Shown: positions 1-64,000, counted from the stretch's first letter. The stretch is 64,000 nt of DNA from a virus (IMGVR_UViG_2974736276_000001:111775-175774), one strand, 5' to 3'. Made by a program: numbers and translations. The notes: generated by a model not told the origin, from the sequence alone.

Positions 1-180
1 AGCGTAAATCCTATCGAGAATTCCATTAACACCATTCTCAATTAGATCTAAAGCTGTTTGACGAGCCTTAAATGCTTTTGAGCTTTCATTGAAGGTGCGC
101 CTCACTTCTTTAAATGCAGTCTCTGAGCGAGTTGAACAACGCTGAAGACGATCATCACCAAAACCAAAATCACCAATCAT
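1..180 (-). CDS. hypothetical protein, 5' part (runs off the window)
   Basis: Manual translation from ATG at 180: MIGDFGFGDDRLQRCSTRSETAFKEVRR..., open to position 1, GAGG SD upstream. Confidence 0.55.
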   Translation of the reverse strand, partial: MIGDFGFGDDRLQRCSTRSETAFKEVRRTFNESSKAFKARQTALDLIENGVNGILDRIYA

Positions 181-188
181 AATAGCCT

Positions 189-530
189 CTACGCTTTAAT
201 CACGCGATATTCGAAAGTATTACGATGAGTCTTTCGAACTTCAAATTGAACTTTCATACCTACTGTAATCACGAGTACTTCGCGAATCTGTAGATCATAA
301 TCTTCTAAAGTATATCCACCAAGGATGTCTTTAATAATAGGGCGCATGATTAAAGAGCCACTTTTATAGAAGAATTCACGATCAAGCCCTGCACTGACTG
401 CAAGAATACCTGAAAAGTCGCTCAGCGATCGCCATTTGTTTAAACCGAGAGATGCACTAGTGAATTTAGAATTCATCATGTGCGTAAATGCAAATACAAA
501 ATGTGTTTTATCACGGGATAAGTATGTCAT
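189..530 (-). CDS. hypothetical protein
   Basis: 113-aa ORF overlapping the upstream ORF by 4 nt (ATGA coupling). Confidence 0.6.
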   Translation of the reverse strand: MTYLSRDKTHFVFAFTHMMNSKFTSASLGLNKWRSLSDFSGILAVSAGLDREFFYKSGSLIMRPIIKDILGGYTLEDYDLQIREVLVITVGMKVQFEVRKTHRNTFEYRVIKA

Positions 531-769
531 ACTAATTCCTTCATTCGTTTAATAAGTTCACCTAAGTGACCTGAGGAGGTTGTTAATCGACGGCGGTAGA
601 CTACCTTCGGACGCTCTTTCGATTTGTTTCGGGCGATCAGGACATCTGCTACGGCATCAGAAACATCCTGTGCAGATAGTCCACCAATTTGACGTGCGAT
701 TTCTTTAAAAGATAAACCAGATTCTTTTAAAGCATACATTTTTAATTTATCGCTATTTTTTAGAGGCAT
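527..769 (-). CDS. gp24.3-like small HTH protein
   Basis: KMYALKESGLSFKEIARQ...ERPKVVYRR resembles T4 24.3 as recalled; position between rnlB region and hoc. Confidence 0.6.
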   Translation of the reverse strand: MPLKNSDKLKMYALKESGLSFKEIARQIGGLSAQDVSDAVADVLIARNKSKERPKVVYRRRLTTSSGHLGELIKRMKELV

Positions 770-857
770 AAATTCCTAATCCAAAAATTAAAGAGGTGAT
801 AACAACACCGGACCAGAATTCTACATTATAAATCGCGTGAAGCAAAATATCCAACAT
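753..857 (-). CDS. small putative membrane protein (34 aa)
   Basis: Manual translation MLDILLHAIYNVEFWSGVVITSLIFGLGIYASKK; start overlaps the upstream stop codon. Confidence 0.45.
   Translation of the reverse strand: MLDILLHAIYNVEFWSGVVITSLIFGLGIYASKK
825..846 (-). promoter_or_regulatory. putative T4 middle promoter
   Basis: Minus strand TTTGCTTCACGCGATTTATAAT: MotA box plus TATAAT. Confidence 0.55.
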
Positions 858-1081
858 CATAAAGCCTCAACAATGATTTCTACTGAGACAACTTCGACTT
901 TTTCTTCATCTTTGATATAATGAGTTTCACCTGTAGTCAAATGAACACAATGCACCAAATCACCTTTTGAACCTGTGACCATGAAGATGTTGTTATTAAA
1001 ATCAAACTTTGCACCTTTAAGTAATTGGTGGGCAAATGTTGTTTGCAGCTTTTTACGATTATCAGTAATTTTAGTTGGCAT
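857..1081 (-). CDS. hypothetical protein
   Basis: Probable start MPTKITDN at 1081 after GAGG SD; coupled to neighbours. Confidence 0.55.
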   Translation of the reverse strand: MPTKITDNRKKLQTTFAHQLLKGAKFDFNNNIFMVTGSKGDLVHCVHLTTGETHYIKDEEKVEVVSVEIIVEAL

Positions 1082-1313
1082 TTTTAACCTCATAATAAGT
1101 AATAGCAAGAACGCCGTCCTGGAAATTGAAAGCATCAGACATAGTATTTTCCAGTCCCAACTTTTTCCAGAGTGCAACTTTAGCCTTTGCGTATTGAACC
1201 ATATAATCAAAATTATTAGGTTCATATTGTGATGCAGTCCAACATTCAACTAAAGTTTGTGCTTCAGGTGACATCACTACATCAATAAGAATAGGTTGTA
1301 ATCGCATCAGCAA
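1071..1313 (-). CDS. hypothetical protein
   Basis: 80-aa ORF with GGAG SD in an early gene cluster. Confidence 0.5.
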   Translation of the reverse strand: MLMRLQPILIDVVMSPEAQTLVECWTASQYEPNNFDYMVQYAKAKVALWKKLGLENTMSDAFNFQDGVLAITYYEVKNAN

Positions 1314-1344
1314 ATCTCCAAATGGCGGAATTCAACAGTAATCA

Positions 1345-1515
1345 TTATTTTTTAATCCAATTAATAGGAACAATTTCACTATACTTCTGTTGTTCTTCGG
1401 AGAAATGGTCAAGAAATAATGTCCAAGCAGCTTTTTCACTATTAAAGATGAAAAACGTTCCATCTTTCTTATTATGCCATATTCGACCAGTTCTTTTTGA
1501 GATTATTGCAAACAT
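1345..1515 (-). CDS. hypothetical protein
   Basis: Start MFAIISK at 1515 after GGAG SD. Confidence 0.5.
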   Translation of the reverse strand: MFAIISKRTGRIWHNKKDGTFFIFNSEKAAWTLFLDHFSEEQQKYSEIVPINWIKK

Positions 1516-1829
1516 AATTTCTCCACAAATGCCCATTCAGCGTGATATACAGTTGCGCCTTTAATGTCACTGAGCATTTCAGTTCCGACTGGTGCAACCA
1601 CACGATAAAGTACAGGCTCTCCGCCAATTGACCGAGCTGCTCGACCTGCATAGATTTTTGCCAGACCTAAGTCTTCTGTGAAGAACACTCGGTCCAAATT
1701 TTTCTTACGGCCCGTTTCACTGAGAGTTTGGGTTGTAGATGGTGGAAGAAGCATATCCTTGATACCTGCTACAGTACAAGAACCATGATAAAAGACCTTT
1801 GCTTCTTTCCGACAGTGAATGGTTTCCAT
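1503..1829 (-). CDS. Arr-like (H-Y clade) ADP-ribosyltransferase domain protein
   Basis: FYHGS ... LLPP ... RVFFTEDLGLAKIYA ... VLYRV motif pattern of rifampin-ART (Arr)-like enzymes; GGAGG SD; directly after an early promoter. Confidence 0.6.
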   Translation of the reverse strand: METIHCRKEAKVFYHGSCTVAGIKDMLLPPSTTQTLSETGRKKNLDRVFFTEDLGLAKIYAGRAARSIGGEPVLYRVVAPVGTEMLSDIKGATVYHAEWAFVEKLCLQ

Positions 1830-1856
1830 AAGTTCCTCCGTTGTTGCTATGAGAGT

Positions 1857-1886
1857 ATCTTAACACCATCACTCTAGAAAGTAAAC
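1857..1886 (-). promoter_or_regulatory. T4-type early promoter
   Basis: GTTTAC-18 nt-TAAGAT on minus strand. Confidence 0.8.
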
Positions 1887-1896
1887 AGCTAAAATG

Positions 1897-1923
1897 AAAA
1901 AAGCCTCAACCGAAGTTGAGGCT
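1897..1923 (-). terminator. Rho-independent terminator ending the hoc/depolymerase operon
   Basis: AGCCTCAAC-TTCG-GTTGAGGCT followed by a T run. Confidence 0.85.
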
Positions 1924-1928
1924 ATTAA

Positions 1929-4709
1929 TTACGATGTTACAGTGACAGTTGTTACACCACCATAAGTTGTTGCGCCAGTACCACCTGCACCGTTAGGAGA
2001 ACGAACTGCAAGACGATATTGACCAGCATCTGCTGCAGCCATGCTCGCTTTGGTTAACGTCTGAGCTGTTGCGCCAGATACGTTTGTCCAAGTTGAACCA
2101 TTATCAGAAGAGAACTGCCATTGCTGAGAAATTACATCAGTAACGACTGTAGTCAATGTTAATGTTGCACCTGCAGCTACTGAAGCTGTTGCCGGGTTCG
2201 CAGTCGTAAAGACTGGTTTCCAAGCAAATACTGGCCATGCCATTTCCTGACCGTTGATGCTAATACGTTCCCAACGCTGAATGTTCGGTAGAACCGGTTC
2301 ATTCAAGAATTGCGCATCAGTAGCAACAGTAGTCAACGTGGTATTCACTGCCGCAGTACTTGCAGTAGCGATTGCAGCTACAGTACCAGAAGCACCGAAA
2401 CCTGCAGAACCTGTGTTGAAGTTAAAGCGACCAGTAACTGCGTTCAGACCAGGTGAACCTGCCTGAGTAATGCCCGATGGAACGTATTCGGCAGGGATAC
2501 CCGCTTCATCACGATGTAAACCAGTTGCTTCAACAAACACTGTTACTTCACCAGCACGAGGACGAATAGAAACCCAAACTGCAGGAATTATATCGTTAGT
2601 CGTTTGTGTCTGATATTGAACACCGCTGATTGGACCTTGACCTTCAGAATACCAAGAAATTTTCGGTGTACCACCTGTACCACGACCGATGTTAATTGTC
2701 GCTTCACCTTGAAGGTAATCGCCTGTAATATTCTGAGTAGTTGAAGTGTTATAGTAAATACCACCTAAAACACGTGCTCTGAAGAATCCACCATTCGTTG
2801 GGTTACGGAATGAACCTAAGTTCAGGTACAACGTGTTATCAGTGTTGTTGGTTACACGAATTGGTCCACGTGTCCATTTAGCAACGACTGGGCAGTTGAA
2901 GTACGCACCGTAGTTCTGAAGAGTCCATGAACCTTGATCGTAACCACCAGTCCAAGCTGTGATAGCTGAACCATCTGGGTTTTTCGGATAACTATTCCAA
3001 GAACCAGAAGTAGGCGAGAATGAATCAAAGTTATTACCAGTCGGAACTGATTTGGTGATGCAAGTGTATTTGGTGTACCATAGAATCGGGTTATCAATAC
3101 AGTCTTCAACACAAACCATGCTCAAGTCCCATTGACCGTTGTTAATGTCAAATGGACATACGCCGTGTTCGAACCAGCAGTTACGCATGATTGCCTGTGC
3201 AGTTCTCGGTGCCCAAATAGCAGGAGCCATTGGATTTGAGAAGTTACAGTTGCTGAACACAATAGATGTTGAGTGATCCCAAGCACCGTATGTTTGACCC
3301 GACCAACCGATCTGGAATACAGGACCCGCTGTCAATGAACTGAAGATATTATCTGCAGTGCTGTCAAGTGTATCAAGCAAATAGAACATGTAAGAACCAG
3401 TGTTAATTGCTTGAATGTTTTCATACTTACCGAAACATCCGCCCGGACATTGGTTGCTCAAGAATGGCTGAGTATTACTCGCTGTATCGTTGAACACACC
3501 TTTAGTTGCACCGACTAGCATCTTAGTTGTAGTATCTTGTGCTACAGTCTGCTGTCCATTCCAGATTAAATCACGAACTGTCAAACGACGATGGTTCACA
3601 AGGAACACAGGCGAAGTTGATTTATCCGAAATAATCGTAGTTTGAATTTGACGACCGGATTCTACAGGAGCACCTTTAATTACAAGACCACTTGCAGCGT
3701 AATATCCTGATGGGTTAAACACTGCGTCAGCAGCACCATCAGCAACTTTAGCACCGTATTTGGTATATTCTGCCGGCTTCATGAAATACGTACCAGTGTT
3801 GAACTGGATTGGTAAAGTGAATCCTTTATTACCTACACGAGATTGAGCATATGATGAAACCACGAAATCTAGGTTCAATTTAAATGCAGGCTGAGCATCG
3901 GTAACACCGTCAGCTACACCACCGAAATCTGCGATAGTTAAATCTTGTAGAAGTTTATCACGAGTCCAATAACCTGTTCCGGCTTTGATTACAACACCGC
4001 CGTCATCTGTTGCAGAACCAGTTTTGGTACCAATAAACCAACCTGCGCCTTCTGGGCGGAAAACTGCTAGTGATGAAGGAGTGTGAACTTTCAGATAAAC
4101 ACGTTCACCGTCTGCTGCAGGTTGACGTGCACGAAGAGCAGTGATATTCGCTACACCATTAACAGAATTCAACAATGAAGTAGTATTCGTGTTTGCTGTA
4201 TTAGCATTGGTTGTCGCAGTAGCAGCTGCAGATTTAGCATCTGCTGCATCAGTTTTAGCTGAGCTAATGTCTGAAGTATTTTTACTTACATCAGTCTGCA
4301 TATTAGTAACTTTTGTATCAAGTCCACTAACTTGTGTAGTCAGTTGAGTTACTTTAGTCGCAGACGCATCAGCGCTATCTTTGGCAGCTTGAATTTGAAT
4401 AGCTTGTGCTTTGACTTGATTATCAAGAGCAGTGATATTCGTATTAATTCCCGCAACATCAGAGAAAGCAATACCAAACAATACGCCTTTAGATCCGTCA
4501 CTCAATTCAAACTGAATGTCATAACCACCATTACCTGCAGCAAATTCAAAGAATCCACTTGTATCAGATATCAATGGGTTTGTAATTTTTGCTTCGGCAC
4601 GGTTATATAAATCCGCAAGAGTAGTAGTACCCTGCTTATAAACATAGACCTTAGCCCCTGGGACAATTGCACCGGTTTTGCTCGTCGATACAAAGCTTTT
4701 AATTTCCAT
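1929..4709 (-). CDS. tailspike / EPS-depolymerase-like protein with C-terminal Ig-like domain
   Basis: N-terminal tailspike-type anchor (PGAKVYVYKQGTTTLADLY..NPL.SD..G.F.F); coiled coil ~aa 85-185; DFGGVADGVTD..PAF pectate-lyase-like beta-helix entry motif; C-terminal Ig repeat (QWQFSSDNGSTWTNVSGAT...DAGQYRL). Resembles putative EPS depolymerases of Erwinia phages as recalled. Confidence 0.75.
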   Translation of the reverse strand: MEIKSFVSTSKTGAIVPGAKVYVYKQGTTTLADLYNRAEAKITNPLISDTSGFFEFAAGNGGYDIQFELSDGSKGVLFGIAFSDVAGINTNITALDNQVKAQAIQIQAAKDSADASATKVTQLTTQVSGLDTKVTNMQTDVSKNTSDISSAKTDAADAKSAAATATTNANTANTNTTSLLNSVNGVANITALRARQPAADGERVYLKVHTPSSLAVFRPEGAGWFIGTKTGSATDDGGVVIKAGTGYWTRDKLLQDLTIADFGGVADGVTDAQPAFKLNLDFVVSSYAQSRVGNKGFTLPIQFNTGTYFMKPAEYTKYGAKVADGAADAVFNPSGYYAASGLVIKGAPVESGRQIQTTIISDKSTSPVFLVNHRRLTVRDLIWNGQQTVAQDTTTKMLVGATKGVFNDTASNTQPFLSNQCPGGCFGKYENIQAINTGSYMFYLLDTLDSTADNIFSSLTAGPVFQIGWSGQTYGAWDHSTSIVFSNCNFSNPMAPAIWAPRTAQAIMRNCWFEHGVCPFDINNGQWDLSMVCVEDCIDNPILWYTKYTCITKSVPTGNNFDSFSPTSGSWNSYPKNPDGSAITAWTGGYDQGSWTLQNYGAYFNCPVVAKWTRGPIRVTNNTDNTLYLNLGSFRNPTNGGFFRARVLGGIYYNTSTTQNITGDYLQGEATINIGRGTGGTPKISWYSEGQGPISGVQYQTQTTNDIIPAVWVSIRPRAGEVTVFVEATGLHRDEAGIPAEYVPSGITQAGSPGLNAVTGRFNFNTGSAGFGASGTVAAIATASTAAVNTTLTTVATDAQFLNEPVLPNIQRWERISINGQEMAWPVFAWKPVFTTANPATASVAAGATLTLTTVVTDVISQQWQFSSDNGSTWTNVSGATAQTLTKASMAAADAGQYRLAVRSPNGAGGTGATTYGGVTTVTVTS

Positions 4710-4718
4710 ACCTTTCCT

Positions 4719-5072
4719 TTATATTACTATTTTCAACGGATCAATGTATACTAAATTCACTAAATCAGGCACAGGCCATTCACCAGTCCCGCCAAGACCA
4801 ACATTCTCTGGAATGTAATTTTCCCACATTGCAAAATATTCGTCTTCTATTTCTTGTTTGTTAAAGATGTATCCGCTTAATATCTCTTTAACATTCAGTT
4901 CATCATAATTTTTGAAAGCTTCAGACAACATGAATAATTCGCCTGGGTATTTCAACTGATTATACTGGGTTTTCCAATCAATTCCAAGTGATTTTGCCCT
5001 AATGGTTTCATTAAGAACAGGAAAACTTGTGATTGTACTTCCGACAGTTTTAGCTTTGATTATCGCAACCAT
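4719..5072 (-). CDS. degenerate Hoc C-terminal (capsid-binding) domain paralogue 3
   Basis: IRAKSLGIDWKT...ELFMLSEAFKNYDELNVKEILSGYIFNKQEIE aligns by eye with the two upstream hoc-like ORFs. Confidence 0.7.
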   Translation of the reverse strand: MVAIIKAKTVGSTITSFPVLNETIRAKSLGIDWKTQYNQLKYPGELFMLSEAFKNYDELNVKEILSGYIFNKQEIEDEYFAMWENYIPENVGLGGTGEWPVPDLVNLVYIDPLKIVI

Positions 5073-5116
5073 ACGAGTTCCTTTCTTATTTAATAGGTCT
5101 TGACGGCTTCTATTTA

Positions 5117-5503
5117 TTACATAACTATTAGTGCCATCGGATTAATGTAAATTACACTATCTGGCTCAGGGTCGGGACCGGGCGGGGTAGGGTCTTCATC
5201 TTTGGGAAGATGAGGGGTTGGATACGTATTAAAATCAAAATCATAGTAAATATAGCCAGATTCAATTTGTTCCTTATTGAAAATGTATCCATTTAAAGAT
5301 TCTTGTACTTCAACTTCGTCATATAACTCAAACATTTCTGCAAGAGTATAGAGATCAGATGAATATTGCAATTCATTATATTTTGTTTTCCAGTCGATAT
5401 TGAGATATCTAGCTCTCATTATCTCAATGATAACCCACCAACCTACTCGAAGAAATCCAGTCTTTCGGTTGGGTAGATCATGAATATAGCGTAACTCTAC
5501 CAT
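5117..5503 (-). CDS. Hoc C-terminal domain paralogue 2 with Pro-rich tail
   Basis: YIHDLPNR..F..VGWWV..EI.RA....IDWK...EVQESLNGY Hoc capsid-binding motif; no Ig domain. Confidence 0.8.
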   Translation of the reverse strand: MVELRYIHDLPNRKTGFLRVGWWVIIEIMRARYLNIDWKTKYNELQYSSDLYTLAEMFELYDEVEVQESLNGYIFNKEQIESGYIYYDFDFNTYPTPHLPKDEDPTPPGPDPEPDSVIYINPMALIVM

Positions 5504-5518
5504 AATCTACCCTTAATA

Positions 5519-6052
5519 TTAGCTCAGTGCGTATCCAGCTTCTACCTGATCTTTACCCCAAACATATCCATTACGAGATTCTTGTACTTCCGGATTAGGG
5601 TAGTCTTCAAACATCTTAGCTAATGTAAGCAGTTCGCGTTTGTAGTTCAATGGATCTGGCGCAGATTTCCAATCAAGACCTAATTCGCCTGCACGATGGA
5701 TTTCATTAATTACCCACCAACCAACTTGAATAAATGCAGCATCGCGTTGTGGCAATGGATGAACATAAGCGAATCCACCTTCTGGCGTAGGAATTACTTT
5801 TTCTTCAACAGCAAGAACAACTGCATCGGAAGTTTCAGTATCACCGCCAGAAAGAGTAGCAATTACAGTATACGAACCGGCGTCCGATTCTTTTACAGAA
5901 GCAATATCAAATGTAGCAGTAGGACTCGATGCTAGTTGTGTATTTCCTTTTTTGAACTCGTAATTAGTATATGCACCATCTCCTGAAGCTGTTAGCTTAA
6001 CGGCATCACCGACAGTAGCAGGGTTTTTCGAGATTGCTAAAGTAATAGCCAT
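5519..6052 (-). CDS. hoc: Hoc head outer capsid protein (one Ig domain plus capsid-binding domain)
   Basis: Ig-like N-terminus (DAGSYTV); YVHPLPQR..VGWWV...EVQESRNGY; downstream of inh as in T4. Confidence 0.88.
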   Translation of the reverse strand: MAITLAISKNPATVGDAVKLTASGDGAYTNYEFKKGNTQLASSPTATFDIASVKESDAGSYTVIATLSGGDTETSDAVVLAVEEKVIPTPEGGFAYVHPLPQRDAAFIQVGWWVINEIHRAGELGLDWKSAPDPLNYKRELLTLAKMFEDYPNPEVQESRNGYVWGKDQVEAGYALS

Positions 6053-6065
6053 TTGTTCTCCTTGA

Positions 6066-6085
6066 AAAGGCCTTTCGGCCTTTTA
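6066..6085 (-). terminator. hairpin/terminator between inh and hoc
   Basis: AAAAGGCC-GAAA-GGCCTTTT. Confidence 0.6.
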
Positions 6086-6820
6086 TTATTTTAATGTAAC
6101 GAATGATGAATTACGTGTTTCTCTAATGATTACAGAGCCATCACGTTTAATGTAATACAAGAGCGTTAGCAATGTATCATGGGCAGTCGGGTGAGGGAAA
6201 TCTAAAGGACGTTCTTTCCAGTCTTCATTCTCTGAAACCCATTGGTAAATCCACCAAGGCAGTGTCATATAACCAGGTGAACGACCTAATAGTGAAATTC
6301 GTGGTGAATAGTTTTCGGGCAATTGATATACAGATTCATCAGCTTTGATTTGTTCAATTGCTTCTTCGATAGTGTTATCGTTCAACGAATCTACTTGCTT
6401 GAATTCGTAGCCATGAGAAGCAGCAGCTTCTTTAATATGATCAGGAATCTCAGTCACAAGTGGTTCACTGAAAATAATTTTTGGCTCATCTACCTTAACG
6501 ATCTCAATTACTTTTTGAGAGTCTTCACCGATAGAATCAATCAAGAGTTTAGCTTCAGCTGGTGCTTCCTGGAATACAGCTGTTCCATCATTTTCGTCTG
6601 ATGCTTGAATAAGATCGGCGATGGAGACGCCTTCATTATCTTCAGGTAGTGGTTCATCAGCGAGCCTGGCTAATTCCTGTTCTAGATCAGTCAACATATT
6701 GTCGAATGATTTAGTTTTCTTCAGGTCTACGTTAAACGTTTGACCATATTCTGCGAGTTTAGATTTTGCTTCTTTGTTGTCTAGTGCACGCAGTTCTTCA
6801 ATATAAGCTTTATCGATCAT
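6086..6820 (-). CDS. inh: Inh, inhibitor of prohead protease / minor capsid protein
   Basis: MIDKAYIEELRAL..KEAK.KL.EY start; C-terminal LPWWIYQW...IRETRNSSF; divergent from uvsW. Confidence 0.92.
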   Translation of the reverse strand: MIDKAYIEELRALDNKEAKSKLAEYGQTFNVDLKKTKSFDNMLTDLEQELARLADEPLPEDNEGVSIADLIQASDENDGTAVFQEAPAEAKLLIDSIGEDSQKVIEIVKVDEPKIIFSEPLVTEIPDHIKEAAASHGYEFKQVDSLNDNTIEEAIEQIKADESVYQLPENYSPRISLLGRSPGYMTLPWWIYQWVSENEDWKERPLDFPHPTAHDTLLTLLYYIKRDGSVIIRETRNSSFVTLK

Positions 6821-6850
6821 AGGAACCTCGAGGTATAATTTAAAAACGTG

Positions 6851-6878
6851 TATAAATATAATTGTACTAATATTTATA
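6851..6878. promoter_or_regulatory. late promoters for uvsW (+) and inh (-)
   Basis: TATAAATA at 6851-6858 (+) and TATTTATA at 6871-6878 (-). Confidence 0.8.
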
Positions 6879-6892
6879 AGGCAATGATTAAG

Positions 6893-8398
6893 ATGATAGA
6901 CATCTCCGTACATTTTAAAGATCACTCACATGTATTCATTGAATGTGAGGATTCAGTTTTCTTTGAACTAAAAGACTATTTCTCATTTGAAGCTGATGGC
7001 TACAAATTCAACCCAAAATACAAATACGGCCAATGGGATGGAAGAATTCGACTGTTAGATAATAATCGCATGCTCCCTTATGGCTTAGCAAGTTATATCA
7101 AAAAATTTGCTGATAACATGGGCTACAAAGTTTGGATTGATCCGAACGTTTTACAACCAACTGAATTATCTAAAGAAGAATTCGATCAGTGGTTGAGCTC
7201 AAAAGAAATTTACTCGGGCAACACTGTCATTAAGCCTCACTGGTACCAAGAAGCTGCAGTATACGAAGGACTCGTTCATCGTCGCAGAATTCTTAACTTA
7301 CCTACTTCTGCGGGTAAATCATTGATTCAGTGTTTGTTAGCCCGTTATTATCTTGAACATTATCAGGGTAAAGTTTTAATTCTCGTTCCTACCACTGCAT
7401 TGGTTGACCAAATGATCAATGATTTCGTTGATTATCGACTATTTCCTCGTGGTGCAATGCTAGGAATTCGTGGTGGTACTCAACGTGATTCAGATGCACT
7501 GATCTATGTATCTACATGGCAGACAGCAGTGAAACAATCGAAAGAGTGGTTTGCTCAATTCGGTATGTTGATGAACGACGAGTGTCATCTGGCGACAGGT
7601 AAATCAATCTCTACCATCGTCGGTGGAATGAATGATTGCCCATATAAATTTGGATTGTCTGGTTCGCTGAAAGACGGTAAAGCTAACGTCATGCAGTACA
7701 TCGGATTATTCGGTGAAATATATAAGCCTGTGTCTACTTCTCAGTTAATGGAAGATGGACAAGTTACTGATCTGAAGATTAATTCTATTTTCCTTCGTTA
7801 TCCAGACAATATCACTACTGCGATGAAAGGAAAGACTTATCAAGAAGAAATTAAATTCATTCAGAAGGCAAAGAAACGAAATAAGTGGGTAGCTCAATTA
7901 TCTACTAAGCTCGCAGCTCGAAAAGAGAACGTGTTCTTGATGTTTAAGAATGCTGAGCACGGTAAAGAACTATTCCAGATGGTTAAAGATCTTGGTCATG
8001 AAAAAGTGTATTTTGTTAACGGTGAAGTTAATACCGAAACACGAAATGCATTAAAAGAAATGGCTGAAAATAATTCAGGAATCATTGTAGTAGCATCATA
8101 CGGTGTATTCTCTACGGGTATCAGTGTCAAAAACTTACATCACGTTATTTTTGCTCACCCGGTAAAATCAAAGATAATCGTTCTTCAGACAATCGGTCGT
8201 GTACTGCGTAAGCATGGTACTAAATCTATTGCTACTGTGTGGGACATTATCGATGATATGGGTGTCAAGCCTAAATCAGCAAATGCCAAGAAAAAATATG
8301 TGCATTTGAACTATGCATTGAAACATGCATTAGAACGTATTCAGCGTTATGCTGAAGAGAAATTTAACTACGTTATGAAAACAATCGAGTTGGGGTAA
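6893..8398 (+). CDS. uvsW: UvsW RNA-DNA/DNA helicase
   Basis: SF2 motifs PTSAGKS, DECH, QTIGRVLR; probable start MIDISVHF (6884 is an alternative). Confidence 0.97.
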   Translation: MIDISVHFKDHSHVFIECEDSVFFELKDYFSFEADGYKFNPKYKYGQWDGRIRLLDNNRMLPYGLASYIKKFADNMGYKVWIDPNVLQPTELSKEEFDQWLSSKEIYSGNTVIKPHWYQEAAVYEGLVHRRRILNLPTSAGKSLIQCLLARYYLEHYQGKVLILVPTTALVDQMINDFVDYRLFPRGAMLGIRGGTQRDSDALIYVSTWQTAVKQSKEWFAQFGMLMNDECHLATGKSISTIVGGMNDCPYKFGLSGSLKDGKANVMQYIGLFGEIYKPVSTSQLMEDGQVTDLKINSIFLRYPDNITTAMKGKTYQEEIKFIQKAKKRNKWVAQLSTKLAARKENVFLMFKNAEHGKELFQMVKDLGHEKVYFVNGEVNTETRNALKEMAENNSGIIVVASYGVFSTGISVKNLHHVIFAHPVKSKIIVLQTIGRVLRKHGTKSIATVWDIIDDMGVKPKSANAKKKYVHLNYALKHALERIQRYAEEKFNYVMKTIELG

Positions 8399-8400
8399 AA

Positions 8401-8631
8401 ATGAAAAACTTCGAAGAATTCCTGTATGAAGCAGATATTCAGGACTTTATGGGGAAAGTGACTTCATGCCAGACTAAAGAAGGTCTGAAGGAACTTGAAA
8501 AGTATTACACTAAACGTTCTAAAGAAGCTGAATTAAAAGATACAGATGACATTACTTTACGTGATGCTCTTGCTGGTCGTAAAGCTGAATTGGAAGCGGC
8601 CGATGCCGAAGAAGATGAAGAAAGCTTCTGA
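8401..8631 (+). CDS. uvsW.1: UvsW.1
   Basis: FLYEA.I..FMGK..SCQT.EGL.ELEKYY motif directly after uvsW. Confidence 0.9.
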   Translation: MKNFEEFLYEADIQDFMGKVTSCQTKEGLKELEKYYTKRSKEAELKDTDDITLRDALAGRKAELEAADAEEDEESF

Positions 8632-8634
8632 TAT

Positions 8635-8662
8635 AAAAAAGCCCCTCAGTGAGGGGCAAAAA
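8635..8662. terminator. terminator between convergent uvsW.1 and uvsY.-2
   Basis: AAAAAA-GCCCCTCA-G-TGAGGGGC-AAAAA. Confidence 0.7.
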
Positions 8663-8690
8663 CCACAAAAGTGGCTACATCAACACTAGA

Positions 8691-8858
8691 CTAAATTAGA
8701 AGTTGTGTTTCGTTTAATTGTTCTTCTGTACTTTCTGTAACAGGAAGATCTACTACATAGTTTAAACAAGGCCCAGGATGTACAGGACCTTTGTCTGTTT
8801 CGACAACCAATGCGGGATCGATTGGAGTCTTGCAGACGACGCAAATCTTATCAGACAT
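8691..8858 (-). CDS. uvsY.-2: UvsY.-2 small Cys-containing protein (55 aa)
   Basis: Manual translation MSDKICVVCKTPIDPALVVETDKGPVHPGPCLNYV...LNETQLLI. Confidence 0.88.
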   Translation of the reverse strand: MSDKICVVCKTPIDPALVVETDKGPVHPGPCLNYVVDLPVTESTEEQLNETQLLI

Positions 8859-8877
8859 GGTTGTCACCTCTTGTTTG

Positions 8878-9114
8878 TTAGTTACTAAACTTATTTATAC
8901 GAAAATAATCATCAATATCTTTTTCTATTGTATCTTCATGACCGTGTATATCATAAATGTTTCGAGCAGTTTTTACGAATTCATCGTAGTAGCCTGGAAT
9001 ATGACGATAGATATTAACGAAATAGTTCTTACCCAAGTGAATGTTAACGTTTTTGGTTTCACATACACGAATTAACAATGCTTTGATAATATCTTCTTTA
9101 GTCATTCTAGCCAT
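8878..9114 (-). CDS. hypothetical protein
   Basis: ORF in uvsY operon; probable start MARMTKED. Confidence 0.55.
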   Translation of the reverse strand: MARMTKEDIIKALLIRVCETKNVNIHLGKNYFVNIYRHIPGYYDEFVKTARNIYDIHGHEDTIEKDIDDYFRINKFSN

Positions 9115-9346
9115 GATCAGCTTTAACCCCATGTTTACCTAGAGTCTTGACAATTTGAGCTCTTAACTGTTGAGTGTGATAATACACAGTAGTCGTTCTC
9201 ATAATATCATGAAATAAATCTTCAGTTATAACATCAGAAAGCAAAGCCCTAATTGAATCTTTGTACTCTTTTAATGAGTTCGAACCAGCTGCTAAAGGCA
9301 GAGCTCTGATATTATTTACTAAAATACTAAATTCATGTGGTTTCAT
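9107..9346 (-). CDS. hypothetical protein
   Basis: TAATG-coupled to the uvsY stop. Confidence 0.6.
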   Translation of the reverse strand: MKPHEFSILVNNIRALPLAAGSNSLKEYKDSIRALLSDVITEDLFHDIMRTTTVYYHTQQLRAQIVKTLGKHGVKADHG

Positions 9347-9753
9347 TATGCACCAGCTTCAAATGCTCGTAGATCAATGATATGCTTAATTGCAAAGCCT
9401 TTAGACTTAACTGCATCAAGCGCCTTTGAACAAAATTCTAACATGATTCCCCAATACGCCAAAGCAGTGTCAACCTTCAACACATCAGCGTTCGCTGAAA
9501 TCACTACCTTCATTTCAGACTTCTCGTACTGATCCATACATACTTCATCACCACGACCAGTGTAATAATCGAGAGTTTTCTTTACAGCTGTTTTGCGCTG
9601 ATTCTCAATCTTCAAAATCTCTTTACGAATACTGCTGTGATAGCGAGACCACTTACCGTAAAGTGTAGGCACTTGCGACGCTTCTAACTGAAGCTTTGTA
9701 TGGTCAACCTTTAAGTCTGCATCTAACTCGTCCTGCAGGTCTTCTAATTTCAT
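9346..9753 (-). CDS. uvsY: UvsY recombination mediator
   Basis: MKLEDLQDELDADLK.D.TKLQ...KSKGFAIKHIIDLRAFEAG. Confidence 0.96.
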   Translation of the reverse strand: MKLEDLQDELDADLKVDHTKLQLEASQVPTLYGKWSRYHSSIRKEILKIENQRKTAVKKTLDYYTGRGDEVCMDQYEKSEMKVVISANADVLKVDTALAYWGIMLEFCSKALDAVKSKGFAIKHIIDLRAFEAGA

Positions 9754-9754
9754 G

Positions 9755-9853
9755 TTATACCTTTGCGAAAAATAGTAGATGTACTGCGGCAAACACAATA
9801 AATCCTAAAAAGTAATAGGTGAATGGACAAGTCCAATCAATTCCAAATTTCAT
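9755..9853 (-). CDS. small hydrophobic protein (32 aa)
   Basis: Manual translation MKFGIDWTCPFTYYFLGFIVFAAVHLLFFAKV with GAGG SD. Confidence 0.55.
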   Translation of the reverse strand: MKFGIDWTCPFTYYFLGFIVFAAVHLLFFAKV

Positions 9854-9878
9854 AGTAATTTCCTCTTGTAGATAAGAC

Positions 9879-9905
9879 ATTATACCAAAGAATTCTGGCA
9901 GCAAA
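9879..9905 (-). promoter_or_regulatory. uvsY middle promoter (oriF-equivalent position)
   Basis: TTTGCTG MotA-like box ~13 nt upstream of TATAAT; same position as T4 PuvsY. Confidence 0.65.
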
Positions 9906-9964
9906 GCTGCCAGTAATTTATTACTTATCTCTTATATAGAGATACTATATGGCCTATGTAATAA

Positions 9965-10357
9965 CTATCGTGAAGCCTGTAGTTGAAGCTTTATTTCTTG
10001 GAGAGTGTCTGGATTATCTACTATGCTAAAATAGATCGTAATGATTATCGTGTTATCGTCATACAGAGGAGTCACTTGAACGTACAGACGACTTAAACGT
10101 GGCTCGTAGTTAGTCAGAGCAGCAGTGATGTTTTTCTGAATGGTATCTGCAGTAAGAGGAGTCATGTTCTCGAATAACTCATCTGATAATCCGCATCCAA
10201 ATTCTGGCATGAAAGGGCGTGAACCCTTTCTAGTAGTGATAATTCCGAGAATAGAGTTTTTAACTGCTCGAGCACCTACTGTTACTGCCACATCATTATT
10301 CCAAGCCTTGTCCATCGTTGGACTAAGATCAGTGTAGAGTAAATTAATATTTGACAT
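9965..10357 (-). CDS. 25: gp25 baseplate wedge subunit
   Basis: AVKNSILGIITTRKGSRPF.PEFGC; YEPR motif. Confidence 0.96.
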   Translation of the reverse strand: MSNINLLYTDLSPTMDKAWNNDVAVTVGARAVKNSILGIITTRKGSRPFMPEFGCGLSDELFENMTPLTADTIQKNITAALTNYEPRLSRLYVQVTPLYDDNTIIITIYFSIVDNPDTLQEIKLQLQASR

Positions 10358-10983
10358 TATAGAAGCCTAAAGAACTCTTTAAGTCCTTTTACGATGTGTA
10401 CATGTTTTTCCCCACACTTTTCACAATGAATAGGGACTGCCAAGTAAACTGTTGGCTTCAGTAACTGTTCGGTAATAACTTTGATGTCATCGATTGTAAT
10501 AGCATCATATAGCTGATTAAGTTCTTCTGCAGAAAGATCATCAACTGAAAGACGTTCATTGCCAGTAATAATGAAATCAATGCAAGAAGCAATCATTCGA
10601 GCATGGTTCTGATCGTCAAATAATTTAGGATACTTGAACTGAATTTTGAAGTCACCAAAGTTATACACAGGAGGTTCTAATGAGTCTATTTGTACCTGTG
10701 ATAGATTTAACGGTACTTCCATTTGATGTCCGCAGGAGCACTCCCAGGTGCTCTGTGTATTCACTTCACCTAGACTATGGGCCCACAGTTGTGTAATGAG
10801 ATATTCAGATTCTTGACGATTTAAATCTTTGGCATCTGTACATTTTAAGATCAACTCTTTAACGTACTGCAATATAGTGCCATCTTTTTTAGCTTTCATG
10901 AGGTTGATGTACTCACGAAGTGAAAATGCTCGGCAGGAAACAGTTTTCCCAGCTACGATAATTTCGAATTTATAATCAAACAT
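10357..10983 (-). CDS. 26: gp26 baseplate hub assembly protein
   Basis: CRAF.L.EY...LWAHSLGEVN...W.C.CG; synteny. Confidence 0.93.
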   Translation of the reverse strand: MFDYKFEIIVAGKTVSCRAFSLREYINLMKAKKDGTILQYVKELILKCTDAKDLNRQESEYLITQLWAHSLGEVNTQSTWECSCGHQMEVPLNLSQVQIDSLEPPVYNFGDFKIQFKYPKLFDDQNHARMIASCIDFIITGNERLSVDDLSAEELNQLYDAITIDDIKVITEQLLKPTVYLAVPIHCEKCGEKHVHIVKGLKEFFRLL

Positions 10984-11002
10984 ATTGTCTCCTCATATTG
11001 TG

Positions 11003-11014
11003 TATTTATAAATA
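11003..11014. promoter_or_regulatory. overlapping divergent late promoters for genes 26 and 51
   Basis: Palindromic TATTTATAAATA. Confidence 0.85.
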
Positions 11015-11031
11015 TTGATAAAGGAGATACT

Positions 11032-11784
11032 ATGGCCAATATTGTACGCTGTAATTTGCCTTCAGGTGTCCAAAGATTTCAACCTTTTACCGTAGCTGAC
11101 TATCGAGACTTTCTGTTAGTACGAAATGATATGAACTCTAAGACTCTGGAAGAGCAAAAAGAAATAATGAATGAATTGCTCGCTGATTACTTTCACGAGT
11201 ATCCGCCGTCTTGGAGACCTTATATTTTTCTTAAAGTCTTCACCTCGAGCATCGGTAAAACTAGACTTCCTGTTATCTGGGAATGCGCTAAATGTAATAA
11301 GACTGTAAAGAGCCCTTTGAACTTGTCTCACGACGGATTAAAGAATCCTTTAATAGAAGTTGCTGGTATTAAAATAACCTTTAATTTCCCTGATCAAATT
11401 ACTGACGATCATGTGTCAATGATTAAGGATAACATCGCAGAAGTATCTGACGGTGTTAATACTTACAAATGGGAAGCGCTAACAGATGATATGAAGCTAA
11501 AGATTATCGACGCAATAGATATTAAATCATTTGAATCAGTTATTGAACAGATGACTCCGATTAGCATCACATTGAATTTGTCTTGCTGTGATAAACACGT
11601 CATTAAGTATGATAACATTCTGGAAATATTCAAACTCATTATTCATCCAGATGAAGTATTCAACTTTTACCAAATCAACCATGTCTTAGTTAAACACAAC
11701 TATGACTTGAATTCAGTAATGCGAATGATTCCTGTTGAACGAAGCATTGCTCTATCTTTAATCGAAAAGGATAATAAGAAATGA
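11032..11784 (+). CDS. 51: gp51 baseplate hub assembly protein
   Basis: [25 protein letters not shown]; P.ERSIALSL. Confidence 0.94.
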
Positions 11785-12920
11785 TGCAGCGCCTAGGTTA
11801 TCCTAACATCAGCATTAAGCTTTATCAAAATTACAGTAAGTGGCTCGAGAATGCTTTTCTCGAACTCGCTGCTACATTCACAACACTAACTATTAGAGAC
11901 GGTCTTTACGGCCGCAATGAAGGTCTGCTTCAGTTCTATGATAATGCTAATCTTCATACTCGAATGACTGGTGAAGAAATTATTCAGATCTCTGTAGCTA
12001 ACGCCAATACAAAGAATGTTATTTCCCGAATTTACGGGAATAAGCACTTCAGCGTTACTGTCGATAAAAAGAGTGATAACATAATTACTATTCAGCTCGG
12101 ATCTATTCACGAAATTGAGAATTTGAAGTTTGGCAGATGCTTCTATAATAACGCCAACGACAGTATCAATGAAATGATTGGTGTAATTTATCAGGATCGT
12201 CCTCTTATTGCTCCGCCAGTGAACGGTATTAACACGTATGTTCCGAGAGTACCTTGGTCACAAGATATGGCGATGTATATGAGTTATGTTCGTGACATTG
12301 GACTCGCCGTTGAATCAGATCAATTTGTTTTTGTTTGGGAAGACTTCATGGGTATTAACATGATGGACTATAACCAAATGATTGCTCAAGACGCTGTTAT
12401 ATTCGCAGTAGGTGATGAAGGACGTTTAGGTGAATTCTCATACATCACAGAATATCCTTTAGCGTTTGATTTTACTTGGTTGACTAAAGCTAATAAAAGA
12501 AAGCGTGATGTAATTGAGAATGCCACGTTCTTTACACCATCATTTATGGACAATAAGATAGAAACTATTGTGAATGGTGATGGACAGAATGCTATCGTTC
12601 TATCACGATCTGGCGGATATGCAGAAGCTACTTATCGTAATGGTTATGAAGAAGCAAACAGAATTACTACGATGGCACAATACGACGGATATGCTCATTG
12701 TAAAATCTTCGGTAATTTCCAAATAACTCCGGGCATGAAGCTTAATTTCTATGATCTGAAAAATCAGTTTAAGACTGATTTCTACGTAGATGAAGTTCTT
12801 CATGAAATCTCAAACAATACTTCGATAACTAATCTTTATATGTTTACTAACGGTAAACCTTTGAGTGAAGTTAATCTGACACGAGTTAAAAATGAACTTA
12901 AATCTAATACTTCCACTTAA
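11781..12920 (+). CDS. 27: gp27 baseplate hub
   Basis: QR.GYPN.SIKLYQ.Y..W...[10 protein letters not shown]. Confidence 0.95.
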
Positions 12921-13419
12921 GAAAATAGTAATTAACGATAAACAAATTTCAATCCCTAAACTGGGATTGAAACATCATGAGCTGCTAAAGAATCCATGTG
13001 GCGCAGATGAGAATATGATTAAGCTAGTCAATTCTATTTGTCCAGGTCTTAACGCTGCTGAGAGCGAAATAGTTTTACTTCATGTTCTGGAATTTAATGG
13101 AAAGATTAAATCAGAAGTGATTGTCAACGGCAAGGTGTTTAAAGTATCTGATGTTTATATTTCTCAGAGACTTGAACACCAATATCACGGAAACACTTTC
13201 TATTTCAGATCTCCTGAACCTTTCGAAACATTTGTTACTCCAGATGATGTTCTCGAAAAATGTTTTATTCGAGTCAATGACTCAGATGTTGTTCCAGAAT
13301 TCATGGACATGCCGGCATTTGTGACTAAATGGGCAGACGCTATAACAACAAAAATTTCTATTAAAGGTCCTAAAGGCCAGTTAGATGGTCTTTCAGAAAT
13401 TTTGGAACTATTTAAATGA
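12892..13419 (+). CDS. 28: gp28 baseplate hub distal subunit
   Basis: I.IPKLGLKH; MPAFV.KWAD; synteny. Confidence 0.92.
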
Positions 13420-15224
13420 AAGATGCAAAAAGCTTTCGTAGAAATACAAGAAAGATAATAGAAGACTCTAAGGCGGAGCGTAATCAGCGCTCTGCTGATG
13501 AACAACAGAATGCTTCTCTTAATAATATTCATGAACGTCTTGGTGATGTACAAACTGCGACTGAAATGAATGGAGAGTCAGCGCGTTCTAAATCTAATGA
13601 AATCCTCGAAGGATTAGCTCATTTAGGTCGTGTATCTCAAGACACTGGTGCAGCTGCTGAATTAACTGCAGAAGGAGTAGAGGCTTCTAATACAGAACTT
13701 CGTAAATTAAATGACACTGCTCTTCAGATAAGTGAAAAGCTTGCTCAATTATCTACGTTGCTCGAGAATAAAGTAAATGTTCAATCAACTGGACAAGGTC
13801 AAACTAGCACTGCAGCAGCTAATTCGAGTAGCACTTCTTTAGCTGTTATTTCTGAAGCGATTCCTGATATTGAGCAATCAAATGAAGACCTTCGTGCTAC
13901 TATCGAACGGCTGCTTCCAGATGCATCTCAGGGTGAACCTGATGCTGACTTTTTGCCAGAAGATAGACAACCACCTGCTCCACCTCCAGTGCCTGACGCT
14001 CCTCCTGCGCCGGCTGTGACTGATCCAGAGGATGATAAAGGCAAGAATAAATCAGGTCAGTCAATTAGTGATAAACTCGATGAGCTGATCAAAACTACTA
14101 AAGGTGGATTTAAATCATCTGTAGGTTTTGCTGATAAAATTTCTAACATGCTTTTCAAGTACACTGTGACTGCTGCAGCAGCTGCTGCTAAAACTGCTGC
14201 AATGATACTGTCTATTATTCTTGCTATAGATGTTATTCGAATTCACTTCGATTATTGGTCTAAGCTATTTGAAACAAGTTTCACCGATTTCAATGCTAAA
14301 GCTAAAGAATGGGCACCTCTACTTGAATCTATTATTACATCAGTGAATGAAGTAAGAGAAGCTTGGGAAAAAGGTGACTTCGGTGGATTAGCACTAGCAA
14401 TTGTTAAAGGTATCGGAAGCGTTATTAAAGAACTTGGTGAACTGATTGTTCTTGGATTATCTAAAGCTATTGCTGGATTATTCAGATCAATGGGAATGGA
14501 AGATAAAGCATTAGATGTAGAAGGTGATGCTCTTCAAACTTATCAAGAACACACTGGTGCTAAACTATCAGAAGAGAATGCTAATACACTTGCAAAATAT
14601 CAGGCTAAGCAATATGATAAGAAGCAAGAACTAGCTGACAGCACATTAGGTAATTCAGCTGCTGCTAAATTAGTACTTCTTGGACAGAATGGAAATCGTG
14701 GTGATTACGATAAGATTCAAGCTGGACAAGTCACTCCAGTTTCAGGATTAAATGAAACCGATAAGATATCTGCTATTAAAGCGAGTAACGAAGCTTCTGC
14801 TGCAATGACTCGTTTCAATAAATATGTCGAAGATGCTGATCCTTCTAAGGCCAGCTCTAAGAGTAATATTGAAAAAGCATATAACGAAATCAAAAATGAC
14901 TTGAACGATCCTGCTCTGAATAAAGCACCTGATCTTAAAGCCATGTTAGAGAAGAAATTATCTGATATTGACGCTAAGTACAATACATTTAAATCTTCTG
15001 GTGCTCAAGTTAAACCTGATGATATTTCTGAAAATCCTGATACTAAATCAGTTCAACGTATTGCTCAGAATGCCAATGCAAATACAGGCGGAAGTCAAGC
15101 TCAGACTGGTAATAACATTCAAGTTAATAATGTCAATAAAACCAGTAGAACTCAGATTAATACACCTCCGCAGAGTTCAAGTCCAGCTCCTGGCATGTCT
15201 AATCATGCCTTTAGCGTTAATTAA
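13416..15224 (+). CDS. 29: gp29 baseplate hub / tail length determinator
   Basis: GFK.S....DKIS.MLFKYT; C-terminal PAPGM; 602 aa; synteny. Confidence 0.93.
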   Translation: MKDAKSFRRNTRKIIEDSKAERNQRSADEQQNASLNNIHERLGDVQTATEMNGESARSKSNEILEGLAHLGRVSQDTGAAAELTAEGVEASNTELRKLNDTALQISEKLAQLSTLLENKVNVQSTGQGQTSTAAANSSSTSLAVISEAIPDIEQSNEDLRATIERLLPDASQGEPDADFLPEDRQPPAPPPVPDAPPAPAVTDPEDDKGKNKSGQSISDKLDELIKTTKGGFKSSVGFADKISNMLFKYTVTAAAAAAKTAAMILSIILAIDVIRIHFDYWSKLFETSFTDFNAKAKEWAPLLESIITSVNEVREAWEKGDFGGLALAIVKGIGSVIKELGELIVLGLSKAIAGLFRSMGMEDKALDVEGDALQTYQEHTGAKLSEENANTLAKYQAKQYDKKQELADSTLGNSAAAKLVLLGQNGNRGDYDKIQAGQVTPVSGLNETDKISAIKASNEASAAMTRFNKYVEDADPSKASSKSNIEKAYNEIKNDLNDPALNKAPDLKAMLEKKLSDIDAKYNTFKSSGAQVKPDDISENPDTKSVQRIAQNANANTGGSQAQTGNNIQVNNVNKTSRTQINTPPQSSSPAPGMSNHAFSVN

Positions 15225-15232
15225 GGAAATAT

Positions 15233-16357
15233 ATGGCTATCGTCACAGAATTAGTTACTGACGCAGCAAAGTCTATTGCACAGCAGGGATCTAAGATCTC
15301 TGCTGGTTCTTCTAGCACAAAGACAGTAAATAAAACTATAGTTGCTCAGTACCCAGCTGAACGCGCGGCAGCAAATGATGGATCGTCTGACCTTCGAGTT
15401 AACGATCTCTATAAGAATGGATTGTTATTCACTGCATATGATTTTAAATCTAGAACTACAACTGCGTTGAGAAAAGATAGGTCTAGCCAAAATAGTGTTA
15501 GTGGAACGACTATTTTGAATGGTGTTAAGACTGCTGTAACGAGCACAACAAAGGCTTTGGCATCATTATCTACTACATCAAAGACAGGATTAACTGCAAA
15601 CACTGATAGTACTGTAGATAAAACACCTTTGGTTAATATTTTATTACCTCGTTCTAAATCTGATGTTGATACTGCATCTCATAGATTTAATGATGTCGGA
15701 GAATCTCTTATTGCTCGTGGTGGCGGTAATGTTGGTGGTGTATTGAGTAATATTGCATCTACTGCAGTATTTGGTGCTATTGATTCTCTTACTCAAGGTA
15801 TTATGGCTGATCATTCTGAACAGATCTATAATACTGCGCGAAGCATGTACGCGGGTGCAGATAACAGAACGAAAGTATTCACTTGGGATTTAACTCCTCG
15901 AAATGGATATGACCTAAATCAGATCATCAAAATCTATGAGCTGTTCAATTATTATTCTTATGGCGAAACGGGTAATTCTACCTTCGCTAAAGAAATGAAA
16001 GCTCAATTAGACCAAATGTATAAAGATACGTTCATTAATAACCTTACACCTGAAGGTTCAGATCGTACTAATACTATATTTGAGAACGTTACTAGCTTCT
16101 TGAGTAATGTAATTGTCGTCGGTAACCCGACTATTTGGTATGTCAGAAACTTTGGTACTACATCAAGTTATGACGGAAGAACAGACGTGTTTGGTCCATG
16201 TCAAATACAATCTGTGCGCTTCGATAAATCACCAAATGGACAATTCAATGGACTAGCGATTGCACCAAACCTTCCTAGCACATTTACTTTAGAAGTTACT
16301 TTCCGTGAAATTCTTACGCTGGATCGTGGTTCATTATATGCGAGTGGTATTAGTTAA
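15233..16357 (+). CDS. 48: gp48 baseplate tail tube cap
   Basis: AQYPAER; LLPRSKSDVD; FGPCQIQS.RFDK.P.G. Confidence 0.95.
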   Translation: MAIVTELVTDAAKSIAQQGSKISAGSSSTKTVNKTIVAQYPAERAAANDGSSDLRVNDLYKNGLLFTAYDFKSRTTTALRKDRSSQNSVSGTTILNGVKTAVTSTTKALASLSTTSKTGLTANTDSTVDKTPLVNILLPRSKSDVDTASHRFNDVGESLIARGGGNVGGVLSNIASTAVFGAIDSLTQGIMADHSEQIYNTARSMYAGADNRTKVFTWDLTPRNGYDLNQIIKIYELFNYYSYGETGNSTFAKEMKAQLDQMYKDTFINNLTPEGSDRTNTIFENVTSFLSNVIVVGNPTIWYVRNFGTTSSYDGRTDVFGPCQIQSVRFDKSPNGQFNGLAIAPNLPSTFTLEVTFREILTLDRGSLYASGIS

Positions 16358-17304
16358 TGTACACATTAGATGAATTTAAAGCGCAAGCCGGTAACATAGA
16401 TTTTCAGCGTACGAACTTGTTCAGCGTTGTATTTGCTACGACTCCTTCATCTAAATCTCAGCAGCTGTTAGACCAATTCGGAGGTTATTTGTATAATAAC
16501 CTTCCGGTTAATACAGACTTTCTGGGAATTAAAAGAGGAGAAGTAACTCAAGGGCTAACATCTCTCATCACTGCAGGCACTCAGAAGTTAGTTCGTAAGT
16601 CTGGTGTAAGTAAATACCTTATCGGAGCAATGTCCTCTAGGGTTGTCCAGAGCCTTCTAGGTGAATTCACTGTAGGTACATATCTACTTGATTTCTTCAA
16701 CATGGCTTTCCCGACATCAGGATTAATGGTCTATTCTGCTAAAATTCCAGAGAATAGATTGGCCTATGAAATGGATAGAAACCATAATGCTCCGAACATT
16801 AAAATAACTGGTCGCGAACATGAGCCTTTAACTATTTCATTCCGAATGGACCCTGAAGCATGTAACTACCGTGCAATGCAAGACTGGGTTAATAGTGTTG
16901 AAGATCCGGTGACTGGATTAAGAGCTCTACCTGAAGATGTTGAAGCTGATATTCAAGTTAACTTACATGCACGTAATGGATTACCTCATACAGTAGTGAT
17001 GTTCACTGGATGTATTCCTATTGGATGTGGTGCACCTGAATTAAGCTATGAAGGTGGTAATACTATTGCTACATTTGATGTTACATTTGCTTATAGAGTT
17101 ATGCAAGCGGGTGCAGTGGGTAAACAGGCTGCGTTAGATTGGCTCGAAGATAAAGCAGTGAATTTGATAGGAAAAATTAACTCTGATATGAGTTTAAGTT
17201 CGAGTTTGCCAGCTCTATCTCGTTTAGGTGGATCAGCAGGCGGGCTTTCGAAAGGGATTAGCTCTGCAGCTAGTTCTGTGAAAGGATTAGTTTCATCATT
17301 GTAA
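16357..17304 (+). CDS. 54: gp54 tail tube initiator
   Basis: DFQRTNLFSVVFAT.PS; NYRAMQDWVNSVEDPVTGLRALP. Confidence 0.96.
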   Translation: MYTLDEFKAQAGNIDFQRTNLFSVVFATTPSSKSQQLLDQFGGYLYNNLPVNTDFLGIKRGEVTQGLTSLITAGTQKLVRKSGVSKYLIGAMSSRVVQSLLGEFTVGTYLLDFFNMAFPTSGLMVYSAKIPENRLAYEMDRNHNAPNIKITGREHEPLTISFRMDPEACNYRAMQDWVNSVEDPVTGLRALPEDVEADIQVNLHARNGLPHTVVMFTGCIPIGCGAPELSYEGGNTIATFDVTFAYRVMQAGAVGKQAALDWLEDKAVNLIGKINSDMSLSSSLPALSRLGGSAGGLSKGISSAASSVKGLVSSL

Positions 17305-17331
17305 AAAAGGGGAACCATTTGGTTCCCCTTT
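17303..17331. terminator. bidirectional terminator
   Basis: AAAAAAGGGGAACCA-T-TTGGTTCCCCTTT between convergent genes. Confidence 0.8.
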
Positions 17332-17336
17332 GTTCA

Positions 17337-17720
17337 TTATACAAGTGACAATTCGATCTGTTGCTCTTCGACTTCAATTCGACCTAAGAATGCAGGAATA
17401 CTATGAAGCACCTGAGCATTTACAGTCAGAGTGCCTTGATTTTCTGGCAAACTGATGTCTGGATTAGGAAGTTTAAACCAAACGACTTGGACAGGAATTA
17501 ATCCAACTACATTTTCAGCGTTACTCAACATATCTTCAATGTTGAATTTCACTTCACCAAATGGTTCTACTGCCATGATAGTGCGTTCAGAATTTCCAAC
17601 GCGGATATATGAATCCATCAAATCGTCAATCTCGCGATCGAACTCTACTGAGCCGATAGGAAAGTTTGAACGAATCTCTGCACCCAAAGCACGAAAAACT
17701 GATACGATACGTTTTGACAT
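17337..17720 (-). CDS. Alt.-3-like hypothetical protein
   Basis: S.FR.LG.E N-terminus; position between gene 54 and alt; own early promoter. Confidence 0.65.
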   Translation of the reverse strand: MSKRIVSVFRALGAEIRSNFPIGSVEFDREIDDLMDSYIRVGNSERTIMAVEPFGEVKFNIEDMLSNAENVVGLIPVQVVWFKLPNPDISLPENQGTLTVNAQVLHSIPAFLGRIEVEEQQIELSLV

Positions 17721-17750
17721 TATGTAATCCTCATGTTGTTGATAGGGGCT

Positions 17751-17780
17751 ACTATACCATAGCCCTCATGAGAAGTAAAC
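17751..17780 (-). promoter_or_regulatory. early promoter
   Basis: GTTTAC-18-TATAGT. Confidence 0.8.
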
Positions 17781-17782
17781 AG

Positions 17783-19927
17783 TTAGTTGATAAATTTATC
17801 GGAGAAATTATCAAAGGTGATCAAGTCGAGCAGTACATCCATCTCAGGAGATGAATCAGTGATTGATTTTGAACGAGTTTCTGGATCAACTGGTTCTGGG
17901 AAGAAATCGTCTTCTTCAGCAGTTTCTTTGAGGAATCTAGAGAAGTCCAAACGCTTAACAGTTCCTTCAGTGATAAGAGCATCACCATCGTAAACTTCAG
18001 TTCCTTCATTAATTTGATCTAAAGGAATGACTGTTGATTCTATTAATGCTGATCTTGATCCGCCATTGGGTTCATTTACAGATTTAGTCCAAGCTTTGTT
18101 CAATCTAACTGCTGTACCGCGAGGAAGAATAATTTCACATTCATCGGTGTACTTGGTCAGTTTTCCTGGGAAGATAACTTTTATTTTATCTGCACCAGAA
18201 ATACACATTCCTACTTTTATATTGAAAGGACCTGAATATTTGCTCACTAACTCTTCTGAATCTGGATCAATAGAATCTAAATCACTTTCTGTGCCAATAT
18301 CTTTATTCAAAACATCTACAGTATTACCATACATTCCAACGAATGCAGGAACAAGAGAAGTCGAAACAAAGTTAGTGAAGTAGAAAATTTTATTATCGAT
18401 GGCCTTCTGAAAATCAGAGGATTTAATAGCCATTCCGCGATAAAGAGGAGTTCCTTTTGGTAGGGTAATTCCACTTTCAAATGCTTTATCTAGAGCAGGA
18501 ATGTATTTGTCTCTTACTACTGCAGCGCCAGCATCTTCACCAATCAGATAAGAGTTAATTTCACTGTAACCCGCAGAACAATAAATGTTAATAGCTTTAG
18601 CTTCAATACTATCTTCAGGAACAGGAGAATATGATTCACTGATAAGTTTGTATTGAGTAGAAACACTTCTATAAACATCATCATTGAACTGAGTTACAAT
18701 CCATTTAACGAATTGTTCACGCTGATAAGGCATTAACTCATAACCTTCGTATGTATCTACAATAAGTCCAGCCAATTTTTTAAAGATGTCTAAATGGTTC
18801 TTTCCATTAAAATCAGAAATAATATTGAAGTATTGTCTTTGCGCATTACTAACCATTTGATCAATTTCTGTTTCAGTACGAGGAGTTTTTAGTGCTGCAC
18901 TCTTATTAAAATCAGAAGTTAAACGACGAAGATTAGCTCTGAAGTCTTTAAATTGTGGAGAAGCATTTAATTTATCTTCTTCATCACCATCGTAGAACAT
19001 TTCAATATCTGTTAAACCATCTTCTACCGAGTCTTTAGTTCCAACTACAGATGCACGTGCAATTTGATAAATTTCACGATTCTCTTCACCAGATGCCTGA
19101 TGTACTGGAGGAGCAGTATTCAGTTTATCACGCGTATCAATAGCTTCTCTTGACCAAGTGTCAATTTTATTTCCTGCTACTTCTACTGGAATAGAATATT
19201 GGGCCATAATAGCATCACGACGAGAAATTTTTGTACGTGCAGCAATAGCTCTATCAGTAGTACGATTATCTTCTACTGCAGCAATAGACGCGGCAAACGC
19301 TTCATCTTTAGTTACTGGTCGACCGGATTTCTTTTCTACGTAAGTAGTACCGACTTTAGTTTCTACTGCTGTGAATAGCTCAGTACTGACCACAGGAATT
19401 CCTGGAATGTCCTCTAGTTTAACGTTCTTACGACGAATAAGTACATATGCATACTTGCTTGAATAGTCCCAGAGTTCCTTGAGTACAACATATTTGCCGC
19501 CGCCACGAGACATTGCAAGACGAGCAATAAGTCTTTGAACCGCTGGGCCTTGGCCTTTCATTTTCTTGATTGGAAGACGGAATAGAACAGCATCAAAGCG
19601 ATAGCGTTTTGCAGAATCAACGATAGTATCAAAGATAGTCGTTACTGCACCGATAGGATCTGAACCAAGTCCACCACGCAATTCACCAGTGTTGCCTTTA
19701 TCAGACAATGACATGATGAATAGCTGAACGAATTTATCGCCCATCTTAACATTCTTTACTGCATCACCATCAGACTGAAATGATACCATACGAGCCATTA
19801 ACGAGTCGTTACCAGGAACATCAAATTTCCAGATCTGTGGAACCTTCAGCTGAGGCTTTAAATTAATTACGGGATAAGTTGACGTGTTTTCATCAAACAC
19901 TTCGTCTAGTTGAATTTCTTCTGACAT
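17783..19927 (-). CDS. alt: Alt NAD-protein ADP-ribosyltransferase
   Basis: N-terminal LDEVFD..YPV.NL.P..K.PQI; R-S-E ART motifs LYRG, NFVSTSL, ECEIILPRG. Confidence 0.94.
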   Translation of the reverse strand: MSEEIQLDEVFDENTSTYPVINLKPQLKVPQIWKFDVPGNDSLMARMVSFQSDGDAVKNVKMGDKFVQLFIMSLSDKGNTGELRGGLGSDPIGAVTTIFDTIVDSAKRYRFDAVLFRLPIKKMKGQGPAVQRLIARLAMSRGGGKYVVLKELWDYSSKYAYVLIRRKNVKLEDIPGIPVVSTELFTAVETKVGTTYVEKKSGRPVTKDEAFAASIAAVEDNRTTDRAIAARTKISRRDAIMAQYSIPVEVAGNKIDTWSREAIDTRDKLNTAPPVHQASGEENREIYQIARASVVGTKDSVEDGLTDIEMFYDGDEEDKLNASPQFKDFRANLRRLTSDFNKSAALKTPRTETEIDQMVSNAQRQYFNIISDFNGKNHLDIFKKLAGLIVDTYEGYELMPYQREQFVKWIVTQFNDDVYRSVSTQYKLISESYSPVPEDSIEAKAINIYCSAGYSEINSYLIGEDAGAAVVRDKYIPALDKAFESGITLPKGTPLYRGMAIKSSDFQKAIDNKIFYFTNFVSTSLVPAFVGMYGNTVDVLNKDIGTESDLDSIDPDSEELVSKYSGPFNIKVGMCISGADKIKVIFPGKLTKYTDECEIILPRGTAVRLNKAWTKSVNEPNGGSRSALIESTVIPLDQINEGTEVYDGDALITEGTVKRLDFSRFLKETAEEDDFFPEPVDPETRSKSITDSSPEMDVLLDLITFDNFSDKFIN

Positions 19928-19959
19928 TATTTAGTCCTTATAGTGCTGCTAATATCAGG

Positions 19960-19967
19960 TATTTATA
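19960..19967 (-). promoter_or_regulatory. late promoter for alt
   Basis: TATAAATA on minus strand. Confidence 0.8.
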
Positions 19968-19971
19968 TGAC

Positions 19972-19991
19972 AAAGGGGCCGAAGCCCCTTT
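19972..19991 (-). terminator. UUCG terminator
   Basis: AAAGGGGC-TTCG-GCCCCTTT. Confidence 0.8.
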
Positions 19992-19993
19992 CA

Positions 19994-20185
19994 TTAGTAA
20001 AGCTTAGTCGCTGTGCGATAAACTTTGGCGAAATCTGATAACTTCTGATGAGCATCATATGTCAAAATGAATTTATCTGCATCAGATTGATACACGAATG
20101 GAAGAATAACGTGTGTTACTGCGGTGTTTTTCTCACCGCCTTCTTTATTCGTTATTACGATAGTTTCTAGAGCCACGTTGAACAT
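19994..20185 (-). CDS. Alt.1-like protein
   Basis: 63 aa ending YRTATKLY; between ligase and alt. Confidence 0.7.
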   Translation of the reverse strand: MFNVALETIVITNKEGGEKNTAVTHVILPFVYQSDADKFILTYDAHQKLSDFAKVYRTATKLY

Positions 20186-21684
20186 TATTTAATTCCTGTT
20201 GCTTGAGTAAAGTCAACACCGAAGATTTCTTCGAATGTGTTGGCATCAGTTTTATCACGACGAATCTTCTTAATGATCGGTAAGAACAAGCTTACATAAG
20301 CTTCTTTACGGCCTTCAGAAGTCAACCAGTTATTACATTCACCTTCAAAAATAACACCAATCAGTTCATCACGAATTGACCACAGATATTCGCGATCGAG
20401 TTCATCACGTTCATCGAAAGGAATACGAATCCATTCATCTTTATCATTTTTAACATGAGTAGTATCTTTAAAGCCTGAACCAGCTTTTACTCGAATACGA
20501 CCACATTTAGAACGAAGATAAACACCACCAAGTTTGTTCGGATCTTTTTTATGGACATAGGTATCAACACATTCGAGATCAAATGAAATTACTTCTTTGA
20601 ACTTCACCTGATTTTTAGAACGTTTATCTTCCCAAATACCGTTGATGTTTTTGAGGATGATACCTTCTAGACCCATTTCGATATATTTGGCGTATATAAC
20701 ACGAGCTTCGTTAATGTCTTTAACCAAGAAGTTTTCGATCAAGATAACTCGACTCAACCCCTGGACTGCATTACGCAATTCATCAAAACGAACTTGATAA
20801 TGAGCAGACTTATAACCTTGATAAGCTGTCAATGGAACAAAATCCCAGACCTGGAATTTAACACCTTGAGATTCAGTAGATGAAATAGTTCCTTTTAGAG
20901 ACTTATTCATGATACCGTTCGATGCAGTACGTGAAGCATTATCTGCCATCACTTCAGCAACATCTTCTGATTCTTCAGCACCGAATAAATGATCAAGTGA
21001 AGGTTCAATTTGTTCTTCTACTGGGAACCAGACCAATTCGCCATCAACCAAAATACCATCAGGGTGAATAGCACGAGCAGTTTCAGTAGCTTTAATCAAT
21101 TCAAGTTTTAGAAGATCTAGACCTTGATATTCATTACCTGAACGTGTTAATAGCTTAACATCATTAACAGTATCACCTTTAATTTCAGCAAAGCATCGAG
21201 CACCATCAGCTTTTAATTGAGCATAAGCCGGGAACTGAATATGAGATACGTTCTTTTCTGAATAAGGATTAGCCAACATCTGAGGCTGTGCTGGAATTAA
21301 GTTCTTCCAGACTTTATTTGCGATAGTCGAACCAGCACCGATACGCAAATCACGATCAATAACACGACGAATAACTTCAACATCAGCAGGCTTCATGTCT
21401 GCAATAAAATCAGCCAGAGTTTTGATTGCTTCATTACCAGTAACTTTACGTGTTGCTAATGTGTTCTCGAGTAAATCAAGACCATCTTCAAGTGTCAACA
21501 TACCAAAACTTTGAGACACTTCACCGGCTTGAGGGAATTTTTTAATTCCGAACATTATGCGCTTGGAATAAGCTAGTTTAAAGACTCGTTTAAGTACTTC
21601 ATTATCTTTATTATCTTGGATAATTTGCTGCTTAATTTTAGAAGAACCTGTCGCTGCTACTTTGTTTAAAATATCAAGAATCAT
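20185..21684 (-). CDS. 30: ATP-dependent DNA ligase gp30
   Basis: QLKADGAR adenylation motif, DGELV, EGIILKN, LFLPI. Confidence 0.98.
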   Translation of the reverse strand: MILDILNKVAATGSSKIKQQIIQDNKDNEVLKRVFKLAYSKRIMFGIKKFPQAGEVSQSFGMLTLEDGLDLLENTLATRKVTGNEAIKTLADFIADMKPADVEVIRRVIDRDLRIGAGSTIANKVWKNLIPAQPQMLANPYSEKNVSHIQFPAYAQLKADGARCFAEIKGDTVNDVKLLTRSGNEYQGLDLLKLELIKATETARAIHPDGILVDGELVWFPVEEQIEPSLDHLFGAEESEDVAEVMADNASRTASNGIMNKSLKGTISSTESQGVKFQVWDFVPLTAYQGYKSAHYQVRFDELRNAVQGLSRVILIENFLVKDINEARVIYAKYIEMGLEGIILKNINGIWEDKRSKNQVKFKEVISFDLECVDTYVHKKDPNKLGGVYLRSKCGRIRVKAGSGFKDTTHVKNDKDEWIRIPFDERDELDREYLWSIRDELIGVIFEGECNNWLTSEGRKEAYVSLFLPIIKKIRRDKTDANTFEEIFGVDFTQATGIK

Positions 21685-21711
21685 AATCACCTCTTTGTTT
21701 TCTATATCATA

Positions 21712-22002
21712 TCACAAAACACTTACAGCGCTATCATCGATTTTAGACTTCAACTCATCGACTTCTGTCTGAAGTTCTTCGAGTGTACGATGATATAGAA
21801 GCCAAGGTTCGTCCAACGGAAATACTGGCTGAACTTGTGTCACAAAGATTTTCCCTGATGTAATAGCTTCATCAAAGATTTTTCGTTCAACCGGAGCACC
21901 GTATTGTTGTTTGAACAGACCGAGGCGATAAGCCCCTCGGTCTTCTAATTTACGAGTACGTTGGTTCCAATAAAAGACACTAAAGAACTTAGGCGCTGTC
22001 AT
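21712..22002 (-). CDS. 30.1: gp30.1-like protein
   Basis: F.VFYWN...R.LEDRG.YR; probable start MTAPKFF; synteny. Confidence 0.7.
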   Translation of the reverse strand: MTAPKFFSVFYWNQRTRKLEDRGAYRLGLFKQQYGAPVERKIFDEAITSGKIFVTQVQPVFPLDEPWLLYHRTLEELQTEVDELKSKIDDSAVSVL

Positions 22003-22006
22003 AATA

Positions 22007-22957
22007 TTAACCTGTGATGATTGGTAAATTCGCCATTCCAAGTAATGCTGTTCCACCTGGAGAACATGTCAATCGTGGAAATTTAGCCCATTCTGGAATA
22101 TCACCAGTTTTTGAAGGTGGAATACTTGGAGTTCCTACACCAGGATACACAGGATCACAAGGTGTCATTGGATATGGATAAGGCGGATCGCAGGGTGTCA
22201 TTGGTTTAACCCATTCCTCAGACCATTTCGGAATCGAAATTTCTGGAATACGATTATCTTCTTTGTAATCATCGAATTCTTTCAAAATATCTTGAAGACT
22301 TTTTGTATCTTCTTTGACAGTTTCTTTTTTAACTACCGGAAGAGACATTCCAATCGCCCACTCAAGGTCGTTCCAGTCACGAACCTTTTTGTGTGGATTA
22401 ACCGGAGAATCATCGCGATGACCGCGTGGCATCCAGAAGATTGGGCAATCAAGTTCATCATATGCTGTATCAACATGACCGGGCATATCGTCAACAAATG
22501 CAACTACATCGCCTTTATATTTCTCATTAACTTTACGTAGTAATGAGGCCTTTGATTCATTATGACCGCATACAAAAATATCGTCAAATGCATCTGGGAA
22601 TAATGCTTGTAGGTTAAACTTACGATTGAGCATTGAATCAACATCTGTTCCAAGCGCTGTTACAGCAACGAAACGATATTTACTTTTCAGTCTATTGATA
22701 ACTGACAATGCATCAGAGTAAGGCGCCAAATAACGGATGAAGTCACTTGAATTATATTTCTTCATCAGCTTATTAGCCAAGTCTTCATGGCAATCAAACA
22801 GCTGAGCAGGTGGAACAAAAATATCTTCAATAATTAAATCGAGGATATGCTGCAATGGCAAATTATATTTCTGCGCAAAGTAAGGTAGACCCGATTGCCA
22901 CTTTACTACTACACCATCGATATCGGTTGCGATAACCGGAAGGTCTTCACGATTCAT
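22007..22957 (-). CDS. 30.2: gp30.2 HAD-family phosphatase-like protein with Pro-rich C-terminal extension
   Basis: TDIDGV..KWQSGLPYFAQKY; FVDD motif. Confidence 0.9.
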   Translation of the reverse strand: MNREDLPVIATDIDGVVVKWQSGLPYFAQKYNLPLQHILDLIIEDIFVPPAQLFDCHEDLANKLMKKYNSSDFIRYLAPYSDALSVINRLKSKYRFVAVTALGTDVDSMLNRKFNLQALFPDAFDDIFVCGHNESKASLLRKVNEKYKGDVVAFVDDMPGHVDTAYDELDCPIFWMPRGHRDDSPVNPHKKVRDWNDLEWAIGMSLPVVKKETVKEDTKSLQDILKEFDDYKEDNRIPEISIPKWSEEWVKPMTPCDPPYPYPMTPCDPVYPGVGTPSIPPSKTGDIPEWAKFPRLTCSPGGTALLGMANLPIITG

Positions 22958-23137
22958 TTATACCTCAAACATTTTACGGTATTTTTCCAGGTCTATTTCT
23001 GATTCATAATTGAACATCAGAACTTGACCTCCATTTTTCAAATGCTGGTGAGCTTTCAACATTCGAAGTTGCATTTCAATGCCCGACTTACTCGGGCTAA
23101 TATCAAATAGAACCATAACATTATCTGGAGTTAGCAT
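22958..23137 (-). CDS. hypothetical protein (59 aa)
   Basis: Manual translation MLTPDNVMVLFDISPSKSG...RKMFEV exactly fills the gap, coupled at both ends. Confidence 0.55.
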   Translation of the reverse strand: MLTPDNVMVLFDISPSKSGIEMQLRMLKAHQHLKNGGQVLMFNYESEIDLEKYRKMFEV

Positions 23138-23532
23138 TATTTGGTTCTCTCCACACTGTTATCGCCATATACAGAATGGCCATTTGATACCAACATTCTT
23201 TCACCAAGATCGTTGATTGTCTGAACCATAGTTTTAGTTACAAGAAGAACAGAATAAGATTTTCCTACAGTAAACATATCGCGATAATCTTTATGAACAG
23301 ATGTCCATGTCAATACGGCAGGATTAATAACTTCATCAAGCATACCAGCCAAAGACTTGAATTCATTTGCTTCAAAAATACGAGAAGCTCGGAATGAGAT
23401 AATCATCTGATCTTCAAAATCATCATAATCAATAGTCAAAATCTGAATGTTATATGAACGCATTAAATCAGTTAATTCACGAGTAACACTTGAAACATTG
23501 ATAGTATCGATAATCATATTTTTCTCACTCAA
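23137..23532 (-). CDS. hypothetical protein
   Basis: ORF in 30.x cluster. Confidence 0.55.
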   Translation of the reverse strand: MSEKNMIIDTINVSSVTRELTDLMRSYNIQILTIDYDDFEDQMIISFRASRIFEANEFKSLAGMLDEVINPAVLTWTSVHKDYRDMFTVGKSYSVLLVTKTMVQTINDLGERMLVSNGHSVYGDNSVERTK

Positions 23533-23728
23533 GTAAAAGAATTAGTGTTGGATTATTGGGAGGAAGAATAAGCTCCAAAGAGCTCTCCGGTTCTTCACTT
23601 TTATTCCCATCTACCCATTCTACTACATACCACGGCTCTTGTACATACTTATTTGCAGGAGCGCATTGGATAATATGTCCAGGTAGTCGTAATCCTACCT
23701 TTGTGACGCCAGTACCAGGTTTGTACAT
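23525..23728 (-). CDS. gp30.5-like protein
   Basis: G..V....LPG.I......Y.VEWVDG SH3-like pattern. Confidence 0.6.
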   Translation of the reverse strand: MYKPGTGVTKVGLRLPGHIIQCAPANKYVQEPWYVVEWVDGNKSEEPESSLELILPPNNPTLILLLE

Positions 23729-23931
23729 AATACTTCCTTAGTTGTTCTAACAACTCGAACGTCAGACCATTTATCGAGACCTTGTTCTTTGTTATGATAG
23801 AAAATTTTAACTTTTTGCACTACTTCAGCGAGAGTGCGATTAGTGGCAATTGCTTGCCATTTCAGTGTTTTTGAATCCTGCAGATAAAATTCAAACGATA
23901 CTTCATCTGCAAATTGCTGAGTATCAATCAT
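23695..23931 (-). CDS. hypothetical protein
   Basis: ATGA-coupled small ORF. Confidence 0.55.
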   Translation of the reverse strand: MIDTQQFADEVSFEFYLQDSKTLKWQAIATNRTLAEVVQKVKIFYHNKEQGLDKWSDVRVVRTTKEVLCTNLVLASQR

Positions 23932-24161
23932 AAAAATTTCCTTTGAATTTTCACTTCCACAAGTTTAACTGTACCAAACACAGTTTGACACTTTAACCCA
24001 ACCATGAAGTCTCGGTCTTTTACAGCAACTTCTTTAGTGAGACCTTTACGATGGAGTTTCCAACCTTCAGGTATATCGGTCCAATTACCCTCAGCTGGAG
24101 TTTTATAATAAATGTACATGTCGTACAAAGTTTCATTTTCAATGATTTCTAAATTTTTCAT
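23928..24161 (-). CDS. hypothetical protein
   Basis: ATGA-coupled small ORF. Confidence 0.55.
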   Translation of the reverse strand: MKNLEIIENETLYDMYIYYKTPAEGNWTDIPEGWKLHRKGLTKEVAVKDRDFMVGLKCQTVFGTVKLVEVKIQRKFL

Positions 24162-24355
24162 AGTGAACTCACCAATTCAATTTCTTTAACCAAGAAAACT
24201 TTATAAGCATCATAAAGATCTTCATCACCAATATTTTTACTTAGACTCTCAAACTTGCGATACATCTCATCAGCCGAATGTTCACTGAGATAATAGCGAA
24301 TTTCTTCCCACACATGATTGGAACGAATACGCCCTTTAATTCGATAAGTAATCAT
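24158..24355 (-). CDS. hypothetical protein
   Basis: ATGA-coupled small ORF. Confidence 0.55.
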   Translation of the reverse strand: MITYRIKGRIRSNHVWEEIRYYLSEHSADEMYRKFESLSKNIGDEDLYDAYKVFLVKEIELVSSL

Positions 24356-24522
24356 AGCTTATCCGCATACGTTGGAAGTTCAAAGAAATCAGAAGCATCC
24401 AGTTCATAATGGACAAACGCTAATGATGCTTGGGTGTTCGCTGAAACGATTTCAACCATCGGGTTCTCAATCATTGAGCGTTCAAATTTGCGAGCTTCTG
24501 ACATAGGTACACGAATTTTCAT
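24352..24522 (-). CDS. hypothetical protein (56 aa)
   Basis: Manual translation MKIRVPMSEARKFERSMIENP...PTYADKL, coupled to next ORF. Confidence 0.5.
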   Translation of the reverse strand: MKIRVPMSEARKFERSMIENPMVEIVSANTQASLAFVHYELDASDFFELPTYADKL

Positions 24523-24523
24523 T

Positions 24524-24682
24524 TCATTTTCCTTTACATAATTCTACTGTTGCATAAACAAACATAGCGCCTACACTGTAACTCGAGATGAATTTTTTCA
24601 GAAAAACTGCTAACTCACTATCAATATTAAAGATGTATAAAACTACCCACACAATAGCTAAAAATATATTAAAAATCGGCAT
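24524..24682 (-). CDS. small membrane protein (52 aa)
   Basis: Manual translation MPIFNIFLAIVWVVLYIF...; GAGG SD. Confidence 0.5.
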   Translation of the reverse strand: MPIFNIFLAIVWVVLYIFNIDSELAVFLKKFISSYSVGAMFVYATVELCKGK

Positions 24683-24712
24683 AATATTTTCCTCAAAGGA
24701 GACCCGAAGGTC

Positions 24713-25078
24713 TCAGTTCAATTCATTAAGTTCCATAAGAACATCTTTAACGAATTCAATCTCTTCAGTAGTTGCACCAATACGAGCAATCTGAGTGCGA
24801 GTCCAAACTCGGAAAAGCGTATCTTTATAAGAACTAACATAAGATGGATGAGAACTTAAATCACGTTCACGAACATCATCGTCTGAAGTGATTTTGAAAA
24901 CTCCAGCTTTAGCCTTTACACCCAAGGTCAAACCAGATTCAAACTGGATGTGTGCTTCATTTTCCAGTTCATACCAATGGACCTGAGCAACAGCACCATC
25001 ACGATGGACATGAACCTGGATGTAATCATCAATAGAAAGAGAAGATGGTTTTACGTACTTAGTAGTGAAAGTTGACAT
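24713..25078 (-). CDS. hypothetical early protein
   Basis: GGAG SD; own early promoter; followed by GAGACC-TTCG-GGTCTC hairpin. Confidence 0.65.
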   Translation of the reverse strand: MSTFTTKYVKPSSLSIDDYIQVHVHRDGAVAQVHWYELENEAHIQFESGLTLGVKAKAGVFKITSDDDVRERDLSSHPSYVSSYKDTLFRVWTRTQIARIGATTEEIEFVKDVLMELNELN

Positions 25079-25114
25079 TTTATTCTCCGTTACTCAATTT
25101 GTTTTGGTAGGGTT

Positions 25115-25144
25115 ATAGTATTACACCATAACCCTGTTGTACAC
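25115..25144 (-). promoter_or_regulatory. early promoter
   Basis: GTGTAC-18-TACTAT. Confidence 0.7.
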
Positions 25145-25148
25145 AACT

Positions 25149-25499
25149 TTATGCATTTTTTGTCCAAAAGTCCAAATCAACAACACCTTTGGCTTTCATT
25201 GATTCAATCAAGTTCTCAGCCCGAGTGCGAGAGTTTTCGTACCAGACGTGATCACCATCTTCGTAAGACTCTTCACGAATACGACCACGAATAGAAGTGT
25301 TAAGCTGATACACTTCACCAGTGAAGAAATTGGTAAGAACAATGTAGTATTCATTGTCATCCGATGGACCATCTGGAGTCATGCATTCGATGAAGTCTCC
25401 TTGATAAGATTTCAAGAACCACATTGTTTCTTCGACAGTTTGGCGTTTGTAACCGTCATGGTCAGCACATTTGATAGTTTTGTTAAGATTGATTTTCAT
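25149..25499 (-). CDS. 30.8: gp30.8-like protein
   Basis: ETMWFL...GD.IE..T....NFFTG.VY.LNT.I.G.I. Confidence 0.85.
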   Translation of the reverse strand: MKINLNKTIKCADHDGYKRQTVEETMWFLKSYQGDFIECMTPDGPSDDNEYYIVLTNFFTGEVYQLNTSIRGRIREESYEDGDHVWYENSRTRAENLIESMKAKGVVDLDFWTKNA

Positions 25500-25538
25500 T
25501 TTATTCTCCGTGGGTGTTTGTTTTTTTGGTACAGTGCT

Positions 25539-25567
25539 ATAATAACAAACTGGGAGAGAAGGTACAC
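25539..25567 (-). promoter_or_regulatory. early promoter
   Basis: GTGTAC-17-TATTAT. Confidence 0.7.
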
Positions 25568-25590
25568 AGTTTTGTGCATAGAGTAGAAAT

Positions 25591-25620
25591 AAAAAAAATG
25601 GGACTCCAAAAAGGAGTCCC
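25591..25620 (-). terminator. terminator after 30.9
   Basis: GGGACTCC-TTTTT-GGAGTCCC-A-T8. Confidence 0.8.
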
Positions 25621-25627
25621 GATAGGA

Positions 25628-25822
25628 TTACTTAGCTCGAGCTTTACGCTCATCTTCGCGAACAGTCTTTGGCTTGTACGCTGAAGCCGCAATAGCTTTA
25701 CGAGCCAGACGTTTGAGCTGTGCACCCAATACGTCTACACGCTTGTTTGATTTGCGTTTGTAACCAGCGCGTTTGGAGGTACCAGTCACTTCTTTAACTG
25801 CTTTTACTTTAGCTTTTGCCAT
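25628..25822 (-). CDS. 30.9: gp30.9 small basic protein
   Basis: MAKAK...GTSKRAGYKR.SN.R. Confidence 0.9.
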   Translation of the reverse strand: MAKAKVKAVKEVTGTSKRAGYKRKSNKRVDVLGAQLKRLARKAIAASAYKPKTVREDERKARAK

Positions 25823-26154
25823 TTTGACAAATCCTCAATAGAGGTGAATAAGTGGCGACACGTTCTTCTCATGTTTACATGAGTTGTATTCGCCGAAAGG
25901 CCTCGAAGGCTACGGAAGGTTTCGAACTTTTTACGTGAAGATAACCTACAACGTCCACATCATACGTTACCCATGCGTACACACGGTGTACGCATGAAAT
26001 ATACAATCTCTTATCTGTTGCTCACCGTTAGCCTAAAGGGTCCGGGACTGATTACTCAGGGAATAAGATACACACCAATGAATGTGTAGGCCATGAGGAG
26101 CACTCCCGATTAGTCATTGCCTCAGGGTGTCATGCACTTGCCGATTATACAAAA
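25823..26154 (-). ncRNA. candidate structured RNA (intergenic or 30.9 leader)
   Basis: 332 nt with no ORF >=60 aa, less AT-rich than other spacers, with many stems identified by eye. Confidence 0.5.
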
Positions 26155-26403
26155 TTACTTCAAAGTCACTACAAAATGACGTACTGCTTTATGAGCTGAA
26201 CTACACAAAGGTTTTGCATATTTCAATTCATCTAACTGAAGCAGATCAACTTCCAAAGCTTTCTGAGTAGGATTCAGATGTTTGAAATATTGAAGAATGT
26301 CCAGTACTGCTGCTTTTACATCGATTGATGCACCCAGATTCTCGTGGCCAGCGTTATAAGCTTTACGCTGAATTGAAATTACATACTTGATAAGATCTTG
26401 CAT
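26155..26403 (-). CDS. rIII: RIII lysis inhibition accessory protein
   Basis: QR.A.NAGHEN.GASIDV.A....IL.YFKHLNP.Q...HFVVTLK. Confidence 0.95.
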   Translation of the reverse strand: MQDLIKYVISIQRKAYNAGHENLGASIDVKAAVLDILQYFKHLNPTQKALEVDLLQLDELKYAKPLCSSAHKAVRHFVVTLK

Positions 26404-26498
26404 TAAAGAAGCCTCAAATGAGGTTAGTAAAAAGGTGGAGCCTTGAAACGCATTTTGTTCAACGCATCTCCACCAACCTGTAAGTTATTCTTACAATA

Positions 26499-26825
26499 CT
26501 ATTTATACACGCAAGAAAGTGACTTATAGTGGCATGTCACGAATTTTTGCTTAATTTCTTTCGCTTTTTTAACGCCCAAAGCAACAGCAGGATGAGTAAC
26601 ATTGCGAACATTTCCTACTGGCAGAGGAGTCAAATCGCCGATTTCAACAAATCCGGCAGGAACATCATCACCAATAGCATAGATCTGGCACATATCTGGT
26701 AATTGGCCTTGAGTTTCTTTACCAAGAATAATACCGCCAGCAGACTGAATTTCATCGCCTTGCTGAGGTGGTTCAGAAACCAAGATTACATATTCACCAA
26801 GAGCTTTAATAGGAAGGTCTGACAT
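26499..26825 (-). CDS. 31: gp31 GroES-like co-chaperonin
   Basis: [18 protein letters not shown]...FVTCHYK. Confidence 0.96.
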
Positions 26826-26854
26826 AAAACACCAACGTTGTTTAACATGTAGTA

Positions 26855-26881
26855 ATAATAACATCCTTGTCATTAAGCATA
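26855..26881 (-). promoter_or_regulatory. middle promoter for gene 31
   Basis: ATGCTTA MotA-like box, 13 nt, TATTAT. Confidence 0.55.
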
Positions 26882-27211
26882 TTAGCTAGCGAGTTGAACC
26901 AGATGCTCAACTTTAACACCGTTAACTGAAATTAGTTTATCGATGCTGAATCCACGCCAAGATTCAAGTTCGGTATCAAACACTGGAACCATATCTACAG
27001 CTTCTTTACGAGCTTTTTTCGGGTTAACATAGTTCTCATATTCGGATTCACCAATGACTTCAGAGATAATATCTTTGTCGCGAGTACCTTTCAGTACACG
27101 AACAGTACCGTCAGCTTTTTCGAATACGATAGTAGTTGTACCATGAGACAGCTTAGTTTTCAGCAGTTCACGAATAGATACTTTTTGGGTTTCAGTTAAT
27201 TTAAGAGTCAT
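26882..27211 (-). CDS. 31.1: gp31.1 SH3 beta-barrel protein
   Basis: FEKADGT.R...GTRD...PVFD.E...WRGF. Confidence 0.9.
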
Positions 27212-27246
27212 AATTTATACCTTTAGTTAGTTTAGAAAGTTGATAA

Positions 27247-27816
27247 TTACTCAACACCGCAGAAATTATCAATGTTATGCCAGTTTAATTTATTCAATGA
27301 ATTCTTAGACACATTGAATACCTCAACACCGGAATTCTTTAGAATTTCGTCCCAGCCGGGAACATTACGATCGTATGTTTCACAGTAAACCAATTTCTTA
27401 ATACCAGACTGAGCAATTGCTTTAGCACAATCAGGACATGGAGAAAGAGTTACATACATCGTGGCACCTTCAATAGAAGAGCCTGTTCGAGCAGCGAACA
27501 AAATAGCATTTAGTTCAGCATGAATCTCGTTCTTTGCAGACCAAGCAGAGTGAGCAGCTCGATGTTCTGAAAGTAAACCTACCTTGGAAATCTGCAGTCC
27601 TTCTTGACGAAGACCAGTTCCAGTAGGTTTACGCTGTCCAATCCAACCTTGTTCAGCTGCATGGTCACAGCAGTTAACACCACCCGCTGGAGAACCATTA
27701 TAACCTGTGGAAATGATGCGACCATTTTTCTCAATGACTGCACCGACTTTCCAAGAGCAGCATTTTGATTCCTGAGAAATCAGATATGCAATCTGTAGAA
27801 ATGATGTCGCTTTCAT
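27247..27816 (-). CDS. cd: dCMP deaminase
   Basis: HAELNAI and SPCPDC zinc motifs. Confidence 0.97.
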   Translation of the reverse strand: MKATSFLQIAYLISQESKCCSWKVGAVIEKNGRIISTGYNGSPAGGVNCCDHAAEQGWIGQRKPTGTGLRQEGLQISKVGLLSEHRAAHSAWSAKNEIHAELNAILFAARTGSSIEGATMYVTLSPCPDCAKAIAQSGIKKLVYCETYDRNVPGWDEILKNSGVEVFNVSKNSLNKLNWHNIDNFCGVE

Positions 27817-28160
27817 TAAATCACCAAATAGGTTGTTCGTTTAGTAGATAACAATTTTAAACCATCAATTGGTTCAGCAATCGTCTGTGTAGTACCGATG
27901 TCAATAAAATGACCATCCGGGAATCGTTCTTTCTTGTCAGAGAACACCCAACCTGCGGAACGTTTACCTACTTCTACTGGATAAAGAGGACTTGATACAA
28001 GAATAGCATCATACTCTTCACCAGGAACCATGCATACAGCATGATCGCTTTCAAGAACTTCTTTCACACGAACCGCAGAATAATCAGTCATGAAACCGTG
28101 AATATCGAGTTTAACGATCTGAATTAATTTAGCTTTTAGTTCATTCATATTAAGCACCAT
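27816..28160 (-). CDS. Cd.1-like protein
   Basis: G.VF.D.K.RFPDG..I motif; synteny. Confidence 0.65.
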   Translation of the reverse strand: MVLNMNELKAKLIQIVKLDIHGFMTDYSAVRVKEVLESDHAVCMVPGEEYDAILVSSPLYPVEVGKRSAGWVFSDKKERFPDGHFIDIGTTQTIAEPIDGLKLLSTKRTTYLVI

Positions 28161-28377
28161 AGACAGAAATAGTTTCTATTTTACTTTCATTGTTCAGAAA
28201 AATAGAATATGATTCCTTTCCATTTGGTTTGTTGAGTGTAATAAGATAGTTCACTGGTCCTTCTTGTTTCAAAGAAAGAGACACACCAACAGTGTTAATC
28301 TTATCGATAAATGCCTGAGCAAATTCTCTAGCTTTAGTATGAAATTCGTCAGGAGTATAAGTCTTATCTGAAATCAT
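28150..28377 (-). CDS. Cd.2-like hypothetical protein
   Basis: EF....REFAQ..I.K; synteny. Confidence 0.55.
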   Translation of the reverse strand: MISDKTYTPDEFHTKAREFAQAFIDKINTVGVSLSLKQEGPVNYLITLNKPNGKESYSIFLNNESKIETISVYGA

Positions 28378-28691
28378 TCACCATCCTCTGCTGTATAGTC
28401 TAAGGCGTCCCAAACGATTCGAGAATAAATGTAAATCGGATCATCCGTTTCACCAGAAAGATTCATTTGAACCTTGCACTTAACTTCGTAGCTACTCGGT
28501 TCAACAGTTACGATAATATCATAACCTTGACATAAAGCAGTTAGAGCCTGATGAACTTCGTTGGTTACGTTATCTGTGAATTCTTCAAGACTTTCAAAAA
28601 GATGGTTGTAGAACACAGTACGAAGAACGAATTCAACTACTTCACGATTTGTCGGTGCTGCATCAACTAAAATACTAGTGGTCGTTTCCAT
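28374..28691 (-). CDS. hypothetical protein
   Basis: Coupled ORF in cd-pseT cluster. Confidence 0.55.
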   Translation of the reverse strand: METTTSILVDAAPTNREVVEFVLRTVFYNHLFESLEEFTDNVTNEVHQALTALCQGYDIIVTVEPSSYEVKCKVQMNLSGETDDPIYIYSRIVWDALDYTAEDGE

Positions 28692-28924
28692 TACTTTGTT
28701 TCCTCAAGATAGTTCATTAAGAATTCTTCTGCTTCTTCGATAGTAAACCACCCACCGTCTAAAGCATCTTCATTTTCATAATCACGCACATCAATACCGA
28801 CTACATTCGGATCTTCGCCCGGGAATACTATAAACAGGAATTCTTTCTTGCGCTCGATAAGAGCGCAGAGATCATAGATGGCTGTTAAGTCAGAAGTCGC
28901 CATGGTCAACCTGCCAGCATTCAA
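28691..28924 (-). CDS. hypothetical acidic protein
   Basis: ORF overlapping pseT end; start uncertain. Confidence 0.5.
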   Translation of the reverse strand: MNAGRLTMATSDLTAIYDLCALIERKKEFLFIVFPGEDPNVVGIDVRDYENEDALDGGWFTIEEAEEFLMNYLEETK

Positions 28925-29783
28925 TACCCAGACGACGCCACATTTCGACTACTTGATTACGGTCATCGACAGCCAAGACTACATCATAGTTTTCAACGAT
29001 TTCATTCCAGAAGATTTCTTCTTTAATAATATCATCTTTGCGTGAATCGCCTTGCTTACGCTGGAAGTGTGCATCGTAAGGAACACCGTTCTCTTTCAGC
29101 CAAGCTGCAGTCATATCATAGTAGCGAGTAGGTTCTTGTTTAGTACCAGACTCACGACCAGACACTGCCAAGATTTTGTAACCTTGCGCTTTATACAGCT
29201 TAGCTAATTGAACGACCATTTCATTTGGAACGTCTTCACCACACTTCTCTAAGTCATACGGAGAGCGATTAGCCATCTTAGCTAAGGTACCATCAAGGTC
29301 AAACACTACAGCCTGAGGACGCTTGTCGTAATCATCAGGATTGTACGGAGTGACTTCATAGTCCTTATACATACGGCGAAGAACATCAATTGGTACAGCT
29401 TTAGTTCCGCGGCGTTCATTACGTTTTACAAGTTCAGTCCATGGAACATGAAAGTCTTTACGACAGAACTTATAGCCGTTATCAATTGCAAAGTTATACC
29501 AAGTCTTGAACGTGATCGGATTCAAGTTGGTGTCTGCAATAATAACACCTTTAGTTCCTTCAAGTGCCATCAGACCAGCAGCAGTATTCATCTGTGCAAT
29601 TGAAACAGATTTCTCTTTCTGTTTAGAATAACGATATTCATCACGAGCATCATGACCAAACAACTTCTCGCGGAAATCATCACGAGAAACAATAAAATAG
29701 CCTGGGTTGGTTTTAACAAACTCATTTGCCCAGGTGCTTTTACCTGAGCCAGGACATCCGACAGTCACATACAATTCTTTCAT
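28890..29783 (-). CDS. pseT: polynucleotide 5'-kinase / 3'-phosphatase
   Basis: GCPGSGKST P-loop; FDLDGTLA HAD motif; VDDR.QVV.MWR. Confidence 0.97.
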   Translation of the reverse strand: MKELYVTVGCPGSGKSTWANEFVKTNPGYFIVSRDDFREKLFGHDARDEYRYSKQKEKSVSIAQMNTAAGLMALEGTKGVIIADTNLNPITFKTWYNFAIDNGYKFCRKDFHVPWTELVKRNERRGTKAVPIDVLRRMYKDYEVTPYNPDDYDKRPQAVVFDLDGTLAKMANRSPYDLEKCGEDVPNEMVVQLAKLYKAQGYKILAVSGRESGTKQEPTRYYDMTAAWLKENGVPYDAHFQRKQGDSRKDDIIKEEIFWNEIVENYDVVLAVDDRNQVVEMWRRLGIECWQVDHGDF

Positions 29784-29938
29784 TTCACCAGCCTTTTCAA
29801 ATAATTCTCAAATTTTTCTTTTGCTTCATTATACGCAACACCGCTTCCCCAATTTTCGGGTCTTTGCAAGAAACTATGATAAAGAACCTGAAGATCATCA
29901 GCCATTTCTTTGATCTTATTTGCTTGATGTTGCGTCAT
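29780..29938 (-). CDS. hypothetical protein (52 aa)
   Basis: Manual translation MTQHQANKIKEMADDL...RLVK, ATGA-coupled at both ends. Confidence 0.55.
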   Translation of the reverse strand: MTQHQANKIKEMADDLQVLYHSFLQRPENWGSGVAYNEAKEKFENYLKRLVK

Positions 29939-30666
29939 TTCACTAGTCCTTTAATAAGATCAGTGAATTCATTGCTGGTTTTAATATAAGTTGTTGAACC
30001 ACTAAAGCTCACAGGAATTAGAGCTTCATTAACAAGATCAATAATTTTTGCAGCAGTTTCTGGCGTCAAGAACTCTTCAGGGCCGTTATTATCTACTTCT
30101 TCATAGATGTCCAAGAAACCGTTAATTGAAGGAGCCTTATTAGTTTGATACACGATTTCTTCTGGCAAAATACATCCAGGCTTTAAGATTGCAAGTCGAA
30201 CAATATGACCATTTTTAACACTTAAAGGAATCACTTCAGGCTTTTTAGATTCGTCTTTAGAGTTAATACCATAGACAGCGAGCTTCCAAACGGTATTACG
30301 AACGAACAGATTTTTAACAACCGATGTACTAACGCTAAATTTACCGGTACGATTAGTACTGCGAAGTTTATATCGCTTATTGCAAATTGTTTCATTGATG
30401 AATTTGTCTTCCTGATTAAAGAGAAGATTCCATCGATCAATACTCATGAATTCAGTTGGAGGAAAATTAAAGCGTTTGCTTGAGCTAAAACCAGTATTAA
30501 CACATACTGATTCAATATAAGTGATACCATCATTACCTTTATAAGTTCCGGCAATTGAATAGCGATTAGTGGTGTCTTTCTTGTTTTTATCCAAGAAATC
30601 ACGGAAGGACTGAGATACTACTAATGCAGCAAGATTTGCAGTTTGACCTTTGAATACGTATTTCAT
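29935..30666 (-). CDS. hypothetical protein
   Basis: 243-aa ORF; N-terminus loosely similar to the adjacent 139-aa ORF. Confidence 0.65.
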   Translation of the reverse strand: MKYVFKGQTANLAALVVSQSFRDFLDKNKKDTTNRYSIAGTYKGNDGITYIESVCVNTGFSSSKRFNFPPTEFMSIDRWNLLFNQEDKFINETICNKRYKLRSTNRTGKFSVSTSVVKNLFVRNTVWKLAVYGINSKDESKKPEVIPLSVKNGHIVRLAILKPGCILPEEIVYQTNKAPSINGFLDIYEEVDNNGPEEFLTPETAAKIIDLVNEALIPVSFSGSTTYIKTSNEFTDLIKGLVK

Positions 30667-30668
30667 AA

Positions 30669-31088
30669 TTATTTTCTCATTCCAGTTTTCATGAAGTTAA
30701 TAAAAGATTTGCGAGTGTGATCAAATTCCTCTTGTTCATACCATGGCAAACGACTGCGAACTTTATAGACAATTTTATCATACTCTTCAAATCGACGAAT
30801 TAATTCTTCACGATCAGTTTTACCATCTTCACGAAAAAGCAAATACCAATCAGTTTCTGAAATATATCCGCCACCTGTGCAAAGATGATATTCCATATCA
30901 ATGGAACCACCAATGACCTTTACAACATTTATAGAAGTTTCACCATTAGGTGCATGATAAAATCCAGTAGGAATGTATTTGATCGCAGCTCCCGCGCCTT
31001 GGTGGGCAACTAGAAAATCATAGAATGCTTTATCTTTGATTTTACGGAGAACACTTTTACCCTGGAAGAAATATTCTTTATTCAGCAT
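30669..31088 (-). CDS. hypothetical protein
   Basis: 139-aa ORF. Confidence 0.6.
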   Translation of the reverse strand: MLNKEYFFQGKSVLRKIKDKAFYDFLVAHQGAGAAIKYIPTGFYHAPNGETSINVVKVIGGSIDMEYHLCTGGGYISETDWYLLFREDGKTDREELIRRFEEYDKIVYKVRSRLPWYEQEEFDHTRKSFINFMKTGMRK

Positions 31089-31132
31089 ATAATCACCATT
31101 AAAATTTATTCATCCCATGAGACCCGAAGGTC

Positions 31133-31429
31133 TCATTTTGCTTCTTTGACTTGACAAGTTGGTTCTTTCAGATTATTTCGATAATAGCATAAGACATCAT
31201 GAGTATCCTTTGTATAACGCTTTACGTCACCTAAGAAACCAGTAAAACCTTGAAACTGATTATAAGGCAGTCCAACGTATAGCGAACCATCAACATCAAT
31301 CACTTTCCAATCACCTTGGAAAGTCTGTACAGCATCAGGCCATGATGGGTCCAGGCGTTCAGCTTGTACTGGTGTTTTTTCTGCACTGCACCCAACTAAC
31401 AGGAGGCAGAGAGCTATCATTGCTTTCAT
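31133..31429 (-). CDS. pseT.2: o-spanin (Rz1-like lipoprotein)
   Basis: Lipobox LLVGC; PSWP; LCYYR..LKE..C. Confidence 0.9.
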   Translation of the reverse strand: MKAMIALCLLLVGCSAEKTPVQAERLDPSWPDAVQTFQGDWKVIDVDGSLYVGLPYNQFQGFTGFLGDVKRYTKDTHDVLCYYRNNLKEPTCQVKEAK

Positions 31430-31782
31430 TTTGTTGCCCCGCTGATATCAGATAACAATTGGTTAACAGTTGCATTGATTTGCTTTTCAGCTGCAGCTGT
31501 ATCTTTTTTAGCTTCAGGCTCAGACAGTTTTCCAACTTTATCTTTAAGTGCCTGAAGCTCTGCGCGATTATCTTTGCGATTACTGTCAAGTGTCTGTAAT
31601 CCTAAGACATCAGACTTTATGGACTTGAGTTCATTCGCTTGATTCGCGATTGTTTGTTGTTGGGCATCTACAGTGAGTTTCAATGAGTCAATCCTATTGG
31701 ACTGAACATACATATAACCACCTACACCCAGAACTAGAGCTAACACAATGTAGCTCATGTATTGATTTATGAATGCGAACAT
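31426..31782 (-). CDS. pseT.3: i-spanin (Rz-like)
   Basis: N-terminal TM helix plus coiled coil; adjacent to o-spanin. Confidence 0.88.
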   Translation of the reverse strand: MFAFINQYMSYIVLALVLGVGGYMYVQSNRIDSLKLTVDAQQQTIANQANELKSIKSDVLGLQTLDSNRKDNRAELQALKDKVGKLSEPEAKKDTAAAEKQINATVNQLLSDISGATK

Positions 31783-32276
31783 AGCTTAATGATTGTCTCT
31801 ACGATCGCGTCTTTTTCGATGCCGTTGATCAAAATATGACGCGGTGAATCAGAGTACGAAATGCGATAGCAAGTATCGACTTCTTCTGCTAACTCACTTG
31901 AGCTCATGGAAGCATGCATAATTCCAAGACGATGCTTTCCATAGATTGGGTCAACAGTGATGTACAACTTATGACCATTCAGATGAACGTTCGGCTGAGT
32001 CAAGTTAATGAACACATCAGCGTCATATTTCGCTAACTGATTTTCGAGATATTCCTTCATTTCGTTTACTGCTTCAGGCATTGCATCACGGCGAGCTTCT
32101 GTCACACGATCAGTGTAATCTTTTTGCTTACGACGTTTCTTTTGGTCTTTAGCAAAAGCAGTGCGAAGATCCGTAAGAAATCCTACAGTCTTTCCGCCGT
32201 TAAAGACACAGATGCCATCGTGACGATCGCCGTATTTCTCTACCAACATTTCGTTGGTGATAAGTTGCATATTCAT
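31767..32276 (-). CDS. alc: Alc, inhibitor of transcription on dC-containing DNA
   Basis: M..QLITNEM....YG..HDGI.VF.G; VFIN.TQPNVH. Confidence 0.92.
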   Translation of the reverse strand: MNMQLITNEMLVEKYGDRHDGICVFNGGKTVGFLTDLRTAFAKDQKKRRKQKDYTDRVTEARRDAMPEAVNEMKEYLENQLAKYDADVFINLTQPNVHLNGHKLYITVDPIYGKHRLGIMHASMSSSELAEEVDTCYRISYSDSPRHILINGIEKDAIVETIIKLCSHS

Positions 32277-32306
32277 GTTGTTCTCCTCAGTTTGGTTTAT
32301 GTAGCT

Positions 32307-32335
32307 ATACTAACACATCCTGAGGAGATGTAAAC
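32307..32335 (-). promoter_or_regulatory. early promoter for alc
   Basis: GTTTAC-17-TAGTAT. Confidence 0.8.
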
Positions 32336-32348
32336 AGTTTTATGAAAA

Positions 32349-33503
32349 TTATTCTTGGACTTCTACAACTTCTTTCTTGTACTCTTCAGGCACGTACACC
32401 TTGTAGTTGCGCATGAACACGTCTGCAAGATTATCTACTAGCGCGATAGAGTCAATGCCAGTAGCATAGGCTTTCATCAGAACACTGAACAAGAAAGGTG
32501 TTTTGCTCAAAGCTTGTTGACCATTAACTGCGTATGTCTTACGATCTTTACCTTTAAGTTCATTGTAAAGAGTGTTCAGACGCTCAATTGAAGTACGAAG
32601 ATAATCGAGATAAACACTTTCAAATGCTTGAATTTTGGCCAATGCCCATGTATCTTCTGCGAACAGAGAACGTAGATCATCAGAAGCACCAGTCACCACA
32701 GCCTCAAATAATGCTTCATTCTTAGTGATGGAATCTTTAGTACGATGCAGAGCAACATACCAATCAGTCTTCAACTTGAACTTCAGACCATCTTCCATTA
32801 CAAAGACATAACCTTCGATACCTTCAGTAGCACGAATATTCTCTACTGCCACTTCAGAATCCAGATTGTCATAAATCTTAACAAGATAAGGACGAAGTGC
32901 TGCATCTGCAAAAATATCGTTATAAGACACATACTCACCCGTATCGTTATGACGAATATTCAAGAGAATCAGAGCTTTCTTCTCGTATGGAAGAACAATT
33001 CGGTTATCTGGAGCAACGTATTCGAAGTTCAGAGTATAACCAGCTTTAGCTAATTCAAGAGCACGAGCTTGAAGAGCAGCATGATCAATATCATTCAAGA
33101 TTCCATTAGCTGCCAATGCTTGCTCAGAAGAAACAGAAGTCTTGGACTTCATGAACAGAACATCTTGATCAACAAAGGTAGACACTAAAGAACCGTCTGC
33201 TTTATCCATACCATAAGCTACTTTAGACAAGTCTAAATTCATGGTGAATGGAGTCTCATTCAGATTGAAGAATTTTTCCATCGGACGAGACATGATTCGT
33301 ACTGCATTACCGTCTTGGTCTACTTCAAATAAAATACCGCGGCACTCTAATGCACCTTCTTGAAGCCAGTCGCTATAAGAAGCATAGTTATAAGAAAACA
33401 CTCGAGCCTTAGTACCCATCAAAGTAGTAAAGTCACGATAAAAGAATTTGCTCTGATCGTTAGGATTTACGAGAGCCATTAATTGTGCAAATAATTCGTT
33501 CAT
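32349..33503 (-). CDS. rnlA: RNA ligase 1 / tail fibre attachment protein
   Basis: ECRGI; RPMEKFFNLNE; KADGSL; IEGYV; FKLKT.WY. Confidence 0.97.
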   Translation of the reverse strand: MNELFAQLMALVNPNDQSKFFYRDFTTLMGTKARVFSYNYASYSDWLQEGALECRGILFEVDQDGNAVRIMSRPMEKFFNLNETPFTMNLDLSKVAYGMDKADGSLVSTFVDQDVLFMKSKTSVSSEQALAANGILNDIDHAALQARALELAKAGYTLNFEYVAPDNRIVLPYEKKALILLNIRHNDTGEYVSYNDIFADAALRPYLVKIYDNLDSEVAVENIRATEGIEGYVFVMEDGLKFKLKTDWYVALHRTKDSITKNEALFEAVVTGASDDLRSLFAEDTWALAKIQAFESVYLDYLRTSIERLNTLYNELKGKDRKTYAVNGQQALSKTPFLFSVLMKAYATGIDSIALVDNLADVFMRNYKVYVPEEYKKEVVEVQE

Positions 33504-33727
33504 TATGCATCCTCTAATAATTTCACAGCTTGATTAATGAGCTCTTGCAACTTAAATAGCTCTTCTTTTTCTAGCAAAATACAGTTTTCTCCTGACTCAA
33601 TACCAGCACATAATCCAGACCGGGTAACCCAAACCTCAGTTGTTTTATTATATCGAGTTGGAAACGAATATGTGTATGTTCCAAATGATGGGTCAATTTC
33701 TGGGTCAGGAATCAATTTAATTTCCAT
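33503..33727 (-). CDS. hypothetical protein
   Basis: TAATG-coupled ORF. Confidence 0.55.
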   Translation of the reverse strand: MEIKLIPDPEIDPSFGTYTYSFPTRYNKTTEVWVTRSGLCAGIESGENCILLEKEELFKLQELINQAVKLLEDA

Positions 33728-33936
33728 TAAAACCTCATTACTTCAAGAGCACGTGTAATAGTAGCAATTAACTGAATCGCTTCATCTTTGTTAAGAGCAA
33801 TGATATCAGGATCGTCACCATCATTACAAGGCTGCTCAATCCACAGCATTTCAGGAACGGCTTCAATATTAGTATGTCCAAATTTCTCACTGCTAATGTT
33901 TTCGTTAAAGATTACTCGGGTCACTTGATAACTCAT
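33727..33936 (-). CDS. hypothetical protein
   Basis: Coupled ORF downstream of denA. Confidence 0.55.
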   Translation of the reverse strand: MSYQVTRVIFNENISSEKFGHTNIEAVPEMLWIEQPCNDGDDPDIIALNKDEAIQLIATITRALEVMRF

Positions 33937-34349
33937 TTCTTTTTCTCACGATAGTGTGTATTCCAAGGAGGATTGAACATCTTGATAAACATCGGCTCTT
34001 CAAGATCCATTGTCGGTACAGAGATAGTTCCTAACTCGTTGGTCATTGATAAATTAAAACACTGCCGGGCCCAGAAAGTAACTTTCTTTCCTTCATACAG
34101 TGCGTCGTGTATTCTTATAGATTTTGCTGAATCTGAAGTCTGGTCTTTACGATTGATAGACGTTCGATAGTAATTAATTCGCTTGCGCAAATTTTTAGTC
34201 TTACCGATGTACATCAACTTATCGTCTACTGCAATAGCGTAAACAACATTCTTCTTGTTAGGTACAGATACTAAATCTATATCTCCATTAGCATTTAACT
34301 CAAGAGTTGCATACTTGATAAATGAATATTCTTCTGAGAACTCTTTCAT
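33933..34349 (-). CDS. denA: Endonuclease II (GIY-YIG)
   Basis: NVVYAI...LMYIGKTKNLRKRINYYRT; FNPPWN. Confidence 0.95.
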   Translation of the reverse strand: MKEFSEEYSFIKYATLELNANGDIDLVSVPNKKNVVYAIAVDDKLMYIGKTKNLRKRINYYRTSINRKDQTSDSAKSIRIHDALYEGKKVTFWARQCFNLSMTNELGTISVPTMDLEEPMFIKMFNPPWNTHYREKKK

Positions 34350-34376
34350 ATGAAATAGGGGCCGAAGCCCCTTCCT

Positions 34377-35519
34377 TTAAAAATACTTTCTGAATGATAA
34401 ATGAATATCTTGATCGATATCATGGTCGATCTGAGAAATCAAGTAAGAGCTGATCTCAACTTCTTGCGGAGCAACCTGAACCATTTCACTGTTCAAGAAT
34501 TTACGCATGAATGGAAGTGGATGCTTCAAGGATTGACCTTTGAAAGGAGAATCCAGACCAGCTGATTGCATACGTGAATGAGTCAAATAGTCTACATAAG
34601 CATACATGTTTTTAGTATTTAAACCGCGAGGTTCACCAAGACTGAACAGATCATCAACCCATTCTTTTTCTTGTGCTGCAACATCGAGGAAAATCTGATT
34701 AGCTTCTTCTTGCAACTCTTGTGCAATCTTCTGCCACAGTTCACCTTCACCGCCATTTTGAATTTGGCGGATAATGTACTGAGTACCTTTAAGGTGCAGC
34801 TGTTCATCACGAGCAATCAGCTTCATGATTTTAACATTGCCTTCCATAATTCCATAAGACTCAAGGAAGTTAAAGGTACAAGCAAATGATACATAGAAGC
34901 GAATAGCTTCCAAAGCATTAACTACATGCATACACAGATAAAGCTTGCGCATTGCATCTTCTAAATGACCGTCTACATCTACATTAAAACGACCAGATTT
35001 GAAATGCTCTTTAGCGTTCTGATATTCACGAACTGAATCAATCAGATTATCATAATAATCAGAAATACTTGTAGCACGTTTCATGATTGCTGGGTTCAGA
35101 ACAATATCATCAAATTCTTTACTCGGGTCATCATACAGATTACGCATGATATGAGTATAACTGCGAGAGTGAATTGTTTCAGAGAAAGTCCAAGTCTGAA
35201 TCCAAGTTTCAAGTGAAACATCAGAACAAATTGCGCTGAATGCCAGACCAGGTGCACGACCTTGAATAGAATCAAGCAAACTTTGATATTTTAGGTTATT
35301 GGTAAATAGACGCTGTTCAAATGGCTGAAGCTTATCATACTGTGCACGATCAGCAGTAACGTTTACTTCTTCAGGACGCCAGAAGAATGAGAGTTGTTTT
35401 TCAGTTAGGTCTTCAAAGATTTTGTGTTTGTACACATCGAAGCGGGCAGTTCCGGTATCTTCGCCGAAGAACATTGGTTGAGCAGTAATATCAATTACGT
35501 TTTGGTTAAATACAGACAT
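34377..35519 (-). CDS. nrdB: class Ia ribonucleotide reductase beta subunit (no intron)
   Basis: FFWRPEE; ETIHSRSY; EAIRFYVSFA; RDEQLH; VAPQEVE. Confidence 0.97.
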   Translation of the reverse strand: MSVFNQNVIDITAQPMFFGEDTGTARFDVYKHKIFEDLTEKQLSFFWRPEEVNVTADRAQYDKLQPFEQRLFTNNLKYQSLLDSIQGRAPGLAFSAICSDVSLETWIQTWTFSETIHSRSYTHIMRNLYDDPSKEFDDIVLNPAIMKRATSISDYYDNLIDSVREYQNAKEHFKSGRFNVDVDGHLEDAMRKLYLCMHVVNALEAIRFYVSFACTFNFLESYGIMEGNVKIMKLIARDEQLHLKGTQYIIRQIQNGGEGELWQKIAQELQEEANQIFLDVAAQEKEWVDDLFSLGEPRGLNTKNMYAYVDYLTHSRMQSAGLDSPFKGQSLKHPLPFMRKFLNSEMVQVAPQEVEISSYLISQIDHDIDQDIHLSFRKYF

Positions 35520-35527
35520 TTTAATTC

Positions 35528-36253
35528 CTATTTTAATCTTCCGGGTTTCCAGCCTTCAGGAATTTCAGAAGATTTTAAGATTAGTTTAGAAGTGGTTGTA
35601 TTATTAACCCACATTTTTCCGGCATTATTATTTTTGACGTTTCGTTTTTCTATTGAACTAAAAACAAAATCATCCTTCCAAGACCATCTAAATTTATATG
35701 CATATTGGAATTTTCCGTCTGCACAATATTTTATATTTGATGCAGAGCCTTTAACTTCTTTAGCCGCTTCACTTATAGAGCTAAAAGATTTTATATAAGT
35801 TCCATCTAATGCATACATATGAATAGCTATGCATATCTTTTCTAAAGACTTTTTAGTTGAAGCAGAAATTCGAGCTTTGACATCTTCGCTATGAGGATTT
35901 TTACGACCAATCATAGGATGAGGATTGTCTTTCCAATAATTTTTAAAAAATTCTGAATTAGCCTTAGAAAACATTTTACGATGGTAAGAATAAAGCCTAT
36001 TGTTTACTCTATTGCCAGATTTATCAGTAGACATATACATTAAAGCAGATGCTAATTTAAAGTTTACTGGATAAATTTTACATAATAAAGCATGGGCTAC
36101 AAAATGTTCTCTAGCAGTAAAAGCTACTAAATTAGATTCATCATCGTTACCACCTAAACATCTTGGAACTATATGATGAATCTCTTTATAGCCTTCTGGT
36201 GGAAGGCACTTACGCTTTTCCACCAGAGAATCATAAATTTTACTATAATTCAT
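35528..36253 (-). mobile_element. free-standing HNH homing endonuclease (Mob family, mobE position) with NUMOD-like C-terminus
   Basis: EIHHIVPRCLGG.D..SNLV..TAREHF.AH.LL; F.SI.EAA NUMOD1/IENR-like segment; inserted between nrdA and nrdB. Confidence 0.9.
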
Positions 36254-38499
36254 TAAAGCTTACAGCTTTCACAATCAGAATCAGATTCTTCGACACCGTC
36301 GGCGCCATCTCTGGTGTTATGATAGTACATTGTTTTCATGCCAAAATACCATGCATACAATATATCGTCCATAATGACACTTATTGGTACTTTACCCTTT
36401 GGATGATTTTCTGGGTCATAATACGTATTTGCTGAAGCAGCTTGGTCTGTGAACTTCAGAGCTAAAAGAATGTTATTCAGATAGCCTTTGTTACCAGTCT
36501 TAGCTAATTGCCATGCATAATCGTACAGATCACCATTTTGTTCAATATCAGGAACTACCTGATTGAAAGTTCCTTCTTTCGACTCTTTTGCAGTAACTGC
36601 GAGACGAGGTGGTTCCATACCGTTAGTCGAATTTGAAACTTGAGAAGAACTTTCGCAAGGCATAAGGGCAGATAACGTGGAATTACGAATTCCGTACTGG
36701 ATGAGATCTGCTCGGAGAGCTTCCCAGTCGCAGGTGTATCTTGGTTCTGCGAGTTGATCAAGACGTTTGTTGTACCAGTCAATCGGGAGTTTGCCCTGAC
36801 CATACTTAGTGTCTTTATAATATTCGCACGGACCTTTTTCTTTGGCAAGTTTAACCGACGCTTTGATAAGTGCATATTGTAATTTCTCGAATGTTTCATG
36901 AGCAATGTCATTGGAGTCATTATAACTCGCGAATTGTGAAGCAAGGAAAGCTGCGTAATTAGTTACACCGACACCAAGAGCACGACGTTTCTTAGCTTTC
37001 AAAGCTTTAGCTACTGGATAATCTTGATAGTCCAGAAGGTTGTCCAGAGCCCTTACCTGCACTTCTGCGAGTTCTTCAATTAGATCCATATCTTGGATGT
37101 CAAAGTTCCCCAGAACCCATGCAGAGAGTGTACACAACGCAATCTCACCGTCTTCTTTACCAACATCTGAAGTAGGAAGAGCAATTTCCATGCACAGATT
37201 GCTTTGCTTAATAGGTGCTACACTACGATCAAATGAACCATAATCATTCATGTTGTCGATAAATGCTGGATAAATTCGTCCGGTGTTAGCACGTTCTGGA
37301 GCAAACAACTCTTCAAATACTGTACGAGCTTTAATACGCTTTTTATTCACCGACGGATCTTTTTCAGCTTTCTCATAGAGTTCGCGGAATAAATCAGGAT
37401 CGCGGAAATAAGCATCGTACAATGCACCAGCATAAATGTTAGGACTGAACAGTGTGATGTAATCGTCTTTTGAATAACGTTCAAGCATCAAGTTATTAAT
37501 CTGCAGACCATAATCAAGACCACGAATACGGTTCTCTTCTACACCTTTGTTATTCTTGAGAACAATAAGCTGTTCTAATTCAAGATGCCACAGAGGATAA
37601 TAAAGAGTAGCAGCACCACCACGAACACCACCTTGTGAACAACTTTTAACAGAAGCTAAAATAGTTTTAAAGAATGGAATTACACCAGTGTGACGAACTT
37701 CACCATGACCAATTTTTGAACCCATAGCGCGAATCATACCTGCATTAACGCCGATACCAGCACGCTTAGAGATATACTTAATGATTGAAGCATTTGTTTC
37801 ATTGATTGAATCTAATGAATCACCTGATTCAATAACAACACATGAACTAAATTGACGAGTTGGTGTACGAACACCTGCCATAATAGGTGTAGGCAAACTG
37901 ATTTGCTTATTTGACACTGCATTATAGAAACGTACTACATGCTTCAGACGATTATGAGGTTCATCTTGATGCAGACACATTCCGATCAGCATATACGCAA
38001 ATTGAGGAGTTTCTTTTACTTCTTTGGTTGAACGATCTTGAACCAGATATTTTTCTTTGAGCTGCATTGTTCCAGCAAAAGAGAAACTGAAATCACGATT
38101 GTGGTCAATCATCGATTCGAGGTAAGTAATTTCTTCTGCACTATATTTCTGCAAGATTTCTTTGTCATAGAAACCTGAATTAACATTCTTCGAAATATGA
38201 TCAATAAATGCAATTGGCTCAAACTGACCATATACTGTTTTACGAAGTGCAAATTGAGCCAGATTAGAAGCTACATATTGATAGTCTGGTTCATCTCGAG
38301 AAATCATACCTGCTGCTACTTTAATAGCTACAGTCTGAATCTCGTTAGTAGTCATACCATCACGAATGTGAGGCATAACAGCTTCATATAATTCGTAAGG
38401 ATCGATATTAGTATTTTCTGATGACCAAGTAAGAACTTGGATTAATTTTTCTGGTGTGAATTCTTGCGTAACGCCTGATGACTTGATTACATTGAGCAT
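36253..38499 (-). CDS. nrdA: class Ia ribonucleotide reductase alpha subunit
   Basis: ATP-cone; TPIMAG; SSCV; SNLCMEI; C-terminal CESCKL. Confidence 0.98.
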   Translation of the reverse strand: MLNVIKSSGVTQEFTPEKLIQVLTWSSENTNIDPYELYEAVMPHIRDGMTTNEIQTVAIKVAAGMISRDEPDYQYVASNLAQFALRKTVYGQFEPIAFIDHISKNVNSGFYDKEILQKYSAEEITYLESMIDHNRDFSFSFAGTMQLKEKYLVQDRSTKEVKETPQFAYMLIGMCLHQDEPHNRLKHVVRFYNAVSNKQISLPTPIMAGVRTPTRQFSSCVVIESGDSLDSINETNASIIKYISKRAGIGVNAGMIRAMGSKIGHGEVRHTGVIPFFKTILASVKSCSQGGVRGGAATLYYPLWHLELEQLIVLKNNKGVEENRIRGLDYGLQINNLMLERYSKDDYITLFSPNIYAGALYDAYFRDPDLFRELYEKAEKDPSVNKKRIKARTVFEELFAPERANTGRIYPAFIDNMNDYGSFDRSVAPIKQSNLCMEIALPTSDVGKEDGEIALCTLSAWVLGNFDIQDMDLIEELAEVQVRALDNLLDYQDYPVAKALKAKKRRALGVGVTNYAAFLASQFASYNDSNDIAHETFEKLQYALIKASVKLAKEKGPCEYYKDTKYGQGKLPIDWYNKRLDQLAEPRYTCDWEALRADLIQYGIRNSTLSALMPCESSSQVSNSTNGMEPPRLAVTAKESKEGTFNQVVPDIEQNGDLYDYAWQLAKTGNKGYLNNILLALKFTDQAASANTYYDPENHPKGKVPISVIMDDILYAWYFGMKTMYYHNTRDGADGVEESDSDCESCKL

Positions 38500-38807
38500 A
38501 TATCTTCTATTGTCCTAATATCTTTAAATAACCTGTTAACTACAGTTGCAATTATATCACCGTGACAGTCCTTTGGTTTACAAGTGCAACCTAACCTCAT
38601 GCCTCTTAAAGACTCGAGGTGTTCTCGTTTAATTTCTCCAGATTTGATTCTTTTAATAAAGTCTTCTTTAAAAGCTAAAATGGCAGCCTCACGGCTGCCG
38701 CAATCTTTTCCGACGTAGTTGCCCCACATGGTACCACGTTGAATGTTTACATCAAAGTCGGATTGATATTTATTCACCACTCGACAAGGTCTTGTCACTT
38801 CAAACAT
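38487..38807 (-). CDS. nrdA.1: NrdA.1 (DUF4326-like)
   Basis: VVNKY..DFDV.I.RGT.WGN; LGC.CKP..CHGD. Confidence 0.88.
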   Translation of the reverse strand: MFEVTRPCRVVNKYQSDFDVNIQRGTMWGNYVGKDCGSREAAILAFKEDFIKRIKSGEIKREHLESLRGMRLGCTCKPKDCHGDIIATVVNRLFKDIRTIEDICSM

Positions 38808-39213
38808 ATTCTACCCAAGAAGTCCAATTACAATCGTCTTTAAGTGTACGATGCCATATACGACCATCTATTTCATATGTCTGTCCTTTCCCATCTGGAC
38901 TAAATTTAAAGCCTTTAAGGAATTCAGTGTGAGCGGGTTCAGAATGTTTTTCAATTTCTAAACTCAGCTCATTTAAGAGTTTTCTGCCTTCTGCAGAAAT
39001 CTTTTCTTTGTCGAATAGAAGAATCTCATGACAATGAATGATATAATCTATTTCATCTGACATAAATTTATAAACTTTTTTACGCTGCTCAACATTACTC
39101 ACTACGTAATCTTTACCCTGAACTTTAAATCTATGATTTACTTCAGGCGGCGGTGTTCGTCCGCCAGAATAACGAATTACTCTATCAGTATTTGCATCAA
39201 TGTAAATATTCAT
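38800..39213 (-). CDS. hypothetical protein
   Basis: 137-aa ORF coupled to td. Confidence 0.6.
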   Translation of the reverse strand: MNIYIDANTDRVIRYSGGRTPPPEVNHRFKVQGKDYVVSNVEQRKKVYKFMSDEIDYIIHCHEILLFDKEKISAEGRKLLNELSLEIEKHSEPAHTEFLKGFKFSPDGKGQTYEIDGRIWHRTLKDDCNWTSWVEYV

Positions 39214-40067
39214 ACGGCCATTTTTCCTGTAAGCGCTGGATGAGACTCATAGTCTTTCAGTACAAAGTCTTTAGGACGCATTGATTCAATCCAGTCAAGT
39301 TGAAGTTGAGTTGGCCACAAATCAAAATCTTCCGGCCATTCAATTTCAAGACTGCATAACTCTTTTGGTTCACGACGAAGAATTTCTTTACACTGCTCAA
39401 TATGATTTGAATAGATGTGAGTATTACCACCAACAAAAATCAAATTACCAGGTTTCAGTCCAGTCATTTTAGCAACAACATGTACTAGAGCAGCATATGA
39501 AGCAATGTTGAAAGGTAGACCAAGGAATACATCTACACTTCGCTGATACCATTGTAAATCAAGAAAACCTTTGCGAACATTGAACTGATAGAACATATGA
39601 CACGGAGGAAGTGCCATCTTATCAAGTTCAGCAGGATTCCACGCGGAAACAATCTGACGACGATCAGTAGGCATTTGTTTAATTCGATCAATGATAATTT
39701 TCAATTGATCTACACCCATAAAGTCACGCCATTGCTTACCGTACACTGGGCCAAGTTCACCGCCAGTATATCCTAAATCGCGTGCTTGATTCTCATAGTT
39801 ATCGTCCCAAACAGTTTTGCCTTCGAGATAAGAGCCATGTTGAATGTTGCGCAATTCATGCACATTTGTTGAACCTGACATGAACCAAATCAATTCAGCG
39901 ATGCATGCTTTCCATACGAGCTTCTTGGTTGTTACAGCAGGAAAACCTTCCTGCAAATCAAATTTCAAACGAGTACCGAAAATAGCAGTTGTGCCAGTTC
40001 CAGTACGATCGTCAGTTTCATAACCAGTAGAAAGAATAGCCTGGATCAGATGCTGGTATTGTTTCAT
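39210..40067 (-). CDS. td: thymidylate synthase (no intron)
   Basis: DRTGTGT; MALPPCH; YQRSVDVFLGLPFNIASY; HIY.NH. Confidence 0.98.
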   Translation of the reverse strand: MKQYQHLIQAILSTGYETDDRTGTGTTAIFGTRLKFDLQEGFPAVTTKKLVWKACIAELIWFMSGSTNVHELRNIQHGSYLEGKTVWDDNYENQARDLGYTGGELGPVYGKQWRDFMGVDQLKIIIDRIKQMPTDRRQIVSAWNPAELDKMALPPCHMFYQFNVRKGFLDLQWYQRSVDVFLGLPFNIASYAALVHVVAKMTGLKPGNLIFVGGNTHIYSNHIEQCKEILRREPKELCSLEIEWPEDFDLWPTQLQLDWIESMRPKDFVLKDYESHPALTGKMAV

Positions 40068-40378
40068 TAGAATTGTTCCGTCAATGGTTCGAATAAAACT
40101 ACTTGTCCAACTTTAACAAATCGACCAAGCAAGCGAATACTCTTTCCGTCGAGTGCTAAATTTCCGATGAACATAGCTTTGAACAGTGCTTCAATACCAT
40201 AACGAAGTTGAACATCGCCGTTTGCGCCCGCTACATTATTAATGTAAATAATGTCTGATCGACTGAACTCGTAAATTTCATTCACAGAGAAAACTAAAGA
40301 ATATACACCATGAACTCGATTATAGTTCTTCCATTTCTTTTGAACATCATCCGCTTTGAGCAAAGTTAAATTAGACAA
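40067..40378 (-). CDS. hypothetical protein
   Basis: Coupled ORF between frd and td; C-terminal G.FVK.G. Confidence 0.6.
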   Translation of the reverse strand: MSNLTLLKADDVQKKWKNYNRVHGVYSLVFSVNEIYEFSRSDIIYINNVAGANGDVQLRYGIEALFKAMFIGNLALDGKSIRLLGRFVKVGQVVLFEPLTEQF

Positions 40379-40805
40379 TTTCTAATGCCTCATTATGAAG
40401 AGTATCGAGAGCAATCACTGAACCATTCTTAACGAATACACCAGTAAATTCCCATGTTTTTGAGTCAGGATAAAATGCGATAGTTCCATTGCTGACAGAA
40501 GAATGCCAGATAGAATTGCTTGTAGCAATTTTCATTGACATATCTTTAATGCCTGGCGCCGGGCCATTTTTACCAGATTTAACCCAGCCCCACCAATCAG
40601 AAGAATTGATCAAATAAAAGTCATCACCCCATGCACGACAAGCTTCCTTTGAAGCTGTAATACGATAGACGCCATTCTGAATGACATCGCCTTGATAACG
40701 AGATTTATCTTTCTTGTATTCTTCAATTGTCGGAGGACGACTCAAGAATGGAGTCAATGCCCAGTTCGGTTGAGGTAAAGTTTTAATTAGCTCAAGGTTT
40801 AACAT
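40371..40805 (-). CDS. hypothetical protein
   Basis: ORF between frd and td; C-terminal G.FVK.G. Confidence 0.6.
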   Translation of the reverse strand: MLNLELIKTLPQPNWALTPFLSRPPTIEEYKKDKSRYQGDVIQNGVYRITASKEACRAWGDDFYLINSSDWWGWVKSGKNGPAPGIKDMSMKIATSNSIWHSSVSNGTIAFYPDSKTWEFTGVFVKNGSVIALDTLHNEALEIV

Positions 40806-41334
40806 AAACAGTTTCCATAATGTTAGTTAATTCATCAATTTTGTAGAAGTGAGTTTCAGTCATTTCATGATGACGTTGAATATTATGAATGAACTCTACA
40901 GGAAATTTCACAGTAGAAGAAACATAATGTTTCTTCTGAATAGAAGTAATTATAATCTGATCGGCGATAGGAGCAAACTGTTGAATTAAACCAGCACCGC
41001 CAATAATAGAAATCTTTTCATGAGAATTGCGCTGTAAGAATGATTCAACACGTTCTGGCATAACATAATGATCGGCTGGTTCACCATTCTTGGCATGAAC
41101 GATTGGACGCTTGGAATCAGACAAGACAACATGATGACGGCCTTGGAGCTTCTTCGGAAGGCTCTGGAACGTCTTTGCACCCATCAATAGAATAGTACTT
41201 TCAGTACGAGCCTTGAAGTTCTTGAAGTCCTGAGTGATATGTTTCCATGGCAGACCATCATTAAGACCAAACGCCATTTCTAATTCACCCTTTACATTAC
41301 GGGTTTCACAATAAGCAAAAACTAATTGAATCAC
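40792..41334 (-). CDS. frd: dihydrofolate reductase
   Basis: GLPW.H...D...FK..T; MGAKTF.SLP..L.GR; IIGGA; probable GTG start overlapping the upstream TGA. Confidence 0.94.
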   Translation of the reverse strand: MIQLVFAYCETRNVKGELEMAFGLNDGLPWKHITQDFKNFKARTESTILLMGAKTFQSLPKKLQGRHHVVLSDSKRPIVHAKNGEPADHYVMPERVESFLQRNSHEKISIIGGAGLIQQFAPIADQIIITSIQKKHYVSSTVKFPVEFIHNIQRHHEMTETHFYKIDELTNIMETVYVKP

Positions 41335-41579
41335 AGTTTGACACCCCAAATATTTTGTAGCACTTCATGAACGTATTTTGCAATCACGTACTTAATTTCA
41401 TCACCATCGAGGGTAAATAAAGTTGCGCATATAATACCTTGACCATCACTAAAATGAGTGCCTGAATAGTCTATCGCTTCGCGAAGTTTCACTGCTACGT
41501 CAGTTAAATTTTCATCTGTCATGGAACTCCATAGAGCATAACCATCATCAGTTTTATATTCAATAGTAACAATTTGCAT
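41331..41579 (-). CDS. hypothetical protein
   Basis: GGAG SD; frd upstream cluster. Confidence 0.6.
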   Translation of the reverse strand: MQIVTIEYKTDDGYALWSSMTDENLTDVAVKLREAIDYSGTHFSDGQGIICATLFTLDGDEIKYVIAKYVHEVLQNIWGVKL

Positions 41580-41597
41580 AGAATCTCCTTGACCCTA

Positions 41598-41942
41598 TTA
41601 TAACACTTCGCTGTTTGAAGCATGTTTTAACACATGTTGAGCTTCTTCATCACGAATACGTTTCGCTAAAGACAGCCAATTATCAGGAGTATCAACAAGA
41701 TAGCCTGAGGCATTTTTGCTACAAAAATCAATTTTCTTTCCGGGAATATCAGAGTGAGTCAAACGACTAATTCCGATAGAAATACCATTATCATTAAAGA
41801 ACTCAATCTCAATATACTCGCCGAATGATTCATCAGCGCGAACAAGACGATTGATTGATTTAATTAGCGTCTTAATGTCTGACGCTGCAGTGAGTGTAGT
41901 TTCACCTTCATAATCCACACATTTACTAAACACGTAAATCAT
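41598..41942 (-). CDS. hypothetical protein
   Basis: 114-aa ORF with GAGG SD. Confidence 0.6.
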   Translation of the reverse strand: MIYVFSKCVDYEGETTLTAASDIKTLIKSINRLVRADESFGEYIEIEFFNDNGISIGISRLTHSDIPGKKIDFCSKNASGYLVDTPDNWLSLAKRIRDEEAQHVLKHASNSEVL

Positions 41943-42103
41943 AATACTTTCACCTCAGTACCAAGTTCAACTACAAGCGCTTGAAGCTTAGCAATCAACT
42001 CTTTAGCTTGCTCACGATTACCAATGAAAATTTCATCGGCGTAATAGCCAAGATGACACATAATATCACCGGCTTCATCAACAAACAAATCATCAGGATT
42101 CAT
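41939..42103 (-). CDS. hypothetical protein (54 aa)
   Basis: Manual translation MNPDDLFVDEAGDIMCHLGYY..., ATGA-coupled at both ends. Confidence 0.5.
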   Translation of the reverse strand: MNPDDLFVDEAGDIMCHLGYYADEIFIGNREQAKELIAKLQALVVELGTEVKVL

Positions 42104-42354
42104 AGACCTTCAACCTCAATAGCGATTTTGCATTTAAGAACTACACAACCTTTGAGTTGTTTATCTGCAGGACGAACTACACGGCCAGTAGGAAGAGACC
42201 AACCATGAATCCACTTTTCAGCATCATCTTTATTAGGAGATGAAAATGCTTCTAAAACATCATCAGTGAATGTCCAACCGTGATTATCAGAGTAATCATA
42301 CATTGCGAACAGTGCTTTTTCAGGACTGTAGATTACAAAACCTTCTTCATACAT
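42100..42354 (-). CDS. hypothetical protein
   Basis: Coupled ORF. Confidence 0.55.
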   Translation of the reverse strand: MYEEGFVIYSPEKALFAMYDYSDNHGWTFTDDVLEAFSSPNKDDAEKWIHGWSLPTGRVVRPADKQLKGCVVLKCKIAIEVEGL

Positions 42355-42587
42355 TATTTCACCTCGATGTGAGTGACATCACTGGGAAAATAGAAATGAT
42401 CTGAACGATCTTCACCAACATAGAAACGATAGTTGTTACCCCAACCTTGTTCCCACCCAATGTTGCCAGTATGAACAGAACCAAATTTAGTTTTGAATAC
42501 GAATGAGTCGTCATAAGAATCATTCGTATACAGTGATTCTGCGCCTGCTTCGTCGCCTGAGAATTCTTTCAGTTTAATCTCAATCAT
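42354..42587 (-). CDS. hypothetical protein
   Basis: Coupled ORF. Confidence 0.55.
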   Translation of the reverse strand: MIEIKLKEFSGDEAGAESLYTNDSYDDSFVFKTKFGSVHTGNIGWEQGWGNNYRFYVGEDRSDHFYFPSDVTHIEVK

Positions 42588-42859
42588 TTCTTAGCCTTAA
42601 CCTTTTTCCAGGCAGCTTTAAATTCTTCCACATCTTCAATGCGAATCCAGAATCCTGAACCGAAACCATCTTCGAAGCAAGGACAACCATCACAGAACTT
42701 ATTCCATGTAACAATTTCACCACCTAAAGTGAAAGAACATTCCATTGCACGAAGGTTGTTCTCAGCAGTTTCGATAGCTTCTGCATTTTTACCTTCGATG
42801 GTGAAGTACCAAGTTCCACGTCTTTCAGAATCATTTAGTGGATTGCGTTGAAGTTTCAT
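42584..42859 (-). CDS. conserved T4-like early hypothetical protein
   Basis: MKLQR...GTWYF...CDGCPCFEDG.GSGFWI..EDV..FK.AWK; own early promoter. Confidence 0.7.
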   Translation of the reverse strand: MKLQRNPLNDSERRGTWYFTIEGKNAEAIETAENNLRAMECSFTLGGEIVTWNKFCDGCPCFEDGFGSGFWIRIEDVEEFKAAWKKVKAKK

Positions 42860-42887
42860 TTTATTCTCCATTTTGTTGATAGGGGCT

Positions 42888-42917
42888 ATAGTATCAAACC
42901 ATAGCCCAACTGTACAA
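42888..42917 (-). promoter_or_regulatory. early promoter
   Basis: TTGTAC-18-TACTAT. Confidence 0.65.
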
Positions 42918-42919
42918 CA

Positions 42920-43138
42920 TTATTTTACTGAATTCAGAATTTCTTGTTGATCTTCAGCATCAAGACCTGGAAGATATTCAGTGTTCAAATAACGAACAAT
43001 CTCAGCTTTATCACCTTCGATGGTTACATCATAACCACATTCAAAATCATTAGAGGTGTTAACGATTTTCAGATCATATGCTTTCAGATCTTCTTCAAAA
43101 TCAACAATCCAAGCAACGAATAAAGTAACTTTAGCCAT
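42920..43138 (-). CDS. frd.3: Frd.3-like acidic protein
   Basis: MAKV....IVDFE...IEG....RY...EY..G.D.ED; downstream of gene 32. Confidence 0.75.
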   Translation of the reverse strand: MAKVTLFVAWIVDFEEDLKAYDLKIVNTSNDFECGYDVTIEGDKAEIVRYLNTEYLPGLDAEDQQEILNSVK

Positions 43139-43183
43139 TTTCTATTTCTCCGGTGAGTTAGTCCGTTTGGACTTGATGGAGCT

Positions 43184-43213
43184 ATAGTACTACAGTCTTG
43201 AGAGGAAGTAAAC
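43184..43213 (-). promoter_or_regulatory. early promoter
   Basis: GTTTAC-18-TACTAT. Confidence 0.8.
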
Positions 43214-43223
43214 AGGTAAAACG

Positions 43224-43252
43224 AAAAAAGGCTACTCCGAAGAGTAGCCTTT
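43224..43252 (-). terminator. gene 32 terminator
   Basis: AGGCTACTC-TTCG-GAGTAGCCT followed by a T run. Confidence 0.88.
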
Positions 43253-43255
43253 ATA

Positions 43256-44170
43256 TTAGAAGTCGTTCAGCAGACTATCGAGGTCATCATCACCAGTACT
43301 GGTGCTTGATTTTTCTAAGTCAGTTGAAGAGGTTGAACTAGTTGAACCAAAATCAGAGAGGTCTTTATCGAACTGGTCAAGTTCGTTAGTCAGAGCATCA
43401 GCTTGTGCACCTGCTGCCGCTGCACCACCGCCAAGAGCTGCAGTACCCATGATTTGTTTGAACTTAGCTTCGTTAGTTTCGAATGATTTGAACTGATCTT
43501 TACCTACGATTTTGTTTAAGTCAGTCATATTTTCTTCTAGGAATTTCTGAGTCTTTTCGTCGTTGATGTTAGCAATTTCAGATTGACCGAAGAATTTAGA
43601 TTCGTCGTAATTCTGGAAACCACCGACTTTCTTAACTTTAAGAGAGAAGTCTGCGCCTTCGAATGGACAAGTAACATCAACTGGAACTTCACCCATACCG
43701 GTATCAACTTCTACCATCGCATTGATCTTGTCCATAACTTTCTGACCAAAACGATATTTAAATACTTTACCTTCATTTGCTGGGTTAGCAGGATCTTTAA
43801 TAACCAAGATATTTGCCCAGAAAGAAGTTTTACGTTTCAGAAGCTTATATTCTGCTTCGTTGGTGTTGTATGAATCATTTTTGCTCAGATGTTGACATAC
43901 TGGGCAAGAATCATAATCACCATGGCTTGAAGTACAGTTTTCGATGTACCATTTACCATTTTTCTTGAAACCGTGATTAATCAGTTTAACAAACGGTAGA
44001 CCTTCTTCACCTTTACCAGGCAGGAAGCGAATACGTGCTTGACCATTACCCGCAGAATCAACAGTTAGTTTCCATTCGTTCTTATCGTCAGAACTAAAAC
44101 CTTGGCCACCTTTCAGAGATGCCAGTTGAGCTTGCAGAGCAGATGGGTCTTTACGTTTGAACATTGACAT
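43256..44170 (-). CDS. 32: gp32 single-stranded DNA-binding protein
   Basis: MFKRK; [24 protein letters not shown]; acidic tail DDLD.LLNDF. Confidence 0.98.
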
Positions 44171-44210
44171 ATTTTATTTACCTTGAATTAGACAGTTTTT
44201 AACAGTTGGT

Positions 44211-44236
44211 GATGCAACATTACCTTGCATCTGGTA
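44211..44236 (-). promoter_or_regulatory. gene 32 translational autoregulation pseudoknot
   Basis: mRNA UACC-A-GAUGCAA-GGUA-AUG-UUGCAUC forms an H-type pseudoknot (S1 4 bp, 1-nt L1, S2 7 bp) ~40 nt before the ATG, followed by an A/U-rich tract. Confidence 0.8.
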
Positions 44237-44240
44237 TACT

Positions 44241-44248
44241 TATTTATA
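44241..44248 (-). promoter_or_regulatory. late promoter for gene 32
   Basis: TATAAATA overlapping the gene 59 stop. Confidence 0.75.
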
Positions 44249-44900
44249 ACGACTTGCAAGCCTTGACAGTATCAATGAATAACTGCTTTGCTGCAGATGA
44301 ATCAACATCCAAAATCTTACGATAAGCTGATAATTTAGTCGAATAATTCGACCAAACTAAATTGTTAGTAGCTTTGTCGTGTTTATCAATTATATTCAAG
44401 AAACTGTCTAGCAATATAAAAGTTTCAAAGGAAATTATATTACTTTGAAGAAGTTTAAAAATATAACTTGAATCACCTTTAGAATTATATTCAAATATTT
44501 CTGAAAGCGTTTTGGTTTCAATTCTTTTTGAGAAATAGTAGATGTTTTTAATGTCATCCTCAAACTGCGTACGAATTCGTTTCAAACGACCGATGTACTC
44601 TCGGTAGAATACCAATGCGTCCGCATCACTAATGTCACCAATCCATGCGTCTTGGTTAGCAACTAAGTTACTCATAAAGATTAACGTTAGTTCTTTGAGC
44701 ATGTACTTCTCTGATAATTTCTCAAAGAAGTATTTGTCTCTACGTTTCTGATAAGCTGCATCAGAAACCCGCATGGTCCAATGATATTTGATTACGTCGT
44801 ATTTACCGTTGAAGTGATTCTTCATCATCAAGTACAACATGTACACTGATTTACCGTTAACGTATCGAGCATTATTGGGTGGCATGCGGAGTTTAATCAT
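44244..44900 (-). CDS. 59: gp59 helicase loader
   Basis: MIKLRMP....YV.GKSVY.LYLM.K.HFNGKYDV. Confidence 0.97.
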   Translation of the reverse strand: MIKLRMPPNNARYVNGKSVYMLYLMMKNHFNGKYDVIKYHWTMRVSDAAYQKRRDKYFFEKLSEKYMLKELTLIFMSNLVANQDAWIGDISDADALVFYREYIGRLKRIRTQFEDDIKNIYYFSKRIETKTLSEIFEYNSKGDSSYIFKLLQSNIISFETFILLDSFLNIIDKHDKATNNLVWSNYSTKLSAYRKILDVDSSAAKQLFIDTVKACKSL

Positions 44901-45205
44901 AACAAGAAGTCCAGACTATTAGTTTTATAATTTTTAGCCAGAGACGGTCGAAGCAAATTATCATTCACTGCTTCATCTTTTATCTTATCGATAATGATTG
45001 AAGGAATGAATCGAGAGTGATTACCCTCTGGAACACTATGCTCTTCCATCCATCTGGAAGTAGCCTCAAGGAATGTTAGCCCATGTTCAACCACGAGCTG
45101 TTCAATCTCGAAACCATTTTTCTGTTTATCTAACAGAGCGTTAACATCAAGAGCTTTTGAAGGCTCTTGATTTTCATTAAGGTTTTGCTGGGAAAATAGA
45201 GTCAT
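44897..45205 (-). CDS. 33: gp33 late transcription co-activator
   Basis: KQ.NGF.IE..V....FLEAT..W.EE.S.PE....LLRPS. Confidence 0.93.
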   Translation of the reverse strand: MTLFSQQNLNENQEPSKALDVNALLDKQKNGFEIEQLVVEHGLTFLEATSRWMEEHSVPEGNHSRFIPSIIIDKIKDEAVNDNLLRPSLAKNYKTNSLDFLL

Positions 45206-45455
45206 ACAGCTCCACGACTTCGTCTTTTTCAGATTCGAATACTTCACGAGTATCTTTATGGTAAATCTTCAACAGCTGGTTGAACATCTTACCGTCTACG
45301 CCAAGATCAATCTTAGCTGCATCACGAGCATCTTTCATCTTGACACGAAAACTTTCTGCCTGTAGCAAATGGTCTGAAGCTTCTTTAATGAGTTTCTTCA
45401 GATCTTCGCCGTGTACTGATTCATCAAATTCTACTGCAACTTTCTCTTTAGCCAT
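45177..45455 (-). CDS. dsbA: DsbA double-stranded DNA-binding protein
   Basis: VEFDE..HGEDL..LIKEASD...LGVDGKMFN.LL..YHKD.R. Confidence 0.93.
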   Translation of the reverse strand: MAKEKVAVEFDESVHGEDLKKLIKEASDHLLQAESFRVKMKDARDAAKIDLGVDGKMFNQLLKIYHKDTREVFESEKDEVVELYDSIFPAKP

Positions 45456-45456
45456 T

Positions 45457-45651
45457 TCAATCAACCTTTTCAATAGTTCCGATTTTGTTTGAAGGTCCCC
45501 ATTTGGAGATCTCAAACAATTCATTATCAATAATTACATGAGTAAACTTTCTATCATGAATCAGAGTCTTCCAAGCGAAATAGTCGTTTGGAGAATCTTC
45601 TACTTCATTCAGAAGTCTATTATATTCTTCTGTTATGTCAGCAATCTTCAT
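45457..45651 (-). CDS. hypothetical protein inserted between rnh and dsbA
   Basis: 64-aa ORF, TAATG-coupled to rnh. Confidence 0.6.
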   Translation of the reverse strand: MKIADITEEYNRLLNEVEDSPNDYFAWKTLIHDRKFTHVIIDNELFEISKWGPSNKIGTIEKVD

Positions 45652-46571
45652 TAGAAGTCACCTACATCTTTAATCAGTTTAGAAAGACCCGATTTTACAA
45701 AGTAAGGATAAATTTTACCTTTACCTGGTTTCTTATAATTATTATACAGATCTAGAATAGCATCTTTAATATCTTGGCGAATAAACTCAAAATCAATCAT
45801 TACCTGATTTTCTTTGAATCGCTGATATTGAGCTTCAGATAATAATTCAGAAATATCGTTAGCATCTAAACATTCTTCAATAAATTTGGTTTTAGTCGAA
45901 GGAGTTCTTTCACCTTCAACGCGAGTATACCAGAAATCTGAACGAACATTGATAGAAGCAACGTTATCTTTTTTATCGCCTTTGATCAATTTGGTCATTA
46001 GGTCAAGAGCAGGTGAACCTGATTTAGCTTTGACCAGTTTCTTCATCATTGGAGAATACTGAGAAACATTCGGGAATTTATGAAGCTGAGTAAAGTCACC
46101 ATCGCTTGAGATGATCATTACTTTGTGACCTTCAAGTGTCAATTTCTTAGTGAGTACTGCGATAGAATCATCAGCCTCAGCCTTAGAAATATCCATGATG
46201 ACATAAGGCATGTTCTTTTTGAATTCTTCGATAACAGTACGAAGACCTTCAAAATAACCGTCCCAGTCCCAACTAGATTCTTCACGGGCCTTAGCACGGT
46301 TTTTCTTATAGAAGTAAGCTACTTCACGGCGCCAATAAGAAGGCATAGCATTATCAACACAGATAACTACTTCTTCATATCCGTCTTTACGGAATTTCAG
46401 AACGTTATGTTTAAGTGTAGATAAAATCAGATGTCGCATCATTTTAACATCAATTTTATCACCTTCTTTAAAGGTAGCAGTTACAGTAGCATGTACAATT
46501 TGTGATAGATCGACTAAAAGAACACCTGGTTTAACTTGGTCTTCATCAGCCATCAAAAAGTTTAAATTCAT
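45651..46571 (-). CDS. rnh: RNase H (5'-3' exonuclease)
   Basis: YWRR....YKKNR; EADD.IAVL; SSDGDFTQL; KGD.KD.V. Confidence 0.97.
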   Translation of the reverse strand: MNLNFLMADEDQVKPGVLLVDLSQIVHATVTATFKEGDKIDVKMMRHLILSTLKHNVLKFRKDGYEEVVICVDNAMPSYWRREVAYFYKKNRAKAREESSWDWDGYFEGLRTVIEEFKKNMPYVIMDISKAEADDSIAVLTKKLTLEGHKVMIISSDGDFTQLHKFPNVSQYSPMMKKLVKAKSGSPALDLMTKLIKGDKKDNVASINVRSDFWYTRVEGERTPSTKTKFIEECLDANDISELLSEAQYQRFKENQVMIDFEFIRQDIKDAILDLYNNYKKPGKGKIYPYFVKSGLSKLIKDVGDF

Positions 46572-46603
46572 TTCAACCTCGTTGAATTAGATTAGGAGTC
46601 TAT

Positions 46604-46611
46604 TATAAATA
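46604..46611 (+). promoter_or_regulatory. late promoter for gene 34
   Basis: TATAAATA. Confidence 0.85.
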
Positions 46612-46639
46612 GATTTATGATAAGCACACAGGAGCAGCT

Positions 46640-49600
46640 ATGGCCGATTTAGTTAAACAGCAATTCAGAGCGACGAACGGTCTGGATGCAGCCGGTGAAA
46701 AAGTTATTAACGTTGCCAAAGCAAACCGTACTGTTTTAACAGATGCGGTCAACGTTGCATTCTTTATAGAAGAAAATACAATTCAAACCTATGACTCGAC
46801 TCGTGGATATATTCAGAACTTCGCTGTAATGTATGATGGTCGTATTTGGGTGAGCAACAGAGCAATTACTTCACCTGCTGGTACATTCGTTCAAGATTAC
46901 TGGACTGCAGTGCGCACAGACGCAAAATATGAATTCATTAATACATCTGGTAAACAATTAAAATCCGGTGATTTCATTTCAGCAGATTCAAGTTCATCAG
47001 ATCTTACTTTTACTTTACCAAATTCACCTAACGAAGGTGATTCTATTGTTATCCGCGATATCGGTGGAAACGTTGGTTACAAATCAATTAACATTGTAGC
47101 TTCTAATCAAAGAATTGCATTTAATCAACACCAGCTTACAAGTCTTGGGTTAACTAATCCTTATTCTCAGATTTTGTTTGTTTTTAGTAACCGTTTATGG
47201 CAGACATTTATCACTCCCCGTGAGACCTTCGGGCGTTTGACTCCAAATTCTGAAGGTACATATTCTGCTCAAGCTGGCGATGCTATTTTTGCACGATACA
47301 CCACTTCTGGTCCGTTAGAAGTTATTCTGCCTAAGTACGCAAATACTGGTGACTATATTCAGTTCATCGACACAGAGAACAAAGAACCGATTAATCACTT
47401 AATCGTTTCTACTTTTGATGATACTACAAGTGTAGACACTCAGGGTACTAAAGAAAAAGAATATCGTACATCAGGAAAAAGCGTATTCATCTATGATGCT
47501 GTAGATAAATTGTGGCGTTACTGGACTGCTGATATTCGCGATCGTATTCGTATCATCCGAGATGATGTGACTATGAATCCAAACGAATCAGTAATGGTTT
47601 GGGGAACAAATAACAGCACGATCAAAACCATTAATATCAAGCTTCCGACTTCTATCGCTCCAGGTGATAAAGCTCGTGTAGCAATGAATTATATGCGCAA
47701 AGGTCAGACTGTAGTTATCACTCCTTCTGGAACTGATACTATCGCTACTAATAAGACAATGATGCAGTTCCCTCGTCGTTCAGAATATCCACCTGAAACT
47801 GCATGGGTTCAAGTAACTTCATTGACTTTCAATGGCACTACAGATTATGTACCGATCGTTGAATTCAGCTATGTTGAAGATACTTCAGGAACTAATTTCT
47901 GGGTTGTCTCAGATGTTTCTCCACGTGTAGAACGTGTCGATGCAAGCAATCCTGATCGTTTAGGTGTTATTGCTTTAGCTACTCAAGATCAAGCGAACGT
48001 TGATAAAGGTTCTACTCCAGCTACTGAGCTGGCGATTACTCCTTCAACATTAGCTAATCGTACTGCGACAGAAGCTCGTCAAGGTATCGCGGCTATTGCT
48101 ACTACAGCATTAGTTAATCAGGATTCTACTGCGAGTTACAACGATTTAACTATCGTTACTCCTAAGAAACTTAATGAGCGTACTGCAACTGAGACACGCC
48201 GTGGATTGGCAGAAATTGCTACACAAGCTGAAGTTACAACAGGAACTGATGATACCACTATCGTTACTCCTTTGAAATTAGCTACTCGTCGTGCAACTGA
48301 AACTCTTGCTGGACTTGCTCCAATTGTTGTTTCAGGTGGTAATAAACCTGCTCTGAAGAACACTCCAGGAACAGGTGTTTATGATTATACTGATAATTCT
48401 AGTATAGTTACACCAAAAGCACTAAGAGAAATTAAAGCTTCTGTTGTTGCACAAGGTACTATTTTCCTGGCTACTGATACAGACGTTATCGAAGCACCTG
48501 CTTATGATGCGGTATACCCGTTAGCAGTATCTCCAAGTGCATTGCATAAAAAGACTGCTACTGAATCTCGTATCGGTTTCACTCAGACAGCTACGCAAGC
48601 AGAAATTACTATAGGAACTGACGATTTCAAATATGTCACTCCATTGAAATTAGCTACTCGTAAAGCTACTGAAACTCTGGACGGTATTATTCGTGTAGGT
48701 ACTTCATCAGAGTATGCTGCAGGTACTCTTGACAATGTTGTTGTTACACCACTTAAGTTGAAAACTTTCTTAACTGGTGCACGTACTACAGTGAACACTA
48801 CTTCTGGTTTAGTGCAGACTGGTAACATTTGGGACGGTATTAGTCTTAATATTCAGCAAGCTACTGATACGCAACGTGGTACAGCTCGTATTGCTACTCA
48901 AGACGAGATTGATAAAGGTGTAGATGATACTACCTTCGTTACTCCTAAACGTCTTCAGTTGAAAAAGGCTACTGAAACTACTGAAGGTTCAATCCGTTTC
49001 GCGACAGCAGCAGAAGTGACGACAGGTATAGCTGATATGCTCGCTGTGTCACCGAAAAACCTTAAGTATGTAATCCAACAGGAATCTACTTGGGATGCCT
49101 CTGTGTCACTTAGAGGGCCTGTTAAGCTGTCTGAAAAAGCTATCACCTGGTCAGGTAATGCAACTTCAGGTTCTACTGTTGATCTAGAAACGTATGTTAA
49201 AAGCGGATACGCAATATCTCCATATGAATTTAACCGAGTTCTTGGAAATTATTTACCGCGTTTAGCACAAGCAGCAGATTCATTGTTACTTGCAGGCGTT
49301 GCATCTACTAATTGGGTTCGTCGTGATATTGATCAAACAATTAATGGTGCATTGACTTTAACTAAAGCAACTACAGTTCAAGCTCCTCTGACATCTACCT
49401 CAACAGGTAAATTCAGTTCATTGAACTTAGATACTTCTGCTACAGTGGGTAATGGTTCAGGTTCTGCAGTAATTAACTTGAACGCTAAATCAAATGCTTG
49501 GACTTTGACAGCTGGTGATTCATTATCAGCATTAGTACTTTCTACCGGTTCAATTAACCCAGTGATCGTTAGCAACGCTGGTGATATGACTGTGCTTCAA

Positions 49601-50368
49601 TCATTGACTACCGGAAATCTAGTGAGTGCTACTAAAGGCGTAGTTGTTAACGCTCTTCCAGCTATCACTCCTGAAAATGGTGGAATGACATTCGGAAACA
49701 CTACTAGCCCTGTTGTAGTTAAGTCTTCTAACGCTAGTACGATTGTAGCGACTGATAGCTCAGGTTCATATAATTTTGTCACTAAGAAAAATTATCTGAC
49801 AGAACTTGGAACAGACTTTGTTCGTAAGAATGTTGCAGATACTGTGACTGGTCAATTGACATTCACTAAAGCTCGTAAAGATACGATTGATTCTACTATC
49901 AATGCTGCTTATATCAATAGTACTGAAGGTAATTTCAACGTTGAAGTAACTACAGCTGCGGTGTATAATAACTTACCTGGATATGTTGTTCCTACTTATG
50001 ATACAAGCTCAGCGACTCCGGTCATTGTGTCTTATACACAAGTGAATGCTCCTGGTACTTTATCTCAGTTTGGCACAAGTGCAAATGGTAAATATCAGAT
50101 CTGGGCACCACGCCCTACAGCTGCTGGCGAAAATGTTGTTGCACAGACATTCTGGATTCGTAACTGGAATACAGTGACTGCAGCTTGGGATTCATGGGCA
50201 AGAATGTATACTTCGGCTACACCTCCTACTGCTTCTGATATCGGTGCAGTTCCTGTAACAGGTTCTACATTTGATAACTTAACTGTAAGAGATTATCTGA
50301 AAATTGGTAATGTGATTATGCGCCCAGATCCAAACACTCGCACTGTTACTTTCGAATGGGTTGATTAA
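46640..50368 (+). CDS. 34: gp34 long tail fibre proximal subunit
   Basis: FRATNGLDAAGEKVINVA; repeated ATET..G...AT..E...G.DD...VTP.KL; C-terminal GNV...PDP....V.FEWV. Confidence 0.97.
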   Translation: MADLVKQQFRATNGLDAAGEKVINVAKANRTVLTDAVNVAFFIEENTIQTYDSTRGYIQNFAVMYDGRIWVSNRAITSPAGTFVQDYWTAVRTDAKYEFINTSGKQLKSGDFISADSSSSDLTFTLPNSPNEGDSIVIRDIGGNVGYKSINIVASNQRIAFNQHQLTSLGLTNPYSQILFVFSNRLWQTFITPRETFGRLTPNSEGTYSAQAGDAIFARYTTSGPLEVILPKYANTGDYIQFIDTENKEPINHLIVSTFDDTTSVDTQGTKEKEYRTSGKSVFIYDAVDKLWRYWTADIRDRIRIIRDDVTMNPNESVMVWGTNNSTIKTINIKLPTSIAPGDKARVAMNYMRKGQTVVITPSGTDTIATNKTMMQFPRRSEYPPETAWVQVTSLTFNGTTDYVPIVEFSYVEDTSGTNFWVVSDVSPRVERVDASNPDRLGVIALATQDQANVDKGSTPATELAITPSTLANRTATEARQGIAAIATTALVNQDSTASYNDLTIVTPKKLNERTATETRRGLAEIATQAEVTTGTDDTTIVTPLKLATRRATETLAGLAPIVVSGGNKPALKNTPGTGVYDYTDNSSIVTPKALREIKASVVAQGTIFLATDTDVIEAPAYDAVYPLAVSPSALHKKTATESRIGFTQTATQAEITIGTDDFKYVTPLKLATRKATETLDGIIRVGTSSEYAAGTLDNVVVTPLKLKTFLTGARTTVNTTSGLVQTGNIWDGISLNIQQATDTQRGTARIATQDEIDKGVDDTTFVTPKRLQLKKATETTEGSIRFATAAEVTTGIADMLAVSPKNLKYVIQQESTWDASVSLRGPVKLSEKAITWSGNATSGSTVDLETYVKSGYAISPYEFNRVLGNYLPRLAQAADSLLLAGVASTNWVRRDIDQTINGALTLTKATTVQAPLTSTSTGKFSSLNLDTSATVGNGSGSAVINLNAKSNAWTLTAGDSLSALVLSTGSINPVIVSNAGDMTVLQSLTTGNLVSATKGVVVNALPAITPENGGMTFGNTTSPVVVKSSNASTIVATDSSGSYNFVTKKNYLTELGTDFVRKNVADTVTGQLTFTKARKDTIDSTINAAYINSTEGNFNVEVTTAAVYNNLPGYVVPTYDTSSATPVIVSYTQVNAPGTLSQFGTSANGKYQIWAPRPTAAGENVVAQTFWIRNWNTVTAAWDSWARMYTSATPPTASDIGAVPVTGSTFDNLTVRDYLKIGNVIMRPDPNTRTVTFEWVD

Positions 50369-50376
50369 GAGGTATT

Positions 50377-51525
50377 ATGGCTACGACGAATAAAAATACG
50401 ATGGCTGTGTTTGGAGAAAATTATGTCCAAACACAAGTTCTGTCTGAAAATGGTGCAGTCAAATATAAATTGTCTGCTGCAGCATCAAATACAAATTCGG
50501 TTCCGGATTCACCGTATTTGATGCTGAATGATAATGCACTGGGTAGCCAAACCTTTGAGCGCGGGCTTAATGTCCGCGTTATCAATACTGTTACTGGTGC
50601 AGTTACAGACAGTAAAATTTTTGATTTAGTAAATGCAGGTGGTGCAGCTACAGCGTTCACCACTTACATGAATCAGTTAACCCCTGGATTGCTTGCTGTG
50701 ATTATCTCTGCAAAGGAGATGAAATCGGAATCCTCAGTAGACGCATGGTTCGCGTCCGCAGCATCAGCAAATTGGCCCGGAGCAGGGAAGCTCCAACGTT
50801 TTCCTAAAACATCGTATGTTGCATTTTATTCCGCTATCGAGAAATGTATTATTCAAGAAGCAGTAATTTTTAATGACAACATTGTGAAGGAAGATTCTCG
50901 TGCTAAATTAGAAGTAGTGTATGACGTGTTGAGTGATATTGGTGCAACAGGATTTACTAAAAGAGCTATCTATGATTCTACTGAATATTCTTCTAGCACA
51001 TTATATGAGTTCAAAAGATATCCGACAGATGATTTGATAACACCAATAAGTGGATTTGGAAGTACTACAGATGCCAGATGTTTTCTTTGTCTTGATATGC
51101 TAGCGTCCCAGGAACTGGTAGATCAAGGATTGACATGTAGAGCTTCATTGCGTTGGTTCAAAGGACAAACACTATTAAGTTCAACTACTATAGAAGTTCC
51201 TACTGCATATGCTGGATATTGGGCACGTTATGAAAGATTTATCAATGTACCAAATGATGCAGACGGATATACGCTAGTTTTGTCGAGATATCCTCAGAGC
51301 TCAACAGCAACAGGATCAGCGAGCGTTAGAAATGTAGTTCTAACACGAGTATCAAGAGCTGAAACAACAATGACTGCTAATGCAGCATTTGGTGTTAATG
51401 GTATCAGAATGAATACTTTGAATGATGGATCAAGTTCATACATGCTTGAATTGCCTGATACGAAGACTGATCAAACTGGTAACATTTATGGTAATGACTT
51501 TAAAGAATTCGATAAAAGTTATTAG
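50377..51525 (+). CDS. 35: gp35 long tail fibre hinge
   Basis: MA.FG..YVQTQ.LSE...VKYK; A.FGVNGIRMN. Confidence 0.93.
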   Translation: MATTNKNTMAVFGENYVQTQVLSENGAVKYKLSAAASNTNSVPDSPYLMLNDNALGSQTFERGLNVRVINTVTGAVTDSKIFDLVNAGGAATAFTTYMNQLTPGLLAVIISAKEMKSESSVDAWFASAASANWPGAGKLQRFPKTSYVAFYSAIEKCIIQEAVIFNDNIVKEDSRAKLEVVYDVLSDIGATGFTKRAIYDSTEYSSSTLYEFKRYPTDDLITPISGFGSTTDARCFLCLDMLASQELVDQGLTCRASLRWFKGQTLLSSTTIEVPTAYAGYWARYERFINVPNDADGYTLVLSRYPQSSTATGSASVRNVVLTRVSRAETTMTANAAFGVNGIRMNTLNDGSSSYMLELPDTKTDQTGNIYGNDFKEFDKSY

Positions 51526-51567
51526 TTAATCCTTATATAGAGATTATATAGTAGTAAATAATAAATT

Positions 51568-51590
51568 TGGGGAGCCTAGGCTCCCCATTT
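51568..51590 (+). terminator. terminator after gene 35
   Basis: TGGGGAGC-CTAG-GCTCCCCA-TTT. Confidence 0.75.
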
Positions 51591-51593
51591 TCG

Positions 51594-51601
51594 TATAAAT
51601 A
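51594..51601 (+). promoter_or_regulatory. late promoter for the distal fibre gene
   Basis: TATAAATA. Confidence 0.85.
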
Positions 51602-51625
51602 TTAGCAGTTAATTAGGAGACTACT

Positions 51626-53110
51626 ATGGCCGATTTAAAAGCCGGTACTACAGTCGGTGGTGCAATGGTCTGGACTCAGGGTAATTTCCCTCTGTTCCCA
51701 TCAGGTAACACTCTGTTGTATCGCGATTATACAGTATACACAACAAATGACAAACCTCAGGCCGCTGATAACGATTTCGTTTCAAAAGCACAGGGCGGTA
51801 CATTTGAAAAAACTATTACTATGAAAGGTAGTGTTAGTTCAGCAACAATGATGCAATTACAGGGTACTGCAGTAGGTACTCAATATGCTTTAACAGATTC
51901 AGCTGGAGCATTAACTGGTTCTAATTATCAGATCTATGCACAAGGTGATCAATTTAAATTCCGTGCTCCTAATACAGTAGCTGCTGGATTGATTGACGTT
52001 TTAATTTGGACTAATCCTACAAAACGATTTGATCTATCTGGTAACTTATACGTATCTGGAAGCGTATATAATCTTTATGATTCAACTGGCGGAATTTTTT
52101 ATAGTCCTAAAAATAAGCCGGTTGCAGCGGATGTTGGATTAGGTAATGTTACTAATGATGCTCAATTAAAAATTGCAAGTAATCTTTCTGATGTAGCAAA
52201 TGTTGATACTGCTCGTACTAATATTAGTGCTGCTAAGTCTGGCACTAACTCAGATATTACATCTTTGACTGCATTAACATCAATAACTAAAGGATTGACA
52301 TTATCAAGCACTTTAACAGTTTCTGGAGCAACAACTGTAAATAACACTTTAAATGTTACGCAGGCTTCTACTTTTAACAGTACTGTAGGAATTACAGGAA
52401 ACACTACAATAGGCGGAAACACCTATATTTCAGGACTTGCTACAGTCGCTGGAACTTTAGGTGTAACAGGCCGAACTACTTTAACCGGATTAACAATTAA
52501 TCATACTACTGCAAACTGGCTTGATATTACTGGCGCATATTCTCCTACCACAAATCAGTACATGACAAATGGTATTCGCATTTGGAATAGAGAGAATAGA
52601 CTTGTTGATCTGTATAATTTTGAAAGTGTTGGAAATTATAGCGCACTGACTGTACATGTTTATAATTCAGCTAATTCAAATGAGGCTGGTGCATATTATG
52701 AATTTAGAAATAGCGGATTGTTTGTTGCTCCATCTATTTCATCTAATACTACAATTGCCGCCGGGGCTGATATAAGAGCTCGTGGATCAATGTATGTTGG
52801 TAATGGTGATACAAGAATGGCTCATGACGGCAATATCTGGGGTACACGTTGGAACGGTAGTGGTGAATGGCTTTATGATTGGATGAATCGCACCTATTTA
52901 AATGATATATTTTTAGGTGGCCAGCAATGGTGGAACACTCCTGTTGGTCCAAATACCAGAAGAGATTGGGCACTTGGTAGTGGTTCTGTTTGTACAGGAT
53001 ATACACAAACCGATGAAGGCTCTTATCATATTTGGATAGATGGTATGTTTTACCGTCAAATTTGGAAACGATATGCGAATGGTGCCCAAGCTATTATTGC
53101 AAGTACATAG
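51626..53110 (+). CDS. distal long tail fibre (gp36 N-terminus fused to a short receptor-binding fibre)
   Basis: gp36 N-terminus MADLKAG.TVGG...GNFPL...KPQA.DNDFVSKA.GG; then ADVGLGNV.N, SG.NSDITSL, Thr/Gly beta-repeats, DGNIWGTRW, YRQIWKRY.NG. Confidence 0.85.
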   Translation: MADLKAGTTVGGAMVWTQGNFPLFPSGNTLLYRDYTVYTTNDKPQAADNDFVSKAQGGTFEKTITMKGSVSSATMMQLQGTAVGTQYALTDSAGALTGSNYQIYAQGDQFKFRAPNTVAAGLIDVLIWTNPTKRFDLSGNLYVSGSVYNLYDSTGGIFYSPKNKPVAADVGLGNVTNDAQLKIASNLSDVANVDTARTNISAAKSGTNSDITSLTALTSITKGLTLSSTLTVSGATTVNNTLNVTQASTFNSTVGITGNTTIGGNTYISGLATVAGTLGVTGRTTLTGLTINHTTANWLDITGAYSPTTNQYMTNGIRIWNRENRLVDLYNFESVGNYSALTVHVYNSANSNEAGAYYEFRNSGLFVAPSISSNTTIAAGADIRARGSMYVGNGDTRMAHDGNIWGTRWNGSGEWLYDWMNRTYLNDIFLGGQQWWNTPVGPNTRRDWALGSGSVCTGYTQTDEGSYHIWIDGMFYRQIWKRYANGAQAIIAST

Positions 53111-53118
53111 GAATTAAA

Positions 53119-53511
53119 ATGAAAGTATATTCTAATTGGAAACATTCAAAAGGTAAAATGGTCGATGAAACCCATTACATTGTTAATATAACTAATAATG
53201 AAAATGTTAGTTGGTATAATTTAATGGGGGAAATTGATAAAAGAAAAGAAAAGTGGGTAGTGGGAATTCATTCAAAAGAAGGATGGATCAGCTGGTTTAC
53301 TGAGGGGCACGTATCTGGAAAATATGCTCCAAATGAAGAATCATCTGTTATTCTTATCGATGAATTTATTCCTAAAGATGCAGATCCTCGAGATTATATT
53401 TTTAATGGAACGAAATTTGTTCTTAAGCCGCCAAAAGAAATTAAATCAAGATCGAAAGAAGATATTTTGGCTGATCTCGAAAAATTGAAAGCCGAGCTAT
53501 TAAGTTCTTAA
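53119..53511 (+). CDS. putative tail fibre assembly chaperone (gp38 position)
   Basis: MKVYSNW...N.SWY.L...Y.F.G.KF; lacks the Gly-rich loops of T2-type gp38 adhesins. Confidence 0.65.
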   Translation: MKVYSNWKHSKGKMVDETHYIVNITNNENVSWYNLMGEIDKRKEKWVVGIHSKEGWISWFTEGHVSGKYAPNEESSVILIDEFIPKDADPRDYIFNGTKFVLKPPKEIKSRSKEDILADLEKLKAELLSS

Positions 53512-53551
53512 TGCCAATAAATATTAAGAACCGTTAACAAAGGAAAATATC

Positions 53552-54211
53552 ATGGCCTCAGGAACACCATCCGTTTCTATCATGGATTTGGTCTTTGGTG
53601 TTCTGGACAGGATTTTCAAAGATGACGCAACGGGAAAGGTAGTTCTTTCCCGCGTTCTCACTGTTATTGTGCTCTTCATTTTAGTTTTTGTTTGGTATAA
53701 AGGCGATGCTTTAATGCAAATGTATAAGGATTCGAAGTATGATTCCTACACAGAAATTATACAGAAAGAGCGTGATTCAAAGTTTGAAACATCTGCCCTA
53801 GAACAATTACAGATAGTCCAAGCATCTTCGGGTGCAGATTTTTCTGCAGTTTACACCTTTAGACCTAGAAATATGAACTACTTCGTAGATTTAGTTACTT
53901 ATGAAGGACGTTTACCACAAACAGTAAATCCAAAAAATTTAGGAGGATTTCCAATTGACAAAACCTCGGGAGAATACAACACTCATTTGACCGGAGAATT
54001 TTTCGAATCAGATAAAGAGTTTACGTATTTGCCAACTAAAAAGAAGGATGGGGAAATTAAGTACATGTTCTCATGTCCTTATTTCAATTTGGATAATGTT
54101 TATTCTGGCGCAGTAGCTATGTACTGGTATGATGGGCAGGCAACTGTACCTGAAGCAAGACTAGCTGCCATCTGTAGACAAGCATCTAGAACTCTCGGAA
54201 GAACAAGATAA
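53552..54211 (+). CDS. t: holin T
   Basis: FG.LDR.FKD.ATGK...SR, single TM, YMFSCPYFNLDN.Y.G. Confidence 0.96.
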   Translation: MASGTPSVSIMDLVFGVLDRIFKDDATGKVVLSRVLTVIVLFILVFVWYKGDALMQMYKDSKYDSYTEIIQKERDSKFETSALEQLQIVQASSGADFSAVYTFRPRNMNYFVDLVTYEGRLPQTVNPKNLGGFPIDKTSGEYNTHLTGEFFESDKEFTYLPTKKKDGEIKYMFSCPYFNLDNVYSGAVAMYWYDGQATVPEARLAAICRQASRTLGRTR

Positions 54212-54228
54212 GGGCCGCAAGGCCCTTT
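54211..54228. terminator. terminator after t
   Basis: AGGGCC-GCAA-GGCCCT-TT. Confidence 0.7.
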
Positions 54229-54229
54229 A

Positions 54230-54400
54230 TCATTTAATTCTTGCCTTGGCAGGCTTTTTAGAACTGTATTCACTCATCTTATTGATGTATGAATCGGGTA
54301 AAGATACTTTCTGTTCTTCTGTGAGTAATTCCCAGAATACTGCTGCTAACTGAGTTCTACCCATTTCAATCCAAAAATAAAATGATTGTATATTTGACAT
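54230..54400 (-). CDS. hypothetical protein (56 aa)
   Basis: Manual translation MSNIQSFYFWIEMGRTQLAAVFWELL..., starting 2 nt after the asiA stop. Confidence 0.5.
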   Translation of the reverse strand: MSNIQSFYFWIEMGRTQLAAVFWELLTEEQKVSLPDSYINKMSEYSSKKPAKARIK

Positions 54401-54402
54401 AA

Positions 54403-54675
54403 TTAACGATTGGCATACATCGCCATGTGACGATATACGTCCGCATACCCCTCATTGAACTCTTCGACTAATATTTCTTTATCTTCCAAAGACAATTCCT
54501 TAATCATCTTCTTGAAAGACGCCACATTCAATTCACGACCTTCATTACGAATTCCAATCTCATTCAAAAATGCTACAAACTCATCACTCTTTCCCTGAAG
54601 AATATCTTCTGCACCAAATTTAATCAAAATTGAAGCCACAGTAATAATTTCACGAACAGTTTCTAACTTAGACAT
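54403..54675 (-). CDS. asiA: AsiA anti-sigma70 / middle transcription co-activator
   Basis: VREIITVASILIKF..EDI....FVAFLNE.G...EFNEG...VYR...MY.N. Confidence 0.96.
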   Translation of the reverse strand: MSKLETVREIITVASILIKFGAEDILQGKSDEFVAFLNEIGIRNEGRELNVASFKKMIKELSLEDKEILVEEFNEGYADVYRHMAMYANR

Positions 54676-54715
54676 AATCACTCACTTTCTTATAATGTTT
54701 AACAACTTGGAATAA

Positions 54716-55027
54716 TTATACTACACTAGACTCGTGGAGTACACCGTTAATATGAACACTTACTAGTTTAAATTTTTCAGAAAACTTCACAACTTCAGAA
54801 GCAATGTGCTTAAGAGCCTGCTGACGTTCAATTGTTGATTCTAGAACAATTTCTAAACAGTCATCTAAATCATATGAATATTTTACATCATTGTTGAAAT
54901 CTAAGCAAATGTTAATAGTGAATTCTAGAATAGCGCTTTTAGTCACCCAATCAATATCTTCTTCACCTTGTTCGAAATCAAGATTAATTTTTGCAAAATA
55001 TTTTGGTTCAATTGTAACGTAATTCAT
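54716..55027 (-). CDS. acidic hypothetical protein (arn region)
   Basis: Probable start MNYVTIEPK; D/E-rich; not recognisably T4 Arn. Confidence 0.55.
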   Translation of the reverse strand: MNYVTIEPKYFAKINLDFEQGEEDIDWVTKSAILEFTINICLDFNNDVKYSYDLDDCLEIVLESTIERQQALKHIASEVVKFSEKFKLVSVHINGVLHESSVV

Positions 55028-55310
55028 GATGTAATTCCCACTCAATAAAAAGATGTTGACTTTCAGTAATGAATTCTCTCGGACCAGTAGAGCCGTTCTC
55101 GATAATCCATAGCGCATATCGTGGATGCCAATCACCGACTTTAATCATAGCAGCCTTGAGATACCAATCTTTGTTTTCTTTAATGCGAACAGGATAACCA
55201 TTGTGACAGAGTTGCATTGCTTCCCAATAGTTCAATGGTTCTCCTAACATCCCTTTAGAGATAAGGCTCTCGCGAGCCCGTTCTTTAATAATCGTTACTT
55301 GACTTGTCAT
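55008..55310 (-). CDS. hypothetical protein
   Basis: 100-aa ORF. Confidence 0.55.
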   Translation of the reverse strand: MTSQVTIIKERARESLISKGMLGEPLNYWEAMQLCHNGYPVRIKENKDWYLKAAMIKVGDWHPRYALWIIENGSTGPREFITESQHLFIEWELHHELRYN

Positions 55311-55417
55311 ATTTGACCTTATGTTTTTGCTTGCGCATAGATTTTTTTGGATTCCTCTTTGCGGTCCTTATGGACAGCACTACGATTGAAATCGTGTTTA
55401 GCAACGAGGTTGTTCAT
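55285..55417 (-). pseudogene. arn.1: arn.1 homologue frameshifted at an A7 run
   Basis: MNNLVAKHDFNRSAVHKDRK stops after 32 aa (55319); conserved RKQKHK tail continues in the +1 frame to 55285. Confidence 0.65.
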
Positions 55418-55428
55418 ACTATTCCTTA

Positions 55429-55887
55429 TTATCGATATAGATCTTCACTAAAGAGTTCATCTTCTGGAGAACACTTTTCATACGGAAGTTGATCTGCCCA
55501 TTGAGCAATCAACAATGCTTCTTCACGAGTATGATAGTCGTCAAACTGATCAATGAATCCTTGATCATCGCCATAAGCCTTGGATAATTCAATCCCACGG
55601 GACCGCAAGAACAAAATCATATTACCCATTAAAGTAGAATAATGTCTAGCAGAAGCAATGACAATCATCTCACCTGTAGCTTTATCGTAAAAACGATTAG
55701 CTGCTGAGACGATTCGGCGTTGAACACGTTGGTCGTACCCTTCCCAAGTTTTGAAGCATGCATCAGGAATCACCACTGAAGGAGAATACGATTCGAGTTT
55801 CATTAGCAATGATTCTGGAGTTTCTTTTTCCAAAGCTTTGTGCAGAAGAGCTAGACGCTCTTCAAATGGTAAAATGTTCTCAGCCAT
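55429..55887 (-). CDS. arn.3: Arn.3-like protein
   Basis: QRRIV.AANRF...ARHYS..M...QGFIDQ...Y.TREEA..IA...LFSEDLY. Confidence 0.85.
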   Translation of the reverse strand: MAENILPFEERLALLHKALEKETPESLLMKLESYSPSVVIPDACFKTWEGYDQRVQRRIVSAANRFYDKATGEMIVIASARHYSTLMGNMILFLRSRGIELSKAYGDDQGFIDQFDDYHTREEALLIAQWADQLPYEKCSPEDELFSEDLYR

Positions 55888-55889
55888 AT

Positions 55890-56072
55890 TTAATCCTCTA
55901 GAGGAAGATGTTTATTGACAAAGTCAACAGATTTTCGAGAGGCCTTAGAAATCTTCTCGTAGGCATATTCTGAACCTTCGCCCATCCAATACAATACACT
56001 TTCAAGCGCAAAGACTGCTGTGAAAAAAGGCAAAAGAATAATTCTTACTGTGAAATTTACTTTATTTTTCAT
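55890..56072 (-). CDS. small hypothetical protein
   Basis: 60-aa coupled ORF with hydrophobic N-terminus. Confidence 0.5.
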   Translation of the reverse strand: MKNKVNFTVRIILLPFFTAVFALESVLYWMGEGSEYAYEKISKASRKSVDFVNKHLPLED

Positions 56073-56389
56073 GATTTATTTACCAAATACTCTATCAATT
56101 TAATTCCAGCAAAAATGACTAATCCTGCTGCTAAAACACAAATTGCCACTGGAGCAATGAAGATCAATAACAAAATGATAAAGGTTAACATAACAGATAA
56201 AACTATAACAAGTCCAGGATCTTCATTTCCCCAAACATCATCGTGAATCTTTTTATTGTACTTCATGACAGATGCAAGCACGATCAAAAATAGCAGAAAT
56301 ACATAAACACCAATCACGAAGAAGTTTGGTGCAAGCGGCAACAGATATTCTACTCGCCATGTATCAAGAACTTGTTCAACAGGATTCAT
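56069..56389 (-). CDS. membrane protein
   Basis: 2-3 hydrophobic segments; start MNPVEQ is ATGA-coupled. Confidence 0.6.
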   Translation of the reverse strand: MNPVEQVLDTWRVEYLLPLAPNFFVIGVYVFLLFLIVLASVMKYNKKIHDDVWGNEDPGLVIVLSVMLTFIILLLIFIAPVAICVLAAGLVIFAGIKLIEYLVNKS

Positions 56390-56727
56390 TGGAACCACCA
56401 TTTAATTTTCTGCCACAGTGAAGGCTTTGACTTACCGATTTGTTTAAGTTCTGGTTCACGATGTTTCAGTGCTTCATTTTGTTGCCAGATAATTTCTGAT
56501 GCAGCATATGATACGAATGAACCGATAGCCTTTTGGAAAGTCGGATGACAATCTTCATAGACCAATTTGGTCACAGCATGATCATTCTGATAGAAGCATG
56601 AGTATGTGCCATGATAGCGAACAATACGACCAAGATACACTCCGCGGAACCAGATATCATGCACGTTACCAGAGTGAGACTTTTCCATGCAACGTTGCAG
56701 TTCATTCAAGATTTGGAACTTATTCAT
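56386..56727 (-). CDS. arn.4: Arn.4-like protein
   Basis: MNKF.ILNELQRC.EK....D.WFRG..G...SLWQKIK. Confidence 0.8.
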   Translation of the reverse strand: MNKFQILNELQRCMEKSHSGNVHDIWFRGVYLGRIVRYHGTYSCFYQNDHAVTKLVYEDCHPTFQKAIGSFVSYAASEIIWQQNEALKHREPELKQIGKSKPSLWQKIKWWFQ

Positions 56728-56737
56728 AATGACTTCC

Positions 56738-57106
56738 TCAGACTAATCCAGTTTTCTTGATGTCAATAACATCAATTTCAATATCATCACGGCGGTCTAC
56801 ATTTTCAATCAACCGATAGGCGAAAACATCCCTTGAGTGCCCCATGTGATTCCAGTGCCATGAATATGCAGGGTCAGGCCCGTCTTCACCACCATCAGAG
56901 AAACGCACCTCTAAAAGAGTGTCTTCATGAACAGGCATCACACCACCGTCCCACTCAATCCAGACATCATTTTCAATCTGCCGGTAGGTGTCCGTTTGGA
57001 TTTGACCGAGACGAACAAGAGCATTCGCTTCACTTGTTGCCGGAATCTGATAAGAGCTTTTACGACCATCGCGAGTGTAGTTAATCAAATACAGGTGTTG
57101 TTTCAT
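56738..57106 (-). CDS. hypothetical protein
   Basis: WIEW.GG.MPV...VEVRF.DG...W.W.H....D..AYR phage motif; GAGG SD. Confidence 0.65.
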   Translation of the reverse strand: MKQHLYLINYTRDGRKSSYQIPATSEANALVRLGQIQTDTYRQIENDVWIEWDGGVMPVHEDTLLEVRFSDGGEDGPDPAYSWHWNHMGHSRDVFAYRLIENVDRRDDIEIDVIDIKKTGLV

Positions 57107-57137
57107 AGTGATTTCCTCAAGTTAAGGGCCGAAGCCC

Positions 57138-57761
57138 TTAGAACAATGCTACGATTTTAGTCATGTTGTCACGAGTCAGTGGCATATCGATGTATGCATT
57201 TGAACCACCGATGCGATAAGTCATTCCAGCAGCTTCCAGCATATCCAGAGTTTCCTGAGGAACTTTGTAACCACCTACACGGAAGATTCCACGATTCAGT
57301 ACTTCAAAGCGGCGGATACCGTTTTTCTTATCGTTAACATTCACCAAGTAGTTGCTACGATCTTCAGTGACTGACTTAACTTCGAATTTCTCTTTGACCA
57401 TCGCTTTCAAGAATTCCATATCAGCTTTCATATCTTCAGTTAAACCACGTGGTTTGCGAGTTTTACGCTCTTTAACCAGTTCTGGTTTATTCTCTTCAGC
57501 GTAGATACGAGCTGCTTCATTCAGAAGATCAGTTGCTTCAGCAGTAATGATCAGACCTTCACCAGATTTTTCAATCAGACCTTTCTTGATCAGAACACCA
57601 ATGTTGCTGTTAACTGAAGAAGCTGAGAGAGTTTCTTCCAGTTTTTCACGAACTTCTGCTGAAGAGATGAAGTTCTGTTTAGCGATAACGATCAGTACGT
57701 TAGCAGCATTTTCAGAAACAGAATCTTTAGAAGCTTTGATGATGTAAGTTACTTTAGACAT
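57138..57761 (-). CDS. motA: MotA middle transcription activator
   Basis: MSKVTYIIKAS...VNSNIGVLIKKGL.EKSG.GL. Confidence 0.96.
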   Translation of the reverse strand: MSKVTYIIKASKDSVSENAANVLIVIAKQNFISSAEVREKLEETLSASSVNSNIGVLIKKGLIEKSGEGLIITAEATDLLNEAARIYAEENKPELVKERKTRKPRGLTEDMKADMEFLKAMVKEKFEVKSVTEDRSNYLVNVNDKKNGIRRFEVLNRGIFRVGGYKVPQETLDMLEAAGMTYRIGGSNAYIDMPLTRDNMTKIVALF

Positions 57762-57806
57762 TTTGAATCTCCATTATGTTTTAATCAATTTGTTTGGTAT
57801 GTAGCT

Positions 57807-57836
57807 ATAATACTACTTGTGCTTTAGCTTGTACAC
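57807..57836 (-). promoter_or_regulatory. early promoter for motA
   Basis: GTGTAC-18-TATTAT. Confidence 0.75.
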
Positions 57837-57886
57837 TACTTTTTCAAAGATTCTGCAAAAATTTTCACAGAACCTTTTGAAAAGTG

Positions 57887-58177
57887 TTATTCAGCAAAGC
57901 TCTCACGAGCAATTTTTTCATTGGCGAATGCTTCGCCTTCTTGAATCCAACTACCTTTTAAGGTCTTTGGATCAATGACTGCTTCAGTGATGAACCAGGC
58001 ATTTTCATCTTTGTTATAACCAATAACTTTGTAGTACATGTTATCTTCAAGATCAGTGCTTACGTACTTGGCATCTACCAACATTTCTTTAAGCATGCGA
58101 TATTCTGGAGAATACAGCACTTCTTCACGAGGAAATTCTAAACCTAATACGATAGCTTCAATGATTACGTTGATCAT
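57887..58177 (-). CDS. hypothetical early protein
   Basis: GGAG SD; promoter GTGTAC (58230-58235) / TAGTAT (58207-58212). Confidence 0.65.
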   Translation of the reverse strand: MINVIIEAIVLGLEFPREEVLYSPEYRMLKEMLVDAKYVSTDLEDNMYYKVIGYNKDENAWFITEAVIDPKTLKGSWIQEGEAFANEKIARESFAE

Positions 58178-58240
58178 GGGATTTCTCCATTGTGGTTGAT
58201 GTAGCTATACTAACATATCTAAAGCAGATGTACACCGTTT

Positions 58241-58417
58241 TTACCAAGAAAAATGATTTTCTAACTGAGGTGTAATATGATTGATAATCTCCTCAGCTGT
58301 GTTAAAATCAGTATCTTCTCTTTTAGCAAATTCTACTAACAGTGCAAATGCTTCTTCATTATTAAAAATATTTTCAGCAGAAAGTTCGTCAAAGAACTTC
58401 TTGGTTAATTTAATCAT
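58241..58417 (-). CDS. hypothetical early protein
   Basis: GGAG SD; promoter ATTTAC (58470-58475) / TACTAT (58447-58452). Confidence 0.55.
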   Translation of the reverse strand: MIKLTKKFFDELSAENIFNNEEAFALLVEFAKREDTDFNTAEEIINHITPQLENHFSW

Positions 58418-58567
58418 TTTTAACTCCATCAAGTTTTGATAAAGCTATAGTATCAAAACGATAGAGGATGTAAATGGCTAAGAGTAAAATATTTTTGGCT
58501 CCCCAGAGTGATTCTGGGGACACCAATTAGGAAGGATGATAGATTATATTCGGAAGGGATTAAAGTC

Positions 58568-58801
58568 TTACGGGCGCTTCTGGTTAAACAGATCAACAAT
58601 TTTACTGATTCCATAGCCGATAAGACCGACCAAGAACAGAATACCTGCCCAGATTGCAAAAATTGCTGCAGAGAACATCATCACGATGAATGGGCTCAAT
58701 GCAACTATAAAGAGTGATGCCAGGATTGAACCTGCTGTTCCCAGTCCAATTAAGAAGTGGAAGAACGAGAACAGAATGATAAAGTAAATGATGAATTTCA
58801 T
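58568..58801 (-). CDS. membrane protein
   Basis: Very hydrophobic 77 aa; ATGA-coupled to gene 52. Confidence 0.6.
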   Translation of the reverse strand: MKFIIYFIILFSFFHFLIGLGTAGSILASLFIVALSPFIVMMFSAAIFAIWAGILFLVGLIGYGISKIVDLFNQKRP

Positions 58802-60186
58802 ATGGCTTCTAAGTCCTTAACATATTCGATTTCAGGAGAGGTTTTCTTCCAATACTCGTGTTGAGACTTAAGTTCTTTTGCCTGTTCAGCAAGTTTCTTA
58901 GCTTCATCAGAAGTAATGTGATAGATATTCATCGACACCAAACGATCAACGTAAGGTTCCCATGATGTATTATGAGCTACAATTTCAGATACTAGCTGTG
59001 CTCGAGTTTTCTTTTGAATGACGATATCACCATCAATCACTGCTTTAATGAACTGAACTTTCGCCAATGCAAATTCAAATGCATCTTTAGTTTCTTCAAT
59101 TTTATTCTTGATACGAATATCAATAAATGTCTTACGAACTGAAACAAAGTGACGAATTAGATCTGAAGCACGATCAAATTCTTTCAGCTTTCCATCTTCA
59201 CCAATAACAGTCAAGTTCTGAGAACGACGCTCAATAAGAGCAAAATCTTTCATGATTTTTTCATGACGTTCTTCTTCAGTCTCACCTAGAATGTATTCTT
59301 TTTTGAACTTAACCAAGAATCCAAATCCAGACTTAGAACAATCATCGTCATAAGTGATAAAGCCATCGTCTTCTAATTTATCGAGAACTTTTTCAACATA
59401 AGTTGCACGATCAAAACGATATGGAAGTTCAGTAATACGAATAGCCTTACGAGAAACCCAGTCGTAAGTCCCTTGCAATTCATACTTACCGAGTTCAGTA
59501 CAAATAACCTTTCCTTTGAACTCTGGGAAAGACACTTCAGGTTCTTTATCGAGAGTTCCATTCAATGCTGCTAAGGTGCATTCTTTTACTGATTCAAGAG
59601 AATGAGGAAGAATGTCTGTAGCATAGCCTGTCGCGATTCCTTTAATACCATTCAGAAGAACTGTGGGAATAATAGGCAAATAGAATTTTGGTGGAACATG
59701 TTCAACATCTTCATGCTCTGGAGCATATTCATTATCTTTATACAACTTGTAGAAGTTGTTAGACACACGGCCAAAGATATAACGTGATGCTGCTGCTTCT
59801 TGTACTAAACGAGAACCGAAGTTGCCTTGACCATCAAGTAAAGGAACGTTGTTATTCCAAGTGTTAGCCATTAGTGCTGCTGCTTCTTGAGCTGCGCCTT
59901 CAGCATGATGATAACCGAGATCAGCGATACCGCCTGCAATAGATGCAAGTTTATGGAACTTATCTTTATTACCACGAGCCATTAGAAGTGATCGTGCAAT
60001 AATGAATCGATGAACTGGCTTAAATCCATCAATCATATTTGGAATAGCACGTTCTTCAAGAGAATACATTGCATAGGCCAATGCTTCTTTATCGATAATA
60101 TCTGACAAGCTACGATCATTTGACGATGTCAATGAATCATCAAGTTGTTTTGTCGCCAGATCTAAAAAATCTAAACTCATAGTCAC
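58798..60186 (-). CDS. 52: gp52 DNA topoisomerase II medium subunit
   Basis: RAIPNMIDGFKPV.R; YHH.E; GQGNFGSR...AASRYI (active Tyr). Confidence 0.97.
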   Translation of the reverse strand: MTMSLDFLDLATKQLDDSLTSSNDRSLSDIIDKEALAYAMYSLEERAIPNMIDGFKPVHRFIIARSLLMARGNKDKFHKLASIAGGIADLGYHHAEGAAQEAAALMANTWNNNVPLLDGQGNFGSRLVQEAAASRYIFGRVSNNFYKLYKDNEYAPEHEDVEHVPPKFYLPIIPTVLLNGIKGIATGYATDILPHSLESVKECTLAALNGTLDKEPEVSFPEFKGKVICTELGKYELQGTYDWVSRKAIRITELPYRFDRATYVEKVLDKLEDDGFITYDDDCSKSGFGFLVKFKKEYILGETEEERHEKIMKDFALIERRSQNLTVIGEDGKLKEFDRASDLIRHFVSVRKTFIDIRIKNKIEETKDAFEFALAKVQFIKAVIDGDIVIQKKTRAQLVSEIVAHNTSWEPYVDRLVSMNIYHITSDEAKKLAEQAKELKSQHEYWKKTSPEIEYVKDLEAI

Positions 60187-60206
60187 CTCTTATTTGGAAG
60201 TCTATT

Positions 60207-60389
60207 TTATACTACTTCCTGTGTAGCAGAAGGAGGAACATCGTCATCGTCTTTAAATGTCCACCAAGTCATAAATCCAATTATTGCTAAAGTACAAAAT
60301 GTAGCAGGGAAAGACAAGTTAAACAGAGCAGAAAGTAATAGCCCAAGAGTAATCTCCAACAGAATGACGAAATTGGTTTTCCAGTTCAT
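60207..60389 (-). CDS. small membrane protein (52.1/ac region)
   Basis: Two hydrophobic segments. Confidence 0.55.
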   Translation of the reverse strand: MNWKTNFVILLEITLGLLLSALFNLSFPATFCTLAIIGFMTWWTFKDDDDVPPSATQEVV

Positions 60390-60416
60390 AATATTCTCAC
60401 AAAAGGGCCGAAGCCC

Positions 60417-60572
60417 TTAACTTTTATTAGAAATCCAAACAACAAATGATGAGAGTGTATTGAGAATAAACAGTGCTAAAGTTGCGCCCCATGAAGGAAC
60501 CCAAACGCCTGCAATAATCAATGTACATGAAATCAAGAAAAAGATAAAGATTAAGAATTGAATACCTTTCAT
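60417..60572 (-). CDS. small membrane protein (ac-like position, 51 aa)
   Basis: Manual translation MKGIQFLIFIFFLISCTLIIAGVWVPSWGATLALF... Confidence 0.5.
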   Translation of the reverse strand: MKGIQFLIFIFFLISCTLIIAGVWVPSWGATLALFILNTLSSFVVWISNKS

Positions 60573-60745
60573 TTATGATTCCTAAAAATAATTTCAATTA
60601 GACCAACTAACGCATTTAGTGCAAATGAGATAGCCATTAATGTTATCACATTATCATTGGATGGAACACCCAAAGACAGAAATGCACCAAATACAACCCA
60701 AACAGCCGTCATACAAAGATGGAATAATGCCTTAAATGTATTCAT
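60569..60745 (-). CDS. small membrane protein (58 aa)
   Basis: Manual translation MNTFKALFHLCMTAVWVVFG..., TAATG-coupled to ndd. Confidence 0.5.
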   Translation of the reverse strand: MNTFKALFHLCMTAVWVVFGAFLSLGVPSNDNVITLMAISFALNALVGLIEIIFRNHK

Positions 60746-61176
60746 TATTTCTGAAGAGTGAATTTGAAGTTATCACCAAGAATCTGATTCACTTCAGTCA
60801 GTGTTTGATAAGGGCTCTGATAAGAGCGAGTAAATGCCATAGCAATTTGACCTTTGCCATTGCCGGTAGTCAATGGCTTCATTTTGTCAGCATGCAAGAA
60901 GTAAACATCATAAGTTCCGCGGCGAAGCATCTGTGCGACGTAGGTGCAGTCAACACGATTGATGTTACCAATGATTCCATTCAGACCTTGCTTAGAACGC
61001 TGACGACCAGCAAAGAATCGTGCATCGACAAGCTGAGTCTTTTTGTTCACAAAGAAATAAAAGCCCGGTTGACTATTATCATGCGAAGTAGCATATGGCA
61101 TTTTGCCTTTAACTACTTGAGCAATGTTATCAGCACCAGCAGTAGTAAGAGTGTTCAAAGTCATAATAGATTTCAT
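60745..61176 (-). CDS. ndd: Ndd nucleoid disruption protein
   Basis: PGFYF; ARF..GRQRSKQG; KMKPLTTG.GKGQ.A.AFTR; DNFKF.LQ. Confidence 0.94.
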   Translation of the reverse strand: MKSIMTLNTLTTAGADNIAQVVKGKMPYATSHDNSQPGFYFFVNKKTQLVDARFFAGRQRSKQGLNGIIGNINRVDCTYVAQMLRRGTYDVYFLHADKMKPLTTGNGKGQIAMAFTRSYQSPYQTLTEVNQILGDNFKFTLQK

Positions 61177-61215
61177 AATATTCTCTCTTGATTGATTAAT
61201 TTAAACTCCGTGGAC

Positions 61216-61241
61216 ATTATACCATGCCCAGGGTAAAGCAA
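61216..61241 (-). promoter_or_regulatory. middle promoter for ndd
   Basis: TTGCTT MotA box, 14 nt, TATAAT. Confidence 0.6.
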
Positions 61242-61655
61242 TTACTTAACATCTACACGAATATCTGGAACGATAGTCTGTGGACGGAATTGAACACGAT
61301 AATAGTATGTTGACACAGTCGATGGTTGAACTTGTTCCATGAACCAAGTAACGTTGTCAGAAAGACCAAGCATATGTTTCTTGTATTCGTTTGGACCAAC
61401 CTTACACACTACACCCAGAGTATGATCTGTGCTTGAGTTGTCCTTAGAGCAAAGGCCTTCAATAGACAAAACATAATCACCGGTGATTCCGTTATAGAAC
61501 ACAAAACGGCGTGATACTTCAAAGTTGTCTGAAGCTGTTGAAAGGTTGCGTGAAGCTACATCCGCTGCTTTTTCGCAGCCGATAAGAGTTGCTGCACTAA
61601 CCAAAATTGCCAATGACGCGATGGCTGTGTTGAATTTGCTGTGCCATTTTTTCAT
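61242..61655 (-). CDS. lipoprotein
   Basis: Signal peptide with LIGC lipobox; AD.AS.NLS..SDNFEV.RR.VFYNGIT..Y.L.IEG.CS phage lipoprotein pattern. Confidence 0.75.
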   Translation of the reverse strand: MKKWHSKFNTAIASLAILVSAATLIGCEKAADVASRNLSTASDNFEVSRRFVFYNGITGDYVLSIEGLCSKDNSSTDHTLGVVCKVGPNEYKKHMLGLSDNVTWFMEQVQPSTVSTYYYRVQFRPQTIVPDIRVDVK

Positions 61656-61777
61656 AGTATTCCCCAATAATGTAAGTTAATGCTTATAACATCCCAGAGT
61701 AGAGCGAATATGAATGTTCCTACCAAGGCAGACAGAATCAAAAAGTTCTTAATGATAGTCCAGATAGTTGATAACAT
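61652..61777 (-). CDS. small membrane protein (41 aa)
   Basis: Manual translation MLSTIWTIIKNFLILSALVGTFIFALLW...; GGAG SD. Confidence 0.5.
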   Translation of the reverse strand: MLSTIWTIIKNFLILSALVGTFIFALLWDVISINLHYWGIL

Positions 61778-61816
61778 ATTCGCTCCTTATTTGATAAGGC
61801 TATTCTATCAAATAAT

Positions 61817-62017
61817 TTATTGTTTGTGAACTACTTTGTGATCAGCGATTTTAGTTTCGCCTTGGAAAATTTTGCAATGACCACCGTTTACTTCAGCGTA
61901 TTGTCGCGCAATCCAATCAGCGTCACTAGAGAAAATTTTCTTTTCAAAGGTCGAAAAACGATCTTCGCCTTCAATTTTAAACCAAACCATGATGCATACA
62001 TCGATAAGTGGCGGCAT
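61817..62017 (-). CDS. hypothetical early protein
   Basis: GAGG SD; promoter GTGTAC (62067-62072) / TAGGAT (62043-62048). Confidence 0.6.
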   Translation of the reverse strand: MPPLIDVCIMVWFKIEGEDRFSTFEKKIFSSDADWIARQYAEVNGGHCKIFQGETKIADHKVVHKQ

Positions 62018-62072
62018 AATATTTTCCTCAAGTAGAGAGGCTATCCTATCATCAAGGATAGCCGATGTACAC

Positions 62073-62339
62073 TTAAACTGATTCGAAGTACTCTAACAGA
62101 TCGTTGTAAGAGCTCATATCGTTTGCACAGTACCATTCACGAATGAACTTGTGAAGATCTTCTTTCTCGCCAGAGAACTCAATTTCTGGCCAACCGCCAG
62201 GACCTTCTGCATCGATAATTTTCAATTCGATGTTCCACTTAGCAGAAAAATCGGCCTGAGTTTCTGTTTCATGCTCGAACTCAAAGTTGCCCTTTTCATC
62301 AATTTCTACTACAACATCTAAGATGATTTTCTGTTTCAT
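62073..62339 (-). CDS. acidic hypothetical early protein
   Basis: Start MKQKIILD; GPGG.PE..F.G motif; promoter GTGTAC (62393-62398) / TATTAT (62370-62375). Confidence 0.65.
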   Translation of the reverse strand: MKQKIILDVVVEIDEKGNFEFEHETETQADFSAKWNIELKIIDAEGPGGWPEIEFSGEKEDLHKFIREWYCANDMSSYNDLLEYFESV

Positions 62340-62397
62340 TGTGAAGCTCCATTTGTTTGGTGTGGAGCTATAATAACACAATGAAAGTGAGTGTACA

Positions 62398-63009
62398 CTA
62401 CTTTGTGAAAATTTTATGAGCTAAAGTTTCATCATGCAATCGCCTGCCTGACAGGTACCAACCCTCATGCTTGCTCTTTAATACAACGCCAGTATTTGGT
62501 AGCATAGACTCTTTGTCAGATAGCATCCACGGAGTCATCTCAAAGACATCAGGTTCAATTTCTTTAGTCTTGAATATGATTATAAGGTCTGCTACTGGGA
62601 AGTTAAGAAAAGGCCCTAGATTAATCCCTGTGCCACCGGGATAGTGACCAAAGGCTCCAGAAGTTACACCTACCCAACGAGAGTTAGTCTGATGAGTTTT
62701 CACTTCAATTCGCAGTCCAGAGTACTTAGGATGTGCTATAACATCATATGCATATGTATATGGGTCAGACAATTCTTCAAGACCGCGATTGACATAGCCT
62801 GCGAGCCAATGAGCAACGTAGTACTCTGCTAATGTAGCGATAGTACACTTCTTGATGCATTCTCTTGGGTCTTGGTCCGGAGACATTCTCATTGAATAAA
62901 GAACAGTGTCTTTAATCTTTACTTTAATTTCAGGGGTGATATCATTTTTGGTAAAAATTTTAGAAGGGATTTCTGACAGACGTTGCCATCCGGGATTGGT
63001 AATAATCAT
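62398..63009 (-). CDS. denB: Endonuclease IV
   Basis: KIKDTV.YSM...P.QD; DPYTYA.DV.AHP.Y.GLRIEVKTHQ. Confidence 0.92.
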   Translation of the reverse strand: MIITNPGWQRLSEIPSKIFTKNDITPEIKVKIKDTVLYSMRMSPDQDPRECIKKCTIATLAEYYVAHWLAGYVNRGLEELSDPYTYAYDVIAHPKYSGLRIEVKTHQTNSRWVGVTSGAFGHYPGGTGINLGPFLNFPVADLIIIFKTKEIEPDVFEMTPWMLSDKESMLPNTGVVLKSKHEGWYLSGRRLHDETLAHKIFTK

Positions 63010-63025
63010 AATGTCCTCATATGAC

Positions 63026-63045
63026 AAAGGGGCCGAAGCCCCTTT
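63026..63045 (-). terminator. rIIB terminator
   Basis: AAAGGGGC-TTCG-GCCCCTTT. Confidence 0.8.
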
Positions 63046-63048
63046 CAA

Positions 63049-63972
63049 TTAAAACTTGCTAGTTACTTCTTCAATGACAGTATAACCTGCAGTACGCATT
63101 TTAGCGTTGTTGTAATCAACCGGGATTGACACAACATCTTTTGGATGAACAAGAACTGAAACTACTTTATCGCTGCCAGTACCACCCCAAGAACCGAAGT
63201 GACCGAGATAAGATTTAGAGCAAACGTGCAGACCGTGAGAACAAGTCACTTCATCATCTTCATCTACTTGGTTACGTTCAACACGAACTTCTTTACCAGG
63301 AGAGTTGTCCATGGTGCCAGTGTAAACATCGTGGAAGTTGCTACGAACTTTCTTCCAGGCAATGAAGTAACCTTCTTTGGTGATTTCAATATCGTTAGCT
63401 TCCAAGAAGTCAAACAGACGATATACTGCTTTACGTGATGGATTTTCCAACAGATTATGCAGGAATGGCAGAAGGAATTTAAAATCTTTACCTTCATTCA
63501 TCAGCTGAATAATACGATCAGTCAGACCAGTACGCAGTTCAATATCTTTGAAGAACAGTTGACCATCTTCAATACGAATATCACCATCAACGAAACGAGT
63601 AACTGCTTGTTCAATGTTGATAACGTCCAGAGCTTCTAGAACTTTATTATCAAAGAGAAGCTGCAGAGCCTGTTTGAAGCCAGGATGATCTTTATCTGCG
63701 TTATAAGTATCGCGACCTACAGTGATTGAAATGAACTTACTTGAAGCATTCCACACTGGTTCAGGAGCTTTTACTTCAGCTTTAACAGGAACAGCTACTG
63801 GGCGAGGTTTTACGAATACTACAGTATCGCTAGTCGCAGATTCTTTAACCACACGAGCAATAGTATCAGCAGAAACGCTGAATTTTTCTGCCAGACTCTT
63901 TAGAGTTTGACCATGTTTACGACCTGCTACGATAGAAGCTTTTTGTTTATCATTCAGAATTTTAACAGTCAT
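63049..63972 (-). CDS. rIIB: RIIB protein
   Basis: N-terminal HTH; WNAS.KFISIT; NPS...V.RLFDFL; CS.GLHVC; P.DVVSIP.DYN.AKMR. Confidence 0.97.
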   Translation of the reverse strand: MTVKILNDKQKASIVAGRKHGQTLKSLAEKFSVSADTIARVVKESATSDTVVFVKPRPVAVPVKAEVKAPEPVWNASSKFISITVGRDTYNADKDHPGFKQALQLLFDNKVLEALDVINIEQAVTRFVDGDIRIEDGQLFFKDIELRTGLTDRIIQLMNEGKDFKFLLPFLHNLLENPSRKAVYRLFDFLEANDIEITKEGYFIAWKKVRSNFHDVYTGTMDNSPGKEVRVERNQVDEDDEVTCSHGLHVCSKSYLGHFGSWGGTGSDKVVSVLVHPKDVVSIPVDYNNAKMRTAGYTVIEEVTSKF

Positions 63973-64000
63973 TTATTTTACCTTTCATGGAGGCACTTGG

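What the first reader, a model, noticed from the sequence alone, without database searches (positions are those of the whole stretch)
1929..6052. Expanded hoc locus: three Hoc capsid-binding paralogues in line with a tailspike/EPS depolymerase, a candidate capsid-displayed depolymerase system
Seen: downstream of inh are three tandem ORFs carrying the Hoc C-terminal domain, with a decaying binding loop: ESRNG (5519-6052, plus one Ig domain), ESLNG (5117-5503) and EILSG (4719-5072). Nine nt after the third begins a 926-aa protein with a tailspike-type anchor, coiled coil, beta-helix and Ig domain. The first strong terminator comes only after it (1897-1923). Established: T4 has one hoc, whose C-terminal domain (ESRNG loop) binds gp23 hexamer centres; depolymerases are usually tail-associated. 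Inference: the depolymerase is a late virion protein encoded in a head-decoration operon, ~42 kb from the tail fibre genes. The Ig-less Hoc paralogues may be adaptors that mount a trimeric polysaccharide-degrading spike on the capsid.
Basis: partly seen in the sequence, partly recalled or inferred. Interest (0 to 1): 0.85.

Follow-up and report, generated by a model that had tools for sequence, protein, structure and literature searches.

The report
Extra Hoc genes beside phage depolymerase
A T4-like Erwinia phage carries two extra stripped-down copies of the head-decoration gene hoc directly upstream of a slime-degrading spike gene, but the spike's attachment end is of the kind other phages use on their tails, so a head-mounted enzyme is possible but not the likeliest reading.

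Summary
On the minus strand, inh, a one-Ig hoc, two Ig-less Hoc-domain ORFs (par2, par3) and a 926-aa EPS depolymerase are tightly packed. One exact late promoter lies upstream of inh and the only strong terminator follows the depolymerase.

The capsid-display reading is not supported, though it is not excluded. The depolymerase N-terminus (residues 1-85) belongs to a tailspike/tail-fibre anchor family. That family occurs in siphoviruses and small myoviruses that have no Hoc domain. Two sequenced T4-like relatives, FBB1 and Phynn, carry the same anchor-bearing spike without any par2-type gene.

New here: par2 is a conserved subfamily, not a decaying copy. It has a Hoc capsid-binding domain, a variable acidic/proline linker and a near-invariant C-terminal peptide (INPLxLIVM). 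Five orthologues exist. Two appear to share contigs with spikes that have the same anchor. par3 keeps the peptide but has lost the capsid-contact residues. The genome also holds a fifth Hoc-domain gene next to a collagen-like gene.

Best reading: an accessory virion spike inserted in the hoc-rnlB plastic region, next to a Hoc subfamily whose tethered peptide has an unknown partner.

The parts
6871..6878 (-). T4-type late promoter TATAAATA upstream of inh
   Evidence: It is the only exact match on the minus strand between 1900 and 6900. The only one-mismatch site inside the unit is AATAAATA at 5111-5118(-). One-mismatch sites are no more frequent than chance.
6086..6820 (-). inh, the prohead protease inhibitor. 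The likely ATG is at 6820; the mechanical ORF runs back to 6925.
   Evidence: phrog_1051 at 8.3e-83, matching from residue 36 of the listed ORF. The IT22 annotation has the same 735-nt gene.
6065..6084 (.). Palindromic GC hairpin between inh and hoc; at most a weak terminator or RNA-stability element
   Evidence: Only four T's follow it on the minus strand.
5519..6052 (-). hoc1: one Ig-like domain plus the Hoc capsid-binding domain with an ESRNG loop
   Evidence: phrog_1149 at 1.7e-37 and PKD/Ig_3 hits. Aligned with the T4 Hoc C-terminus. IT22 annotates it as hoc.
5234..5503 (-). par2 capsid-binding domain (residues 1-90). It keeps Y, H, R, WW and the N of ES(L)NG.
   Evidence: phrog_1149 at 3.8e-29. 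The AF2 model has pLDDT about 80-88 over this core. [quoted passage not shown] Contact residues are taken from PMC10385173.
5120..5233 (-). par2 acidic/proline-rich linker and C-terminal peptide VIYINPMALIVM (peptide at 5120-5155)
   Evidence: The linker varies while the peptide is near-invariant in 5 of 5 orthologues. Residues 104-128 have pLDDT below 50, so they do not pack on the protein's own domain.
4719..5072 (-). par3: a divergent Hoc-domain copy. It has SFPV in place of GWWV and EILSG in place of ESRNG, lacks the N-terminal YxH strand, and keeps the terminal peptide LVYIDPLKIVI (4722-4754).
   Evidence: phrog_1149 at 4.5e-8; alignments. Outside IT22 only one close variant was found (P0015).
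4455..4709 (-). Depolymerase N-terminal particle-binding (anchor) domain, residues 1-85
   Evidence: tblastn hits in 33 phage records, 30 of them non-T4-like genomes of 41-117 kb where the gene is annotated tailspike, tail fibre or depolymerase. PDB matches: 9vyg/9vyh 'Tail spike protein' and 7eeq 'Tailspike head-binding domain'. Seven-way alignment. Atlas leads: Head_binding, phage_tail_N and Phage_tail_beta.
4155..4454 (-). Alanine/leucine-zipper coiled-coil stalk, about residues 86-185
   Evidence: Pfam LPP at 1.9e-5 and Alanine_zipper at 2.4e-3, both below their curated cut-offs. Lpp chains also appear.
2379..4157 (-). EPS depolymerase body, residues 185-777
   Evidence: PDB 6tgf at 1.5e-48 and phrog_4250 at 4.5e-151. 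It is 49-59% identical to annotated EPS depolymerases of the Erwinia/Pantoea phages Hena1, pEp_SNUABM_01, Bue1, phiEa2809, AAS21 and KEY.
1983..2222 (-). C-terminal Ig-like domain of the depolymerase, residues 830-909
   Evidence: Pfam Ig_3 and the 9c2d/9ncf tail-protein Ig repeats. It is also part of the Hena1-type depolymerases (coverage to residue 903). It is only marginally like the Ig domain of hoc1 (E 0.043).
1897..1923 (-). Intrinsic terminator closing the unit
   Evidence: Stem of 9 pairs followed by TTTTTCATTT.

Best explanation
The window comes from a T4-like Erwinia phage of the Cronus/IT22 lineage. The slot between hoc and rnlB, which holds only small ORFs in T4 and in Winklervirus relatives, has acquired three genes here. 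They are read with inh and hoc from one late promoter.

(1) The 926-aa protein is a trimeric EPS depolymerase spike. Its parts, in order, are an N-terminal particle-binding domain, a coiled-coil stalk, a WceF/AmsF-type polysaccharide-cleaving body and a C-terminal Ig domain. It most likely rides on the virion at a tail or neck site, as its homologues are taken to do. It would strip amylovoran- or stewartan-type slime so that the tail fibres can reach the cell surface. It does not depend on the Hoc paralogues.

(2) par2 is a conserved Ig-less Hoc subfamily. It probably sits on gp23 hexamer centres, in competition with hoc1 and hoc2. It would hold out a flexible acidic linker that ends in a conserved hydrophobic peptide, which docks to an unidentified partner.

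(3) par3 is a lineage-specific copy of par2. It keeps the peptide but has lost the capsid contacts, so it probably no longer binds the capsid in the Hoc manner.

Shown: the gene structure, the homologies, conservation of the peptide and its distribution in relatives. Inferred: late co-transcription, trimer formation, substrate, position on the virion and capsid binding by par2.
For: Operon anatomy.

Identity of the phage: 97.6% nucleotide identity to IT22 over 98% of a 5.6-kb query.

Plastic slot: T4 has hoc-24.3-24.2-rnlB. X20 and Virsaitis27 have the same order.

Depolymerase body.

The anchor is a tail-type module:
- 30 of 33 phage records with an anchor hit are small non-T4 genomes.
- In the IMG/VR contigs L017 and L019 the gene directly follows the tape-measure gene and a phrog_1101 tail protein.
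- PDB depositors name the matched chains tail spike.
- The Vid5 authors report similarity to the P22 tailspike particle-binding domain. They detected gp10 in virions by LC-MS/MS (passages).
- Vid5 and MTx show no Hoc-domain match, 0 of 2. A similar profile search found the domain in 4 of 4 T4-like genomes.

Module swapping on a conserved anchor, as is typical of tailspikes: P0005 and P0004 share the anchor at 64% and 77% identity with otherwise only 29% and 35% overall identity.

Independence from par2:
- FBB1 has inh-hoc-depolymerase with nothing in between.
- Phynn has the spike at another locus near baseplate genes.
- Neither genome has any ORF ending in the par2-type peptide.
- The 6,333-bp contig length is shared by a hoc1 orthologue and a depolymerase orthologue, but no par2 was returned for it.

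par2 as a functional family: 5 orthologues at 63-82% identity with an invariant ESLNG and a conserved terminal peptide. The fold matches the T4 Hoc capsid-binding domain.

par3 has lost the contact residues.
Against: No tool located the protein on a virion.

Phylogenetic profiling of 501 ORFs found no baseplate or neck gene, and no domain, that is shared by the three spike-bearing T4-like genomes and absent from two spike-less relatives. So the supposed tail docking site is unidentified.

In Vid5 and MTx the homologous gene lies between the head genes and the neck genes, not in the distal tail module. Anchor homology therefore does not by itself say 'baseplate'.

The hoc-to-depolymerase order recurs in FBB1 and probably in two metagenomic contigs.

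par2 orthologues appear to share contigs with same-anchor spikes in two further lineages, one with a different catalytic body.

The AF2 model of the anchor was too poor to use (pLDDT 44.5).
Confidence: 0.55

Rival explanations
1. Capsid display. par2, perhaps together with par3, binds gp23 hexamer centres through its Hoc domain. It holds the depolymerase trimer by docking its C-terminal peptide onto the spike's N-terminal domain or stalk, giving a head studded with slime-degrading spikes.
For: - par2 has an adaptor-like build: a folded capsid-binding domain, a disordered variable linker and a conserved terminal peptide.
- The genes are adjacent and probably co-transcribed.
A 13,005-bp contig carries hoc1 P0137, par2 P0132 and depolymerase P0010. 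A 171,705-bp contig carries par2 P0133 and spike P0004, which has a different body.
- No tail adaptor specific to the spike-bearing T4-likes was found.
- The literature already proposes that the Hoc capsid-binding domain displays other ligands. Enterobacter phage PG7 has an N-terminal Hoc domain fused to a GDSL esterase (passages of PMC10385173).
Against: - The same anchor works in phages with no Hoc domain.
- FBB1 and Phynn keep the anchor (50% and 43% identity) but have no par2-type peptide.
- par3, the gene nearest the spike, lacks the gp23-contact residues.
- Contig co-residence is inferred from equal lengths, not seen. On a 171.7-kb contig it says nothing about adjacency.
- No binding test could be run.
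Confidence: 0.17
2. The depolymerase is mainly a free, soluble enzyme released at lysis. It clears slime around plaques and is not a stable virion part. Its place in the hoc operon only supplies late, high expression.
For: [quoted passage not shown] No docking partner was found in the T4-like genomes.
Against: The N-terminal anchor is conserved at 43-77% identity while the catalytic body is exchanged. This points to selection on an attachment function. The Vid5 homologue was detected in purified virions.
Confidence: 0.1
3. par2 and par3 are merely decaying tandem duplicates of hoc with no function of their own, and their position next to the depolymerase is an accident of insertion.
For: par3 has lost the conserved motifs and was found only in the Cronus/IT22 lineage. 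Against IT22 there are too few substitutions to test selection: par2 has 3 synonymous and 0 non-synonymous changes, par3 has 1 and 0.
Against: par2 has 5 intact orthologues down to 63% identity, with an invariant ESLNG and a conserved terminal peptide after a freely varying linker. par3 also keeps that peptide and an intact frame.
Confidence: 0.08

Closest known systems
T4 Hoc (highly immunogenic outer capsid protein), C-terminal capsid-binding domain; PDB 8t1x
   Same: hoc1, par2 and par3 are homologous to the capsid-binding domain. The par2 model superposes on 8t1x_X. hoc1 has the usual order of Ig domain followed by capsid-binding domain.
   Different: par2 and par3 have no Ig domain. They carry a C-terminal linker and peptide that T4 Hoc lacks. 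par2 has ESLNG in place of ESRNG. par3 lacks the Y/H strand, the WW pair and the R-N of the loop.
Enterobacter phage PG7 second Hoc-like protein (511 aa; N-terminal capsid-binding domain plus GDSL-like esterase), as described in PMC10385173; phrog_9703 has a similar layout
   Same: The capsid-binding domain is at the N-terminus with something else downstream. It carries the idea that the domain is used to display an enzyme on the head. hoc1 and par2 match phrog_9703 over profile positions 1-71.
   Different: There the enzyme is fused covalently. Here the depolymerase is a separate ORF with its own tailspike-type anchor, so any link would have to be non-covalent and is unproven.
EPS depolymerases of Erwinia/Pantoea phages (Hena1, pEp_SNUABM_01, Bue1/phiEa2809, AAS21/KEY, Vid5 gp10) and the bacterial protein in PDB 6tgf
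   Same: Residues 183-906 are 49-59% identical to the annotated EPS depolymerases. Residues 185-777 align with 6tgf at 1.5e-48. The anchor is 44% identical to that of Vid5 gp10.
   Different: The host phage is T4-like. Only 3 of 132 matching phage records cover at least 80% of the protein, and all three are T4-like: IT22, Phynn and FBB1. The gene sits in the hoc operon rather than a tail module.
P22-type tailspike N-terminal particle-binding ('head-binding') domain and prophage tail-fibre N-terminal domains
   Same: The Vid5 authors report HHpred similarity of the homologous N-terminus to the P22 domain. PDB 7eeq 'Tailspike head-binding domain' matches weakly at E 0.016-0.021. The Atlas gives Head_binding and phage_tail_N clusters as leads.
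   Different: The matches are weak. No Pfam Head_binding hit was obtained here. The docking site on a T4-type virion is unknown.
Docking peptides of branched receptor-binding protein systems (Klebsiella podophages KP32, K11, KP34)
   Same: A short conserved peptide on one protein docks it to a domain of another. This is a working analogy for the par2/par3 terminal peptide (abstract seen in the listing, PMC13352976).
   Different: Those peptides sit on tailspikes and dock to another tailspike. Here the peptide sits on a capsid-binding domain and its partner is unknown. This is an analogy only; no homology was tested.

Membership tests
Hoc-like head decoration proteins | Homology to the Hoc C-terminal capsid-binding domain | tested here: met
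   phrog_1149 at 1.7e-37 (hoc1), 3.8e-29 (par2) and 4.5e-8 (par3). The par2 model matches 8t1x_X at E 3.9e-5.
Hoc-like head decoration proteins | Conserved gp23-contact residues (T4 Y293, H295, R300, W309, W310 and the E355-S-R-N-G359 loop; PMC10385173) | tested here: inconclusive
   hoc1 has all of them. par2 has all except R357, which is L and is invariant in its orthologues. par3 lacks Y293/H295, has F-P in place of W-W and has EILSG. So the feature is met for hoc1, nearly met for par2 and not met for par3.
Hoc-like head decoration proteins | String of N-terminal Ig-like domains ahead of the capsid-binding domain | tested here: not met
   hoc1 has one Ig domain. par2 and par3 have none. Ig-less forms do exist in relatives, for example the 96-aa Hoc of Phynn.
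Hoc-like head decoration proteins | Binding at the centre of gp23 hexamers on mature heads | not testable with these tools
   Needs virion proteomics, cryo-EM or in vitro binding.
Phage EPS depolymerase / tailspike (phrog_4250; WceF/AmsF-like) | Homology of the catalytic body | tested here: met
   phrog_4250 at 4.5e-151, 6tgf at 1.5e-48, and 49-59% identity to annotated phage EPS depolymerases.
Phage EPS depolymerase / tailspike (phrog_4250; WceF/AmsF-like) | N-terminal particle-binding domain shared with tail-mounted spikes | tested here: met
Phage EPS depolymerase / tailspike (phrog_4250; WceF/AmsF-like) | Attachment to the tail of the virion | not testable with these tools
   Gene context of homologues is mixed. 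The gene follows distal tail genes in L017 and L019. It lies between head and neck genes in Vid5 and MTx.
Phage EPS depolymerase / tailspike (phrog_4250; WceF/AmsF-like) | Catalytic residues and activity on amylovoran or stewartan | not tested
Capsid-displayed enzyme of the PG7 type (Hoc domain fused to an enzyme) | Capsid-binding domain and enzyme in one polypeptide | tested here: not met
   The ORFs are separate, with a TAA stop and the depolymerase's own Shine-Dalgarno sequence and ATG. The par3 stop and the depolymerase ATG are in the same frame, 9 nt apart, but nothing indicates read-through.

The most novel reading that the evidence does not exclude
par2 defines a new class of non-covalent capsid adaptor. 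A Hoc capsid-binding domain on gp23 hexamers would hold out a flexible linker whose conserved C-terminal peptide (INPLxLIVM) captures the N-terminal module of a trimeric depolymerase spike. A T4-type head would then carry slime-degrading spikes. par3, which has lost capsid binding but kept the peptide, could act as a soluble assembly factor or competitor for the same site.
Probability: 0.15. Interest if true: 0.85.

Novelty: new variant of a known kind. Interest (0 to 1): 0.5.

Why it matters
Hoc is widely used as a display platform, and it is thought to let phages adhere to mucus and other surfaces. If a natural Hoc variant used a docking peptide to recruit other proteins, two things would follow. 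It would show that T4-type heads can be functionalised non-covalently in nature, and it would offer a ready-made tag for phage engineering.

Even on the ordinary reading, two points are useful. T4-like phages of Erwinia and Pantoea carry an exchangeable EPS depolymerase spike on a conserved anchor whose docking site is unknown. This lineage also encodes four Hoc capsid-binding-domain proteins (hoc1, par2, par3 and hoc2), so its head surface is probably a mosaic.

No paper seen here describes either feature for Cronus or IT22. The IT22 paper contains neither 'depolymerase' nor 'hoc'. Searches found no description.

Tried and rejected
- Close relatives of par3, par2 and P0016 in IMG/VR: none found.
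- par2 profile in metagenome contigs: none found.
- Anchor profile in metagenome contigs: one 1.1-kb fragment, of no use. The contigs that carry the par2 orthologues could therefore not be read. Co-residence rests on equal 'longest_contig' values only.
- AF2 model of the anchor (A2, 6 sequences): pLDDT 44.5, so it was not used for fold search.
- Inh C-terminus as a further Hoc-domain paralogue: phrog_1149 at 1.4e-3 and visible shared motifs, but hhalign against the par2 family gives only E 0.03 and probability 1.65%. Kept as a weak lead.
- Depolymerase Ig domain as a copy of the hoc1 Ig domain: E 0.043, rejected.
- Internal late promoters: only a one-mismatch AATAAATA ahead of par3. One-mismatch sites number 91 against 125 expected, so this carries no weight.
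- Selection test against IT22: too few differences.
- Phylogenetic profile for a tail adaptor: 6 of 501 ORFs fit 'present in FBB1 and Phynn, absent from X20 and Virsaitis27'. They are a 483-aa P-loop protein beside a gene-55-like ORF, two small ORFs, the collagen-like protein, orf108 and the depolymerase itself. None is a baseplate or neck protein. At domain level, only the Ig part of hoc2 is added.
- Literature search for 'ESRNG' and for the PDB code 9VYG: nothing relevant.
- The RcGTA tailspike preprint mentions 'Hoc' only in the phrase 'post hoc'.

Full report
**What the sequence is.** The window is the last 64 kb of a 175,774-bp T4-like phage genome. A 5.6-kb stretch around the finding is 97.6% identical to Erwinia phage IT22, species Roskildevirus cronus. 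The IT22 paper says the two phages are nearly identical and that Cronus has no published characterisation. It mentions neither hoc nor a depolymerase (passages).

**Check of the observation.** On the minus strand lie:
- inh (6086-6820; phrog_1051, 8.3e-83)
- hoc1 (5519-6052; 177 aa; one Ig domain plus the Hoc domain)
- par2 (5117-5503; 128 aa)
- par3 (4719-5072; 117 aa)
- a 926-aa EPS depolymerase (1929-4709; phrog_4250, 4.5e-151).

The gaps between genes are 15-44 nt, or 9 nt ahead of the depolymerase, and each gene has a Shine-Dalgarno-like sequence. The only exact late promoter lies upstream of inh. A strong terminator follows the depolymerase. A short hairpin with a poor T-run lies between inh and hoc. 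Alignment with T4 Hoc confirms the loops ESRNG, ESLNG and EILSG.

**The depolymerase.**
- Residues 185-777 align with PDB 6tgf at 1.5e-48.
- Residues 183-906 are 49-59% identical to annotated EPS depolymerases of unrelated Erwinia and Pantoea phages.
- Residues 86-185 give alanine/leucine-zipper hits, and residues 831-899 an Ig domain.

The part that bears on the finding is residues 1-85. A tblastn search with the first 100 residues hit 33 phage records. Three are T4-like (IT22, FBB1, Phynn). The other 30 are genomes of 41-117 kb in which the gene is called tailspike, tail fibre or depolymerase.

PDB chains named 'Tail spike protein' (9vyg, 9vyh) and 'Tailspike head-binding domain' (7eeq) match weakly. 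In two IMG/VR contigs the anchor-bearing gene directly follows the tape-measure gene and a large tail protein.

In Pantoea siphovirus Vid5 and Serratia myovirus MTx the gene lies between the head genes and the neck genes. The Vid5 authors found gp10 in virions by LC-MS/MS. They saw no side fibres by EM. They report HHpred similarity of its N-terminus to the P22 tailspike particle-binding domain. Neither Vid5 nor MTx has a Hoc-type domain (0 of 2).

The anchor is kept at 64-77% identity on proteins with different bodies (P0005, P0004). This is the usual pattern for exchangeable tailspikes.

**The paralogues.** A profile of par2 plus par3 was searched against 1.84 billion representatives and gave 116 hits. 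I read 6 of them. Apart from par3's own variant (P0015), only P0016 matched through to the C-terminal end.

A word-indexed search then returned five full-length par2 orthologues at 63-82% identity, plus FBB1 Hoc. In all five the loop is ESLNG, the linker differs in length and sequence, and the last residues read I/L-x-x-N-P-L/M-x-L/I-x-V-M. par3 ends in the related LVYIDPLKIVI.

An AF2 model of par2 folds residues 13-90 with pLDDT about 80-88 and leaves residues 104-128 disordered. The model's only significant fold match is the T4 Hoc capsid-binding domain bound to gp23* (8t1x_X; E 3.9e-5).

The published gp23-contact residues give this picture:
- par2 keeps Y, H, R, WW and N.
- par3 lacks the first strand and has F-P in place of W-W and L-S in place of R-N.

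So par2 is a maintained subfamily with a tethered terminal peptide. par3 is a lineage-specific derivative that probably no longer binds the capsid in the Hoc manner.

**Do the genes travel together?** The evidence is mixed.

For co-occurrence:
- Cronus and IT22 carry all of them.
- A 13,005-bp contig length is shared by a hoc1 orthologue (P0137), a par2 orthologue (P0132) and a depolymerase orthologue (P0010).
- A 171,705-bp length is shared by par2 orthologue P0133 and spike P0004, which has the same anchor but a different body.

Against co-occurrence:
- FBB1 has inh-hoc-depolymerase with nothing in between.
- Phynn has the spike at another locus beside baseplate genes, and a 96-aa Ig-less Hoc without the peptide.
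- No ORF in FBB1, Phynn, X20 or Virsaitis27 ends in the peptide.
- A 6,333-bp length links a hoc1 orthologue and a depolymerase orthologue with no par2 returned.

I could not read the metagenomic contigs themselves. Equal contig lengths are an inference.

**Search for a tail docking partner.** I compared 501 ORFs of the genome with the spike-bearing phages FBB1 and Phynn and with the spike-less Winklerviruses X20 and Virsaitis27. The anchor was present in 3 of 5 genomes. Six ORFs are present in both spike-bearing genomes and in neither spike-less one, and none is a baseplate or neck gene. No shared domain of a structural protein fits the pattern except the Ig part of hoc2.

Median identity over 57 core ORFs is 75% to FBB1, 66% to the Winklerviruses and 47% to Phynn. 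The depolymerase is only 38-39% identical to the FBB1 and Phynn proteins. The spike is therefore either fast-evolving or exchanged. The ordinary model thus lacks an identified docking site, and I count this against it.

**Weighing.** The anchor works without Hoc domains in other phages, and it occurs without par2 in two T4-like genomes. It therefore does not need par2. That makes tail or neck mounting the most economical reading (0.55).

The adaptor-like build of par2, its apparent co-residence with same-anchor spikes and the published PG7 precedent of a Hoc domain fused to an esterase keep capsid display alive (about 0.15-0.17). A free enzyme (0.1) and functionless duplicates (0.08) are less likely.

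**Wider context.** The genome holds a fifth Hoc-domain gene, hoc2 (166 aa; Ig domain plus capsid-binding domain with ESRNG). It lies immediately after a 337-aa collagen-repeat protein and a second gp24 paralogue. The pair of a collagen-like gene and a Hoc-like gene recurs in FBB1, Phynn and VR26. Several Hoc-type proteins therefore probably compete for the same hexamer sites in this lineage.

**Verdict.** The finding is a new variant of known kinds: a Hoc subfamily with a tethered peptide, and an EPS depolymerase spike in a T4-like phage. It is of moderate interest until the spike's place on the virion and the peptide's partner are known.

Noticed in passing
L015:3090-5940 (own genome 106589-109439, just upstream of the window): After gp23 and gp24 come a second gp24 paralogue (430 aa), a 337-aa collagen-repeat protein and, abutting it, a fifth Hoc-domain gene, hoc2 (166 aa; Ig domain plus ESRNG capsid-binding domain). 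The pair of a collagen-like gene and a Hoc-like gene recurs in FBB1, Phynn and VR26 but is absent from X20 and Virsaitis27. It is a candidate head-fibre module.
   Followed up: partly
window 6086-6400 (-): The C-terminus of Inh, in both this phage and T4, aligns with the Hoc capsid-binding domain (PWWIY, DWK, ETRNS). Support is weak: phrog_1149 at 1.4e-3, and hhalign against the par2 family at E 0.03.
   Followed up: partly
window 4709-4721 (-): The par3 stop (TAA) and the depolymerase ATG are in the same reading frame, 9 nt apart, with no further stop between them. A read-through product would fuse par3 to the spike. Nothing indicates that this happens, and being in frame has a one-in-three chance.
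   Followed up: no
window 1503-1829 (-): A 108-aa ORF (phrog_2110, unknown function) lies just after the terminator. Its Phynn homologue (69% identical) is annotated as an ADP-ribosyl transferase. It is present in FBB1 and Phynn but absent from the two Winklerviruses.
   Followed up: partly
L061:424-1875 (-) (own genome 33424-34875): A 483-aa protein with a Walker-A-like motif (phrog_2467, unknown function) lies beside a gene-55-like ORF. It shows the same presence/absence pattern as the spike: 83% identity in FBB1, 45% in Phynn, none in X20 or Virsaitis27. It lies among small early-type ORFs and is probably unrelated to the virion.
   Followed up: partly
L016:5742-6032 (Pantoea phage Phynn): Phynn's Hoc at the canonical place after inh is a 96-aa Ig-less capsid-binding domain with a short PEPETEPETK tail. 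The record annotates it 'capsid vertex protein'.
   Followed up: partly
P0005 and P0004 (unnamed metagenome proteins): The same N-terminal anchor (64% and 77% identical over 100 residues) is joined to quite different bodies (738 aa and 1111 aa). This shows module exchange on this anchor among related phages.
   Followed up: partly
window 6851-6858 (+) and 6871-6878 (-): Two exact TATAAATA motifs face away from each other in the 20 nt between them, in the inh/uvsW divergent region.
   Followed up: no
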